A DNA stretch of 63,037 nt, the filler included, from Neoconidiobolus thromboides FSU 785 (lineage: Eukaryota; Fungi; Entomophthoromycota), in NCBI GenBank assembly GCA_025603075.1. It is 13 parts of 13 records of this genome, joined end to end, with 100 filler letters (N's around TTAATTAATTAA, not from the genome) between each part and the next. Parts side by side here need not be neighbours in the genome. Positions count along the whole stretch, not along the records: positions 36,192 to 43,865 come from MU626700.1; 12 more parts are not named here. One strand, given 5' to 3'. The position numbers and the translations under genes were made by a program. The notes beneath the pieces were generated by a model that saw nothing but the letters and a program-made list of their open reading frames with translations, was not told where the DNA came from and searched no databases. Shown piece after piece: positions 1-63,037 of this stretch (the stretch's first letter is position 1; every line of letters starts with the position of its first letter).

Positions 1-1
1 T

Positions 2-622
2 GCTTTTCATATTCCAGAAAGTATTCCGTCCGATTATGCTGCTCCTTTATTATGTGCTGGTGCTACAGTATTTTCACCAATGTTAAGATATAAATTTAAA
101 GCAGGTGATAGAGTTGGTGTCGTTGGTATTGGTGGGTTAGGTCATTTAGCCATTATGTTTGCTAGTAAATTAGGATGTGAAGTAACTGCATTTTCAAGAA
201 ATGAAAGCAAAAAGGAAGAAGCTCTCCAATTAGGAGCTAAACATTATGTAGCAACAAGTGATGAAGGTCAATTAGAAAAAGCTAAAAACTCATTAGACTT
301 TTTAATTGTTACAAGTCCTATTAGAAAATCTCAATGGTCTCAAGTGGCCCGTTGGATGGATTTGGAAGGTAGAATTGTTTTATTGAGTTTGTCAAAGGAA
401 CCTTTAGTGCTTCCGCCTTTTTTGCTTAATGTCAAAAATTTATCTGTTACTGGTAGTTTGATTGGGTCTATCGATGAAATTAAGACTATGTTACAGTTTG
501 CTGCTGAGCATCAAATTTATCCTATCATTCAAAAGTATGACATGAAGCAAGTTAATGTAGCATTAAATCATATGAGGAATGGTGAGGCCAAGTATAGGAT
601 TGTGTTAGCTAATAAATTATAA
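2..622 (+). CDS. Zn-dependent NADP(H) alcohol dehydrogenase, ADH6/CAD family, copy A (5' truncated by window edge)
   Basis: Open frame from nt 2: AFHIPESIPSDYAAPLLCAGATVFSPM, GIGGLGH Rossmann motif, AFSRNESK, KYRIVL C-terminus; paralog of copies B-F. Confidence 0.95.
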   Translation, partial: AFHIPESIPSDYAAPLLCAGATVFSPMLRYKFKAGDRVGVVGIGGLGHLAIMFASKLGCEVTAFSRNESKKEEALQLGAKHYVATSDEGQLEKAKNSLDFLIVTSPIRKSQWSQVARWMDLEGRIVLLSLSKEPLVLPPFLLNVKNLSVTGSLIGSIDEIKTMLQFAAEHQIYPIIQKYDMKQVNVALNHMRNGEAKYRIVLANKL

Positions 623-1318
623 TAGAGATGAAATCTACACATCATTTCAATAAAGTACCTTTGTCCATGTATTCCTTTTGTCTCAGTAAACTTTTATATT
701 TAATATACAAAGTTATTTATGTTTTATTAAGACTACAGTTTAAGAATATAATTGATAAAAATTGTAATTTTTTTATTAAAATAAATCATTTTGTATATTT
801 AATCATACTTTTTAATTTCAACCTTAATTAAATGATTTATTATTCTTATTCATATAGCCTATTTTCTGTTTAATCCTTATTTAATTTTATTATTATTTAC
901 CCTTGGAGTAGTCATTGATTTAGAGTTTGTGGAAATTCAGATTTACCTACTTTTAACAGTGATAACTTTGGAGATGTTCAAATTAATTTCTGAATTTAGT
1001 TGAAAATTAACCCAAATATGAGTTTTTAAATTTATAAGTCCTTAATGTATGATTAGTTAAATTTAAAAAGCTTAAAATTAAATAAAAATTTGAATAATTT
1101 ATTTCAGTCATTTTATTTGTTTTAATTAATTTTTTTGATTATATAGGAATATAAATAAGACCAGATTTAATAAATTTGGATCATTATAAAAACAAGCCGT
1201 ATTATTATAATTTGGCATTTTATATTTAAAAAATAATAAAAAATAGTAAAATAATAAAATAACAAATAAAGTTTATTTTGATTATTTATCTAAAGTACTA
1301 AATTATGATTCAATATAT

Positions 1319-1417
1319 GAGAGTGTTTTTTTTGACTTCATTATTTTTTCCATTTTCTAAGCGCCATTTAAGCGGAAAATTTGTTAATAAAATTCTTAAA
1401 CACAAAAAAATATCTCC
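1319..1417 (+). mobile_element. ~99-bp MITE copy
   Basis: Matches family consensus GGG..GCTTCATTACTTTTTCC..AAGCGCTATTTGAG..AATTCTTAAACAC..CATCCCC; ATAT on both flanks. Confidence 0.85.
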
Positions 1418-1777
1418 ATATACAAGAGATTGTTTGACTGATTTAATGTTTAAAAATTTTATAAAAATTCTTGTTATATTGCTTATATTATATAAGGATA
1501 ATTAATTATAGTTTTAGGGCTACTCCCTCCCATGCAGTTCTTATTAAATAATATATCAATAATGTGATTATAAGGCTAAAATAGTTTATTTGTTTGATAA
1601 GAAATTTATAATATTAGGTATAAAGCAATTAATAATAAATATTCTTCAACAAAGTTTTATAGAAAGATACATTTACATACTACGACTTTGATTGATATCA
1701 ATATATATGTTATATTAGTAAAAGCTTTGCTAATCTGAGAATTTTTATTGAGTTTAGTAGAAACCCTGCTGAGTTAG

Positions 1778-2217
1778 TGTGAAATCTGGTACTCAGTGAT
1801 TGGAGTCAAAAGCAGCTATTGCCTAGTTAACTACACTATAAGTCGAAAGGCCTTAGTTTATGTGACTAAAATAGACTTGGATTATGAAAAATAATACGTA
1901 ATAAGTTATGGGCTATGTAAGGCAAATAGAATAGACAATACCATTGAGTAAACTTAGTGGCTTTATTAAATGCACGAGATATTAAGGAATAGTTCAATCA
2001 AAAAGCCTCGAGCTAGTATACTCTAAAATCTCTTTTATACTCCGAAAAGTATAGATATCAAAACAAGAGGATAACATCCTTTGAGACGAAGATAGAAATT
2101 CTCATATCAGATCAAACTAAGAGCGTGGGATTGGTTGTCTCTAAATTCGAGAACACAACAGCTTAAGCGATTATTATCGTATAATTAACCATGGGGCTGA
2201 CAAAGCGATATTTCACA
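1778..2217 (+). mobile_element. 440-bp solo LTR
   Basis: Termini TGTGAAAT...ATTTCACA (TG..CA, 8-bp inverted); flanks GTTAG/GTTAC (5-bp TSD, 1 mismatch); homologous pieces at 46.5, 47.8-48.5 and 51.4 kb. Confidence 0.8.
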
Positions 2218-2389
2218 GTTACAATACAAACTATAATAAAACAATTTAAAACTATGTCAAGTATTTTTAGCTTTCAATAAACAATTTATTTTTATAGAAT
2301 CTCAAGCGAAGTTTTTAAAATTTAGAATATTTAAAAATTACATAAAAAAATGAAACCAATTGGAACATCCCCATCTATTATATTATATA

Positions 2390-2482
2390 GGAGTGTTTTC
2401 ATGGGTTCATCGCTTTTTCGATTTTTTAAGCGCTATTTGAGTGGGAAGGCTCAGTAAAATTCTTACAAAAAAATACATTACC
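2390..2482 (+). mobile_element. MITE copy (diverged)
   Basis: TTTAAGCGCTATTTGAGTGG core and AATTCTT..ATACAT..CC end; a remnant end (AACATCCCC) lies just upstream at ~2364-2372. Confidence 0.75.
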
Positions 2483-2593
2483 ATACGTTTAAAATGTACA
2501 GTACAATTTTTTAACTGAAAATAGCTTAAGAACTAAAAGAGATGATTATGAGTTATTGATTTTTTTTAAATATCAAAAACATATTAAGTATAT

Positions 2594-2692
2594 GGGAGTA
2601 TTTTTTTTAACTTCATTATTTTTTCCATTTTTTAAGCGCTATCTGAGCGGAAAATTTGTTAATAAAACTCTTGAACACAAAAATACATCCCC
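2594..2692 (+). mobile_element. MITE copy
   Basis: Full length GGGAG...CATCCCC with ATAT/ATAT flanks. Confidence 0.9.
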
Positions 2693-3614
2693 ATATAAAG
2701 TATGTAGTATTAAATGAAGCTCAATCTTGGTAGTAATTATCTAAAAAGTGTTTTTTAATGTTAAAGAACTAATTTTTTTTAGAATCACTATTATTTATTT
2801 CTAATTATTTAAGCTATGAATAGTAAATATAAGTAATAACAGAATTAAATAAAAATTAAATTCATAGTTTCCATAAAAGCTAAAAAACGAAATAATAATA
2901 ATGCATTTAATCGGTTTAATAATACTGACAGGAATTGTTTTTAATAGAATATAACACTAATATATGATCTTAATAACCAGAAGGCTAAATAAAAAACAAA
3001 CATTCTCAATGAAATTCATAAACTTAAAAATCATCAGGTATTTCGTTACACTTCATTTTATTATTTTTAAAAGTACGCAAAGCTAGTAATGCTCAGTGTA
3101 GGAATTGTAAGTTTATCTAGTAACTTTTTTATACAATATTCTATTTCTTGAAACGCTATCAATATCTATTTAATCAATGTAAATGATTATTTGTACTATA
3201 AAAACGAAACATCTGATTTTTATAAATCAGTAAGATGTCAAAGCATGCTTATTTTTTGTTTATAAAAATACAACATCGAAATTACAATCAATGCTACTTC
3301 ATCAAGCTATTTGAGCTCATATCTGCCTTCTATACTATAACTTATTACTTTTACTCTATATATAACATTCTTAATTTATTATTGATCAAAATACTATACT
3401 AAGTATTCTTAATTATTGTTTGGTGCTAAAAAAACTCTTAAATTCCAAAATTAATAGTTCAGCCGTGACTCCGAATTGATAATGAAAATACAAGTTAAGG
3501 GGCATGTCGGTAGATCTTGCTTCAGCTTCCAATTGTGCTCATTTAGGATAAATCCAACTTCAACCAAAAAAAATAAAAGCGAAAATTAAAAGAAACTTAA
3601 ATTAAATTAGGAGG

Positions 3615-3621
3615 TATAAAT
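3615..3621 (+). promoter_or_regulatory. TATA-like box of ADH copy B
   Basis: TATAAAT ~45 nt upstream of ATG 3667; similarly placed boxes at 5989 (copy C) and 15346 (copy E). Confidence 0.45.
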
Positions 3622-3666
3622 AGTAGGCTAACTGTAGTAATCACTAAAACAATAATAATAATAATC

Positions 3667-4707
3667 ATGGATCTTATTAACGCCTGGGCAAGTCACGGAA
3701 AAAACGAAAAATTACAAAAGTTCACTTATGAAGCTGCTCTATTATTAGATGATGACATTGAAGTAGAAATAACCCATTGTGGTATCTGTGGATCCGATAT
3801 CCATACCTTAGACAGTGGCTGGGGGCCAACAGAATATCCAGTAATTGTAGGTCATGAGATTATAGGTAAAGTGAGCAAATTAGGTAGTAAAGTAACCAAA
3901 TTTCAACTTGGTGATAGAGTAGGTATAGGAGCACAATGTGAAGCTTGTCTTAAACCAGAATGCTATGAATGTAACTTAAAACAAGAAAACATGTGTCCAG
4001 ACGCGATATGGACATACAATAATCGTAGGAAAAGGGATGGGGCTAAAGCTTATGGCGGATATGCTGAAAAGGTTAGAGTACAACATAATTTCGCTTTCAA
4101 ATTACCAAATTCAATACCTTCAGATTATGCTGCTCCTTTATTATGCGCTGGCACAACAGTGTTTACGCCAATGTTAAGATATAAGCTTAAAGCTGGAGAT
4201 AACGTAGGCATCGTTGGTATTGGTGGATTGGGGCATTTGGCTATTATGTTTGCTAATAAGTTAGGATGTAATGTTACTGCTATTTCAAGATCAAATAAAA
4301 AACAAGAAGAAGCCATAGGTTACGGTGCATCAAATTTTATTGCTACTGATGATCCAGAGCAAGTAGCCAAAGGAAGTCGTACATTAAACTATTTAATTGT
4401 AACTGCATGTGCAGAAGATGCAAATTGGGAAATGTATTGTAGTTGGATGAAATTGGAGGGCAGAATCATTCTATTAGGAATACCCGAAGCCAATTTGTCA
4501 ATTCCTCCTTTTGCTTTATTATTAAAAAACTTATCTGTTACTGGTAGTTTGATTGGGTCTATTAATGAAATTGAACATATGCTCCAATTTGCTGCAAATC
4601 ACAACATTCGTCCAGTTATTGAAAGATTTCCTATGAGTGAGGTTAATAATGCCGTGCAATATGTACGTGATAACAAAGTACGTTATCGAGTTGTTTTGGA
4701 AAATTAA
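3667..4707 (+). CDS. Zn-dependent NADP(H) alcohol dehydrogenase, ADH6/CAD family, copy B (346 aa, intronless)
   Basis: CGICGSDIH catalytic Zn Cys, GHE, structural Zn loop CLKPECYECNLKQENMC, GIGGLGH, AISRS. Confidence 0.97.
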   Translation: MDLINAWASHGKNEKLQKFTYEAALLLDDDIEVEITHCGICGSDIHTLDSGWGPTEYPVIVGHEIIGKVSKLGSKVTKFQLGDRVGIGAQCEACLKPECYECNLKQENMCPDAIWTYNNRRKRDGAKAYGGYAEKVRVQHNFAFKLPNSIPSDYAAPLLCAGTTVFTPMLRYKLKAGDNVGIVGIGGLGHLAIMFANKLGCNVTAISRSNKKQEEAIGYGASNFIATDDPEQVAKGSRTLNYLIVTACAEDANWEMYCSWMKLEGRIILLGIPEANLSIPPFALLLKNLSVTGSLIGSINEIEHMLQFAANHNIRPVIERFPMSEVNNAVQYVRDNKVRYRVVLEN

Positions 4708-4915
4708 TGGCAACTTTTATATTTTTCAAATAAACTTCAGTTTTTTATTTATTAGGGTTTTTCTAAAGTAGTCTAACCTTTTATGCAAAAAAATAGGTCA
4801 TAGGTTACTAATAGTCACAATTTTTAAAATTTTTAATAAAGAATTATTTTACACAAATATCCTAATTTTATTACAACTATAAAAAATCAATCAGTTATAT
4901 TCCATAACCACCAAT

Positions 4916-5014
4916 GGGAGTGTTTTTTTTAATTTCATTATTTTTTCCATTTTTTAAGCGCTACTTAAAGTGGAGATTTTTTGGTAAAATTCTTAAACAC
5001 AAAAGTACATCCTC
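4916..5014 (+). mobile_element. MITE copy
   Basis: GGGAG...CATCCTC, family core present. Confidence 0.85.
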
Positions 5015-5100
5015 AATAATGAAATATTAATTGCTTTCTATTGATTTAAAATAGCTGGTCAAAAGTTTGAAACTAATATAGCAAAGAATTTTATTGATAT

Positions 5101-5192
5101 GGGGTGTTTTTTTAGCTTCATTACTTTTTTTTATTTTTTCCGCTTAATAGTACTTGAGATGAAGAAGGTAATGAAGCTAAAAAAACATCCCC
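5101..5192. mobile_element. Fold-back MITE derivative (two left ends)
   Basis: GGGGTGTTTTTTTAGCTTCATTAC ... GTAATGAAGCTAAAAAAACATCCCC; ATAT on both flanks. Confidence 0.8.
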
Positions 5193-6031
5193 ATATAGTT
5201 AATAATTTTTTTTGATTGGAACTTATTTCCTTTGATAATTAAGCCTAATTTTACAAAATAGTTTTATAGTTATTATTTTGCAACTTGAATCACAAAAAAA
5301 GGTCAGACCACTTAGAAAAATCCTAATATTTTACTAATTCCTAGCATATAACTTAAATTGAGTTAGTTTTGGTTTTATATTTAAATGAACAAATTGTTGG
5401 ATGCAAAAAAATACTCCCAAATTGTATAACAAACATTTTTTTGAAATTAATTAAAAATATTCTAAGCTGTTATTAAAACAGCCTAATCTTTTACAAAAAG
5501 TAAAAGGAAGTATATTTTGTTAGACTAAAAAGTTAGTTAAAAGGATAGTTTTTCTTAAAATACTAGTTAGGTAATTTTTTGGAATCCTAAATCCCAAATT
5601 AACTAGATAAAACAAGATTTTAGCAGTAGCATTAAACATAAATTTAATTTCAATTTATAATAAAGTATTTCAATTGCCAAATATGTCATATAGTTTTTAT
5701 CTACATTAAATTCCAAAACCTGAAAATCCCTAATCTATAGTTCAGTTTGTGATATCAAAATGTGATAACAAGAATGACAAAAAATTGATCCATTTAACTA
5801 AACAATATATATTGATCTCGTAATAATTATAATACATTATTTAAAAATTGCATTTAACAGTGTGAAAATTCATCAGATTATAGCCAAATAAATTCCACAA
5901 CTTTCTAAATAAAGTAAACCCATCTCGAATTTGATGTTGCCATAACTTAAGGGAGGAAACTTGATCTAGCTTAATTTAAACAAAAAACTATAAATAATCA
6001 TTACTTTCCCACTAACTTACTCATTAAAATA

Positions 6032-7072
6032 ATGGAAATAATAAAAGGGTGGGCATGTTTTGGAAAAGACCAAGCCTTAATAAAGTTCGAATATGAGGTA
6101 CCTCCTATCCTGGACGACTTTATTGAAGTTGAAATCACACATTGTGGTATCTGTGGCTCTGACATCCACATGCTAGATTCTGCTTTTGTACCAATGAAAT
6201 ATCCAATAATTGTAGGCCATGAGATAGTTGGTAGAATATCAAACTTAGGCAGTAAAGTTTCTGGTTTTCAGCTTGGCTCTAGGATAGGGATAGGTCCACA
6301 ATGTCAAGCCTGTTTTTCTTCCGATTGTGCCTCTTGCCTTTATCAACAAGAAAATATGTGTGACAAAGCGATATGGACCTACTGTAATAAGACTAAAAAG
6401 GATGGAACTCAAGCATATGGCGGATATGCCGAAAGAATTAGGGTTATGGCGCAGTTTGCTTATTTAATACCTGAAAATATCCCCAGTGATTATGCGGCAC
6501 CTCTACTATGCGCTGGAACAACCATTTATGCCTCACTGGCTAGATTGAATATACATAAAAAACACAAAGTTGGTATCTTTGGTATCGGTGGGTTGGGCCA
6601 CTTATCGGTAATGTTTTGTAAAGCTATGGGGCTTGATATAACAGCATTTTCTAGTTCTGAATCCAAAAGGAGAGATACAATGGAGCTAGGTGTGAATAAG
6701 TTTATAAATGTACAAAATGAAGAGCAAAGCTTATCAGTAAAGGATAGTATTGATTATTTATTTATAACAGGGAATATGGAAGGAGATACATGGGAGCAAT
6801 ATATTAAGTTTATGAAACATCATGGACATATTGTTTTATTAAGTATATCTAAGAATGACTTAGTTATCAATCCTTTGCTATTACTATTTAAAAGCATTAC
6901 TATATCTTCAAGTTTGTTTGGTTCTATTAAAGAAACAAAAGAAATGTTAGACTTTGCTTTGAAACACAATATTCGTCCCAAGGTTGAGAAATTTCCTATG
7001 AGTGAAGTTAATACTGCTATATCCTTAGTAAGAAAGGGTGGGGTTCGATACAGAATTGTTTTGGAAAATTGA
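6032..7072 (+). CDS. Zn-dependent alcohol dehydrogenase, ADH6/CAD family, divergent copy C (346 aa)
   Basis: CGICGSDIH, GHE, CFSSDCASCLYQQENMC, GIGGLGH, AFSSSESK. Confidence 0.96.
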   Translation: MEIIKGWACFGKDQALIKFEYEVPPILDDFIEVEITHCGICGSDIHMLDSAFVPMKYPIIVGHEIVGRISNLGSKVSGFQLGSRIGIGPQCQACFSSDCASCLYQQENMCDKAIWTYCNKTKKDGTQAYGGYAERIRVMAQFAYLIPENIPSDYAAPLLCAGTTIYASLARLNIHKKHKVGIFGIGGLGHLSVMFCKAMGLDITAFSSSESKRRDTMELGVNKFINVQNEEQSLSVKDSIDYLFITGNMEGDTWEQYIKFMKHHGHIVLLSISKNDLVINPLLLLFKSITISSSLFGSIKETKEMLDFALKHNIRPKVEKFPMSEVNTAISLVRKGGVRYRIVLEN

Positions 7073-7240
7073 TTTTGTTCCTTTTTTAAATTAATAAATC
7101 CTTTTGATCATTATTAGATATGTAGTTTATTTCTATTTTGTTAAAGTATTTTGATTTTAATATTAGTTTTAAAAACTGCTAATTTTTTTACTATTAGTCA
7201 ATATATTTAACGAATAAAACCTATTTTAAAATGAGAATAT

Positions 7241-7331
7241 GGGAATGTTTTCTGTTTCATCGTTTTTTTCATTTTTTAAGCGCTATTTGAGTGGAAAAGC
7301 TATCAGTAAAATTCTTAAAAAATACATCTTC
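7241..7331 (+). mobile_element. MITE copy
   Basis: Family core; ATAT/ATAT flanks. Confidence 0.8.
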
Positions 7332-8225
7332 ATATAGTAAATTTTAAATTTATAAATCTATAATTATTTATAGCAAATAAAACTTTGATAAAGCTATTTT
7401 TTATTATTATATAAGCTAAAAAAATTAGTGATTTATAAAAGCAATTATTAAAACAATCATACAATACTTATGTAAACGCATATTAGAAGAAACCATAGTA
7501 GCAAATTAAGTGCTAGAATCCTTAAAGTGGAGCGCTTGCTCCTCAAACAATGCTTTGACTCTTTGGGGATCTTAGTATATTGTTTTCATTATTCAACTTC
7601 CAAACCAAAATATACTTTAGATAATAATCGTCAAGTATAATACCATTGTATAAAAAACTTTATTTAATGAGCTGTTTTTATAAAAGAACAGTTTGCAGTC
7701 AAATATTTCTCGCTGCTTTAACTTATGGTCAATTTTATTTAATACGAATTTAATGCTATAAAAAGGGTTAAAATTGCTCTAAAACCTTTTATAGAAATAA
7801 GTTATCTTTTTATAAGTTAGTATTTAATAAGTTTGAAAGAAAGGAATTCGAAACAACATAGAATACTGCTAAATTTAAAGCGAAAATTTTACTCAAAAGG
7901 TGCAACTTATAAAGTTTGAGGAATGCTTACATGTACTGAATGTAATGAATTATTTTTGATTGTCATAAATTTTTATAAATCACTTGAAAAACAAAAATTA
8001 GAGTAAGGAATTTTGCAAACAATTTAAAAAATTAATTCAGCAAACAATTTAAAATCCAAAATCCCACTATTTCATTGGCTTTTTCCCAGCCAGCTTAAAA
8101 TTTTTTTTCGTGCAAAAGGCAGGGGTTGATTGGATGAACGATTGGAGAAAATTTACCACTAGTGCTAGCTTATCACCTTCTTTTGCTCATTACCTATCCC
8201 TTCTTTGGTTTTAATTGACAAGAAT

Positions 8226-8322
8226 GTAAGTATGCTCTTCAATTTTACACCAACTTTTTTTACACCATCAACAATCAAAAAAAAATATATCAACTATGAT
8301 ACTAACTTTGATAAACTCGTAG
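8226..8322 (+). other. Putative 5'-UTR intron of RPL30
   Basis: GTAAGT donor (8226), TACTAAC branch (8300-8306), TAG acceptor (8320-8322), 4 nt before ATG 8327. Confidence 0.65.
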
Positions 8323-8326
8323 TAAA

Positions 8327-8709
8327 ATGGTTAACGTTAAGAAAACAAAAAAGTCTTCTGAGTCCATCAACTCCCGTCTTGCTCTTGTAATGAAGAGTGG
8401 TAAATACCATCTCGGTTACAAATCAACCCTTAAGAGCGTACGTGAAGGTAAAGCCAAGCTTATCCTTATCTCCGCTAATTGCCCACCTCTCAGAAAATCT
8501 GAGATCGAATATTACGCTATGTTGTCCAAGACTGGTGTTCACCATTATACTGGAAGTATGGTTTTTAAGTTGAGATAATTTAAATAGTATATTAATATAA
8601 AATTTTAGACAATATTGAACTTGGTACCGCTTGTGGTAAATACTTTCGTGTTGGTGTACTTTCAATCACTGATGGTGGTGACTCAGATATCATCAAGAGC
8701 ACTGAATAA
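8327..8709 (+). CDS. RPL30: 60S ribosomal protein eL30; exons 8327-8555 and 8609-8709
   Basis: [37 protein letters not shown] / [29 protein letters not shown]; GTATGG..TTAG intron restores frame. Confidence 0.97.
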
Positions 8710-9834
8710 GCGTTAAGCTAAAAATGTTTAATAAATTCAGCTTTATATAGGCCACTAACTTAACCTGTAAAAGTCAAAAATAATTAATATATTGAATATA
8801 CATTTTATGTGGAAAGTTTTATGACGAATAGTGTTTTATTTTAAAGTTTATTAAATCAATTTGCCGTATGGTCAAATGGTCTTTATTGATAGAGCTATGT
8901 TTGTTGCCACTTTAAAGGTAGTTTACGTTTTTATTTAATATTTAAGGCAACCGGTTAATAATTACCCAGTTTAAATTCATGGGAATACTATAAACGGATT
9001 TGAGAATTGCAATGACTATTAAGAAAAGTATGGTATAGAATCAGTTCATTGTAGATTTTTAATTTATAGTCCATTTGATACAATGTTATGATAGTTATTA
9101 GGTTTAGATAAACAATAATGTAATTTAATGAAGTAATAGTTATATGTTCAAACAATTAGAATATTTATGTTATTTTTTAAAAAATTTGTAATAAAAAAAT
9201 ATTTTCGTATATTTGACTTTTTATCAAATTCGATTAGATATTTTGTTTATAATAGCTGATTTTTGTTATACTTTATACTCTACTATAAGGAAACTTGAGA
9301 TAATATTTAAAAAGAATAATAAATAAAGTTATCTTTAATTTATACTTTATAAGTCTAATTGGATTACATTTTTAATTTTTGTCTATTAATATTTCATTTA
9401 GCAAGTAAAAAAATGAGTAAATCTCAATTTTTATTTTAAGTATTATAACTTTAATCAACAAAACCAGGATTAAAAACAATAAAATTAAAGATAAAATAAA
9501 ACTTCATCCGTTTATCAATATATTAAAATTATTTAAAAACAAAATTACTAATATATGATTAAATAATAAAACAAGACAAGGTTTTAGAAAATAAAAAAAT
9601 AAAATTTATTAGTTTTTTTTGTTAAAGTATTCAAATAAATCATTACAATTAAAATATTTAAATTTTCATATAAATTAATCTTAAGAATGTTCACAATAAC
9701 TAACAAAACTTAAGAAAAACTAAAATCTTTATTAGAGCATAAATTAAAGTTCATTAAAGAACATGTGTTTAGTATAAATTTAATTAAAACATGGTTTACC
9801 CTATAAACAATAAACAAGAAAAAGAATCATTCTT

Positions 9835-12800
9835 TCACTCTCCATTTTCCATGGCCAACTCAAAATTAGCAAAGTCTGGCTTATCTAATTTAGGTGTAGA
9901 GGGTGGTACAGGTACATCAGTAACAAAAGGGTGTGAAATTAATGCTGAGGATGATGGTCTATTCTCATGTTTTCTAATCAAAGATTAATATAAGCTTAAA
10001 CAACAAATTAAAAAACTTACGGTTGTAAACTGGCCGCTAAAAACTCAGCAGCAACTTCCGAAATTCCCTGAGGTAAATCTGGGGCTGAGTAAGATCCTAT
10101 TTTAAAGATTGCCTCTACCTGAGTAGAGTTTGGGAATGGGTGATTTCCAGACAGCATTTCAATTACTAAACAACCTAAAGACCAGATATCCGCTTTACGT
10201 GTATAATGGGTCTGCTTAACCACCTCTGGTGCCATCCAATATACTGAACCTTGTAATGAAGTTCTCTGTGGTGTTATCACCGACATTACTGAATCCTGTA
10301 CTTTTTTGGATACTCCAAAATCCGCTATTTTAACATTATCTTGGTCATCAACTAATATATTCCCACCCTTGATATCACGATGTATGATATTATTTGAATG
10401 TAGATACTCCAATCCATTCAATATTTGTTTAACATAATACCTCGTCCTTAACTCGGTAAACTTTCCCTTTTCTGCTAAGCGAGCAGCCACTGAACCTCCT
10501 GGTACATACTCCAAAAAGATATTCAAATGTGTTTCTGTAGAAATCGAGCCTAGGTATTGTACAATGTTTGGATGACACAACTCCCTCATCAACCCAATCT
10601 CTTTTTTTAAGCTGGATACTTGATCTACCTTTTGTCGGTTTTCTGTTTTAGAAGTTGTGGTGGGTAGTTCTACCTGTTTCACTGCCATCACTAGTTTGGT
10701 GCTTGGATTTAATCCTAAATAAACACTACCAAATGAACCAGCCCCTATCATCGCTCCTTGAATCCAACCTTCCATATCCATTGATATTCTTGCCTTTGCT
10801 TTTTTAGCCCCATCGAAATCATCAATAATAATTTCATCATTTAGTTTCACCTCAACTTTTGTCTCTTCTTCTCCCTCCTCTTCTTCAATTTCTGAAGTAG
10901 CAGACACATTCTTTTCCTCTTCAGATAAATTATTGGATTCTGTTGTCTGTGGTGATAACAATTGATTTTCTAAACTTGGCGATAAAGTGAATGAACTAAG
11001 TGCCTGAGAATCAGACTTGGATTTTAAATCTTCATTATCCGTGATAATTTTAATGTCATCATTTGACAAGACCGCTGCAATTGAGGGTTGGTTATTGGTA
11101 GGGGATTGTATAGGAGAAGGGTCGAGCACATAATTACCTTCCATTTCAGAATCTGAAAATGTTTCATGAATGGGTGATAGGTTAGCGTAATTAGGTAAGT
11201 TATCGATGCCCAATTTATGAATGTTATTTCTTTTGGTTGATTTTGAGCTTTTTAGCGGTTTATTTACTTTAAATTCTTCCTCCTTTTTACCTTTCTGTTG
11301 TTTTTTAATTAAATGTCGATTTAAATTTTGAATCGGGAAATACTGTGCTAAATTCGAAGTAATTTGTTGAGATGGTGGTCGATGAGCAAATAATTTAGAA
11401 TGTCTATTTGATTTCTCATTAAAGTTATTAACCGCTCCTACCTCTACCCCAGCCAATAAGCCTCTATCAGTGTGCTCTTTATTCTGCTCTGCTAATCTTT
11501 TCACTCTTTCCTGCTGTAACTCCAAATGAGATTTCGGTGAATACCTCTTCCTCAGTATAAACTTATCCTTATCTGGATGGGATGGACTATTGCATATTTG
11601 CATTAATTCATCGTCATTTAAAAGCTTTGCTGTAGCTCCAGAAGCCACAAAGATTGCATAATTATCCGCTGAGTCTTGTAATGAAAATTTAGCTAGCACT
11701 CGGTTCATAATTGACTTGGCATCACCCAATGCATTCTTTAAATTCACCACCAACACCTGTCCTCCATCTCCCACTACCCTAACACAATACTTTTGTACAT
11801 TGTCCAAGTTCATGATATTGGTTTCATGATCACGCGGTGATGGAGTAGTTAAGCTATAGTTGGATAAAGGGCTTTGCGTTGAAGCAGCGATTTGGTTATG
11901 TATTTGGGGAGGAAAGTAAGCAGCTTGAGCACTTAAGCTTAATGGGGATGGATTGGGTGGAGTGGAATTGAAAAAAGATTTGGCAGAGTGAGGGCCATTT
12001 TTCGATTCTACTATTCTTAGATTACCTGCACTTCTTTGTGGCCTCAGTGTTAAATCAGGCGTTAATTTTTTTGCCCTGCTTAATCTATTACTCATTTCTG
12101 GGATGCTATGGGTGTTATTATCCTATTGATTATTGCTTTATGAAATTAATTTAGGCTTTATATAATTAATTACCTGGCTAAAAGCGGATTCTTTAAATTG
12201 ACTTAAAGTGTCATGCTTTAATTTTTTAATTGAATGTAAAATCTTTACTCTCTCACCTACTGTTTTTACGCCCATCTGTTTTAGTAAGGTGTTAGTTAAC
12301 TCCAATAAAACTTCACCATTGATATCATTATCTAAAATCCATGTTATTTTATTTTTACTTTATTATATTCTACTATCAATGTTACCTAAAAACAGTTCAC
12401 AATATTCTCTTAAATTATGATCTTCCAACCATTTTTTCACGCTGCCTGTTGACCAGTTTAAAATGCCTTTTAAAAACTTTTCATTATTTTCGTCTTCGTC
12501 AAGTTTGAATTGTTGTCTTAAAGAATCTACACTAACTATTTTAGGGATTTCTCTACCAAGCCTTAACCCCTCTTTATTTCTTTGACCTTCATTTGTATGA
12601 TATTGATTAAACCTCATATTGTTGTGTGGACTTGGTGACGTAAAATATGGATTAGTGTTCAATCGATGGTTATTATTGTTTATAACACTTCCAAGCTCAC
12701 TTTTCTTTTCTTTTTTCCCAGCTGATAGTGGGGGTATATAAAGTTTGTTTTTATATTCTTGTTTGAACCCCTGATTTAGATTAGTTGTGTGAGTTGTTAC

Positions 12801-12941
12801 TATATTATCTTGATTTTTAGATGTATTATTTATTCTAGTTGTAAAGTTGATATTCATAGGGTTAATCCGATTTCCTCTCCTATCACTTCCTATTTCGCCT
12901 TTTGTTCCATACCGGTATGTTTCTTCAATATTATCGTTCAT
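9835..12941 (-). CDS. STE11: MAP kinase kinase kinase, Ste11/Byr2 type (SAM, Ras-association and kinase domains); exons 12941-12386, 12331-12174, 12122-10021, 9973-9835
   Basis: SAM WSTGSVKKWLEDHNLREYCELF/DNDINGEVLLEL, RA region, GAGSFGSVY, MAVKQV, HRDIKGGN, DFG, GSVYWMAPE; three GT-AG introns keep the frame. Confidence 0.93.
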
Positions 12942-13061
12942 TAGTTAAGTGGGTTACTTTTCATTGATTATATTTCCACTTTATCCTCTACTTTTTTATT
13001 TTTTGTTAAAGAGCCTTACTAACCAATATTTGTTTAATTTATATACTTTTTTATTAAGGTT

Positions 13062-13118
13062 ATTGGCTTAAATTCTCCTTCTATTTTTAGGCGAAATAGC
13101 GGATGATTGGCTTGAATC
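13062..13118 (-). promoter_or_regulatory. Paired CCAAT boxes upstream of STE11
   Basis: Two (T/C)AAGCCAAT copies on the minus strand, ~120-170 nt upstream of ATG 12941. Confidence 0.4.
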
Positions 13119-14070
13119 CACGCTTTAGAGGTAAGAACATAAAAGTTAAATTCGAGTATGTTAATAATATTAAGACTATTAAAATATCTAGTCAGCATGA
13201 CTTTAATAGTTTTATAGTATTGAGAAAACCAATATAAGGATTTGTTGAATACTATATAGTTATATCATAAAGCTTTTTATCACTATATGCCTGAAATTGA
13301 TAAACAAGTACTCAACACATTATAAAAAGAATAAATCATTAAATCTTAATGTCCACACATTAATTTATTAACAAATTTTAGAATTTTAATATTTTTCTTT
13401 AATCTAGTAAGTCCATTAAGAAATTAAATAACAAATGCAATTAAAATTGGAAAAAAGATGAATCTTGAATATAAGTCAACCATATATAATATGATCTTAT
13501 CTAAAAATTTGATAAACAAGCTTATTTTATCTCACCTTCTTCATGAAAATTAAGTATTTCATAAAATATATTTTTTCCAATAGCTGAAATTTTTAAAATG
13601 GAATTCATTCTATTTGAAAAAAAATGATTATTTTAAATAATTTGCGATTTAAAGAAAAACATTAAAATTAGTTGAACTATAGATTATAATGAAACACTTT
13701 TAAGTTCGAAATTTTATTGACTTTTTTAAATTGCAAATTGCAAATTAATTTTTGTGTAAATTTGTAGCTAAGTAATGCTGAAATATTTTCAAATATATAC
13801 TATATATTTTTAAATATCAAACGATTCATTAATTTGGCTTCACTATTGAATACAGAGACTTTATTTTTCTGATGTTCAAGTATTTATTCTCAAGAGTCGC
13901 TTTCACTATAAATGTGAAAAGACACTTAAGCTCATGTACACAATTTAGTCATTAAAAAATTAGATTTTCGAAAGTAAGCATAAAATTTATCTTAAACAAA
14001 CAGAACAAAATTTTATTCATAAGCAAAAGTTTCACTTTTTAATTAGTTCCAACTTTGACTTTAGTAAAAA

Positions 14071-15122
14071 ATGACTTCAACTCCAGATTCAATAAATGAT
14101 GGGCGTGTTATGAAAAAGACTTATTCTTAAAACCATACGCTTGTAAGCCCGCGCCGTTGAAGCCCAAAGACATTGGAATTGGAATTGGTTTTTGTGGCAT
14201 TTGTGGATCAAACGTACATATTATTGATAGTGATTGGTGTCCAGCTAGTTACTCAGTAATTATAGGTCATGAAATAATAGGCAAAATGACTTAACTCGGG
14301 ATCAAAGGTAATAAAATTTAGTATAGGCAATCGAGTAGGGGTAAGAATGCATTATTCAGCATGTATGAAAGAGCCTTACTATGCTTGTAGCCAACAGAAG
14401 GAAGCACGTTGTCCATACAAAGCAGAGCCTTATGATGAGATCCATAAAGTGAGCGTATCAAAAACTCATGACGGGTATGTGGACGAAATAAGAATTCAAC
14501 AGGATTTTATATTTTATATACTTGAGACTATGCCATCAGATAAAACAGCACCATTATTATGTGCTGAAACTACAGTATTTCATTCCATGTTACAACATGG
14601 ATTTAAAAAAGGAGATAAAGGTGGTGCATTTGGTATTGATAAATTAGTGCATCTGGTAATTCAATTTGCTAACAAGCTTGAATGCGAAGTTTATGCAATT
14701 TCATCTCTAGCTAAAATGGAAGGTACTATAGAGTTTGGAGCAAAGCATTATATAAATTATAAGGATACAGAAGAAAACAATAAAGTATTGAAAGATAAAT
14801 TGAATTATATAATTATAACAAGTAGCATCATACCTATCAATTTGAATGAATCAATCCACTGGATGAGTTTTAATAGCAAGATCATATTGCTATCCATTCC
14901 AGAATGAGATACCACTTTCAATGCTAAAAACTTATCCAAAGAAAACCTATCTATTTCGGATCTACTATTGGGTTTCCAAATCACGTTCTTCAAATGCTGC
15001 AGTTTGCAAACAAATATGTCATTTATTCAAAGATTGAATTGCTTCTTGTGGATTAATATAATCAGAGCATCCATAATTTACGGAATAGAAAAGTCCGATA
15101 TAGAACTATACTTTATAACATA
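14071..15122 (+). pseudogene. ADH6/CAD-family pseudogene, copy D
   Basis: ATG 14071 followed by an early frameshift; CGICGSNVH and GHE still readable; stop after GKMT; Rossmann motif decayed to FGIDKLVH; KVRYRTIL end. The listed ORF 14347-14907 is a fragment of it. Confidence 0.9.
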
Positions 15123-15158
15123 AATAAAAGTCAAATGTCATTTTTACCAATTATAACT

Positions 15159-15251
15159 GGGTATGTATTTTTTCGTTTAAGAATTTTACTAACAATTTTT
15201 CCACTCAAATAGCGCTTAAAAAATGGAAAAAGTGATAAAACCAAAAAAACA
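15159..15251 (-). mobile_element. MITE copy, reverse orientation, ~140 nt upstream of ADH copy E
   Basis: AAGAATTTTACTAACAATTTTTCCACTCAAATAGCGCTTAAAAAATGGAAAAAG = reverse complement of consensus. Confidence 0.85.
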
Positions 15252-15390
15252 GAAACTATTTTTTTATTCTGATGTCATCATTTTGACACGTATTAAAATC
15301 ATATAATGTCATTCTTACTTTTATAAAAAAGCATATAGGTTAAAGTATATAAACTGAACTAGATGGTATTGCTGATAAAAATAAATAAAA

Positions 15391-16443
15391 ATGAGTACTA
15401 AATTTAATCAAATCAACGGTTACGCTTGCCATAAGAAGGGCGAAAAATTAGTAAAGTATACTTATGATCCAGCTCCACTTCAACCCAACGATATCGAAAT
15501 CAAAATTAGTCATTGTGGTATATGTGGTTCTGATATTCACACTTTAGACAGCGGGTGGGGACCAACGGATTACCCTACCATTGTAGGTCATGAAATTGTA
15601 GGAGAAATAACAGCAGTAGGTCCAGAAGTAAAGGACTTTAAAGTAGGAGATAGGGTAGGGGTAGGAGCACAATGTGCCGCCTGTATGAAAGAGGATTGCT
15701 ATTCTTGTAAACGCCAGAGAGAAGCCCATTGCCCAAATAAAGCTGATACCTATAACGCAAAGAGATATATTGATGGAGCTAAAACGTATGGTGGATATGC
15801 TGAAGCTGTACGAGTTCAGCAAGATTTTGCGTTTCATATTCCTGAAAGTATTCCTTCAGATTGTGCTGCTCCTTTGTTATGTGCCGGGACTACAGTGTTC
15901 ACACCAATGCTTCATAATGGATTTAAAGAAGGCGACAAAGTTGGAGTTATTGGGGTTGGTGGGTTAGGTCATTTAGCTATTCAATTTGCTAACAAATTAG
16001 GATGTGAAGTTTATGCGCTATCTCACTCCCATTCTAAAGAAGAAGATGCTAAAAAGCTTGGAGCTAAACATTTCATTGCTTACAGCAACGAAGAGGAGTC
16101 CAAAAAAGTTAAAAATACGTTAAAGTATCTTATAGTTACCAGTAATTCTAAAGATACTCAATGGGATACCTTTGCAGAATGGATGGACCTTGATGGTAAG
16201 ATTATATTGTTAGCAGCACCAGAATCAGATATTACTATTCGCCCCTTTACTTTAATCGCTAAAAATACCTCATTCGGTGGCTCTTTAATCGGATCTCCTT
16301 GTGATATTAGAAAAATGTTAGACTTTGCAGCCAAGCACAAGGTTTATCCATGGATCGAAAACTATCCTATGGATAAGTGTAATGAAGGCGTTCAATTAGT
16401 ACGCGATGGTAAAGTCAGGTATAGAGTTGTACTTAACAATTAA
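15391..16443 (+). CDS. Zn-dependent alcohol dehydrogenase, ADH6/CAD family, copy E (350 aa)
   Basis: CGICGSDIH, GHE, CMKEDCYSCKRQREAHC, GVGGLGH, ALSHSHSK. Confidence 0.97.
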   Translation: MSTKFNQINGYACHKKGEKLVKYTYDPAPLQPNDIEIKISHCGICGSDIHTLDSGWGPTDYPTIVGHEIVGEITAVGPEVKDFKVGDRVGVGAQCAACMKEDCYSCKRQREAHCPNKADTYNAKRYIDGAKTYGGYAEAVRVQQDFAFHIPESIPSDCAAPLLCAGTTVFTPMLHNGFKEGDKVGVIGVGGLGHLAIQFANKLGCEVYALSHSHSKEEDAKKLGAKHFIAYSNEEESKKVKNTLKYLIVTSNSKDTQWDTFAEWMDLDGKIILLAAPESDITIRPFTLIAKNTSFGGSLIGSPCDIRKMLDFAAKHKVYPWIENYPMDKCNEGVQLVRDGKVRYRVVLNN

Positions 16444-16931
16444 CTTGAATAAATTATTGCTGTTGAATTATTTTTATTTAATACCGTATTTATATTTCTA
16501 GCATAATAATGAAGCTTAAAGGGTATAATTAAGATAAACATTTATATCACAATTATTTAATAACTTAGCTAGAATAAATATCTAAAAATAATACTTGTAC
16601 AAAAGCCTATTCAGTTTTAGTATTAAATCAAATCAAATTTCTATTTTAGTCAAATTTTATTCTATTTTCATGTAAATGTCAGAATTAATCCGTTATAAAA
16701 TTAACGTTGTTTAAATAACTACAGCTTTACAATATATTAAAAGTCTGTTTACTAAAGTCCCAGCTAATCACACCAAAAACCATGACTTTTATTTTAAACC
16801 CACCCAACAAACCACTCTTTAATAGTAATTTAAAATTCTGCTTAACATGTTTCTAAAATCTATAATAAGTCTGCCTCTTCTTATTTAATTAGCTTAATAA
16901 AACAAACGCTAAAGTTTACATTTGACTCAAT

Positions 16932-16968
16932 CAATTATAAAACACAATTATAAAACACAATTATAAAA
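16932..16968 (+). repeat. 13-bp tandem repeat CAATTATAAAACA x~2.8 upstream of ADH copy F
   Basis: caattataaaaca caattataaaaca caattataaaa. Confidence 0.85.
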
Positions 16969-17022
16969 AGAAACTGAAATCTTTGAAAAATAAAAACAAG
17001 TTGTATAAAAATTGAATAAAAA

Positions 17023-18081
17023 ATGTCTACCACCCAACAATACGATAGAATCACTGGTTACGCAAGCCATGGTAAATCTGAGAAGCTAGTGAAATTTACA
17101 TATGATCCAGCTCCATTACAACCTAACGACATAGAAATCAAAATTAGTCATTGTGGTATATGTGGCTCAGATATCCATACTTTAGACAGTGGATGGGGAC
17201 CAACGAACTATCCAGTAATTGTTGGTCATGAAATTGTAGGAGAAATAACAGCAGTAGGTCCAGAAGTAAAGGGCTTTAAAGTAGGAGATAGGGTAGGGGT
17301 AGGAGCACAGTGTGCTGCATGTATGAAAGAAACTTGTAAAGCATGTAAAGTTAAAAGAGAGGCTCATTGCCCTAAGATCGCTGGAACTTACAACTCAAAG
17401 AGGTCCATTGATGGTTCCAAAACTTATGGTGGATATGCTGAAGCTATAAGAGTTCAACAAGATTTTGCGTTTCATATACCAGAGGGTATACCATCGGATA
17501 AAGCTGCTCCTTTACTATGTGCTGGGACTACTGTATTTACCCCAATGTTGCGACATGGGTTCAAAAAAGGCGATAGAGTTGGGGTTATTGGAATTGGGGG
17601 ATTAGGTCATTTAGCTATTCAATTCGCTAACAAATTAGGGTGTGAAGTGTATGCGTTATCCCATTCTCATTCTAAAGAAGAAGATGCTAAAAAGATGGGA
17701 GCAGTACACTTTATTGCCTATAGTAACGAAGAGGAATCTAAGAAAATTAAAAATACATTAGATTTTCTTATAGTTACAAGCAATTCTAAAGATGCTCAAT
17801 GGAACCTATTTGCTAGTTGGATGGATTTCGATGGTAAAATTATTGTTTTAGCAGTACCAGAAGCGGATATTTTAATTAGTCCTTTTGCTTTGATTATGAA
17901 CAATGTGTCAGTCACCGGCTCATCTATCGGCTCCCCATACGAAATCAAGAAAATGCTAGAGTTTGCAGCAGAACATAAAGTTTATCCATGGATTGAAAGT
18001 TACCCTATGGACAAATGTAATGAAGGTGTACAATTAGTGCGTGATGGTAAAGTTAGGTATAGAGTGGTTCTTGAAAATTGA
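17023..18081 (+). CDS. Zn-dependent alcohol dehydrogenase, ADH6/CAD family, copy F (352 aa)
   Basis: Closest paralog of copy E; all Zn ligands and GIGGLGH present. Confidence 0.97.
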   Translation: MSTTQQYDRITGYASHGKSEKLVKFTYDPAPLQPNDIEIKISHCGICGSDIHTLDSGWGPTNYPVIVGHEIVGEITAVGPEVKGFKVGDRVGVGAQCAACMKETCKACKVKREAHCPKIAGTYNSKRSIDGSKTYGGYAEAIRVQQDFAFHIPEGIPSDKAAPLLCAGTTVFTPMLRHGFKKGDRVGVIGIGGLGHLAIQFANKLGCEVYALSHSHSKEEDAKKMGAVHFIAYSNEEESKKIKNTLDFLIVTSNSKDAQWNLFASWMDFDGKIIVLAVPEADILISPFALIMNNVSVTGSSIGSPYEIKKMLEFAAEHKVYPWIESYPMDKCNEGVQLVRDGKVRYRVVLEN

Positions 18082-19179
18082 GTTTTAAATAAAGTTTTAT
18101 GGTTATTGATTTATTTTAAATGCTGCTCTAACTTTTTAATATATATTTATATAACCATGGTTTAAAAATAATCCAAATTATTAACATTATATACACCTAT
18201 TAAGTGACATATAAACTCAAAGTAAGATAGTAAGTTGGGTTCAAATGTGCTATATTGAATAATAATTTAAATAATCTCCCCATACTATTAGATAGCAAAA
18301 GTCTACTATCAAATAACATTTATACCAATGTACTAAATTGATTTTGAATTGGCATTTATTTTACAAATCATTACCACTCTTGATATACAGCGCGCCACTT
18401 TTACTTTATCTGTAATCGCTTCCTACCCAGATGTTGATAAGCATATCATTCAGAAATTTATATTTATTGAGTTTGAAAGTCCATTATTTTAAACCTTGAA
18501 AGAGTCAGAGGCTCGCAAGCGAGATTTGTATTTATTCTAATACTTCATTTACAATATTAATGTATTTCGCCCAAGCCTTTTTAAAATCCTGAGTTGTAAT
18601 AGTTTATAGAAGTGGCAAAAAATTCCTAATAGCTTATATTATATTTTTAAGTAAACAATAATAAATTTTTTATATCATTTAGAAATAAATAACACTTATT
18701 TAAAATTTAGATATTAAGTTGAGTTTAAAATATAAGTTAAATTAGAGTATTTAGGAAGGATTAAAGCTGGTATTAATTATTGAATGTTAAAAATAAAATT
18801 TTGTCGTTGCTTTATTTTTTATGGTATACTCATCTCAAAAACAAAAGTAAAATTAGATGTGTCAGATTCAAATGTACATTTTTCAAAAATCTAATACTAT
18901 TAACTCGGTTAATTTCAGGCTTAATAGTACTGTTTTTTCTTTTTTTGTTCAATCAAGAACACTTTAAACTATTTAATAGAATACAATGCTCTGAAAAGAG
19001 GTGCATGTTTACTTAATAAAGTTAGCATGTTCTTAATATGTTTAAACGGGATCTAGAATAGACATTTGTATGTATCAACATAAGAATAACTCAAGTTGCA
19101 GCCATTATAATAAATATAAAAAGAGCATTAAGAGAAGAAAGCAAATGTTTTTATTATTTCTTGATTTAATTAAATAATA

Positions 19180-19287
19180 ATGGGGTTTACTTTTCTTAAA
19201 GCTGAAAGAGATGGCAATACTATTAAATTAAAATATCCAAAGCGAGTAATAATTATCTCGCTTATAGTTGGTGCTATTTTTTTAACT
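19180..19287 (+). CDS. Possible 5' end of a membrane protein, running into gap 1
   Basis: MGFTFLKAERDGNTIKLKYPKRVIIISLIVGAIFLT is open up to the gap and ends hydrophobic; only 36 codons visible. Confidence 0.3.
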
Positions 19288-19387
19288 NNNNNNNNNNNNN
19301 NNNNNNNNNNNNNNNNNNNNNNNNNNNNNNNTTAATTAATTAANNNNNNNNNNNNNNNNNNNNNNNNNNNNNNNNNNNNNNNNNNNN
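19288..19387. other. Assembly gap with six-frame stop linker (first of 12)
   Basis: 44 N + TTAATTAATTAA + 44 N. The same linker occurs at 28069, 29618, 34181, 36092, 43866, 45322, 48132, 49982, 51485, 53539 and 54984 (each 100 nt); true gap sizes unknown. Confidence 0.99.
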
Positions 19388-20776
19388 AATTTCCTGAGAT
19401 CGTTTGGTACGTGCATTTTACTAATTCTATTATCCCTCATGATTTCAACATTAGATGGAAATTTGGTGTCTTCCTGAATAGCTCGATTTTCATCTCCCAA
19501 AATTTTCAATATCTCTTCTTCACTCTTTTTACTAAACACACTACACCCATAAATTAGTCTATATAATATGCAACCCAGTCCCCAAACATCAGTTCCGTAC
19601 CCGATCTAGATTGATCGATTAGTTGTTATTACTTACTCATAGAATAAAAAAATACCACAAATTGCGAACTCGCATCAGTAGCAATAGCCGCTTCTGGTGC
19701 TATATTACCAAGAGTACCTTGCTAAAAAATGAATATCAATTTATGATAAAACTAAATAGTTAAATTACTATTTGGGATTTTCGACCAACCACACGTCCAT
19801 GCTTTAACTTTAATACATATTTAAACCCGAACACCTTTAAATTTCCATCAAAAAACATAAATTTCCCCAAATTCAGATCACAATGGATAACATTTTCCTT
19901 ATGTAACTCTCTTATCGCTAACACCATCTAATGAAATATTAACGTTATATTTATTTATTTTACTTTTTATTACCCTTTTCCAATTATATACCGCAAACCC
20001 AACTGGATTTTCCAATATTTGCTCCGAGTTATTCATAAATTCAAAAAAACTAATTTCACTTAGTTGATATAGCTATAAGAAAGTTAACTTAGTGATGATT
20101 ATACAGTGTTGAATACTCACCAATTTAATTTTGTTATCCTCATATTCAAATTCAGCTAACTGAATAATATACGGGTTATTTTTGAAAATTTTTAGCACCT
20201 GAATTTCATTTTGATAAAAATTTATTTCCTTTTCTTTCATTCCTTCCATATCAACCACCTTTAATGCAAATTGATTCCCAGTGTTTAATTCGACAACATT
20301 ATATACTTCTGAATGTCTACCTAGTTTTATGAGATTTAATTTCATGTACCTTTTCCCCTTTACAACTTCAAACTCTAATATTTGATTATCTTGTGACTTT
20401 TGATATAAAATAATGGTTTTAAAATGTAAATTATTGAACTTACTATTTGTTCAAATACTGCATCAAAATCATTCAACTCTTTAATCCTATTTGGTATTCC
20501 TATATAGTGCCCCTCGTCCGATACATTTGCTTCCAAAGAGTATTGATCATCGATGCTTAAGTGACTTATCTCTCTGGCAATAGTATCAGAAGGTCTTTTA
20601 TGTCTCACTTCTTCGAATATTTGGCTGACATTTAACTTATTTGAGTGTTCCTCAAGGTTTCTGATTTTACGCTTCCTATCAATTCCTACTTTTTGCCCAG
20701 CATATTTTCTAGCATATTTAATGATTTGCTTTTGATCCAAATTCGATAAATCGTCTATGATTTGACGCTCTTTCAT
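19388..20776 (-). CDS. Mps1/TTK-like protein kinase-fold protein, multi-exon, 3' end in gap; probable pseudokinase
   Basis: KGKRYMKLNLIKLGRHSEVY, FALKVV, FYQNEIQVLK, LAIRELHKENVIHCDLNLGKF, LKVFGF, QGTLGNIAPEA, GTDVWGLGCILYRLIYG follow the Mps1 subdomain pattern. Confidence 0.8.
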
Positions 20777-21372
20777 CGGCTCCGCTTGATTTAGGTTTGT
20801 TCGGTCTTCAAAATTCCTCTTTCTTGGATACTTCTAAAATACTTAACATAAAGAAAAACGAAATGGAAATATTGTTTACTCTTGAATCCTCCTTTTTCTC
20901 ATCCATCCTTTGCAAAAATGTCAGCTTTTATTCTAATTTTGATTATTTTATAGCTTTCTACTTCATTTTTAGGGGAAAGTAGAATTTGGGACTAAGCTAG
21001 CTAATTGGCTAATTAAAGTTGAACTTGTCACTCTTTGTATGAATGTTGAAAATAGATTTGGGAAATCAACTTCAAATTGAGGTTAAATTTAATTTTGACA
21101 AATAATAATACAGTATTACACGAAACGCGATAAAAGCATTTTGATAATTTTGATTTTTCTAAAATTGATTTTATTTGCAAAAAATCTACAAAAGGATTTG
21201 AACAAATATTTACTAATATGAGTTAAGTTGTGTTTTTGTGATAAAAGCAAATAGTTTTCTGATTATTAAGCTATATAAATTGATTAATTTTAGTCATGAA
21301 ATAGCTGATTTTTGTTGGTTTTTTAAAAGTTATTCAAAATATTCAATTAAATATAACTCCTTGTTAACATAT

Positions 21373-21570
21373 GGTGATGCTTTTTTTGGCTTCATCACTT
21401 TTTCTATCTTCTAAGCACTGTTTGAGCAAAAAGATTGTTAATGAATGGGGATGTATTTTTGTATTTAAGAATTTTACTAACAATTTTTCTGCTCAAGTAG
21501 CGCTTAAAAGATGGAAAAAGTAATGAAGCCGAAAAAAACATCCCCAAATTCTTAAAAAAAATAAATATCC
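21373..21570. mobile_element. Nested MITEs: reverse copy (21447-21545) inserted inside a forward copy
   Basis: Outer copy resumes after the insert (AAATTCTTAAA..ATATCC) and has ATAT/ATAT flanks; inner copy flanked by GAAT/AAAT. Confidence 0.85.
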
Positions 21571-24500
21571 ATATACTTTTTATTAAAAATAAAAGTCAAT
21601 ATTTTATTTAAATAATGTTTATTATCTGGAGATTTTATTTATATGATTTCTTTTTAATATTTAAAAGTTTACAACAGTATGAATATTGCTCATTTATATA
21701 AGTAGTGGCTTTTTGTTTATTTATGAAGTTAAAATTCCTTTGTATAATATATTTTTAATAAATCAACAGTACTAAAGCTTTAAAACAATGTTACTATAAA
21801 TGTATGTTTATATGACTATCATTATATTAAATAAAGCGTAATTAGAAAAAATTTAAAAATTCTAGTAAAAGAGTAAAAAAATTCCTTAAACGCTATATTA
21901 TGCTTTCATCAAATATAACAATTTGCAAATATTATTGTTAAATTAATGTCAAAGCAAAACAAAATGTTGGTTAGATTCAACACAAGTAATAAATTAATTA
22001 CTGATACATACATATTTATTTAATTGTGGAAGGAGGTGAACAGATGAATGATAAGATACAGCTAATGTGTTATATAAAATATACTTATATAAAGAATACC
22101 ATTAAATTCCATGAACACAATAGAACAAAGCCATGGATTTGAGTAATAAATAAAATTTATAAAAAGGAGCCAATGTAATATTATTTAATATAAGAGAACA
22201 AATTAATATCAAATAAATTCAATAATGAAACTGGCTTTAATTTCAAGTTTCCCTTGCATCCATTTTCTATCTGGTCTAAAATAAATAAGTACTTAAGTAA
22301 ATAGAGCTCAGAATTAAATAACAATTGCATCCTTATCCTTGATAGTAAATCAAACATAACAATGGGGCCTAAAATTGATAGTTATAAAATTGAGTTTGTT
22401 CAAATTAATAAAAAAGAGTGAAAAACCTCTGATACTAATGTCAAAGATAAAACTGGTGTACAGTAGATAGCGAACTTTGTAATCTTATTTCAACAGACTT
22501 TTTTAAAGATACTCTTTATTGGTAAACGAAAGGCTCGTTTTTTATCCATATAATCTATAGAAAATTCAAAGATCAATTCAATATCAGTATACTAGTTTTT
22601 CATTACAAAAATTACACAGGAGGCTTCATTACGTCTGTCTTTAGCCAACTATGAACTGCTTTTATTACAAGAGATGAAATGGTGTTTATGAAAGAATCAG
22701 ATAAAAATAGACTTATAAAATAGCGTAAAATTATGATACCACCTTTTTTAGAAATGACTCATATTTTTGTTATACTTTGAAAAACGCTTTATGAACAATT
22801 TTACGAAGACGGCTGATTAGAGTTTAGTTATAATTATAAACATCATACTTCAGAGAATAGTGTTACTATTTCTCTGCTAAAGGCGGATGGGGGATTTTTA
22901 GCTATGGCAGAAGATAAAAGTGAGGTTTATATTGTTGATATGTAATATAAGGAACACTAAAGACTAATTTTTCTAATACAAAACAGATTTTTAATGAAAG
23001 TTAAAGTCAAAGGCTTAGACAATTGATACTAATAAGAATTTTAAAAAGGCCCTTATAGATGAAATGTATATTAATAAATCAAATACTCGTTGTTCAGTAT
23101 TTCAAAAGTACTAATACCTATTTTATGATATTTCTACTTATCTATTACTAGTATTAGAATTTTAGAATATTATATAACAGATGTATTAATCAATCGATAG
23201 AAAACTACATATTGTATTAAGTAAAGTTATCTATGAATGGTTTTTTAAAAACTTTGAAGGTAGAGAATCCATGAGTATTTTGTTAAAGGTAAGAAGATTT
23301 AGTATAAACTGAATGATAAGAGGTTGATATATATGATTTTTAATAACTATCTTTATTTATTTATGTTAAAAATTGAGACAGATTAGTACTTAAAGTAAAG
23401 ACAAAACATGATCAAATGCTTTAATATAATATTTGTATATTAATAGTAATGCTAAAGCTTAAATAGATAAATTAAATTAAAATTTATCAATATAATTAAT
23501 AATCATATAATTCTAAAGTTTGTACGGCTTTACACGTTTAATTAAAAATTAGAAGCTATCCTTTAAATGTTATATTATTTATAAACAATAGAGGGTGATA
23601 TAAATGATTTAAAATAGTTAAGAATTTAGCTTTTTTATTATTGAAGTGTCGATTAATTATTATTAGACCTTTAACACTTAAATTTAAAATAACTTTTCAT
23701 TATATGAGCTTAATAGTAACAATATACTTTTTTCATACACCCAAGTTCTATCTAACTATTTATTAAATTCTTTAAAGAACTATATATAAAAGTAAGGTAT
23801 TGTCATCTAGCCAAAAATATAATATTGGGATCTTTTTAATTTTTAATATAATATTACTATTATTAACTCATAAAATTATTAAAAGATAAACAATCGAATT
23901 AAAAATTAAGTTTAAAACAATGAACCCTTAAATAACCATTAGAATTAAATTAAATATTCAGTTATACAATATATTAAAAAATTATTTTGATCTAATAATT
24001 ACATTAGATAAGACAAAAATAAGCTTTCACTAGATAACAATTTATATATCTTATTTCACACTTAAGTGTTATTTAATTTAACTTTAATATAGTTTTAAGA
24101 GGATGATCATGAACGGTGATATATTATTTTCAATTACTAATTTACATTACTATCCGCATACTCATATATTTATTCTTGTATACATTTATACAAATATAAA
24201 ATTACAGCTATTTTTTAAATTGCTCTAAAAGTTATCTGACAATGAAAAACAATACAGAGAAGCATAAATAATTTATATTTAATCTAAAATACTATATAGA
24301 CTGGCGCACAAAATTTAATTAAGTATTATACAAGCGTAATGTTAAGAAATATTGTTGGATAGATTAAGGTTTAATAAGTAGTAGCGGTTCAAGGTCAAAA
24401 TTTATAGTTGGGCAAAAACTCTCGGGGAAATTAAGCCAATCAATAAAAGTTTGGTTCGATCTTTTGTTATATTCTCAAATTCTTTTATTCTTAAAGTATT

Positions 24501-25250
24501 ATTTTTGAACTTTTTTAAAGATCAGTTTTTGATGAAGAATATTTGCAAGTGAAATCATCCTATATTTTTATAGTATTTTAGTAAAACCGAAATCATCTAA
24601 TTTTATTGGTTGACAAATCGAATATGCATATCTTTATTGGTTTAATTTTGAGATATGATTTGTTTTCATATTACATACTTAGTAAAACAAGGATAAATTT
24701 TTTAAAGGAGTAATATAACAATATAAGATATATAGAAATAAGTTAAAATGTTTTATACAATAATATTAAATTATAGTATCATAGAGTTAAATTTTAAACT
24801 CCTTTAACATATAAACTCTACACCCAAACAGTTGAAATGCCAGCTAATACTCATATAAAAAGAAGAGGATAAATGTTTTTGAACATAATTTAATTTAATT
24901 TTTAAATAAGGGGAGATATCCAAATTTAGCATTTTCAGTGGTTAAAATTTAAAATTAAATCCATTTTTATTAATTCTTCTCACTAAAATATTCATTATGA
25001 ATAAATATTATTTTTACCTCATTAAAAATTTAAGTATATAAAGGGCGATGAGTACCCGAATTATCTTTTCACTTTAAAATAATTATCTAATCTCCGTTTT
25101 TTAAAAAAAAAACTAATTAATTTTCAGCTTAGTATTCCCTAATTTTTTGCTTATTTTTGTATCGTTCAATTAAATATTTTATTACCTGTGTATATATATA
25201 ATATATTTGATTACCTCTTAGTGTTAACTTTAATTATTTTTATTTTTATT

Positions 25251-26342
25251 ATGGATACTTCACTTAATTCAGATCATTATGGCTTTGCTGTTCCAGTTAA
25301 AAATGAACGTTCAGAACATTTTGTTAAATCCCATCAAATAGAAGAGTTGCCTCAATTTCATGACCAGCATATATTTCACTCTGCTTCACAGCACCAATAT
25401 CCCCCAATAGACTATAATTTTTATCCTCCACCTCAATTTCAACCAATATTACCATCAAATCACAATTTATCTAATTCAGGCAGTGAAGTAAAAATGATGA
25501 ATGGGCAGTATTTGAATTCAATGGATGAAGGATATAGATTAGATCACTATATGTATTCTGATCAATACACACATCAGATTCAACCCACAGAGTCAGTACC
25601 TCAAAATCACATACATGCAACTTCAAACCCCATAAGTTATAATTTCAGTTTCTATGACACTAATAACGCTCCAAGTTTGCATCAAGAGCATAAATACCAA
25701 ATGTCGACTCATTCTACCCCATGTAATTTTCAAGAAGGTTTTCCTACTTCCTCTCCCTGGATGGATCAGGATAATGGATTTGACAACTTTACTGTAAAAT
25801 CGGATATCAACCATTACGATTTACACCCTTGTCTCACTGTAAAAAGTGAAGCTACCCATTTTGATTTACATCCCTGCCAATGGGAAAGCTGTCATGAGGC
25901 TTTTCATAGTATGGAAGACATGATAAGGCATGTAGTAGAAAGCCATATTGGAGCAGGGAGATCAACTTATGAGTGTAGATGGAGAGGTTGCAAAAGAGAA
26001 TGTAAACCATTTCCAAAGCGTCATAAAATGTTGAATCATTTTCGAACGCATACTGGAGAAAAACCATTTATTTGCAAGTTTCCTAATTGCAAAAAAGCTT
26101 TTTCAAGACCTGATTCTTTGGCTACACACATTAAAACTCATTCAGATATACGACCTTATATCTGTCCCTTACCTGATTGCGGTAGAGCTTATTATCACTC
26201 AAGATCTCTGAGAAAACATCTCATTGCTCATTCCACTCGCCCAACACCTTATACTGCTTTATTACAAAAAGCTTTACAGTCTGGCGTTCGTGCTACAATC
26301 CAGACAGATAATTCAGCAATCTTAGCATCCACCACTGGTTAA
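25251..26342 (+). CDS. C2H2 zinc-finger transcription factor with four GLI/GLIS/ZIC-like fingers
   Basis: CQWESC..H..ESH, CRWRGC..KPF..H.RTHTGEKPF, CKFPNC, CPLPDC; His/Gln/Pro-rich N-terminus; first ATG at 25251. Confidence 0.9.
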   Translation: MDTSLNSDHYGFAVPVKNERSEHFVKSHQIEELPQFHDQHIFHSASQHQYPPIDYNFYPPPQFQPILPSNHNLSNSGSEVKMMNGQYLNSMDEGYRLDHYMYSDQYTHQIQPTESVPQNHIHATSNPISYNFSFYDTNNAPSLHQEHKYQMSTHSTPCNFQEGFPTSSPWMDQDNGFDNFTVKSDINHYDLHPCLTVKSEATHFDLHPCQWESCHEAFHSMEDMIRHVVESHIGAGRSTYECRWRGCKRECKPFPKRHKMLNHFRTHTGEKPFICKFPNCKKAFSRPDSLATHIKTHSDIRPYICPLPDCGRAYYHSRSLRKHLIAHSTRPTPYTALLQKALQSGVRATIQTDNSAILASTTG

Positions 26343-27478
26343 TCTTATTGCTTATTTTAATTTCTTACTTGTACTTTTATAAACTTAATAAATCTTAGTT
26401 TGTTATATGTTAATATCATATATTTTTTGAGAACTAGTAATTGTGTATCAAACTAAATCGCATTAATTAAAACTTTAGCGTATACCACCACATGGTTTAA
26501 GAACTAAGTAGAATAAATTGAAGAATATTATGATAATGGAAATTATTAAAACTTTAGCTAGAATTATTTGCCCACTTTTTATTCTTAGTTTTTGAAGATA
26601 ATAAACGATTACATCATTTTTCTCACAATATCTTCTGTATTCAATTTATCAAGATTAAGATTTTCTGATTTTTATTGACAACTCTCATCAGCCGGAGAAA
26701 TAGGAAAATATGCCAAGCCATTTGAAGTCATTATATATAAATCAATTGATTCTTTATGCTGAAGTAATCAAAGTAGCATAAGTTCAAGATAATTTCTCAT
26801 GTTAGATTTAAAATAGCTAATAATAATGTAATGTTAAAACATAATAAAGATACTGATTTTTATACAAATTAGATTTTAATAAATTAATTTTGGTTTTTGT
26901 AGCTAGTATGGTGCTTTTTTAGTAATCATTAACTTTTTTAATAAAGTTCAATAATAACGATCACTCCATTACACCGGGTACTTGCCCTAAAAGACTACTG
27001 AACATTAAAACCACCGAAAATTGATTTTATACATTCTCATTGAGATATAGGCCAATTTCATAAATAACTTATTTTTTCAAAATAATCATTACTTTCAATG
27101 AGCGTTCGAACTAAAAATAAATTTTATTTATGTTATACTCTTTTACCTGATTTTCTATGTTGTTTGATAGAATTATGTTTTTAGAAGTAAAAATAACTTT
27201 TTGGTCAAGGAAATCAATTAATGAAAAAATATAATTGGTTTAGTAAAAATGCTGTATGCTCAGTTTTAACTATCACAAGTGGCTTAATATCTTCCAGGTA
27301 TTTTATACTTTATAATTTGAATTCGTCAAACTACAATATTCTCTGTAAAAACTATAGTGTTTAATTTTAATAAGTAAATTATTTAAACAAATTTAAATTT
27401 TATTTATTTTATTAGTTTAGCATTGTTGACTATTAATATTTATACCCGCCTAATACATAGATAAGGACATCGTGGTAT

Positions 27479-28068
27479 CTATAAGCTAATAAAAGTTTTA
27501 AAATAGTTTAAGACATTCTCCACAGAAGTACTCGATTGATTAAAAGAAATATAGGCATCAGGGCGTATAACGAAAAAGGTGGGGATTTCATTAGAAAAGC
27601 TGAAATCATTAATACCCCATTTTTCAATATCTAAATATTTATTATTCTTTTCAAAGCTTTGTTGGATCATTTGTAAGTCGTCTTGGTCTACATCCTTAAG
27701 TTTACTTTCAATATAATATCCCCATTGCTTAGTGCTAAACATGTGCTGATCAAGTATGAAGCTCAATTGAAATAAACTACCATTCATTTTTGATTGTAGT
27801 TTAGCCCATTCCTCATTATGTCTTAAGTCTTTGGTAAAGTTTGCCAATTTATCGAAAGATTTAAAATCTAACCAAGATTCTGGAATATGAATAAAAACTT
27901 CAAATTTATCTCTACCATTCAAAATCTTATGAATAGAAGTTGATTTACTCTTAATATCAATCAATAACTTATCAGGTACTCTTAATCCAACCCCTGGAAT
28001 CTTAGAGTTATAAATCCAACCCTGAGAATACTTTCTTATTAATGTATTCTCATTATATTCGATTCCAA
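27479..28068 (-). CDS. C-terminal part of a FAD-dependent aromatic monooxygenase (PheA/TfdB-type); 5' part in gap 2
   Basis: LGIEY..PGVGLRVPD..SIHKIL and FFVIRPDAYISF match the thioredoxin-like C-terminal domain pattern; frame is open to the gap. Confidence 0.7.
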
Positions 28069-28168
28069 NNNNNNNNNNNNNNNNNNNNNNNNNNNNNNNN
28101 NNNNNNNNNNNNTTAATTAATTAANNNNNNNNNNNNNNNNNNNNNNNNNNNNNNNNNNNNNNNNNNNN

Positions 28169-29280
28169 ATTCCTAAAGTTGTATCAAAAATCCTTAATGT
28201 AATTATACCACTCTTTCTCCTTGGATAAATTTCTTTAACTAAGAATAAATTATTATGACGGTCAATTATAGATAAACGACAGTAAGATAGATCTAAATAA
28301 GTGATTGTTGACATGTCAAAAACTGAGTATAAAAGATTAGCCGAGACATTGATACAACCAGATAAACTTAGTTGACTTAAATTTGGAAACAACCTATTGC
28401 TCATGTTTAACTTTGATAAATCAAAACAATGCAGCTCTAATTTATTTAAATTGGATATACCATTGAATGCTAATGTTGAGTAATAAGTCTCATAATGAAG
28501 AGATTCAAGTTTTGGATAATTATTTAAATTGATAGTGGTGTTTGACGGATAGTTTATATCTCGTATACCAATATAGTTAATAACTAATTGTTTTAATTTT
28601 GGAAATTGTCTCTTTGATAAATAATTGTATTGCTCTAATTCAAATTCAATATAACATAGTTCAAGTACTGTTAAATTATCAAATCTATTTAGTAATTTTT
28701 CAATGTGTAAAGTATCTTCATAAACTATATTTTCTAGATTTAAGGAACTTACAGTTGATGGTAAGGCGAATATTATTAATTCTACAAAAGATTTGTCTAG
28801 ATAATCTTCTGAGCCTACAGCTTCAAATTGCTTTAAATTTTCAAATGCTTTCTCAATACTAACTCTGTTTGCAGCTATATAATCTTCAATTGGTATATTG
28901 TCAATGTATTCCATATATTGCATATAATAAATACCAATTGACGGGATATGTGTTAACTTCTCTCTATTTTTCAAATATAAATCTAAAGGTAAAAATAATT
29001 CTGTACAGTTTGGATATGCTGATAAGTTATTTGGGAAATCTTCAATGTATTTAATATCTAAAGATTTAACATATTGACCATATTTTTGCATCGATTTTTT
29101 CTTTTCTTTCATATAAAGACAACCATTTAAATCAACATGTTCAAACAATATAGGCATTATTACTTTATTCCATTTTTTACAGCATATAAATAGATTGCAT
29201 TGATCTTTAATTGAAAGGTGATATAATACTTCTTTAATTATAAAGTATCCAAGGTTTTCGAATTTGAAGTCATCAGACAT
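28169..29280 (-). CDS. F-box / leucine-rich-repeat protein, 3' end in gap 2
   Basis: IIKEVLYHLSIKDQCNLFICCKKWNKVIMPILFEHV F-box, then LxxLxL repeats (FPNLSQLSLSGC, ITYLDLSYC). Confidence 0.85.
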
Positions 29281-29717
29281 TTTGAAGTTGATTGGAGTTG
29301 TAAATATTTAATATTTAATATTTAATATTCAATAAAAATATAAACAAAAACAAAAACAATATATGATTCCTTTATAAATCCTGTTTTTTGTAATGTTCTT
29401 ATAAAATCATAATTTTTAATTCAATTTTAATTTATTCGAAAATTGTGGCCAAATTTGGTCAATTGTATTATTAATTTTAAATCATATTCTAAAAATAAAA
29501 ATGTCTTTTAACATAAATATAAATAGAATAATTTACTATTTACAAGAGACAACGTAACTATTTCCAAAAATTTAAATATACTATGACTAATATTTTAATA
29601 ATACTTATTAGTTTATTNNNNNNNNNNNNNNNNNNNNNNNNNNNNNNNNNNNNNNNNNNNNTTAATTAATTAANNNNNNNNNNNNNNNNNNNNNNNNNNN
29701 NNNNNNNNNNNNNNNNN

Positions 29718-29827
29718 AAAATATCTGCACTTTGATTAATAGGATGAGCAATCGACCCTGATGGTAAAGTAGTACTAAATACAATGGTACCAAAAGAGAG
29801 TAAAGATGCAATGTTAACAAATTTCAT
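29718..29827 (-). CDS. 5' end of a small secreted protein, likely paralog of the I78 inhibitor; runs into gap 3
   Basis: MKFVNIASLLSFGTIVFSTTLPSGSIAHPINQSADI; signal peptide and aatcATGAAA context resemble the gene at 31961. Confidence 0.6.
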
Positions 29828-30289
29828 GATTTTTTGTTACCTTTGGTACTATCTCGAGTTGTTTGTATGCCATTTTTTAAGTTTTTATATTTTCACTAAC
29901 CTTTTATTTTACCTTATTTCAAGGCTTTATTAAAAAACTATTTCAAATAGTTTAATTATAATAAATAGAACTATATCGTATAATGTTGAATTTTAGTAAA
30001 CACTACTTATCCCATTTGTAATACATAATTAAACTTTGTATAAATTCAAAACATTAATTTAAGTTTGCATTTTTTGCAGAATTGATTATTAAATTATTTT
30101 TTAAATACTTGATTATAATTATTTCTAAAAAAAGCTTTCTATTTACACCAAAGCTAGCATTAAACCATAAGTTTAAGCTTTAGACATATATAATTAAACT
30201 TTGATTATTCATTTAAAGCAACACTGAAATAAGTATTTATTATTTAAATAGCTATTTTATTTTTTAGTTATTTAACATTTACTGTATAA

Positions 30290-30377
30290 GGATATATCTT
30301 TTAAGAATTTCACTGAGATAATCTTTCCACTCAAATAACGCTTGAAAAATGGAAAAGGTAAAGCCAAAGATATCCCC
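30290..30377 (-). mobile_element. MITE copy (diverged, reverse)
   Basis: TTTCCACTCAAATAACGCTTGAAAAATGGAAAAG..TATCCCCATAT. Confidence 0.75.
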
Positions 30378-30522
30378 ATATTTTAGGCAAATTATAATTA
30401 TAATAATACATAATTATCTTTTGTATAATTTCATAAATGTTTTAATTTTTTTAAATTTGAAATATTTTTAACTTGATTAGCATAAAAGTTTAATATAATA
30501 AAATGTAAATACTCGAATGAAA

Positions 30523-30567
30523 TTCTTATTGTTCTTATTATTCTTATTATTCTTATTATTCTTATTA
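30523..30567. repeat. (TTCTTATTA)5 minisatellite
   Basis: Five 9-bp units, the first ending in G. Confidence 0.9.
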
Positions 30568-31451
30568 TTATATTATTTTTTAATTATTTTTTATTTTATA
30601 AAAAATAGTTTTATTCATATAAATATCATTATACCAAATATTGACTAGTTATTTAATTTGAGCTCCAAAAACTAGCTTAAAAAAGCTGACTTTTTTTCTG
30701 AATTAATAAGACATGTAAAATGTTACTAGAAAAACACTATAGTAATTATATAAGGAATTAGTTTTTATATACGATTGATGTATTAGTGAATATAATATAA
30801 AAACCTAAAATTAGATTGATTGCTATTCGATCTAGCTCCAATCACTTGAAAACTGGCTCAAATAGACAGATTTTTGAGAATGATACTCATTAGTAAATAT
30901 AATAAACTTAATCAAATAATTTATTAGTCTTAACTTTTGATAGATAATTTTTTTATATGGTGATAGCTTTTAGGTGAAGAGTATTTCAAAGCTGATAGTT
31001 ACAATATTAAATATTTTTTAAATTTAGATCCAAACTTTCTAGTGGTAAAATGCTGCTTTAACAATTGTTTAAACTTAACGACATTAAATTGCCCAAAATA
31101 CTAACGCGTAAAGATTTACTTAATATATTAAACATAATTACCTAGCTTGATTCTTTAATAATTATTCAATATGTAGGTGGTTTCTACTCACTGAGACCTA
31201 TTATGACTCAGATAAACATAATCTGTTTATATAATTGAACAAATTAGCTGGGATAAACTTGACACCTTAGCCTGTCAAGGTTAGACTTTAATAAAAAATC
31301 ATGACGATTTAAGCCATCATTTGTATCCAAGTGACTAAAAATAAAAATACAAAATATAATAATAAATTTAAATAATATAACAAGTGAATAAGATCGCATA
31401 TAAATATATTTTGTTTATATTAAACAAAATTAGTTTATTAATAAAACTTAT

Positions 31452-31961
31452 TTAACCGTAATAAATTTTTGTAATGATATAATCTTCATCAACTACAACA
31501 TTTAATCTATCTTCGACATAATCCATAGTTACACCAAGAGTGTTAGGAGTAATAATACGATTAGGTTTTGGTAAATCTTTGTCAAAAATCTAAAAAAAGT
31601 TAACTATTTTTAATTAATATTAATGAAAAAATAAGCCTACAATATTAGTGTTAGGATCCGTTATAGAACCTCCTTCTTGAATTAGTTTTTTACCAATATA
31701 AGAGGAAACATCCTTATATTCTTTGGTATCCTTGGGTTGTCTATTAGAATAATTATTGAAACCAGGGTTGCTATTTTGTATCACCATGTCAGTTTTAGAG
31801 TAATTGCGGGTTCCATTTTCTCTTTCAAGGTTATTACTTATACTTTCAACTTTATAACTGTCGTTAGCTTTTAATGGAGAGAAAGCCTTGTCTGATGGTA
31901 AATTAGCAGTTAAAACGGTACCACTGAGGGAGAGTAAAAATACGGAGTTAATAAGTTTCAT
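31452..31961 (-). CDS. Secreted serine-protease inhibitor, I78/potato-inhibitor-I fold; exons 31961-31641 and 31589-31452 (152 aa)
   Basis: Signal peptide; YIGKKL..; after a GTAGGC..TTAG intron IFDKDLPKPNRIITPNTLGVTMDYVEDRLNVVVDEDYIITKIYYG (VTMDY..RLNV..D signature). Confidence 0.85.
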
Positions 31962-32300
31962 GATTTCAATGTTATTTTTTATTTCATTTTAGTCCTATTT
32001 TGTTTGTATTTATATACTTTTTCTGACTTTTTCTTTTTCTATTTTAAATCTTATATTATGCTCTGTTTGTATTTTCATATAATCGATACTTACTAAAATT
32101 ATATTAATTATAGCCATTTTATAACATAATAAACCTTTTTCAAGAAACAATATTATTTATCATTTTATATTTTCATTATTCATGCATAAATCTAATTTTA
32201 GCTTAAACCAAACTTGTATATGGGAAAAAATAAAGCTACCTTTAATTACTGTCTGATTATTTAAAGATCTTGATACCAGAACAAGTTCTTGATAGGATTT

Positions 32301-32399
32301 GGGGCTGTTTTTTTTGGGTTCATTACTTTTTCTACTTTTTAAGCACTATTTGAGTGGAAAAATTGCTAATAAAATTCTTAAATACAAAAATACATCCCC
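32301..32399 (+). mobile_element. MITE copy
   Basis: GGGGCTG...CATCCCC; flanks ATTT/ATTC. Confidence 0.88.
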
Positions 32400-34054
32400 A
32401 TTCCACCTAAAAAGGAGCTATATAATTCAAGGCATGAGTATATCGATTAACATCTGTATGCGTCTTTAAAGTGGTTCCAAATTCGTTTCTCTTAGTAATA
32501 TATGAATTTAATTATTCCATCTTTAAGAGATAGAACAATTAATTGATCATCTTGTAATACTTCGTTACTACCTTGAAAATTATTTCAGATTTCAGTATTT
32601 AATAAACATTACTAGACTATTTTGTAGCAGTACCTTTTTACTTTAAACACTCTTAAACTCTATCTAATTTCAAGTTTCTAAAAGCTATCCTTTAAATTAT
32701 TTTTATATAAAGACCTTAGGCCCTTGTAAGAAGCTCTAATTAAACAAAAAGCTCATCTATATTGTTATTTATGCTTTATTTATTAGCCATTTGTATTTCC
32801 TAAGGTCCTCTTTAGCGAAAAGTTATACTATATTGAACATCGTTATGTTTATTAAATAGTTTGAAACATTAACTCTAATATCAATAGCATAATCAGATGA
32901 TAGAAGGAGAAGTAGCAATTATTAAACGATAAAAACGAATAGTTAAAATAAATAATTTACATAGATAAAAATAATTTTTTAATGGGACTGTTTAATTAAA
33001 TAACTTTTTTAGTAATATAATATTCACCAACCACAATATTTAAACTGTAGAGTTACAATCTCTAGTATATCAGCAACATTGGGGATGACTATACGAAAAG
33101 GCTGAGATAATTCAATTTTGTCACCTTGAAAATAAATTTCAAAATTTCAATGTATAGTCAAAATAGTAAGAGTTCATTATTAGGACTACTATATAATAGA
33201 GATGCTCCTTTTTTGATTGAATCTTTATCAGAATAAGAAGTGCTATCAGAAGTTCCCTTGCTATCTTCAATTAACATTCAAAGATATTCATAGCATTCTG
33301 GGCTAAGTTGGGGGGTTTCATATTACACTAGACAATCATTTAGATTTTTGCATCTAGTTAGCTACCGTAAGAATTTATGTTACTATTACTTTTGACATTG
33401 GTAATATCTATTTAAACGATAAAACTATCTGCTAGTAAAGTAGTACCTAAAAGAGTGGCACTAAGAGAGAATAAAGATATGAGAATAGTAAAATCAAGAG
33501 TGTAATTAAATAATTGGTATTGCTTTTAATTAAGTATATTATTTTTTATTGTATATATATATTCTCCTATTTCACCTCCTTTATTAAAGTTGATATATAA
33601 TGTAGTAAAGTGATTTATACCAATATTGAACTTGATGGTTTCTATTTACCTAAATTATATTTATGCATGGTATTGTTTTTTTTGAAGGGTTTAACTAAAA
33701 CTTACTGACGTCTACGTTCCATAAAAGATGACAAAAAGTGAAAAAAAGGCACCCTTGTATAAATTGAATCCCCTCATGATTAGGCACTACTCGACCTCTA
33801 TTGTGAAAGTTTACTTCTTATATTGAGTATATCATAGTATTTCTTTATGAAGATGACTTTAAAAGTATAATTTTTGTAGTATTCTATTTTGGATAATATT
33901 ATAAAAATCCATTGTATATTTGCTAATTAAATTTCAATTAGCTAATGAATTAAAGCAACAAGGAATTTCGAAATATAAAATATGATTACAAATCACAAAC
34001 ACCATGGTTTATTAGACTAAACAAACACTCTCTATAAATTTGTGTTACTAAACT

Positions 34055-34358
34055 TTAGGCATTCAATTTTTGAGCATTTAATGACTTTGCTTTTATGGGA
34101 GTATCAGCACGTCTAGCTTTTGGCTTTTCACCAGTTGCTGGCATATCAGCTTTTGGTTTTTCTGGCATATCAGCACGTCTNNNNNNNNNNNNNNNNNNNN
34201 NNNNNNNNNNNNNNNNNNNNNNNNTTAATTAATTAANNNNNNNNNNNNNNNNNNNNNNNNNNNNNNNNNNNNNNNNNNNNTTGGTAAGGACTAGAACAAT
34301 CCTGAGAAAAATAACCTGAAATAAGTAATAAAGATGGAAGTAATGATGTGAATTTCAT
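34055..34358 (-). CDS. Secreted repeat protein with RR dibasic sites, spanning gap 4
   Basis: Right of gap: TATA box, then MKFTSLLPSLLLISGYFSQDCSSPYQ. Left of gap, same strand: RRADMPEKPKADMPATGEKPKARRADTPIKAKSLNAQKLNA*. Confidence 0.65.
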
Positions 34359-35694
34359 TTCTATTTGTATTTGTTAATACTATAACTTTAAGTCCACTCT
34401 CTGATACTTATATATACTTTAAACCAATACGTAGATTTCTCCATGCACTTGATTCTATCCTATTTTTACTCTACTTTAAATACCTCATCACTAATTTTAA
34501 CTTTGCATGATATGAAATTTAGACTTCTAAAGCCTTCCTTTAATTTATTTTGATCACATTAAGAAATAATCGAAATCTGCAATCACTTCAACCTTAGTAA
34601 TTTTAGCAAGCAAATTTGCTAAAAATAGCAGTTTATTTACCTTACATAATGCTATTTAATCAACTTAGATTCAGAATTAACTTAATTTTAATAAACATCA
34701 GAATTTTAATATAAGTAAAGCTAATTAAAGCATGATAATCTAGAAGTTCATAATTAGTTAATTACTAAAAGCAAACATGATGATGGCTTTAATTTGAAGC
34801 CTTTTTACTCTCATGTATCATCTAATATTTTATTTTTATAATAAAAATAGCTCATTTTAAGTGCTTATAGTTTATAAACTAATTTAAGATCTTTTTTTAT
34901 TATATAGTTTTTTCACTTGTGCTTCATTAAAATGACTCTTTCCTTTTGTAATACGTAAGGCTTTACTATTCCGCTTTTAAATTTAGACTACTGTTTATTA
35001 ACACTAAGATGTTTTTCAACTTAAAATCAGTTCAAAGTTCAATCAAGATCTCAAGCTAAGCTTTTCTATTATGTTAACAGATAGTTTCATATTAAAATTT
35101 TAGCTTTAATATGACTTTTTAGTTTTTGGAATTATTAGTAACATTATGGTTGATAAAATATTAGTACCTCATTTGAATAAACTACCAATTCATTATCTTT
35201 ATAGCTTATTTACAAATATTTGGTTTTAGATTTAATTTTTTAACTATTATTTAAAATTCTGAGTTTCAAATGAAATTTCTAAATAATCCTAATTAATGAT
35301 GAATTAAGCTCAAGTTCACAATTCAATTGTTAAATACTTGCCAACTAGCTTGGACATTACGAAAAAAATGGTAAATTTGATTTTTTTAATACTAGTAATT
35401 TTTTTGATTACACACCCATATTAGACAGTTTGCCTTATTTAAGATAGTTTTGAGAATTTGAAGAATGTCAGTTATATAAAGTATCTAAAGAAAGCTTAAA
35501 GAGTTGGAAGATATGGTAATACTTTGATGGATAAGACAGATCTTTGACTATTTTAACAGGTAACGTAGATGGAGGTCCTTTGATGGGCAACTCATTCTCC
35601 TTGACTAAGAAGAGGGAGCGCACTATTACTGAATCACCTCTCCCCAGGCATTAATTCTTTAATTTGAGTTATTTTTTTCACTATTTAGCATATA

Positions 35695-35791
35695 GGGGGA
35701 TTTTGGCTTCCTCACTTATTCCATTTTTAAAGTGCTGTTTAAATGGAAAAGCAAGTTGCTAGTAAAATTTTCAAATAAAAAAACACATTTC
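35695..35791 (+). mobile_element. MITE copy (diverged)
   Basis: GGGGGATTTTGGCTTC..AAAGTGCTGTTTAAATGGAAAA..ACACATTTC. Confidence 0.75.
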
Positions 35792-36191
35792 TATATAATA
35801 CTTATTAGGGAACAGAGATAGTAAATACAGAAAGCAATACCAATGCGTCATGGATTTCACAAATATAGTGACTATTTAGTAATAGTATTTTATTATAAAA
35901 AAAAATAGGCCAAATTGTAATAAAAAAACTAAAGTCAATGATACTAAAGCCCAATAATAAAAATTGCAGTAAAGTATTTAAAAATAACTTATATTTTATA
36001 AAAATAAATATTTATTAAAATTAGGGTGTTCACAATGAGGTATCAGAAATGGCATTTAAAAGGTCGATAAACTTATTATCTCTAGCTTCATNNNNNNNNN
36101 NNNNNNNNNNNNNNNNNNNNNNNNNNNNNNNNNNNTTAATTAATTAANNNNNNNNNNNNNNNNNNNNNNNNNNNNNNNNNNNNNNNNNNNN

Positions 36192-36286
36192 TTTCTATTG
36201 GCCAAGTATTGAATTTCATTATATCAACCCATCAGTTAATATATCACTAAGTTTAAAGACCTCAAAGTCCTAGTATTTACATATAC
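36192..36286 (+). repeat. 95-bp exact inverted repeat, left arm (partner 43771-43865)
   Basis: TTTCTATTGGCCAAGTATTG...TTTACATATAC is the exact reverse complement of the last 95 nt of the same contig. Confidence 0.95.
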
Positions 36287-36453
36287 AATTCTGTCACTAT
36301 CTCATACCTTTTTTCCAAGTTGATGATGCTAGAGAATATTCCAAATATAGAAAACTCAAATTATGGAGAGTTGAGCTAAGCAAATACTCTTAATTATCTA
36401 AACATTCTTTTAAAATATTGAAAGGAATTGGATAGAATACCTTTTAATAAAAA

Positions 36454-37144
36454 ATGACAATTCGAAGTGTTTATTTTATCATTTTGCCGTTAAGTTTATT
36501 ATCTTATGTATTAATAGTCATCAATAGTTTTTATGGGAATTTTATTAAAGTTATAAAGATGAATTCAAAAGGGGATTTCACTAGAATTGAATATGGAATG
36601 TATTTTAAATGTAGTTATAAATATCAATTAAATAAAGCTGAAAAATTTTCATATCAATGCCAACTAATACCCGACTTTTCAGATGCCATCTGTAAAAAGG
36701 ATTTTGATGTTTGTTTATTATGGCAAGTTATTGGATCTTTAAATATGTTAGCTTTATTTATTGGGTTATTTCTATTTTCATTAAATATAAATATACTATT
36801 GGGGAAATCAAGGTTTCGATCAATAGGCTGGGTATTGCTATTAATTAATTTAGCTGTATATGGTAAACTATACTAACATATCAAATTAATTTAAGTTTTA
36901 TTTTAATTAAATTTTATTAGGCATTTCAAAGTTAATTATATTACTCGTAGTTAATAATATAAATAGTAGATTTAATAATAGTGACTGGATCAAAATTGAT
37001 TTTGGCTATAGTTTTTATACTATAATAATTAGTTTATCCATTGATTTTTTCATATTGTTGCTCTTAATTTTATCCCATTGTTTAATTAAATTTTATTTTC
37101 AAAAACGTCAAAGTATAAATTATCAAAGTATAAATATCAATTAG
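36454..37144 (+). CDS. Four-TM claudin/SUR7/PMP22-like membrane protein; exons 36454-36862 and 36921-37144
   Basis: N-terminal TM, YGMYFKC..C..C..C extracellular loop, three further hydrophobic segments after splicing. Confidence 0.6.
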
Positions 37145-37235
37145 ACCATTATAAAAATATAGCGGTTAGTTTAGATAAGTTAAAATTGTGTAAAATAAAG
37201 ATAAGTCATTTGTTTTTATTTTCTTGTTGAATATT

Positions 37236-38184
37236 CTATGCTTTTTGGTTCTTATTTGCTTTTTTTGCTTTCTTTCCTTTATTTTATAATATTAATATAA
37301 ATTAAACTTGAATTTCATATCTGAAATTACCTAATTTTTCAGTTTCTATATTGCTTGTTTTTACTTCCCTTTTTTTATTTTCATTAACTTGATCTTCAAA
37401 CAAATTTAATACTAATACGACTAAAAAATAAAATAAAATTACCCTTTTTATTTTCATTAATTTCCTTTTTATCTTCGATCTTAATAGCATCGGTCGCTTT
37501 GGATTCATTCTTGTTTTGATTTTGTTGATTCTTTTTTCCTTTTTGATTTTGATTCTTATTTTGTTTGACTTGTATTTTCTTATCTACTGCTTTAGTGCTA
37601 CCTTCAGTTTTAAATATTTTTTTAGCATCAACTTCATGTTTATCCTTATTATCAGTGTCATTAATCACATTTAAATTTTCAACTTGTTCTTCATCTAAAA
37701 TCAATTTATTACCTATTTAAATTAACTGTTTACTTAATTTACCATTCCCGTCCTTCAATTTGTTCGTGAGCATTGCTCTCCTTTCTCTTCTTGCTACTCT
37801 CGCTCTTTTTTTCTTTGGTTTATTTTCCTTTTTCTCCATAGCTCTTTTTCTTAACATATGTTTTTTAGAATTCAAATGAAGCTCCAAATCTTGTTTTTTA
37901 TGAAATAATTTATTGGGACATAATTCACACTTCAATTCTTTATTTTCGGATAGTTCTCCAGCTATACTTTTGGCTATTAATTGTAGCTCTTCTTCTGTAA
38001 TGCTAAGATTAGTTAAATCTTCTTGAGTGATGGATTCATTCGAGTTGGAAGAATCCTCATTATCAGATACTTCGGATCCCGATAGACTTTTGTTTGAGCT
38101 ATCATCCGATTCATTTTCACTACCACTATCCGAATCCCATCCCTCTTCTTTAACTTTAATTGCTTTTTCAATCCTTTTAAACAT
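37236..38184 (-). CDS. Acidic/Lys-rich low-complexity protein with one U1/matrin-type C2H2 finger, multi-exon
   Basis: CELCPNKLFHKKQDLELHLNSKKH; introns 37742-37695 and 37442-37394 keep the frame; 3' end tentative. Confidence 0.65.
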
Positions 38185-38308
38185 TCTTATTTATTTTAGA
38201 AAAAGAAAAATAGAAAAGGAAAAGTAATTTTCAATTGTTGAAATATTACACTTGAAAAAAACTTTTATTGAAAAATTTATCTCCAACGAAAATAACAAAA
38301 ACGATAGT

Positions 38309-39339
38309 TTAATTCATACTTTTTAATAGATAATCAAAAATACATACAATAGTAGATAAAGCAACAATGGCCATTGTCCTAAATAAAAAACAAGTTCATT
38401 TAAAGAGAAACAGAAGGATAATAATAAATTCAAACTTACCAGAGATAACCAAAAGTATCAGACCAACAACCAATTACTGGAACATCTGGCATCACATTTC
38501 TTAAGTTAGGAAAAGCGAACAAGATCATTGCACCTAAAGGCAATAAAAATGGATTTGGTTTCAACTTCAATAGTACCATTTTACAAATAATAAATAAATA
38601 GGCAAATGATAAGCACCACATAGCAAGCAATATTAAGATAGTAAAACACAGTACTGTGGTGGAACGTCGAATATTTATGTAAAGTAATTGGGTTTCTTCT
38701 GAATCAATATCTGAGTCATATGTTAATTCAAAACCTTGGGTTTGAGTCTCAAAGACTAAATTTGGTGAATACATATTCTCTTCTTCATCCCATATACCAT
38801 ATTCTAATAATGATTGATATTTATCAAATGGATATAAAGATAAATCACCAGAATCAAAGTTGATCGTGTCATTAAAGTCCCTAATTATAGTAAGTTAGAA
38901 AGCTGTAAGTTTTTTTTGGATAGGTTAGTATTGGTTTTTACCATCGCCAGTTATTTTTTAGTAGTTTAACTTGTTTTTTGGTATTAAAAAAATAAGTAAT
39001 CTTTCGGGAAGGAAATTGAGACTCTGTATTTCGCTTCAATGTATCTCCCATGAAAAATGAAATGCTTAAATCAAGTTGGTGTTTTTTACTATTCACTTTT
39101 AATACTTTTAAATATAAATTAAAGGAATCCGTATTTTTATAGGCCGATTTTCGTATCTCATTAATTGTACTTTGCACTTCTGTTTCTTTAAATTGAATTA
39201 AACTTATTGCTACAAATATACTATAAAATATTATTAAACTTAAGATTATTATTGTATATTGAAATTGAACTCTTTTTAAACTTTTAGGTATTTGTATTCT
39301 GTTAGTTAATTGATAATAAATATCTCTAATGTTTTTCAT
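38309..39339 (-). CDS. DUF4436-type membrane protein; exons 39339-38942, 38880-38440, 38378-38309
   Basis: GDLSLYPFDKY, INIRRS, LFAFPNLRNVMPDVPVIGCWSDTFGYLW fit the DUF4436 pattern as I recall it; N-terminal TM plus three C-terminal TMs. Confidence 0.75.
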
Positions 39340-39551
39340 TATTAACAAATTTTAAATAAACTATTAATTTATATCAATTAGAATCAAAATTATAGAACAA
39401 AAACAATTAAAATCAATTTATTAAATTTTAACATTTAAAAATAGTTAATTACTAAAAATAGTAAGTTACTACTCACATTCAAAAAAATATCTCATTCAAC
39501 AATTCATTAAAATCCAAATATCCTTAATTCATTAAAATATTAACTTAATTA

Positions 39552-42500
39552 CTATTTAGATCTTCTTGATGATCTACCAAAAAAAACATTAAAAACCATT
39601 TCTTTTTTTCTAAAGTAGCATCAAATCTTTCTGTAATATCTTTATCTGCTCTTAATATAACTGAAGAAAATACTACCGCTAATTAAAATATTAAACAATT
39701 GATTTACTAATTTGTTGTTAATTTACCTAATCTTTCTAGCAAAAAATAATCTTCATGATTAGAATGAGCTACTACTTCTTTGATTAAAGATATTATATAA
39801 ATAAATGTATTTAAATGAACTCTTGGCATTGTTTCTAAAGCCTAATAATGGTAATAATAGTATTAAAAATAATGTAATTAAAAATACAAATTGTTACTTG
39901 AGTAGCTGCTTCTTTACCAATAAGAGAAGCTTCTAAACATAAATCATATAAATGAAAAGGAATAACAGGAATTGGTAAAGCTTCTAAAAATCGAATTAAA
40001 GTTTCTGCCATTGAATGAATACCTTGCTTTGAAGGTGGAGATATTGGATCAATTGGTGGCGGTTCAAAATATAATTGTAAATTATCTTTTTGTAATGAAA
40101 TATCGGATACTGAAGGTAATAACTGTTCAGAATCAATCAGTAATCTAGCTAGATCAAACTCGTTTCCTGTATCTAAACATTCTCTTATATAAACCATTGT
40201 TTCTTGTTCTCCTGGATTTAAAAATAAATTTTCCTAAATAAAGTAATATAATTAAAATAATTAAATAGATGCTATTTATATATGATAATGTAATTAGTTT
40301 TACTTACTACATCCATTCCATATTGATAAATAAAATCAGCCATTCTCCATAAAACATGAGGTACAGATACCATATTGTCAATTGAAAATAATTCACTAGT
40401 ATTTGACATTTGTCTAATTGGTCTAGGTAATCTGGCTAAATATTCTAAAGGCACAGCAAAACAAGTTGGTAGATAATTTCCACTGATTGATATAAAATAG
40501 TCTTTACCCCTTACTAAATGTAATATTAGTATATCTTCCAAATTTTCTTTACCCATATTTAATGTTGGCGCTGATCTTCTATCAACTAGCATAATAAAGT
40601 TTACTCTTAATTTTTCACCTGGCATAATCATACCGTTGGATGGATTAACCCAAAGCCATGGTTTACATATATTTGATTCATCCATTTTAGGTATAAATTG
40701 AAATTGTAAATAAACTTGTCCTGTGTTTTCTATTGTCATACTTAATTCTTTAGAACATAAATATTTGACTTCTCCAAAGTTTAATTGAGAACAAGAAATA
40801 GAAGCATCTGGCATGATTTGATTCTCAAATTTATCTAATTCTCTTATCAAATTACCATGAACTTCTTGAAATTTATCTAATAAGAAAGTCTTAACCCGTG
40901 CTCTAAAGTGAGCTGATACAGGTTTGTGATCACTTGAAGTTAATTCCATATGGGCTTTATAACTTAATTGTTCCATTACTCCTTCTTCATTGTCATTTTC
41001 ACTTTTCCATAAAATTCTATCACAATAAGATGGTATTCTTTTTTTTTCACTAATGTAATAATACTAATTAATCAATTATTATAATAATGTTAATGACATT
41101 AAATTACCTTGAATCAAATTGATTTGTTCCAATATCATATTTATAAGTTGGTTGAAAATCAATATCACCTTCTTTAAATCCAACAAATACTTTACCTGCG
41201 GATTGTTGTAGTTTCAATTGATCATATTTTAATAAATACTTATAATCTTTATTCTTTAACCTTGAAATCACTTGATCTGAAGATAAAGACAAACGATAAT
41301 TAAGATCTCCTAACCAAATAAGATGACTATAAAAATAATTGTTATATTGATAAATGTATTATTATCATTATTAAATTAATTATATAAATTGACTTACTCT
41401 GAATCATAAATAGAATTTAATTTTGGGTTTCTTGGTAATGTCATTACATTGGTTTTAAAAAAAGGGGAAGGATTAAAACCATAACCTAAAGGTAATATAG
41501 TACCATTTGGACCAATTAAAGGTGGTGGTTCAGGAAATCCAATTCGTCGACAAATATCCATAAAATCTTGATTTCTTCTTTCAACTTGTGATGAGTCTGC
41601 TGCTAAATGTGAATTTATAAAACAAAAATAACTATCTTTTAATTTAATTCGAATTGCTACTGCTCCTTTATTTCCCTATTATGTATGTGTGTATTAATTA
41701 GGCTTATTTATTATATATTTCTATAAAATTAGATTAATAAAAAGCAAACCTACCATCATACCCATAATACCTACTCCAGCAGAATCTAAAGATATATCCG
41801 ATACAGAAGAGAATAACTCATTTTTGATAAAAATAACTAAAAATATTCCGACTAATTGTTTTGATATTAATTTTGTATATCGGTCTTTAATCTCTCCCAA
41901 TCCTTCTGTCACTGCTGTACACCATTCTTCTTCCCTTAAACTATCATGCATTAAAAATGCTTCTGCACTTAAATCTAACTCTTGAAATCTAATAAAAATA
42001 TTTAATATTTAATTATTATTAATAATTAATATTACCCTAAAACATATAAATCAGGCTCAATTTCGCTATCATTAAATAACCAAGCACTTAATGGTTGATT
42101 AGAATATTTTCCATTAACATTCCATGTTCCAACGAATATACTTTATAATAACAATATCATTAAATTATACTATATCATGATATATTGTATCTTACTTAAT
42201 ATGCTCATAGTTAGTAAATTGAGCTTCCCTTTCTCTCATTTCTTTAGCTACCCATTCCTCTTTAATTTTTTTTAATCGTTTGTTATTTTCTTGTTCTAAA
42301 CTTAAATTATCATCAATCATATTAGGACTAGCCATTACTAATGGATTCATTAAATCATTAATCGTACGTGTTTCTATTTATATTATAATAAATTGAATTA
42401 AATTAAACTATAGTTTTACCCGAAGCTTTGATATAAGGTGATAACGGGGACATTGGATTTGAAAATGTATTTGCTCTTGTATGAGCTGGTGAGCTTGGCT

Positions 42501-43444
42501 GTTCAATTACAGAATAATATTTAATCCAACTATGGGTTATACCATCAGGACGAAAATTATGATTGACTTTTTATTTTTGGTTAAATATTTAATATTTAAT
42601 ATTTAATGTTACCTGCACTATTAATTAACCTTTTGATTTCAGCTACTAAAAATTGCAAACTATCTTTGGATTGTAATTCTAAATTTAATTCTTTTTTCAT
42701 ACAACTTATCTTTATAAGCAGCTCTAAACAAGTGTTATTTAATGTATATAATATATTTGTATTCTAAAATTACCATTCTTTGATTCATTAATTGATGATT
42801 CATCATCTAAATTCACTGGTTTACTTTGAACTTTCAAATAAATAATCTATTCAAAAAACATATAAAAAAAAACCTTACAAATGGATATTTTAAAGTCAGA
42901 ATAAATCGGTAATGTAAATCTAATCGTAGTTGAACGAGGTCCATTTCTTTTTAATAAAAAAATACTAAAAATAAAAAAGCATTAATTTGTTCCTGTATTT
43001 GAATTTAAACTAAACCCACCAGCTCTCCTCTCCAGAAGCTTCTTTATTAATTATAACAGCTAAGAGCCTTTCTTCTTTCAACCCAGAAGATCTAGTATAT
43101 TTCACTTCACAACACATTAAGCATTCTTCTGTTGGTCTTAACAAACTATTAACTAATTCTTTTAATGGTAATCCAGTGATAGAGCTTGGTCTTTGGCCAG
43201 TCGTAAACGTAGCTGAAGAATAATTATTTGATTTGGATTTAATAGAAGTTTTATCTTTTATATCTAAGTATTCTTCTTTAGCTTCTTCGATCTCTTTTTC
43301 TTGCTTTTCCTTTGCTGTATCTTCCTTTTCTTCTGGTCCTTCATCAGAGTTCTTTTCATGCTCTTCCATTCCTTCGCTCAGTTCTTTCTCATCTCTTTTC
43401 ACTTCTAAATCTAGTTCTTCAACCTTTTGTTCAATATTCTCCAT
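39552..43444 (-). CDS. OCRL/INPP5B-type inositol polyphosphate 5-phosphatase (PH-like, 5-phosphatase, ASH and RhoGAP-like domains), ~13 exons
   Basis: IFVGTWNVNG, GFQELDLS, GNKGAVAIR, NSHLAA, WLGDLNYR, PTYKYD, PSYCDRILW, SDHKPV, GKDYFISISGNYLPTCF, FLEALPIPVIP. Confidence 0.92.
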
Positions 43445-43770
43445 TTAAAAAAGATGACTTCTTTTTTGTGGCGAGAATTCAGTTTAGAAAATAACTGAAA
43501 GCACGTGATTTGATACCAAGTTTTTTAAAGTTTAGTTTAATTGTGCAATCGTTTTGAAATTGCTAATAAATTGAAGTTAATTTATTAACTTTGACTTTCT
43601 GTTGAACTCAAAGTGGAAACAAATGATCAATTTGTTTAATATAGAACAAAATCTTTTTTTTAATTTGAGAACATTTACCAGATTAAAACTTCACCCTACC
43701 CTAATTATGGTTTTTTGTTTTAGTTATGTTTTTTATCTCACTTTTCTGTTTCTTTTTGTGTGGCAGTACC

Positions 43771-43865
43771 GTATATGTAAATACTAGGACTTTGAGGTCT
43801 TTAAACTTAGTGATATATTAACTGATGGGTTGATATAATGAAATTCAATACTTGGCCAATAGAAA
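43771..43865 (-). repeat. 95-bp exact inverted repeat, right arm
   Basis: Reverse complement of 36192-36286. Confidence 0.95.
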
Positions 43866-44113
43866 NNNNNNNNNNNNNNNNNNNNNNNNNNNNNNNNNNN
43901 NNNNNNNNNTTAATTAATTAANNNNNNNNNNNNNNNNNNNNNNNNNNNNNNNNNNNNNNNNNNNNCATTTCGAAGTTTAGTTATGAAAGTTTGCATTTTA
44001 TTTCTATTCCAACAAAAAATAAAGTCAAATAACTGTATTTATATAATTATATAATCATATAGTTATATATTATATATCTGCTAAATATCTAACAGAAATA
44101 ACATAAAACATAT

Positions 44114-44210
44114 GGGGGTGTTTTTTTAACTTTATTACTTTTTCTATCTTTTGAGCGCTGTTTGAGTGGAAAATTTGCTAATAAAATTCTTAAACCTAAA
44201 ACACATCCCC
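44114..44210 (+). mobile_element. MITE copy
   Basis: Full length, ATAT/ATAT flanks. Confidence 0.9.
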
Positions 44211-44754
44211 ATATAGTTAGGAAAATTAGTTATTTAACAAAGGGAAACAATTAAAATAAGTTTTTTAAGTTAAATAAAAGGATGCTTAGTTTTTAAGCTT
44301 TTTATATTTAATTGGCACATTAAAGACACAAATTTAAAAATTTAAATTTTGGATTAATTTATAAGTAAATTCTGAAACTAATCCAGACAACCCCATATAA
44401 TTTTAAAAAAATAGTGATTGCAAGTTTAAAGTAAAATAAAAATAAACAAGCACCAAAGAGTTAAATTATTTATATAATTAGTATTAAATGTAAACAATTA
44501 CCTTTTTTATAAATTAAATAATAATGAACAAGCTTATTTAGTGTGAATTATATAAAATGATAGTATTGGATTGCATTTTTGCATCATTATTTTTATTTTG
44601 TTATATTATCAAGAAAATATCATAAACATTTTTTAATAAAAGTAAGCTTTTTGTATTTTGAACTAAAAAAAATTTATTAAAAAAACTTACTAGCTAATAT
44701 GAAAAACTGAGCTAATTTAAAATAAACTAGATTTCCACAGCTATAATAATATAT

Positions 44755-44846
44755 GGATTTTTTTCGGTTTTATCACTTTCTCTATCTTCTAAGCATTATT
44801 TAAGTGAAAAAACCATTAGTAAAATTAAACAAAAAAATATATCCTC
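44755..44846 (+). mobile_element. MITE copy (diverged)
   Basis: Family core; ATAT/ATAT flanks. Confidence 0.75.
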
Positions 44847-45230
44847 ATATAATTATAATTTGAAAATTAACAAATAAAAAAGCACACAGTGATCCATTTT
44901 TTTTATTTTGATTTACATATTTAGCATTTTTCCTGGATATATAACTTAAATAATATAAAAAAGTATCCCCAGTAGTGACTACACAAAAATAAAGTTTAGC
45001 TGTAAATATCAATTATTTTTATAATTATTTCTGTTTTTTGAAAAAAATCATACTTTTAAGTATGTTAAACCTAAGTAATATTATTAGTTAGTATATATAT
45101 AAGGGTGTATTTTTGTATTTAAGAATTATATTGGAGATTTTTCTTATTTAAATATAAAAATAAAAATAAAAATAAAAGGCTTTAAAAAATTGTATTAATA
45201 AAAAATAGATGAAAAAATCAGCTATTATAT

Positions 45231-45321
45231 GGGAGTGTTTTTTTTGACTTCATTACTTTTTCCATTTTTTAAGCGCTATTTGAGTGGAAAAGCTATTAAT
45301 GAAATTCTTAAACACAAAAAT
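45231..45321 (+). mobile_element. MITE copy truncated by gap 7
   Basis: Near-consensus; a reverse fragment also lies at 45103-45142. Confidence 0.9.
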
Positions 45322-45878
45322 NNNNNNNNNNNNNNNNNNNNNNNNNNNNNNNNNNNNNNNNNNNNTTAATTAATTAANNNNNNNNNNNNNNNNNNNNNNN
45401 NNNNNNNNNNNNNNNNNNNNNCTATTTGTTGACTTGGCAATATATTAACAATGTAATTATAACATTAAAATAGTTTATTTATTTGATAATAAATCTACAA
45501 TGTTGGTTATAAAGCAGTTGATAATAAATATTTCTCAATTAAGTTTTATAAGAATATATATTTAAGATCTAGTAGAAATTCAACTAAACTTATAGTATGA
45601 GCTATAATAGAATGATTTAGAACTGTGTCTGGGTACTTTTGTTTTAATAAAAGATGTGATTTTATAGAATTTTAAGCAAAGTTTTTAAAATACAAAATTC
45701 AAAAATTGGATAAAATAATGAAACTAATTCAGGCAACCCCATATAATTTTATAATCATGTTGCAAATCTATTAATAGTTTTTTTAATAAGCTTATAAAAA
45801 AAGTCAAAAAATTTGCAGAATTAAATAATTTTATTCATAAAATATATATTTCTCTCTTAAATTAAATATATAAATATA

Positions 45879-45974
45879 GGAGTGTGTTTTTATATTTAAT
45901 AATTTTACTAATAATTTTTCCATTCAAATAGCGCTTAAAAGATGGGAAAAGTAATGAAGTCAAAAAAACATCCC
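45879..45974 (-). mobile_element. MITE copy, reverse
   Basis: TTTTTCCATTCAAATAGCGCTTAAAAG..AAACATCCC. Confidence 0.85.
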
Positions 45975-46469
45975 TATATTATTAAGTTAATAACTGGATA
46001 AAAAGGAGTAGTTAGCTTTAAAACTATAATTGGTCATTTTTGTACAACATAATTAATACAAATAATATTTTTGCTTATTATATAAAATATTGGTCTATTA
46101 GTTCTAAAATTAATTATAATATAATAATTCATTTGTTTATAAAACTAGTTGCAGTCTTATAGCTAATTTGAATATAATTTATATGGTACAATCAATTCAG
46201 GGTTCTCTATTTTTGACTTGTTGTGAGAATTCCTAATTGCAAAAAGCATCATCTCTTCATTTTAATATCTATACTTGGTAACTATAACAAATAATTATAA
46301 CTGTTATCATATTTTTTGTATACAGCTCTACCCAGCTTAAATATAAATATTAAAAAAATCTAATATAATGATTTGAAGCTTTTTAATTGAACTATTTGCT
46401 GGTATTATGTCTTTAATAAAGCTATTAAATTTTATGATATTTTATGATAATATCTTCTATTTTGATTAT

Positions 46470-46553
46470 ATAAACTAAATTTTTTTGGCTTACGACTAAT
46501 TGATTAAGTAAAAGCTGCTTTTGACTCTAATTATTAAACACTAGTCTTATAAT
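46470..46553 (-). mobile_element. Degenerate fragment of the LTR 5' end
   Basis: AGCTGCTTTTGACTC matches the reverse complement of GAGTCAAAAGCAGCT in the 1778-2217 LTR. Confidence 0.5.
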
Positions 46554-46851
46554 TATTATAACTATTCGCTTTTTGACTATTTATTAACTATTAATACTTT
46601 AAATAATATCAATATTTAATAAACTTCTATGATCTACTGAATTACTTAGTAAATTTTTTATTTTTTATTTTTTTATTTTCTAGACTATGACTTTAATTGA
46701 AATTACATCACTTTTTTTTAATCTGTCAGATACTGGATAATAATGTTGTTTATTATCAAGTTTAACAAAATATAAATACTCTTTAATACTCTGTATTTTT
46801 ATTATTTTCTTTATATTTGTTTTTTTCATACTTTTTAAAAACTACATCTAA

Positions 46852-46930
46852 GGGTGTTTTTTTGGTTTCACACTTTTTACATTTCTTAAGTACTATTTAA
46901 ATGAAAAAATTATTAATAAAAATCTCAAAT
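46852..46930 (+). mobile_element. MITE copy (partial); further 3' fragments at 47103-47137 and 47431-47451
   Basis: GGGTGTTTTTTTGGTTTCAC..TTAAGTACTATTTAAATGAAAAA. Confidence 0.7.
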
Positions 46931-47598
46931 TCTGAGAACAGTTGGATGCTTTTTAGTTTACCTAATGCTTTAAAAACTATCTTTCTGTTATAAAATACTT
47001 AAAATATCCATCAACTATCAACTATCTTTTTTCTGTAATTCTTATAAACTTTTTAAATATTAAACTAATCAAATAGTTTCCTGCTATACTAAATTATAAT
47101 TTTTTAGTAAAATTCTTAAACATAAAAATACATTCCCATCTTATTATTTATTGATATAGCATACCACACTTTAATACCAATATAGAGCTTATTTATTATA
47201 ATAGTCTAAATTTATTAGACTTGTTTTTATTTTTATTTTTATTTTTATTTTTATATCTTATTCAAAGTCTAAAATTATATGATAATTTTTATTACTTAAT
47301 TTTTTAATAATTCTACCAAATATGTCTTTTTAAGTATTAATATAAAAACTTTCTTATTTTTGTTTTATTCTTAAATATTTTTAACTATGTAATAGACATA
47401 CATATTGTATAAATTTGTTTTCTTGCTATATTCTTAAAAAAATGCATCCCCATACTACTTTCTTTATTAAGTCTTGATAAAATAATTGGGTTATTAAGCA
47501 AATATTGCATGTGGTAATTTTAATTTTCTTGTTTTTGTTTTTTTGTATCTTTAATAGTAGACTGCAATACTAATATTTTATAGTTATCAAAAAAACAT

Positions 47599-47694
47599 GA
47601 GAATGTATTTTTATATTCAAGAATTTTACTAATTTTTCCACTCAAATAGCGCTTAAAAGATAGAAAAAATGCTGAAGCTAAAAAAAACATCCCC
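47599..47694 (-). mobile_element. MITE copy, reverse
   Basis: Reverse consensus ending AAACATCCCCATAT. Confidence 0.88.
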
Positions 47695-47845
47695 ATATAT
47701 TAGAGCTATAGTTGATAATAATTCTACTTACTGGTTCTTATTTTTTGCTTTTTTAAACCATTAATTGATTGAATTTATTATTATAGATAGTAAACTTTAG
47801 CATTCCTTTATTATTTTATTATAAAATTCTATAAACTTTGAGTTG

Positions 47846-48131
47846 TGTGAAACATCGCTTTGTCAGCTCCATGATTGATTGTAGCATAACAACCATCTAA
47901 GTTGTTGTGTTCTCGAGCTTCAGAGACAACCAATCCCACGCTCTTAGTTTGGTTTGCTATGAGAATTTCTAGCTCCATCCAAAAAGAATATTATCTTCTC
48001 ATTTTGATATCTATACTTTTCAGAGTATAAAAGAGTTTACAGAGTATAATAGTCCGAGGCTTTTTAACTGAATTATTACCTGATATCTCGAACATTTAAT
48101 AAAGCCACTAAGTTTTCTTAATAGTATTTTA
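47846..48131 (-). mobile_element. LTR 3' part, reverse, cut by gap 8
   Basis: TGTGAAACATCGCTTTGTCAGC..GAGACAACCAATCCCACGCTCTTAG..AAAGCCACTAAG = reverse complement of ~1945-2217. Confidence 0.85.
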
Positions 48132-48231
48132 NNNNNNNNNNNNNNNNNNNNNNNNNNNNNNNNNNNNNNNNNNNNTTAATTAATTAANNNNNNNNNNNNN
48201 NNNNNNNNNNNNNNNNNNNNNNNNNNNNNNN

Positions 48232-48526
48232 TGTAAAAGCTACATAAAATACTATCAGAAAGATTTAGTGGCTTTATTAAAGATAGGATGTTAACGGATA
48301 ATTCAGTTAAAAAGCCTGGAGTTACTATACTCTAAAATCTCTTTTATATTCTGACAAGTACAAATATCAAAATGAGAAGATAACATTCTTTGAGATGAAG
48401 ATAGAAATCCTCATAGCAAATCAAAGTAAGAGTATGGGATTGATTGTCTCTGAACTCGAGAACACAACAGCTTAGGCGATTATTATGCTATAGTTAACCA
48501 TAGAGCTGATAAAGCGATATTTCACA
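48232..48526 (+). mobile_element. LTR 3' part, forward, cut by gap 8
   Basis: TTAGTGGCTTTATTAAA..GAGAACACAACAGCTTA..GCGATATTTCACA. Confidence 0.85.
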
Positions 48527-48675
48527 ATAGGTTTTTAGTAGACTTTTTAACCTTTTTAGTATTTATTTTGATTCAATATTTCAAATATAAGGAATTTCTA
48601 ATTGTGTTACTCTTAAAAACGAATCAACTATATTAATAGTCAGTTAATTCATACTTGATTGAGTTTTTGCTATAT

Positions 48676-48771
48676 GGGGATATATTTTTGTGTCTAAGAA
48701 TTTTATTAACAATTTTTCCGCTCAAATAGCGCTTAAAAATGGAAAAAGTGATGAAACCAAAAAACATCCCT
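48676..48771 (-). mobile_element. MITE copy, reverse
   Basis: Reverse consensus, ATAT left flank. Confidence 0.88.
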
Positions 48772-49360
48772 ATATAGTTCTTAGTTTTTGTTTAAAGTAG
48801 AGTAGATGCATTTATACTAAATTGAAAATTATATAGGAAGGAGTTTCTGGTATATGCTTTTTTACTTTAAAAAGAAGTTACTATACTACCAATCCTTTTA
48901 ATAGCCAAGTAAACCTAAAATATAGTATTTTAACGTATGTTTTATAGGTTCTTAATACTTGTTAACAATTAATAACTATTATAGAAATTTAATAAAAAAA
49001 ACCCAAAATGCGAATTTTCGTTACATAATCTAATGTTTCAAAATCACACAATATAAAATAATTTTAGCATCCATTGAAGATGCTCGTTTTTTAATAAATA
49101 TACCTTTTAATAACCTACCTCCAACGCTTTATTTATATTGTCTCATTCTTTAACAACTTTATTAGTGTTTATGGGGAAAAAACTAAAAACCTATACAAAC
49201 CACTACATTTTAAGAATTTTTTTATTCGAAAACAAGTCTTACGATGTTTTATTTGAGAAAAAATAGGAAAGGTTCATTTTAAAAAATTTAAACAAATATT
49301 TAACAAAGTCAAATTTGATAAAAAAGCTTTAAGCCTCACTTTGTTTAATTTTGTTAAAAG

Positions 49361-49981
49361 TTATAGAGTTCGAACAAATGCATTAAAGCTTTTATCAAAA
49401 GCTTCCTGAGGTGTAAGGTGTTCTAAAGAATCCGGACTAGCATAGTTATTTAAATCGATATTAATAGTAAAAAACTTAGTTCTATTGGTAGTTTCTGATT
49501 CATCGCGAAACGTGTTCCTGGTAATAAATCTTAAATATATTTTTCTAAATGCCGAATGAATAGTAGGATCACAACAAAAAGCAATAAAGTTAAGAGTTCC
49601 TAACATTCCACCAGTAATAAGTGAAAAAATATCCAAATCATCAGACGCGATGTTAGCAAGGTCATAAGCTGTTTGATTTACTACCAACCCAGAATGAGAG
49701 ATAATCATAATTGTAGGATACAATAATCTAAAAAATATGTTAGCACAAATCTAATTTATATATACATACATTCTAAAACCCATAAGCTTCACGCTTTTAA
49801 CTGCCTCTACAGAAGCTGCTGATCCTCGAAATAACCGGAACTTTTTAACTAGCTCTGCCTCCTCGTTCAACTTAATTACAACGAAAACCACAACTATGAA
49901 TAAATAAATCATACAAACTATCATAATCAACATATTAGAATAGAAATGGAACATTTTTAGATAATTTTCATCATCTGTTGC
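49361..49981 (-). CDS. C-terminal half (about TM5-TM7) of a putative GPCR; 5' part in gap 9
   Basis: Hydrophobic TM5; after a GTATGT..GCTAAC..TAG intron, GFRILLYPTIMIISH (RxxxYP); TM7 GMLGTLNFIAFCCDPT and a soluble tail. Confidence 0.65.
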
Positions 49982-50081
49982 NNNNNNNNNNNNNNNNNNN
50001 NNNNNNNNNNNNNNNNNNNNNNNNNTTAATTAATTAANNNNNNNNNNNNNNNNNNNNNNNNNNNNNNNNNNNNNNNNNNNN

Positions 50082-50172
50082 TTTTTTTGATTTCATTACT
50101 TTTTCCACCTTTTAAGCGCTATTTGAGCGGAAAATTTGTTAGTAAAATTCTTAAACACAAAAATACATCCCC
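50082..50172 (+). mobile_element. MITE copy truncated by gap 9
   Basis: Near-consensus, ends CATCCCCATAT. Confidence 0.9.
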
Positions 50173-51324
50173 ATATGTTATTTTATACAATTTAAAAATC
50201 CGTACCAAAATATCAAACCTCCTAAGCGGCAGTCTCCATTGATAGTTTATATTAGATTACGAGGGTCTTTGTAACAAGCATTTAATCAATTTTTGTTGAA
50301 AACACGTCTTTATTCTTAAGACTTAGCTTTTTATAGATATCCTAATTAGCTATATAAAAGGCAAAAAGAAAACTAATACTACTTTAAAACCGTTATGCCT
50401 TACACACTTAGACAACTTTAAGTGCTTTTAATTAAATTTGTCTTATTTTATTGTAACTGTAATTAACTTTTGAACCAAAATGAAATAGCAAAGGGGGAGA
50501 ATACTACAAGTTGATAATGATTTAACAGTCATGTTAGGGGGTCATGATATCAAATCAAACCAATGTTATTAAGACATAACGCTAAAATCGTGTAATAAAA
50601 ATATAGATTATAAAGTATAAAAAGCAAAAAAAAAATTTAAAATATGAAATGTTACTTTTTATTAGGCTATTAAAAACGAACATTAAGTTGCTTTGTCTGT
50701 TTATTATTACTATTTCTACTGCATCTTAGTTTATTTCAATTATGTTTGGTGGTGAAGGTGACCCTCTCCTGTACCGTTAGCTGATATAGAAATTTTTTTT
50801 TATAGCTAAGGTTTTCCCTGTTTAATATAACCTCACCTTTTCTGTCTAATGTCTGGCTTATTATCTAAAAGATAAAATATCAATTATGATTTAAAAGATT
50901 TGAATAAAACTTATGTTTATAAAATCGACTGCATCATTTTAACTTTGACATAAAATAAATGAAAAATTGATATTTCTAGGAGATCATAGAAGTCTTTTCT
51001 TAAGACAAAAGTCAGTCACTTCTACCCTCTTTTTCTTTATTATTTTTCTCACCATAACTACTAAGTCCACTAGATAATGATTCTTTCCTATACTTTCAGT
51101 AGAAAACAGCCCCTAAGTGCTCCTTTAACAGCTGTTGCATTACCTAATTGAATCATCTAACTCTTGAACTTTTATTCAGTATCAAATTTATAAGTCTCTA
51201 CTTTAATTTTTGTAATAAATTAGCGTTTTTTTAAATTATGCAACTATATAGTTAATGTTAATTATAGTTAAAATGGTTTTTAAATTCACAGTACTTAGTA
51301 ATAATAAGAGATCAACAGTTATAT

Positions 51325-51423
51325 GAGGATATATTTTTGTGTCTAAGAATTTTACTAACAAATTTTCCGCTTAAATAGTGCTTAAAAGATGAAAAAAGTA
51401 ATGAAGCTAAAAAAAACATCCCC
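51325..51423 (-). mobile_element. MITE copy, reverse, abutting an LTR end
   Basis: GAGGAT...CATCCCC, then AT and TGTGAAATATCGC. Confidence 0.88.
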
Positions 51424-51425
51424 AT

Positions 51426-51484
51426 TGTGAAATATCGCTTCGTCAGTCCCATGGTTAATTATTTTGATTTGTTATGAGAATTTC
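51426..51484 (-). mobile_element. LTR 3' end with internal deletion, cut by gap 10
   Basis: TGTGAAATATCGCTTCGTCAGTCCCATGGTTAATT..TATGAGAATTTC. Confidence 0.75.
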
Positions 51485-51787
51485 NNNNNNNNNNNNNNNN
51501 NNNNNNNNNNNNNNNNNNNNNNNNNNNNTTAATTAATTAANNNNNNNNNNNNNNNNNNNNNNNNNNNNNNNNNNNNNNNNNNNNAGCTTGTAAATTTTGT
51601 AAAGTGATTGGAATTCTATGGGGATATTGAAGTTGTTCATGTATTCTAGAATAAAACAAATCAAATAAATAGCTTGTCACTTTATTTATTTCTATATGAT
51701 TTAACCCAGCTAGCAAAGCACACATATTCAACCTTAAGCCCTTTGAATTAAAGTCAAACTGCAATTTATTAGGTATTGAAAATATAC

Positions 51788-51880
51788 GAGGATGTTTTAG
51801 TTTCATTACTTTTTGCATTTTTAAGTGCTATTTGAATGGAAAGATTATAATAAAATTCTTAAACAAAAAAACACATCCCC
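51788..51880 (+). mobile_element. MITE copy
   Basis: Family core, CATCCCCATAT end. The listed ORF 51537-51818 is its antisense read. Confidence 0.85.
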
Positions 51881-52098
51881 ATATTTTTATTATACTTAGA
51901 ATTGTTCTCATATGCTTGTGATAATACACTATTTAAATTACTGATTTTTTTAATTGATTTTAAAAGTTGAAACTTTTTTTAAATATAAAGCATACCAAAA
52001 CAATCAAAGAGCGATATCATTTTCAAGGTATTGCAGTCTGAAACAAAGGGATTGGTGCATTGTGAATAAATCCTTGAATCTTCTAATAAATGTTTAGA

Positions 52099-52482
52099 CT
52101 AAAGCTTTTTAAACACGTAAATAGGTATATGAACAAGATTAAAGTTTTTTGATAGTAATAGAATCTGTGGCTTGCGTCTTATAATTACTAGTGAAAGGTT
52201 GTATTTTGTGTTTTTATTATTAACTTTGAATGCTGTTGTATTACTTTTTATATGATATAAGTCCTTTTTTAGCATTGGGTTTCTTTCATAAATGCATTTA
52301 CTTTGAATCTTAATACATCTTGAACACTTTGGTATAAGTCTATCGTATGCCCGATATCCTCTAAAGCATTGGCTACATCTAGTGTGATTTTTAATTTGGA
52401 TTATAGTATTAACTAATATCAAGTTAGATAGGTTACCTAGCTTTTTCATGACCCGAATTTCATTCGACTTTGGTTGTTCCAT
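52099..52482 (-). CDS. Small Zn2Cys6 (GAL4-type) protein with third Cys replaced by Tyr; possibly decaying
   Basis: CSQCFRGYRAYDRLIPKCSRCIKIQSKCIY: Cx2Cx6(Y)x6Cx2Cx6C. Confidence 0.6.
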   Translation of the reverse strand: MEQPKSNEIRVMKKLGNLSNLILVNTIIQIKNHTRCSQCFRGYRAYDRLIPKCSRCIKIQSKCIYERNPMLKKDLYHIKSNTTAFKVNNKNTKYNLSLVIIRRKPQILLLSKNFNLVHIPIYVFKKL

Positions 52483-55083
52483 TTATGTTACTATAAATAA
52501 AAATAAACTCAATCTTTGTGGATTTTAGAGGTAACTTGTTACTTAATCTTTACTTCAAGGTGCCTGTAATTATTTTTAATAAATGGGATTTCATTGTAAA
52601 TTAACCGTTTTTTGTTTTTTGTCATTTCTTTTCAATTTTATATAAATAGTTTATTTATTAGACTTTTTTCAATAAGTTGATTTAACACATATAATTACTT
52701 TATGTATTATTTTAGGGCTTGGCTTGAGTATATGAAAATTCTTTGCAAAAGCTTTTTTATTTATAGAGAAGTAGACACCTCCATCGGATACTATATGAAA
52801 AAAACGATAGGTTAATAAATTAATTGGATTATTATATTTTACCAATGACTTCATTTTATTAAAAATATGTAGAATATGACTTTTCGGATTTTAATTATAT
52901 AGTTTACCTTTATGGTTAATCATCCCTTCTGCTTTAAATTATACTGAATATTAAAATGTAATAAAAGCTACTTTTATTAAAACCCTAAATACCCTTTCAA
53001 TAGGATTCTGCCTTTGCGTATAATCAATATGTGGATTTTATTAACCTTTGATTTAAATTGGTATAGCTCGTTTTTATTCCTAATAAATGATTTTTGATTT
53101 TAGAAATATTAAAACAGTTTATACTAAAATTTGTGCTTTACTGCATATTGTAAATAGAAAATTTTAATAAAATATTGTTGTACTATAGGCATTTTAATTT
53201 TCTATTATCTTGTTTAAGTAAAGATATAAAAGTGTATTTAAAGCATTTTGGGTTTTTAATTGATAGCCAGGCGACAGCAAAAGGGAATATAACATGATCG
53301 AAGCTAACAGAGGGAAGAGCAATTAATGAAGGTGAGTTTCAAAGATTAACAAGGCATAAAGCATTCAATTATCAACCAGGTAAAATATATAATAACAACT
53401 CCCACCTTAAGCAGGATGTAGCATTTTAAATTCCGAATGGCGCTTACATTTTGGATCCGTCTTAGCCAGCAATTGATGTAAAATAAACGCTTCATTTTGT
53501 AAGCCTGTGATTTTCAAATAAAGAGAATGATTTTCTTGNNNNNNNNNNNNNNNNNNNNNNNNNNNNNNNNNNNNNNNNNNNNTTAATTAATTAANNNNNN
53601 NNNNNNNNNNNNNNNNNNNNNNNNNNNNNNNNNNNNNNCTCGGCAATATATTTGACATATTCGTCAGATACCATATTGATTTATAAAATTAGTTTCGATT
53701 TACTGATTTCAAACTTCACCTTTAAATTTTATTGAGTTATATTGTGATATTTTATACTCTCATTTCAATTTAGATAGATATTCTTGTTTTGACAAATATT
53801 AGCTACTATAGTACCCCTTATTGATTTTTGGATGGTAGAAATAAGCTAAGCATGAACGGTCATCCTTATGATATCAATAAGTGATATAGAATTACTATAT
53901 ATGGGCTACTTCAAACGCAAGGTTCTAATATTTTCCAGCTCAATTCTTTATTCAATTTAGATTTCAATATTTATTCAAGTCTATTGGCAGCCCTCAGAAA
54001 ATAAATATTACAAATTTATTCACAAATAAAATGAAAGTACCATAATGCATAGATACAGAATTTATGCTATTCAAATTCAAGAATAAAATATTACGAACAT
54101 TTAATTAATTTAGAACAATGAATAGCTTTTTAGTTTTTGATAGCTAATTCTATCAGCATTTCTTGACGCGTTTAACTGAGAGTAATAAGAGCTTATTTAT
54201 CAAACATTTAAAAAAACTCTTAAAAGCATATGAAAAATGAAGTAAAATAAATACAAATTATATTATCTTTTCTTTCATTATAAAAATTTTGCTATGCTAT
54301 TTCTTAATTTTTAAGAATCAATTTCTGTTTAATCAGCTATCCTGAGAAGCTTCAAAAACCATTTTAGTAGTAAGCCTTCTAACTTTTAGAAAATACGAAT
54401 AGTTATATAATAACAGCCTTTTGAAACACTCTTCTGCCAATATTTCCCAATATTTTTCATAAATAAATTTGAAACTTGTTAATGAAATATAGACTTTTTT
54501 AACTCTTAACTTTGAAATTTTATTTTTCTCCTTTTAAAATGCTCTTAATAAAAAAAAATCTATGTAGCTGCTTTTTATTTAATGTTTCAAATTACCCATT
54601 TGATATTATGTTTTTTATATTTATTGCACCTTTTATGTTAAACAACTTTAGTTTTTATAATCTAAAATAAATGTATATTGAAATAGAACGTTATAGGGAT
54701 AACTTAGTAGCTTTTTATCTATATCTCAGAACTTTGTAAGATTTCAACACAATGATTAAATATTATTATTATTATGTTTTGATATTTCATAATTTTCTGA
54801 CATATAGAGAAAAAGCTACTTAGCTATATAAATAATAGAAAAGCGCTTACTTTTCAGTCAACTTTACTTATAGTTTTATAAAAAGCTTATACGTTGTTAT
54901 TATTAGTTAGAGTTAACATTATAAACTTTGAATAATTTCGGTAAGCATTTTACCATCTACTTTCTCAGTGAAAGTAAACGAAGNNNNNNNNNNNNNNNNN
55001 NNNNNNNNNNNNNNNNNNNNNNNNNNNTTAATTAATTAANNNNNNNNNNNNNNNNNNNNNNNNNNNNNNNNNNNNNNNNNNNN

Positions 55084-55398
55084 TTCAATAGGGTATTTAC
55101 CGATCTCTTTAATTAGCTTATCTTTAATGATGTTGTAACTCAATTCTCTATAATAATCTGGAATATAAGTCTTTGTAATATGAAAACCTCTAGGTGGTGG
55201 GTTGACGTTAATATCCATATTATTACGTATTACTTTTAAGCTTTGACCTGGTTTGAAGTCCATACTCTTTTTGATGATGTTGTAGATTAAGTGGAACTTT
55301 AAATCCCAGGAAGCCAATGGTGCTCCCTTGGTTACATGCAAATAACCGGTGTCAAAGACTGTGTTCAATAGTCCAGTGATGAACTTTATACGATCCAT
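55084..55398 (-). CDS. 5' end of a probable alpha/beta-hydrolase (lipase/esterase-like) gene, running into gap 12
   Basis: Open frame MDRIKF..KGAPLASWDLKFHLIYNIIK; the PLxSWxxxxHL leader resembles early-diverging fungal AB-hydrolase-3 proteins as I recall them; catalytic region not visible. Confidence 0.5.
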
Positions 55399-55864
55399 GA
55401 TAGCTTAATAAAAAATCAAATTGCAAAAATTTTCTCAAAAGCTTTTATATCTTTTTTGTGATAATTGTTAAAATTAGCCCCTTTACTGATTTTATGACAT
55501 GTTTTAAGCTTGCTTTTTTTAGTAATTTCGGTGACAACGTTTAGCCACGATACATTGGTTTTTGATCTTAATTAATTTAGTGTAATTATAAGATAGTTTG
55601 ATATTGATATTGATATTAGTATTATATTTTTTAATCCTATATAGTTATCTAAAATGATAATAATTAATAACAACAGAATAACAATATGATCTATTCCTTG
55701 TTAGATAGCACTGCCATAACTTTGAATATTCCTTATCCGAAAAATTCATTTTAATTAAACCAATAATATCATAATATACTAAGTGAGCCTTTTTCAATTT
55801 AATTAATCTCAAAGAAGAAAAATCAAAATCCCGAACTTTTTCCCTAACAATAACTTATAAATAA

Positions 55865-57543
55865 ATGGAACAATTAAACGATATTGAAAATTATATAGAT
55901 TCAACCAAACAGATATTTAAGGATCATGAGCTATTATTTCAACTACCTATCATCAATTTTTTGCATTTAAAAAATTATAATCTTTTACAACAAGATTGGC
56001 TAAAGTTAACAGTTTCAGATGCTATTATTGAAGGTAAAGAATTACAAGAAAGTGAATTCATTGATAGGTTAATTGATTCAGTTGCTAATGGCACAATTTA
56101 TGTAAGTCCTTTCAATACAAATTTTATAATATTAATCGGATTTCCTATTTTTCAGCCAGAATATCCTTCAACTCTAGCTAATTTAATACAGTCCTGCCAT
56201 GCTTCAAGTTTACAAAGCTGGTATAAGAAAGAAGAGCATAAAGACCGATACCAACAGCAAGTAATATATTATTAATCTAAAAATAGAAGGTTTGTCAAAT
56301 TAACAGTACTTCTTGCATAGAATTTTGTAAACAAAATTAGAAAAAAGTACTTGACCAAGATGAACCCAAAGAAGATTCATGAGGTAAGTTGATGAGTTAC
56401 TATTTATAGTGCCGTAATAATGACATACTTTTTTATAGGTTGGTTTGATGAGTCAGCTAATCGGTGATATCTGTAAAAAGAATGAAATCAATAGTATGGT
56501 AGATATCGGGTCGGGACAGGTAAGAAGATAATGAATAGTAGTAATAAACTAATAAACTTATTAATTAGGGTTATTTAACTCGTTTAACAAGTTATGAAAA
56601 CAAAATAGAAGTGATAGGACTTGATGGGGATAGTAGACAAACTATTGGAGCAAAAAAAATAGATGAACAATATAAGAAATGGGATAATATACAAACGGAA
56701 CATTTTACTTTAATTATTAATCAAGAGAATTATGAGGAGTTTCATGAATTAGTGGGAAAGCAGATAAATGAAAAACCATTTTTGATATCTGGCTTACATA
56801 CCTGTGGTTATTTAGCTTACTCTATTTTGGACCTATTTCTAAAGTCAAATGCTAATGCCCTTGTGTCTGTACCTTGTTGTTATAATAAGTTATTACCTTC
56901 ATTAAATGGATGTTGTAAGTTTTCCTATTTACTGTCTCGTCATTGAGTATGAACAATAATTCTCTTTTTTAGTTGAGCCCAGATCTAAATTCTTGCAAAA
57001 AAAAGAGTTCAAAATAGACCGTTTAGGACTCAAGATGGCTTGCCAATCCCCTTTCAATTGGAGTCAAAATAAAAGGAACTGTTATGAGTTTTTTAAAAGA
57101 CATTTTTATAGGGCTATGTTACAAGTAAGTGATTATTTTAATTTATAAAGTTTATATCATAATTTATTTAAAACTAGGAATTAATCTATACAGAAGGTTA
57201 TAAAAATGAAAACGAAGAGATAGAAAGCATCGGTAAAATGAGCATGTTAGAATACGCTAATTTTTCAATATATTGCCATTCAAGTTTCAAAAGGTTAAAG
57301 TTGGCGCCATTACCAACAGAAGAAGTAATACAAAGTTATTATTTAAAAAACTTAAAATATTACAATACAATTGCTTTGCTGTGGTCTTGTCAGGCTTTAT
57401 TAGCTCCTTTGATTGAGTCAGTGTTGTTGTTGGACCGCTATCTTATCTTACAAGAAGAGGGTTGTGAGGTAGATTTAATTCCTTTGTTTGACTTATTGGT
57501 ATCTCCAAGGGCCTTTGCTTTAGTTGCTACTAAAAAAAAATAG
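55865..57543 (+). CDS. METTL25/RRNAD1-like SAM-dependent methyltransferase, multi-exon
   Basis: KMNPKKIHE, VDIGSGQGYL, VIGLDGD, GLHTCGYL, VSVPCCYNKL, FYRAMLQ, LIESVLLLDR..LFD..VSPR. Confidence 0.85.
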
Positions 57544-57637
57544 AATAATAGAATATAAAACAATGAGAATAGAATATGAATAAAACAAATTAAATTAAGC
57601 TTAAAAAACAAAAAAAGTTTATTTGTTAATATAGTAA

Positions 57638-58953
57638 CTATTTTGACTCCGCTTGACTCCTTTGATTCCTTTGTGGATTACGAGTATTGTTATTTCTTCT
57701 CACACTGTTGTTTTTATTTTCAGTGGTGTTACTTTCACCTTCATTAGCTTTATTAGCTTTAAATGCATTTGAATAATTATTGTTTCTCTTATCTACAGTC
57801 TGGCTAGAATTTTGTCTAGAATGTGCTGGTTTAAATTGTTTATTTTCAACTGTGACACTTTCACCTAATATATTGAACTTAGCCTGAGCTAACGCTTTAT
57901 TACTAGCTTCTAAGGCTACGAACTCAACAGATCCAACCCCATTCTTAACATCTACATTTTTGATAGTTCCGAAGATAGAAAAGGTATCATGGACCACTTT
58001 CTTAATATTACTATTACCACTTGTTTCCTTGTTTAATTTAAAATAGATTCCAAATGTAGCGCTGGTAGCAGCAGTAGTATCTACTGGTGATACAGTGCTT
58101 GGTTTAGCGGATGGGGTATTTGTTCCAGTAGAGGAGGCTGAGGTAGCATTTGGTGTATTGCTGTTGCTACCCCATTTGGAGTTATTGCTTGACACCATGG
58201 TAGCCCATGTCTTTGGCTGATTTGATTTACTTTCAGTAGCTGGTGCAGCTTCGTTTGTTTTTGATTCAGTAGCCACTTTCTTTTCTTCTTTAATCTCATT
58301 AACAACAGGTCTCTTTTCTTCTTCTGCTTTAACTGGGGTGATAGTAGTAGCGGTAGCAGGAGCAGCAGTGACAGCTGGTTCTTTGGCTACAACAGGAATG
58401 GGTTTAACAGTAGTAGTTGCAGCTGGAACTTTACTAGCAGTTACTACTTTGGATGAAAGATAACGGAATATATCATTAAGGATATGGAATCTCCCTTCTT
58501 GTTCAGCTAATATAAAAGTTTGTACAAATCTTAATGGGCCATCTACTTTATTAGTGATCTCTCCCATAGATTGAATCACAATAACATTATTTAATGAAGC
58601 TTGGACATCTACGTTAGTAATAAGAATTTTTGATTCTTCACATTTAAATTCTTGATATCTTTGACTGATTTCCTGTTGTTGAAAATTACTTAGTTTCATT
58701 ATTATATTAAAATGTTGCAAATTACCTCACGAGTTTTATTTACTGGAGCAAATTCACCTTCATAACCACGTACCATTTTAGCTTGTTGGCCGTAAAATAA
58801 ATGGATGGATTTTGGTTTGCTATTGAAAATGGTATAATATTGTTGTACAAATAACCATCCAATATCATAGGTATCGGGTAAGTCTGATTTGACATTGTTG
58901 GCTGTGCTGTTGGTTCCTTGATTCGTATTGGAAGGTCCGGCCATGTTTTGCAT
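57638..58953 (-). CDS. G3BP/Nxt3/Bre5-like protein (NTF2 domain + RRM); intron 58725-58673
   Basis: IGWLFVQQYY..IHLFYG, FVQTFILAEQ..ILNDIFRY; PKTWATMV; RRM with FGTIKNV and VEFV; start at 58953 or 58944. Confidence 0.88.
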
Positions 58954-60154
58954 AATATACTAGCAATTTGAAGAGAGCTTTAGTTGTTTACTTGTTATTT
59001 ATTTTTGGCTTACCTTTTTTATTTTTGTTATTAAAAATTTAAAAGTGAGATGGTTGGATTACTAAGAAATCCCATTTTATGTCGTCAATGGCCAATCAAT
59101 TGGACTAAAACTCAAACATCTATAGCCAATTATCTGTGCCATAGCCAAGCTCCTTTTTGGCTCAGTCCTTTATATTTTATAAATATAAGATATGAAGATG
59201 TTTCTTGTTTAAGAATTCTACTAATAAATTATTTAGGTTCTTTATTGATGTAAAATGACCAAAAAATCAAATCAAAGGAATTTTATATAATACCATGGGC
59301 CTTTTTTATTTATAAAAAATAAAATAGTTACCACTTTAGAGCTTCAATCTAATTTTTCTTGTAGCAATTAAATCAAACTGATGCTATTAATAGTTAAATT
59401 TAAAGCAAAATTTTTAATGGTAATAAATTTATTATAGCTTAAACTTTAAAAAATTCAATGAACACAAGTGAGCCTGAATTCATAGTAGACTATACAATTT
59501 ATCCAGGTTTTAAAATAAAAGCGTGGTGTTTATTGGGCTCAATATTAAAATATAACATAATGATATAAAAGTAAAAAATAAAATAAACTAAAAACAAACT
59601 ATTATTGGTCTAACCCCAAAAAAACAAAATGAAAGGAACTCTAAAAATGATTTGTTTATCAGATAATAAAGTTTTAACAAGAACAACTTTATTAAAAAAT
59701 AATTTGTGACCAGTTTTTAGTCATCCAAAAGATTATGCTTAATTTATTAGCCTTAATTTTCAACCATAAAAATTACTCCACTTTAAGCAAATTAAAAACT
59801 TGAGGAGGTTGAAAAATAAACCTAAAAGAAACCAATCAGAATAAAGAAGCTATTAATTTTTGCAAGTTGGATTGTTGCGTTTAATTAAGTGGTTAAGTTT
59901 TAGATGGATCAAAATAGAAAAAGTGGAAAAAACTCAAAATAATCAAAAATAAAATTTGTTATTTTTTTAAATAGAGTTGGACTTATCCTTAACTTCAGGA
60001 TCCATTGTTTGGTAATCGAAAATACTTGATATACATATTAAGTCTCTTTAATCATACCTCATTTAGCTTTTAAAAAAAAAGACTAATATATCTTGAGCTT
60101 ATCATTCTATTTTTCTATCATTTTTCTTCTCTTTATTAACAAAGCAAGCAAAGT

Positions 60155-62188
60155 ATGTCGACGCTAAAAGAATCGAGCATCATAAGCGCTATTGGGGGCT
60201 ATGCACAAGACACGACAATTGATAACATTGAACGCTATAAAAGAGTGTTTTACAAATACTCCTCCAAAACGATAGACGGGGAGTGTTATCTTACAAAAGA
60301 AGACTTTATCACGGCTATCTCACCAGACGAAGACTATGCCAACTTGAAGAGGGAACATTATGGTATTTTATTTAATTTAGCAGATACTAGAAAGAGAGGA
60401 TTGTTATCTTTTACCGATTTTGTTGTTTTTGAAGACTTATTAGCCAAACCAGATGCTGAGTATATTATTGCTTTTAAGTTGTTTGATTTAGATAATAGTG
60501 GTAAGGTATCTGTTGATGAATTTAAGTCGGTTTTAAGTCAAAATTGGGACCCAGATTCAGTACCTTTTGATTTCGAGTCAGATTGGTTAAAGATGTATAC
60601 TGGTGGTAAAGGCCCTCAGCATGAAATCCAATTTAATTCTTTTTGTCAATTACTTAAAGGACTTCAAGCAGAAAGGATAAGACAGTCATTTAAATATTTT
60701 GATAAAAACAACGATGGTATCATTGCTCCTCATGAGTTTAAAACTATTGTACAACAAATTTCAAAACACAAATTATCAGACTATGTTATTGAGCATTCCC
60801 CTACCTTAGCTAACGTTTTTGCAGGTAGCAACATTTCATATGCTAATGTGATCGCTTTCCACAATGTCATACGTCAGCTTGATTTAGTTGAATCCATCGT
60901 AGACCAATGTTTAAAACAAAGTAAAACTGGCAGCTTAACACGTGCTGATTTTATGAATACTTCAGCTCAAAGTGCACGTTTTACCTTATTTACTCCAATG
61001 GAAGTGGATATCATCTTTCATTTTGCTGGTTTAAATAACACATCTGGTAGATTAACCAGAGGGGATTTTGACCGTTTGTTTGATCCTACCTGGAAACCAG
61101 CAGCTTCCAATAGCTTTGTTGAAGCCACTAAGAAGGAGAAATCTTCATCTGTGCTTTCGGAAGCTATCAATAGTGCCTATTCATTTATTCTCGGGTCCAT
61201 CGCTGGTGCAGTTGGAGCCACTGTGGTTTATCCTATTGATTTAGTAAAGACGCGTATGCAAAATCAACGCAGTGCTGTTGTAGGTCAAGTGATGTATAAA
61301 AACTCAATCGATTGTTTCCAAAAGGTAATCAAGAATGAAGGTATTTTAGGACTTTATCGAGGATTAGGGCCACAACTTATTGGGGTAGCACCTGAAAAGG
61401 CCATCAAACTTACAATGAATGATTTAGTGAGAAATATATTTACAGATAAAACCAATGGTACCATTCCACTTTGGGCTGAAATTTTAGCTGGTTCATGTGC
61501 TGGTGGGTCACAAGTTGTGTTTACCAATCCATTAGAAATTGTTAAAATTCGTCTTCAAGTTCAAGGCGAATTATCAAAGTCCATGAATGGACCGCCAAAG
61601 CAATCGGCCATTCAAATTGTAAGACAGCTTGGTTTATTTGGACTTTATAAAGGGGTAGGAGCTTGTTTATTACGTGATGTGCCATTTTCAGCCATTTATT
61701 TTTCAGCTTATTCACATATTAAAAAAGATTACTTTAACGAATCAGCAGGTAAAAAGCTTAAGATTAGTGAACTATTGATAGCTGGTGCAGTAGCTGGTAT
61801 GCCAGCCGCATATCTTACTACCCCAGCGGATGTTATAAAAACCCGTCTTCAAGTAGAAGCGCGTAAGGGAGAAACCACATATAAAGGTATTACTGATGCA
61901 GCTCGAAAGATTCTCAAAGAGGAAGGGTTCAGTGCCTTTTTTAAGGGAGGACCAGCACGTATCTTTAGATCTTCACCACAGTTTGGTGTTACACTTGCAG
62001 TATATGAAGTTTTACAAAGAAGCTTTCCACTTAGTAAGGCAGAAGATAAAGTTAACAAGGTTGTTTCTCATGTCATCGCTCCACAAACTACTGCAGACCT
62101 TCAATCACTTAAATCAAGACAGGCTCTTAAATTGTTGCTCAGTTTGGATTATAAGTTTGGACTTGTGGCCCCTAAAACCCGTACTTAA
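60155..62188 (+). CDS. AGC1: Mitochondrial aspartate/glutamate carrier (aralar/citrin-type, EF-hand N-terminus)
   Basis: EF-hands DLDNSGKVSVDEF and DKNNDGIIAPHEF; three Px[DE]xxKxR carrier repeats (PIDLVKTRMQNQR, PLEIVKIRLQ, PADVIKTRLQ); GVAPEKAIKL. Confidence 0.96.
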   Translation: MSTLKESSIISAIGGYAQDTTIDNIERYKRVFYKYSSKTIDGECYLTKEDFITAISPDEDYANLKREHYGILFNLADTRKRGLLSFTDFVVFEDLLAKPDAEYIIAFKLFDLDNSGKVSVDEFKSVLSQNWDPDSVPFDFESDWLKMYTGGKGPQHEIQFNSFCQLLKGLQAERIRQSFKYFDKNNDGIIAPHEFKTIVQQISKHKLSDYVIEHSPTLANVFAGSNISYANVIAFHNVIRQLDLVESIVDQCLKQSKTGSLTRADFMNTSAQSARFTLFTPMEVDIIFHFAGLNNTSGRLTRGDFDRLFDPTWKPAASNSFVEATKKEKSSSVLSEAINSAYSFILGSIAGAVGATVVYPIDLVKTRMQNQRSAVVGQVMYKNSIDCFQKVIKNEGILGLYRGLGPQLIGVAPEKAIKLTMNDLVRNIFTDKTNGTIPLWAEILAGSCAGGSQVVFTNPLEIVKIRLQVQGELSKSMNGPPKQSAIQIVRQLGLFGLYKGVGACLLRDVPFSAIYFSAYSHIKKDYFNESAGKKLKISELLIAGAVAGMPAAYLTTPADVIKTRLQVEARKGETTYKGITDAARKILKEEGFSAFFKGGPARIFRSSPQFGVTLAVYEVLQRSFPLSKAEDKVNKVVSHVIAPQTTADLQSLKSRQALKLLLSLDYKFGLVAPKTRT

Positions 62189-62384
62189 GATTAGTAGTAA
62201 GTGAGTGTTTTAAGCATTCCTCACATGGAAAAATTATAAAAAATAAATAGTAAGTAAATTTTATTACTGTTTGTGTGACTTGTTATATTAAACAAGCGAA
62301 TGATAGATATTTAATTACGTTTGATGTAAATCAATTTTAATTTTCAGTACAAAATAAGCTTTATATTAGGTGATTTCAGTATAT

Positions 62385-62484
62385 AGGGATGTTTTTTTTT
62401 GGTTTCATCACCTTTTCCATTTTTTAAGTGTTATTTGAATGGAAAAATTGTTGATAAAATTCTTAAACAAAAAAATACATCCCC
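62385..62484 (+). mobile_element. MITE copy
   Basis: Full length, ATAT/ATAT flanks. Confidence 0.88.
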
Positions 62485-62750
62485 ATATTCTACATAGATT
62501 TGTTATAAAAAATTTAGTGAAACTATTGGTTGCAATACTGTTTTTTTACAGTAATTTTATAATGTATTTATATAGTACTATCATTTTAGATTTGGTCAAA
62601 TAAAACAAGAATAACGAAAACATCAAATAGTGTTTTAAGTCAAAACTACCTTTAGGCCATGAGCTGATTAATAGTTGACTCCATTTATTTTGTAAATCAA
62701 TTGTCGTTTTTTCATTTGAGCTATCACTAGCCGAGTAAAAGTTATCATTC

Positions 62751-63037
62751 ATCGATAAAATCTAATCATTGACATTATTTATATTCTATTAAAGTAGTAT
62801 TTTTGGCCTCATAGGACTTTAAGTTCCACTTAATCTACAACATCATCAAAAACAGAATGGACTCCTAACCCAGACAAAGCCTTGAATTAGTTTGTAGTAA
62901 TATATATTAATATCAATATTGACCCACCGAAAAAAATTGATGTTACAAAGACTTATATTCCAGATTATTATAGAGAATTGAGTTACAACATCATTAAAGA
63001 TAAGCTAATTAAAGAGATCGGTAAATACCCTATTGAA
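62751..63037 (+). pseudogene. Decayed inverted paralog of the 55084-55398 gene; last 95 nt identical to it
   Basis: LAS*DFKFHLIYNIIKNRMDS*PRQS.. with stops and a frameshift; 62943-63037 is the exact reverse complement of 55084-55178. Confidence 0.88.

Follow-up and report, generated by a model that had tools for sequence, protein, structure and literature searches.

A fungal DUF4436 protein with a predicted fold resembling that of pentameric ligand-gated ion channel subunits

Introduction

The pentameric ligand-gated ion channels, or pLGICs, count among the receptor families that have been studied most closely. The arginine that precedes their first membrane helix (the pre-M1 Arg) pairs with the aspartate of the Cys-loop or Pro-loop and, to our knowledge, all known members carry the helix M4 at the C-terminus. 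The interface between ectodomain and membrane serves gating in these receptors, and their conserved positions include the F/Y-P-x-D motif (P 100%, D 93%, E 3%), an aromatic residue in beta9, the pre-M1 Arg (94%), a proline at position 14' of M1 (77%) and a proline in the M2-M3 loop (88%) (Jaiteh et al., PMC4795631). A kingdom-wide inventory detected no pLGICs in fungi or multicellular plants (PMC4795631), in keeping with a sequence-only reading of the DNA described here, which took the family to be considered absent from fungi.

Here we describe a gene found in a window of 63,037 nucleotides from Neoconidiobolus thromboides FSU 785 (GCA_025603075.1), the window being the whole stretch of DNA that was analysed, along which all positions are counted. 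The gene lies in the piece at 36192-43865, which is AT-rich (~26% GC). The sequence-only reading had assigned its product to the DUF4436 family and had proposed for it a compact, possibly permuted pLGIC-like architecture. A literature search found no link between DUF4436 and pLGICs and no mention of PF14494 or IPR027948; DUF4436 itself was mentioned once, in an expression table, and no structure-based link between pLGICs and fungi was found. The link between DUF4436 and pLGICs may already be present in fold databases.

Gene structure, splicing and selection

Read directly from the sequence, the DUF4436 gene occupies 39339-38309 on the minus strand and comprises three exons and two introns. Its joined coding sequence of 909 nt runs from the ATG at 39339 to the stop codon at 38311-38309 and encodes 302 amino acids (302 codons plus stop). 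The parts of the gene are as follows.

38942..39339, minus strand: exon 1, open frame from the ATG, aa 1-132 and two bases of the W133 codon; predicted cytoplasmic N-terminus, N-terminal membrane helix (TM0) and first half of the ectodomain
38881..38941, minus strand: intron 1, 61 nt, GT..AG, phase 2; skipped in the X1, X2, X3 and X6 transcript contigs
38440..38880, minus strand: exon 2, aa 133-280; DUF4436 core (Pfam PF14494, E 2e-20); Pro-loop, beta7-beta10, pre-M1 Arg, M1, M2, M2-M3 loop and start of M3
38379..38439, minus strand: intron 2, 61 nt, GT..AG, phase 2; skipped in the X3 contig
38309..38378, minus strand: exon 3, aa 280-302 and stop; remainder of M3 and a short, predicted cytoplasmic tail

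The exact skip of 38881-38941 is seen in transcript contigs of four public runs belonging to three studies, all of which use the GT donor at 38941; one of these runs matches the window at 100% identity, the rest being from close relatives. The exact skip of 38379-38439 is seen in one contig of one public run, and intron 2 is kept unspliced in the X1 and X6 contigs. Because these joints match the modelled introns exactly, the gene is transcribed and spliced as modelled, with some retention of intron 2. The junction of exons 2 and 3 (GYLW|TMAIVA) also agrees with the family consensus GFFWxxxxVA. The listed coding differences from related organisms number 29 synonymous and 0 non-synonymous, and intron 2 varies among the relatives, X6 showing 7 substitutions and 3 insertions. 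A coding sequence that differs only at synonymous sites, next to an intron with substitutions and indels, indicates strong purifying selection on the DUF4436 coding sequence, as judged from the sequence comparison. A mis-called gene was ruled out by the transcript joints together with the 29:0 pattern.

P0001, the sole database protein of this contig, comprises 142 aa and is a truncated gene model running into intron 2.

Family membership and conserved positions

Exon 2 matches PF14494 at 73.7 bits (cut-off 23.2; E 2e-20) over profile positions 91-231 of 255, and exon 1 alone has no significant match in Pfam or NCBIfam. On this profile evidence the window protein is a bona fide DUF4436 member, as had been claimed for it. 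A phmmer search with exon 2 retrieved 476 representatives at E<=1e-3, the closest non-self match being 32% identical, and the protein is a divergent member of its family (no non-self representative exceeds 35% identity over exon 2, and full-length identity is ~25%).

Conservation was computed from 105 full-length relatives and is given below in the numbering of P0023, the DUF4436 protein of Basidiobolus ranarum.

Y135: 96%
P136: 100%
F137: 85%
D138: 93%, with E in 4%
R193, the pre-M1 Arg: 98%
W209: 97%
F242: 98%
A243: 94%
P245: 94%
R248: 100%
P252: 99%
P255: 100%
G258: 98%
D262: 100%

The M2-M3 loop of the family is long and invariant (R-N-x-Q-P-G-x-P-x-I-G). The window protein carries every near-invariant residue, that is, the G, YPFD, R, W, F-A-x-P, R-N, P, P, G and D, and shares the family layout of an N-terminal membrane helix, an ectodomain and three further membrane helices. 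It lacks the Asp of the beta1-beta2 turn, the P-x-G that follows beta2 and the Glu ahead of M2. Since the near-invariant columns of the family are the very motifs picked out from the window alone, these motifs are a family signature; a chance match of the motifs was considered and rejected on the same ground.

Domain organisation and predicted topology

The protein features, in order from the N-terminus, are listed here with their positions in the window.

39190..39258, minus strand: TM0, N-terminal transmembrane helix, aa ~28-50, Kyte-Doolittle peak 2.9
39055..39123, minus strand: beta1-turn-beta2 hairpin FNLYLKVLKVNSKKHQLDLSISF, whose counterparts in the P0023 model are strands 58-69 and 74-84
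38823..38834, minus strand: YPFD, aa 149-152, at the loop tip between the sixth and seventh strands (Pro-loop equivalent)
38664..38669, minus strand: RR, aa 204-205, where the last beta strand ends, just ahead of M1
38571..38660, minus strand: M1-equivalent helix, aa ~207-236 (helix 74-103 of the exon-2 model)
38496..38537, minus strand: M2-equivalent helix, aa ~248-261 (helix 115-128 of the exon-2 model)
38466..38495, minus strand: M2-M3 loop VMPDVPVIGC, which holds the near-invariant prolines and Gly of the family
38324..38465, minus strand: M3-equivalent helix, aa ~272-298, split by intron 2 in the DNA

The elements proposed by the sequence-only reading were all recovered. Both YPFD (38834-38823) and RR (38669-38664), the latter just ahead of a hydrophobic stretch, lie where they had been placed on the minus strand, R205 being the family-conserved pre-M1 Arg. 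The hairpin likened to beta1-beta2 is FNLYLKVLKVNSKKHQLDLSISF (39123-39055), in whose turn the window protein has Asn where the family has a conserved Asp (83% Asp in the D69 column). The Pro-rich M2-M3 loop ending in Asp is likewise present as LRNVMPDVPVIGCWSD, which sits between two hydrophobic helices; its prolines P264 and P267 are 99-100% conserved in the family, the invariant Asp is aa 274, after the loop, and the R, P, P, G and D positions reach 98-100% in the 105 relatives. Hydropathy also bears out the claim that the protein lacks M4 and has an extra N-terminal membrane helix (aa ~28-50): no fourth C-terminal membrane helix is detected by this measure, and the chain ends ~5 residues past M3.

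TM0 is preceded by six Lys/Arg residues and corresponds to helix 13-41 of the P0023 model. It is the least conserved helix, with no column conserved at 50% or more in the family alignment. M1 carries a near-invariant MW and has no mid-helix Pro, and lysines fill the link between M1 and M2. M2 is short (~14-18 residues) and very hydrophobic, terminates in LFAFPNLRN, and presents a stripe of small residues together with the 98% conserved Phe. The start of M3 falls at residue 139 of the exon-2 model, the equivalent helix of P0023 is 260-287, and hydropathy agrees with this placement.

The basic residues ahead of TM0 and the lysines of the M1-M2 link argue for a topology in which the N-terminus is inside and the ectodomain outside. 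The N-terminus would thus be cytoplasmic, with TM0 crossing the membrane from inside to outside and a beta-sandwich ectodomain of ~155 aa exposed on the outer face. From there M1 would run inwards and M2 outwards, placing the M2-M3 loop outside, and M3 would return to the cytoplasmic side.

Predicted structure

Two proteins were folded: full-length P0023 and the exon-2 fragment of the window protein (146 aa). P0023 is 27% identical to the window protein over exon 2 and 21% over exon 1, and the full-length fold discussed here is transferred from it. The AlphaFold2 (AF2) run on P0023 used an alignment of 107 rows that included the window exons and gave a model with a pLDDT of 92.1 and a pTM of 0.82, in which a helix (13-41) precedes about ten strands (47-193), with further helices at 195-225, 231-248 and 260-287. 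The predicted fold thus has both the beta-sandwich and the helical bundle on which the earlier proposal depended. In the P0023 model the sandwich of about ten strands is directly N-terminal to the membrane helices, and in the window exon-2 fragment strands are likewise followed by helices.

Foldseek returned at least 500 matches of the P0023 model in the PDB at E<=1e-3. The best 50 are all pLGICs (GlyR, GABA-A and ZAC), with E ~5e-9 over 290-330 columns and TM scores to pLGICs of 0.3-0.42. VIA-align, run independently of Foldseek against 48,161 representative chains, gave only pLGICs among its best 20, aligned over ~210 residues that span the ectodomain and three helices. The scores were Z 10.8 for ZAC, 10.7 for GABA-A, 10.0 for GluCl and 9.8 for nAChR, and among prokaryotic channels 10.2 for GLIC, 9.8 for sTeLIC, 9.4 for DeCLIC and 9.1 for ELIC. 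The match to GLIC places residues 57-291 of the model on GLIC 18-284 (210 residues, rmsd 5.5), and the nAChR ectodomain alone reaches Z 7.8 over 134 residues. In a second VIA-align pass over the 1000 best chains of Foldseek, 625 scored Z>=8, with a maximum of 11.2. Values of this size (Z ~10-11, rmsd 5-6 A) indicate a moderate structural match and lie far under those typical among true pLGICs.

The exon-2 fragment was modelled at a pLDDT of 91 as strands followed by helices 74-103, 115-128 and 139-145. Its best 50 Foldseek matches are again all pLGICs, at the weak E-values of 0.008-0.05. In VIA-align generic helical hairpins dominate at Z ~6 and pLGICs appear at ranks 22 and 35; only GABA-A (140 of 146 residues, chain 129-287) and sTeLIC cover the fragment over its whole length.

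When the P0023 model was compared with the ESM Atlas, the order of neighbours was bacterial DUF4436 (TM 0.81), three bacterial clusters that are unnamed or named DUF4436, and then Neur_chan_LBD. The Neur_chan clusters are the nearest named neighbours outside DUF4436 (TM 0.48-0.51 over ~220 residues), and ESMFold's own model of P0023 yields the same order. A search of the ESM Atlas by language-model features gave no usable named match. With pLGICs ranked first by both Foldseek and VIA-align, and with AF2 and ESMFold models in accord, the pLGIC architecture put forward for this protein is supported at the level of predicted structure.

Sequence relationship to pLGICs

Exon 2 alone finds nothing meaningful among PDB sequences; only family profiles reach pLGICs. 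When the DUF4436 profiles A1 and A3 were compared with all PDB sequences, pLGICs ranked first: E was 0.0011-0.0025 for the chemotactile receptors of octopus (8eis and 9e6b), 0.03-0.09 for CRB1 of squid and 0.13-0.6 for the pH-gated chloride channels 9rgm-9rgp. Profile A2, built from ten bacterial members only, placed the GABA-A pi subunit first (E 0.03). The HMMER alignments set YPFD onto the YPFD/FPFD of the pLGIC Cys-loop and the family Arg onto the pre-M1 Arg, and extend into M1; the sequence-only reading had named both features as pLGIC hallmarks, and the profiles do align them in register with their pLGIC counterparts. The three profiles agree on family and register, at borderline E-values for a sequence comparison; a Fab containing YPMD also scores E 0.03, which indicates that the motif drives much of the profile score. 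The Pfam models Neur_chan_LBD (PF02931) and Neur_chan_memb (PF02932) have no match in the window exons at E<=1 or in P0023 at E<=10, and neither appears in the list of 25 families obtained for the remaining 105 relatives.

The comparison covered six of the seven pLGIC signature positions, all but the beta9 aromatic; DUF4436 matches five of the seven, and the M1 Pro is missing. The column of the loop Asp has nearly the same composition in both families (D 93%, E 3-4%), and the pre-M1 Arg, R205 in the window protein and 98% conserved in its family, aligns to the pLGIC Arg.

Comparison with described pLGICs

The prokaryotic channels GLIC, ELIC, sTeLIC and DeCLIC resemble DUF4436 in their Cys-less beta-sandwich ectodomain leading directly into M1-M2-M3, in the Y/F-P-x-D loop tip, the pre-M1 Arg and the Pro of the M2-M3 loop, and in the absence of a large cytoplasmic domain, with VIA-align scores of Z 9.1-10.2 over ~200-214 residues. 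DUF4436 differs from them in having no M4 and an additional N-terminal membrane helix, and in that beta2 and beta6 are separated by just two short strands. Its ectodomain is about 40 residues shorter than theirs (~155 aa, versus ~190 in GLIC). The spacing from the Arg to the Pro of the M2-M3 loop is 59-62 residues compared with 55 in GLIC.

The best structural matches are the eukaryotic Cys-loop receptors (GABA-A, GlyR, nAChR, ZAC and cephalopod receptors; Foldseek E 5e-9, VIA-align Z up to 11.2), which are also the best sequence matches (E 0.001-0.03) and are ~12-17% identical to DUF4436 in structural alignments. The YPFD of the cephalopod chemotactile receptors is identical to that of DUF4436. 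Unlike these receptors, DUF4436 lacks the disulfide cysteines of the Cys-loop, and it has neither a cytoplasmic loop between M3 and M4, nor M4 itself, nor an N-terminal helix in the ectodomain.

Further differences set DUF4436 apart from pLGICs in general. The turn between beta9 and beta10 is tight at the position of loop C, so that there is no loop C. The 14' Pro of M1 is absent from the M1 columns of the family as well as from the M1 of the window protein, M2 is shorter and hydrophobic, and the Neur_chan Pfam models miss the family. The ectodomain is followed by three helices instead of four, the remaining one lying at the N-terminus.

Taxonomic spread and gene neighbourhood

The named DUF4436 relatives are mainly fungal and belong to several phyla. 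They include chytrids (Siphonaria, Rhizoclosmatium), Blastocladiomycota (Paraphysoderma, Sorochytrium), Zoopagomycota and Kickxellomycotina (Basidiobolus, Neoconidiobolus, Thamnocephalis, Dispira, Dimargaris) and Basidiomycota (Mycena). Two volvocine green algae also have DUF4436. Among fungi and algae there are tandem-double members (P0002, P0003, P0011 and P0149), which may be gene-model fusions.

A bacterial scan with a 10-row bacterial alignment, limited to one genome per species, found at least 325 loci, of which 80 were kept, nearly all from Actinomycetota; the genera and groups represented are Kitasatospora, Streptomyces, Microbacterium, Agromyces, Actinospica and Solirubrobacterales. 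Bacterial and fungal members are alike in length and topology, and the bacterial ESM Atlas cluster superposes on the fungal model (TM 0.81), whereas the window gene is eukaryotic in structure, with its two introns, and has no operon context.

In 22 of the 80 actinobacterial loci the 6-kb flanks include a gene for a PAD_porph enzyme (agmatine-deiminase type, E ~1e-100). In ~18 of these it is directly upstream of DUF4436 on the same strand, and the stop and start codons sometimes overlap; the arrangement recurs in at least two orders. These neighbouring enzymes carry a twin-arginine motif and a lipobox Cys at their start, features which suggest that they are probably exported lipoproteins sharing their side of the membrane with the DUF4436 ectodomain. 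This neighbourhood is the only functional clue, and it points to agmatine, polyamines, guanidino compounds or the reaction product as a cue or cargo.

Discussion

The predicted fold of DUF4436 is very probably pLGIC-like, and it is likely that DUF4436 and pLGICs share a common ancestry. The best explanation overall, which we hold with reasonable confidence, is that this four-helix protein is a very divergent pLGIC relative in which the order of the helices has been rearranged and which probably works as a gated ring or transducer. The best-conserved residues of DUF4436 would correspond to those at the pLGIC interface between ectodomain and membrane (Y/F-P-x-D, the pre-M1 Arg and the M2-M3 Pro), and the coupling device that passes a change in the ectodomain on to the M2 and M3 helices appears to have been kept. 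Subunits may assemble into a ring that acts as a gated channel or a transmembrane signal transducer responding to a small extracellular cue. That DUF4436 forms an oligomeric gated ion channel is a proposal we make tentatively.

TM0 is the putative counterpart of M4. The predicted N-in topology would have it cross the membrane in the direction of M4, and it shows the low conservation of M4, as expected of a lipid-facing peripheral helix. The permutation suggested by the sequence-only reading is topologically coherent: both termini of a pLGIC subunit are extracellular, and joining them while cutting the chain in the M3-M4 loop would give the order TM0-ectodomain-M1-M2-M3. On the strength of the actinobacterial gene neighbourhood, the best guess for the cue would be an amine, a guanidino compound or pH. 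The fullest form of this proposal, in which DUF4436 is a circularly permuted, 'M4-first' branch of the Pro-loop receptors forming ring channels gated by amines, guanidino compounds or pH, is doubtful.

Alternatively, the pLGIC-type fold may have been inherited by a protein that is not a channel and serves as a receptor, a transducer or a docking partner, for instance of exported enzymes, its ectodomain binding a ligand or protein and its three-helix bundle merely anchoring it or signalling. The loss of M4, the absence of loop C and a short, strongly hydrophobic M2 with no obvious polar ring would all suit such a protein. The Tat-exported PAD_porph lipoprotein encoded next to DUF4436 suggests that the two act as partners at the outer membrane surface of the cell, and the tandem-double members, if real, argue against strict five-fold symmetry and hence count against a five-fold ring. 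However, conservation peaks at the coupling interface (YPFD, the Arg and the M2-M3 loop), which a mere anchor would not need, and the small-residue stripe of M2 with its 98% conserved Phe is compatible with a pore face. We consider this alternative unlikely.

It is very unlikely that the resemblance is due to convergence, or to a bias of the predictors towards the many pLGIC structures in their training sets: the TM scores below 0.5, the Z of only ~10-11, the lack of a Pfam Neur_chan match or a usable language-model feature match, and HMMER E-values of 1e-3 to 3e-2 that stem in part from a four-residue motif would fit such an origin, but three profiles, one of them bacterial-only, put pLGICs first in the same register and with comparable spacing from the loop to M1, the match covers two domains in the same order with five of seven signature positions and a near-identical substitution pattern, and AF2 with its 107-sequence alignment agrees with single-sequence ESMFold, with a TM of 0.8 to bacterial DUF4436 models.

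If DUF4436 is indeed an 'M4-first' branch of the Pro-loop receptors that forms gated channels, pLGIC-type receptors would also occur in fungi ranging from chytrids to mushrooms, in some green algae and in hundreds of species of Actinomycetota, and a fungal and actinobacterial family with the subunit fold and the coupling residues would alter the distribution reported in PMC4795631. A natural 'M4-first' or M4-less variant would offer a test case for the role of M4 in assembly and gating. The same reading would supply a hypothesis to guide functional work on a domain of unknown function that is encoded at loci in at least 325 bacterial species and in many fungi. In Actinomycetota, DUF4436 would act together with an exported lipoprotein of the agmatine-deiminase type, and this neighbour suggests concrete ligands to try.

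Public gene model and neighbouring genes

The public model of the DUF4436 gene (39339-38309, minus strand) is truncated, lacking both exon 1 and M3, the third membrane helix after the ectodomain, since P0001 (142 aa), the sole database protein from this contig, reads into intron 2 and ends at GYLW. Transcript contigs from two public sequencing runs, X1 and X6, keep this intron (window 38379-38439), and an X1 contig extends past the DUF4436 gene towards a zinc-finger gene, one of three neighbours:

39835-43444, minus strand: multi-exon OCRL-like inositol polyphosphate 5-phosphatase gene, immediately upstream of the DUF4436 gene
37717-38184, minus strand: acidic, Ser-rich protein of 155 aa, basic in its tail and bearing a single JAZ/zf-met-type C2H2 zinc finger
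36454-36876, plus strand: candidate gene, an ORF of 140 aa with hydrophobic segments at the N- and C-terminus and several cysteines

In the 5-phosphatase gene, domain matches to Exo_endo_phos2, to RhoGAP and, at E 1e-42, to the OCRL-like ASH domain come from separate ORF pieces. Every Pfam match of the zinc-finger protein falls under the gathering cut-off, and a Pfam search with the candidate ORF returned no match.

Deiminase genes in actinobacterial loci

In Actinomycetota, a gene of the PAD_porph or agmatine-deiminase type often lies directly upstream of the DUF4436 gene, an arrangement found in six loci named here (coordinates within each locus) and about 12 more:

L013:4510-5751
L014:4646-5818
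L026:4658-5812
L065:4706-5839
L043:4568-5776
L058:4481-5683

Several loci hold two or three such genes. With a Tat motif (S/T-R-R-x-x-L) and lipobox Cys at its N-terminus, the deiminase-type product is probably an exported lipoprotein.

Related bacterial folds and tandem proteins

Among structure neighbours of the modelled Basidiobolus ranarum protein P0023, the DUF4436 fold occurs in three bacterial ESM Atlas clusters (TM 0.57-0.65), with no Pfam family common to them:

Pseudomonadota, 58 members
Pseudomonadota, 142 members, automatically named DUF4436
Acidobacteriota, 73 members

These clusters may represent further unannotated branches of the superfamily containing DUF4436.

Some eukaryotic proteins matched by exon 2 have a tandem pair of DUF4436 units:

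P0002, Siphonaria sp., 631 aa
P0003, Edaphochlamys debaryana, 771 aa
P0011, Dispira simplex, 513 aa
P0149, 791 aa

These multi-unit proteins may be real fusions or tandem paralogues merged in gene models. DUF4436 segments are also present in P0005 from Chlamydomonas incerta, which is 2627 aa long.
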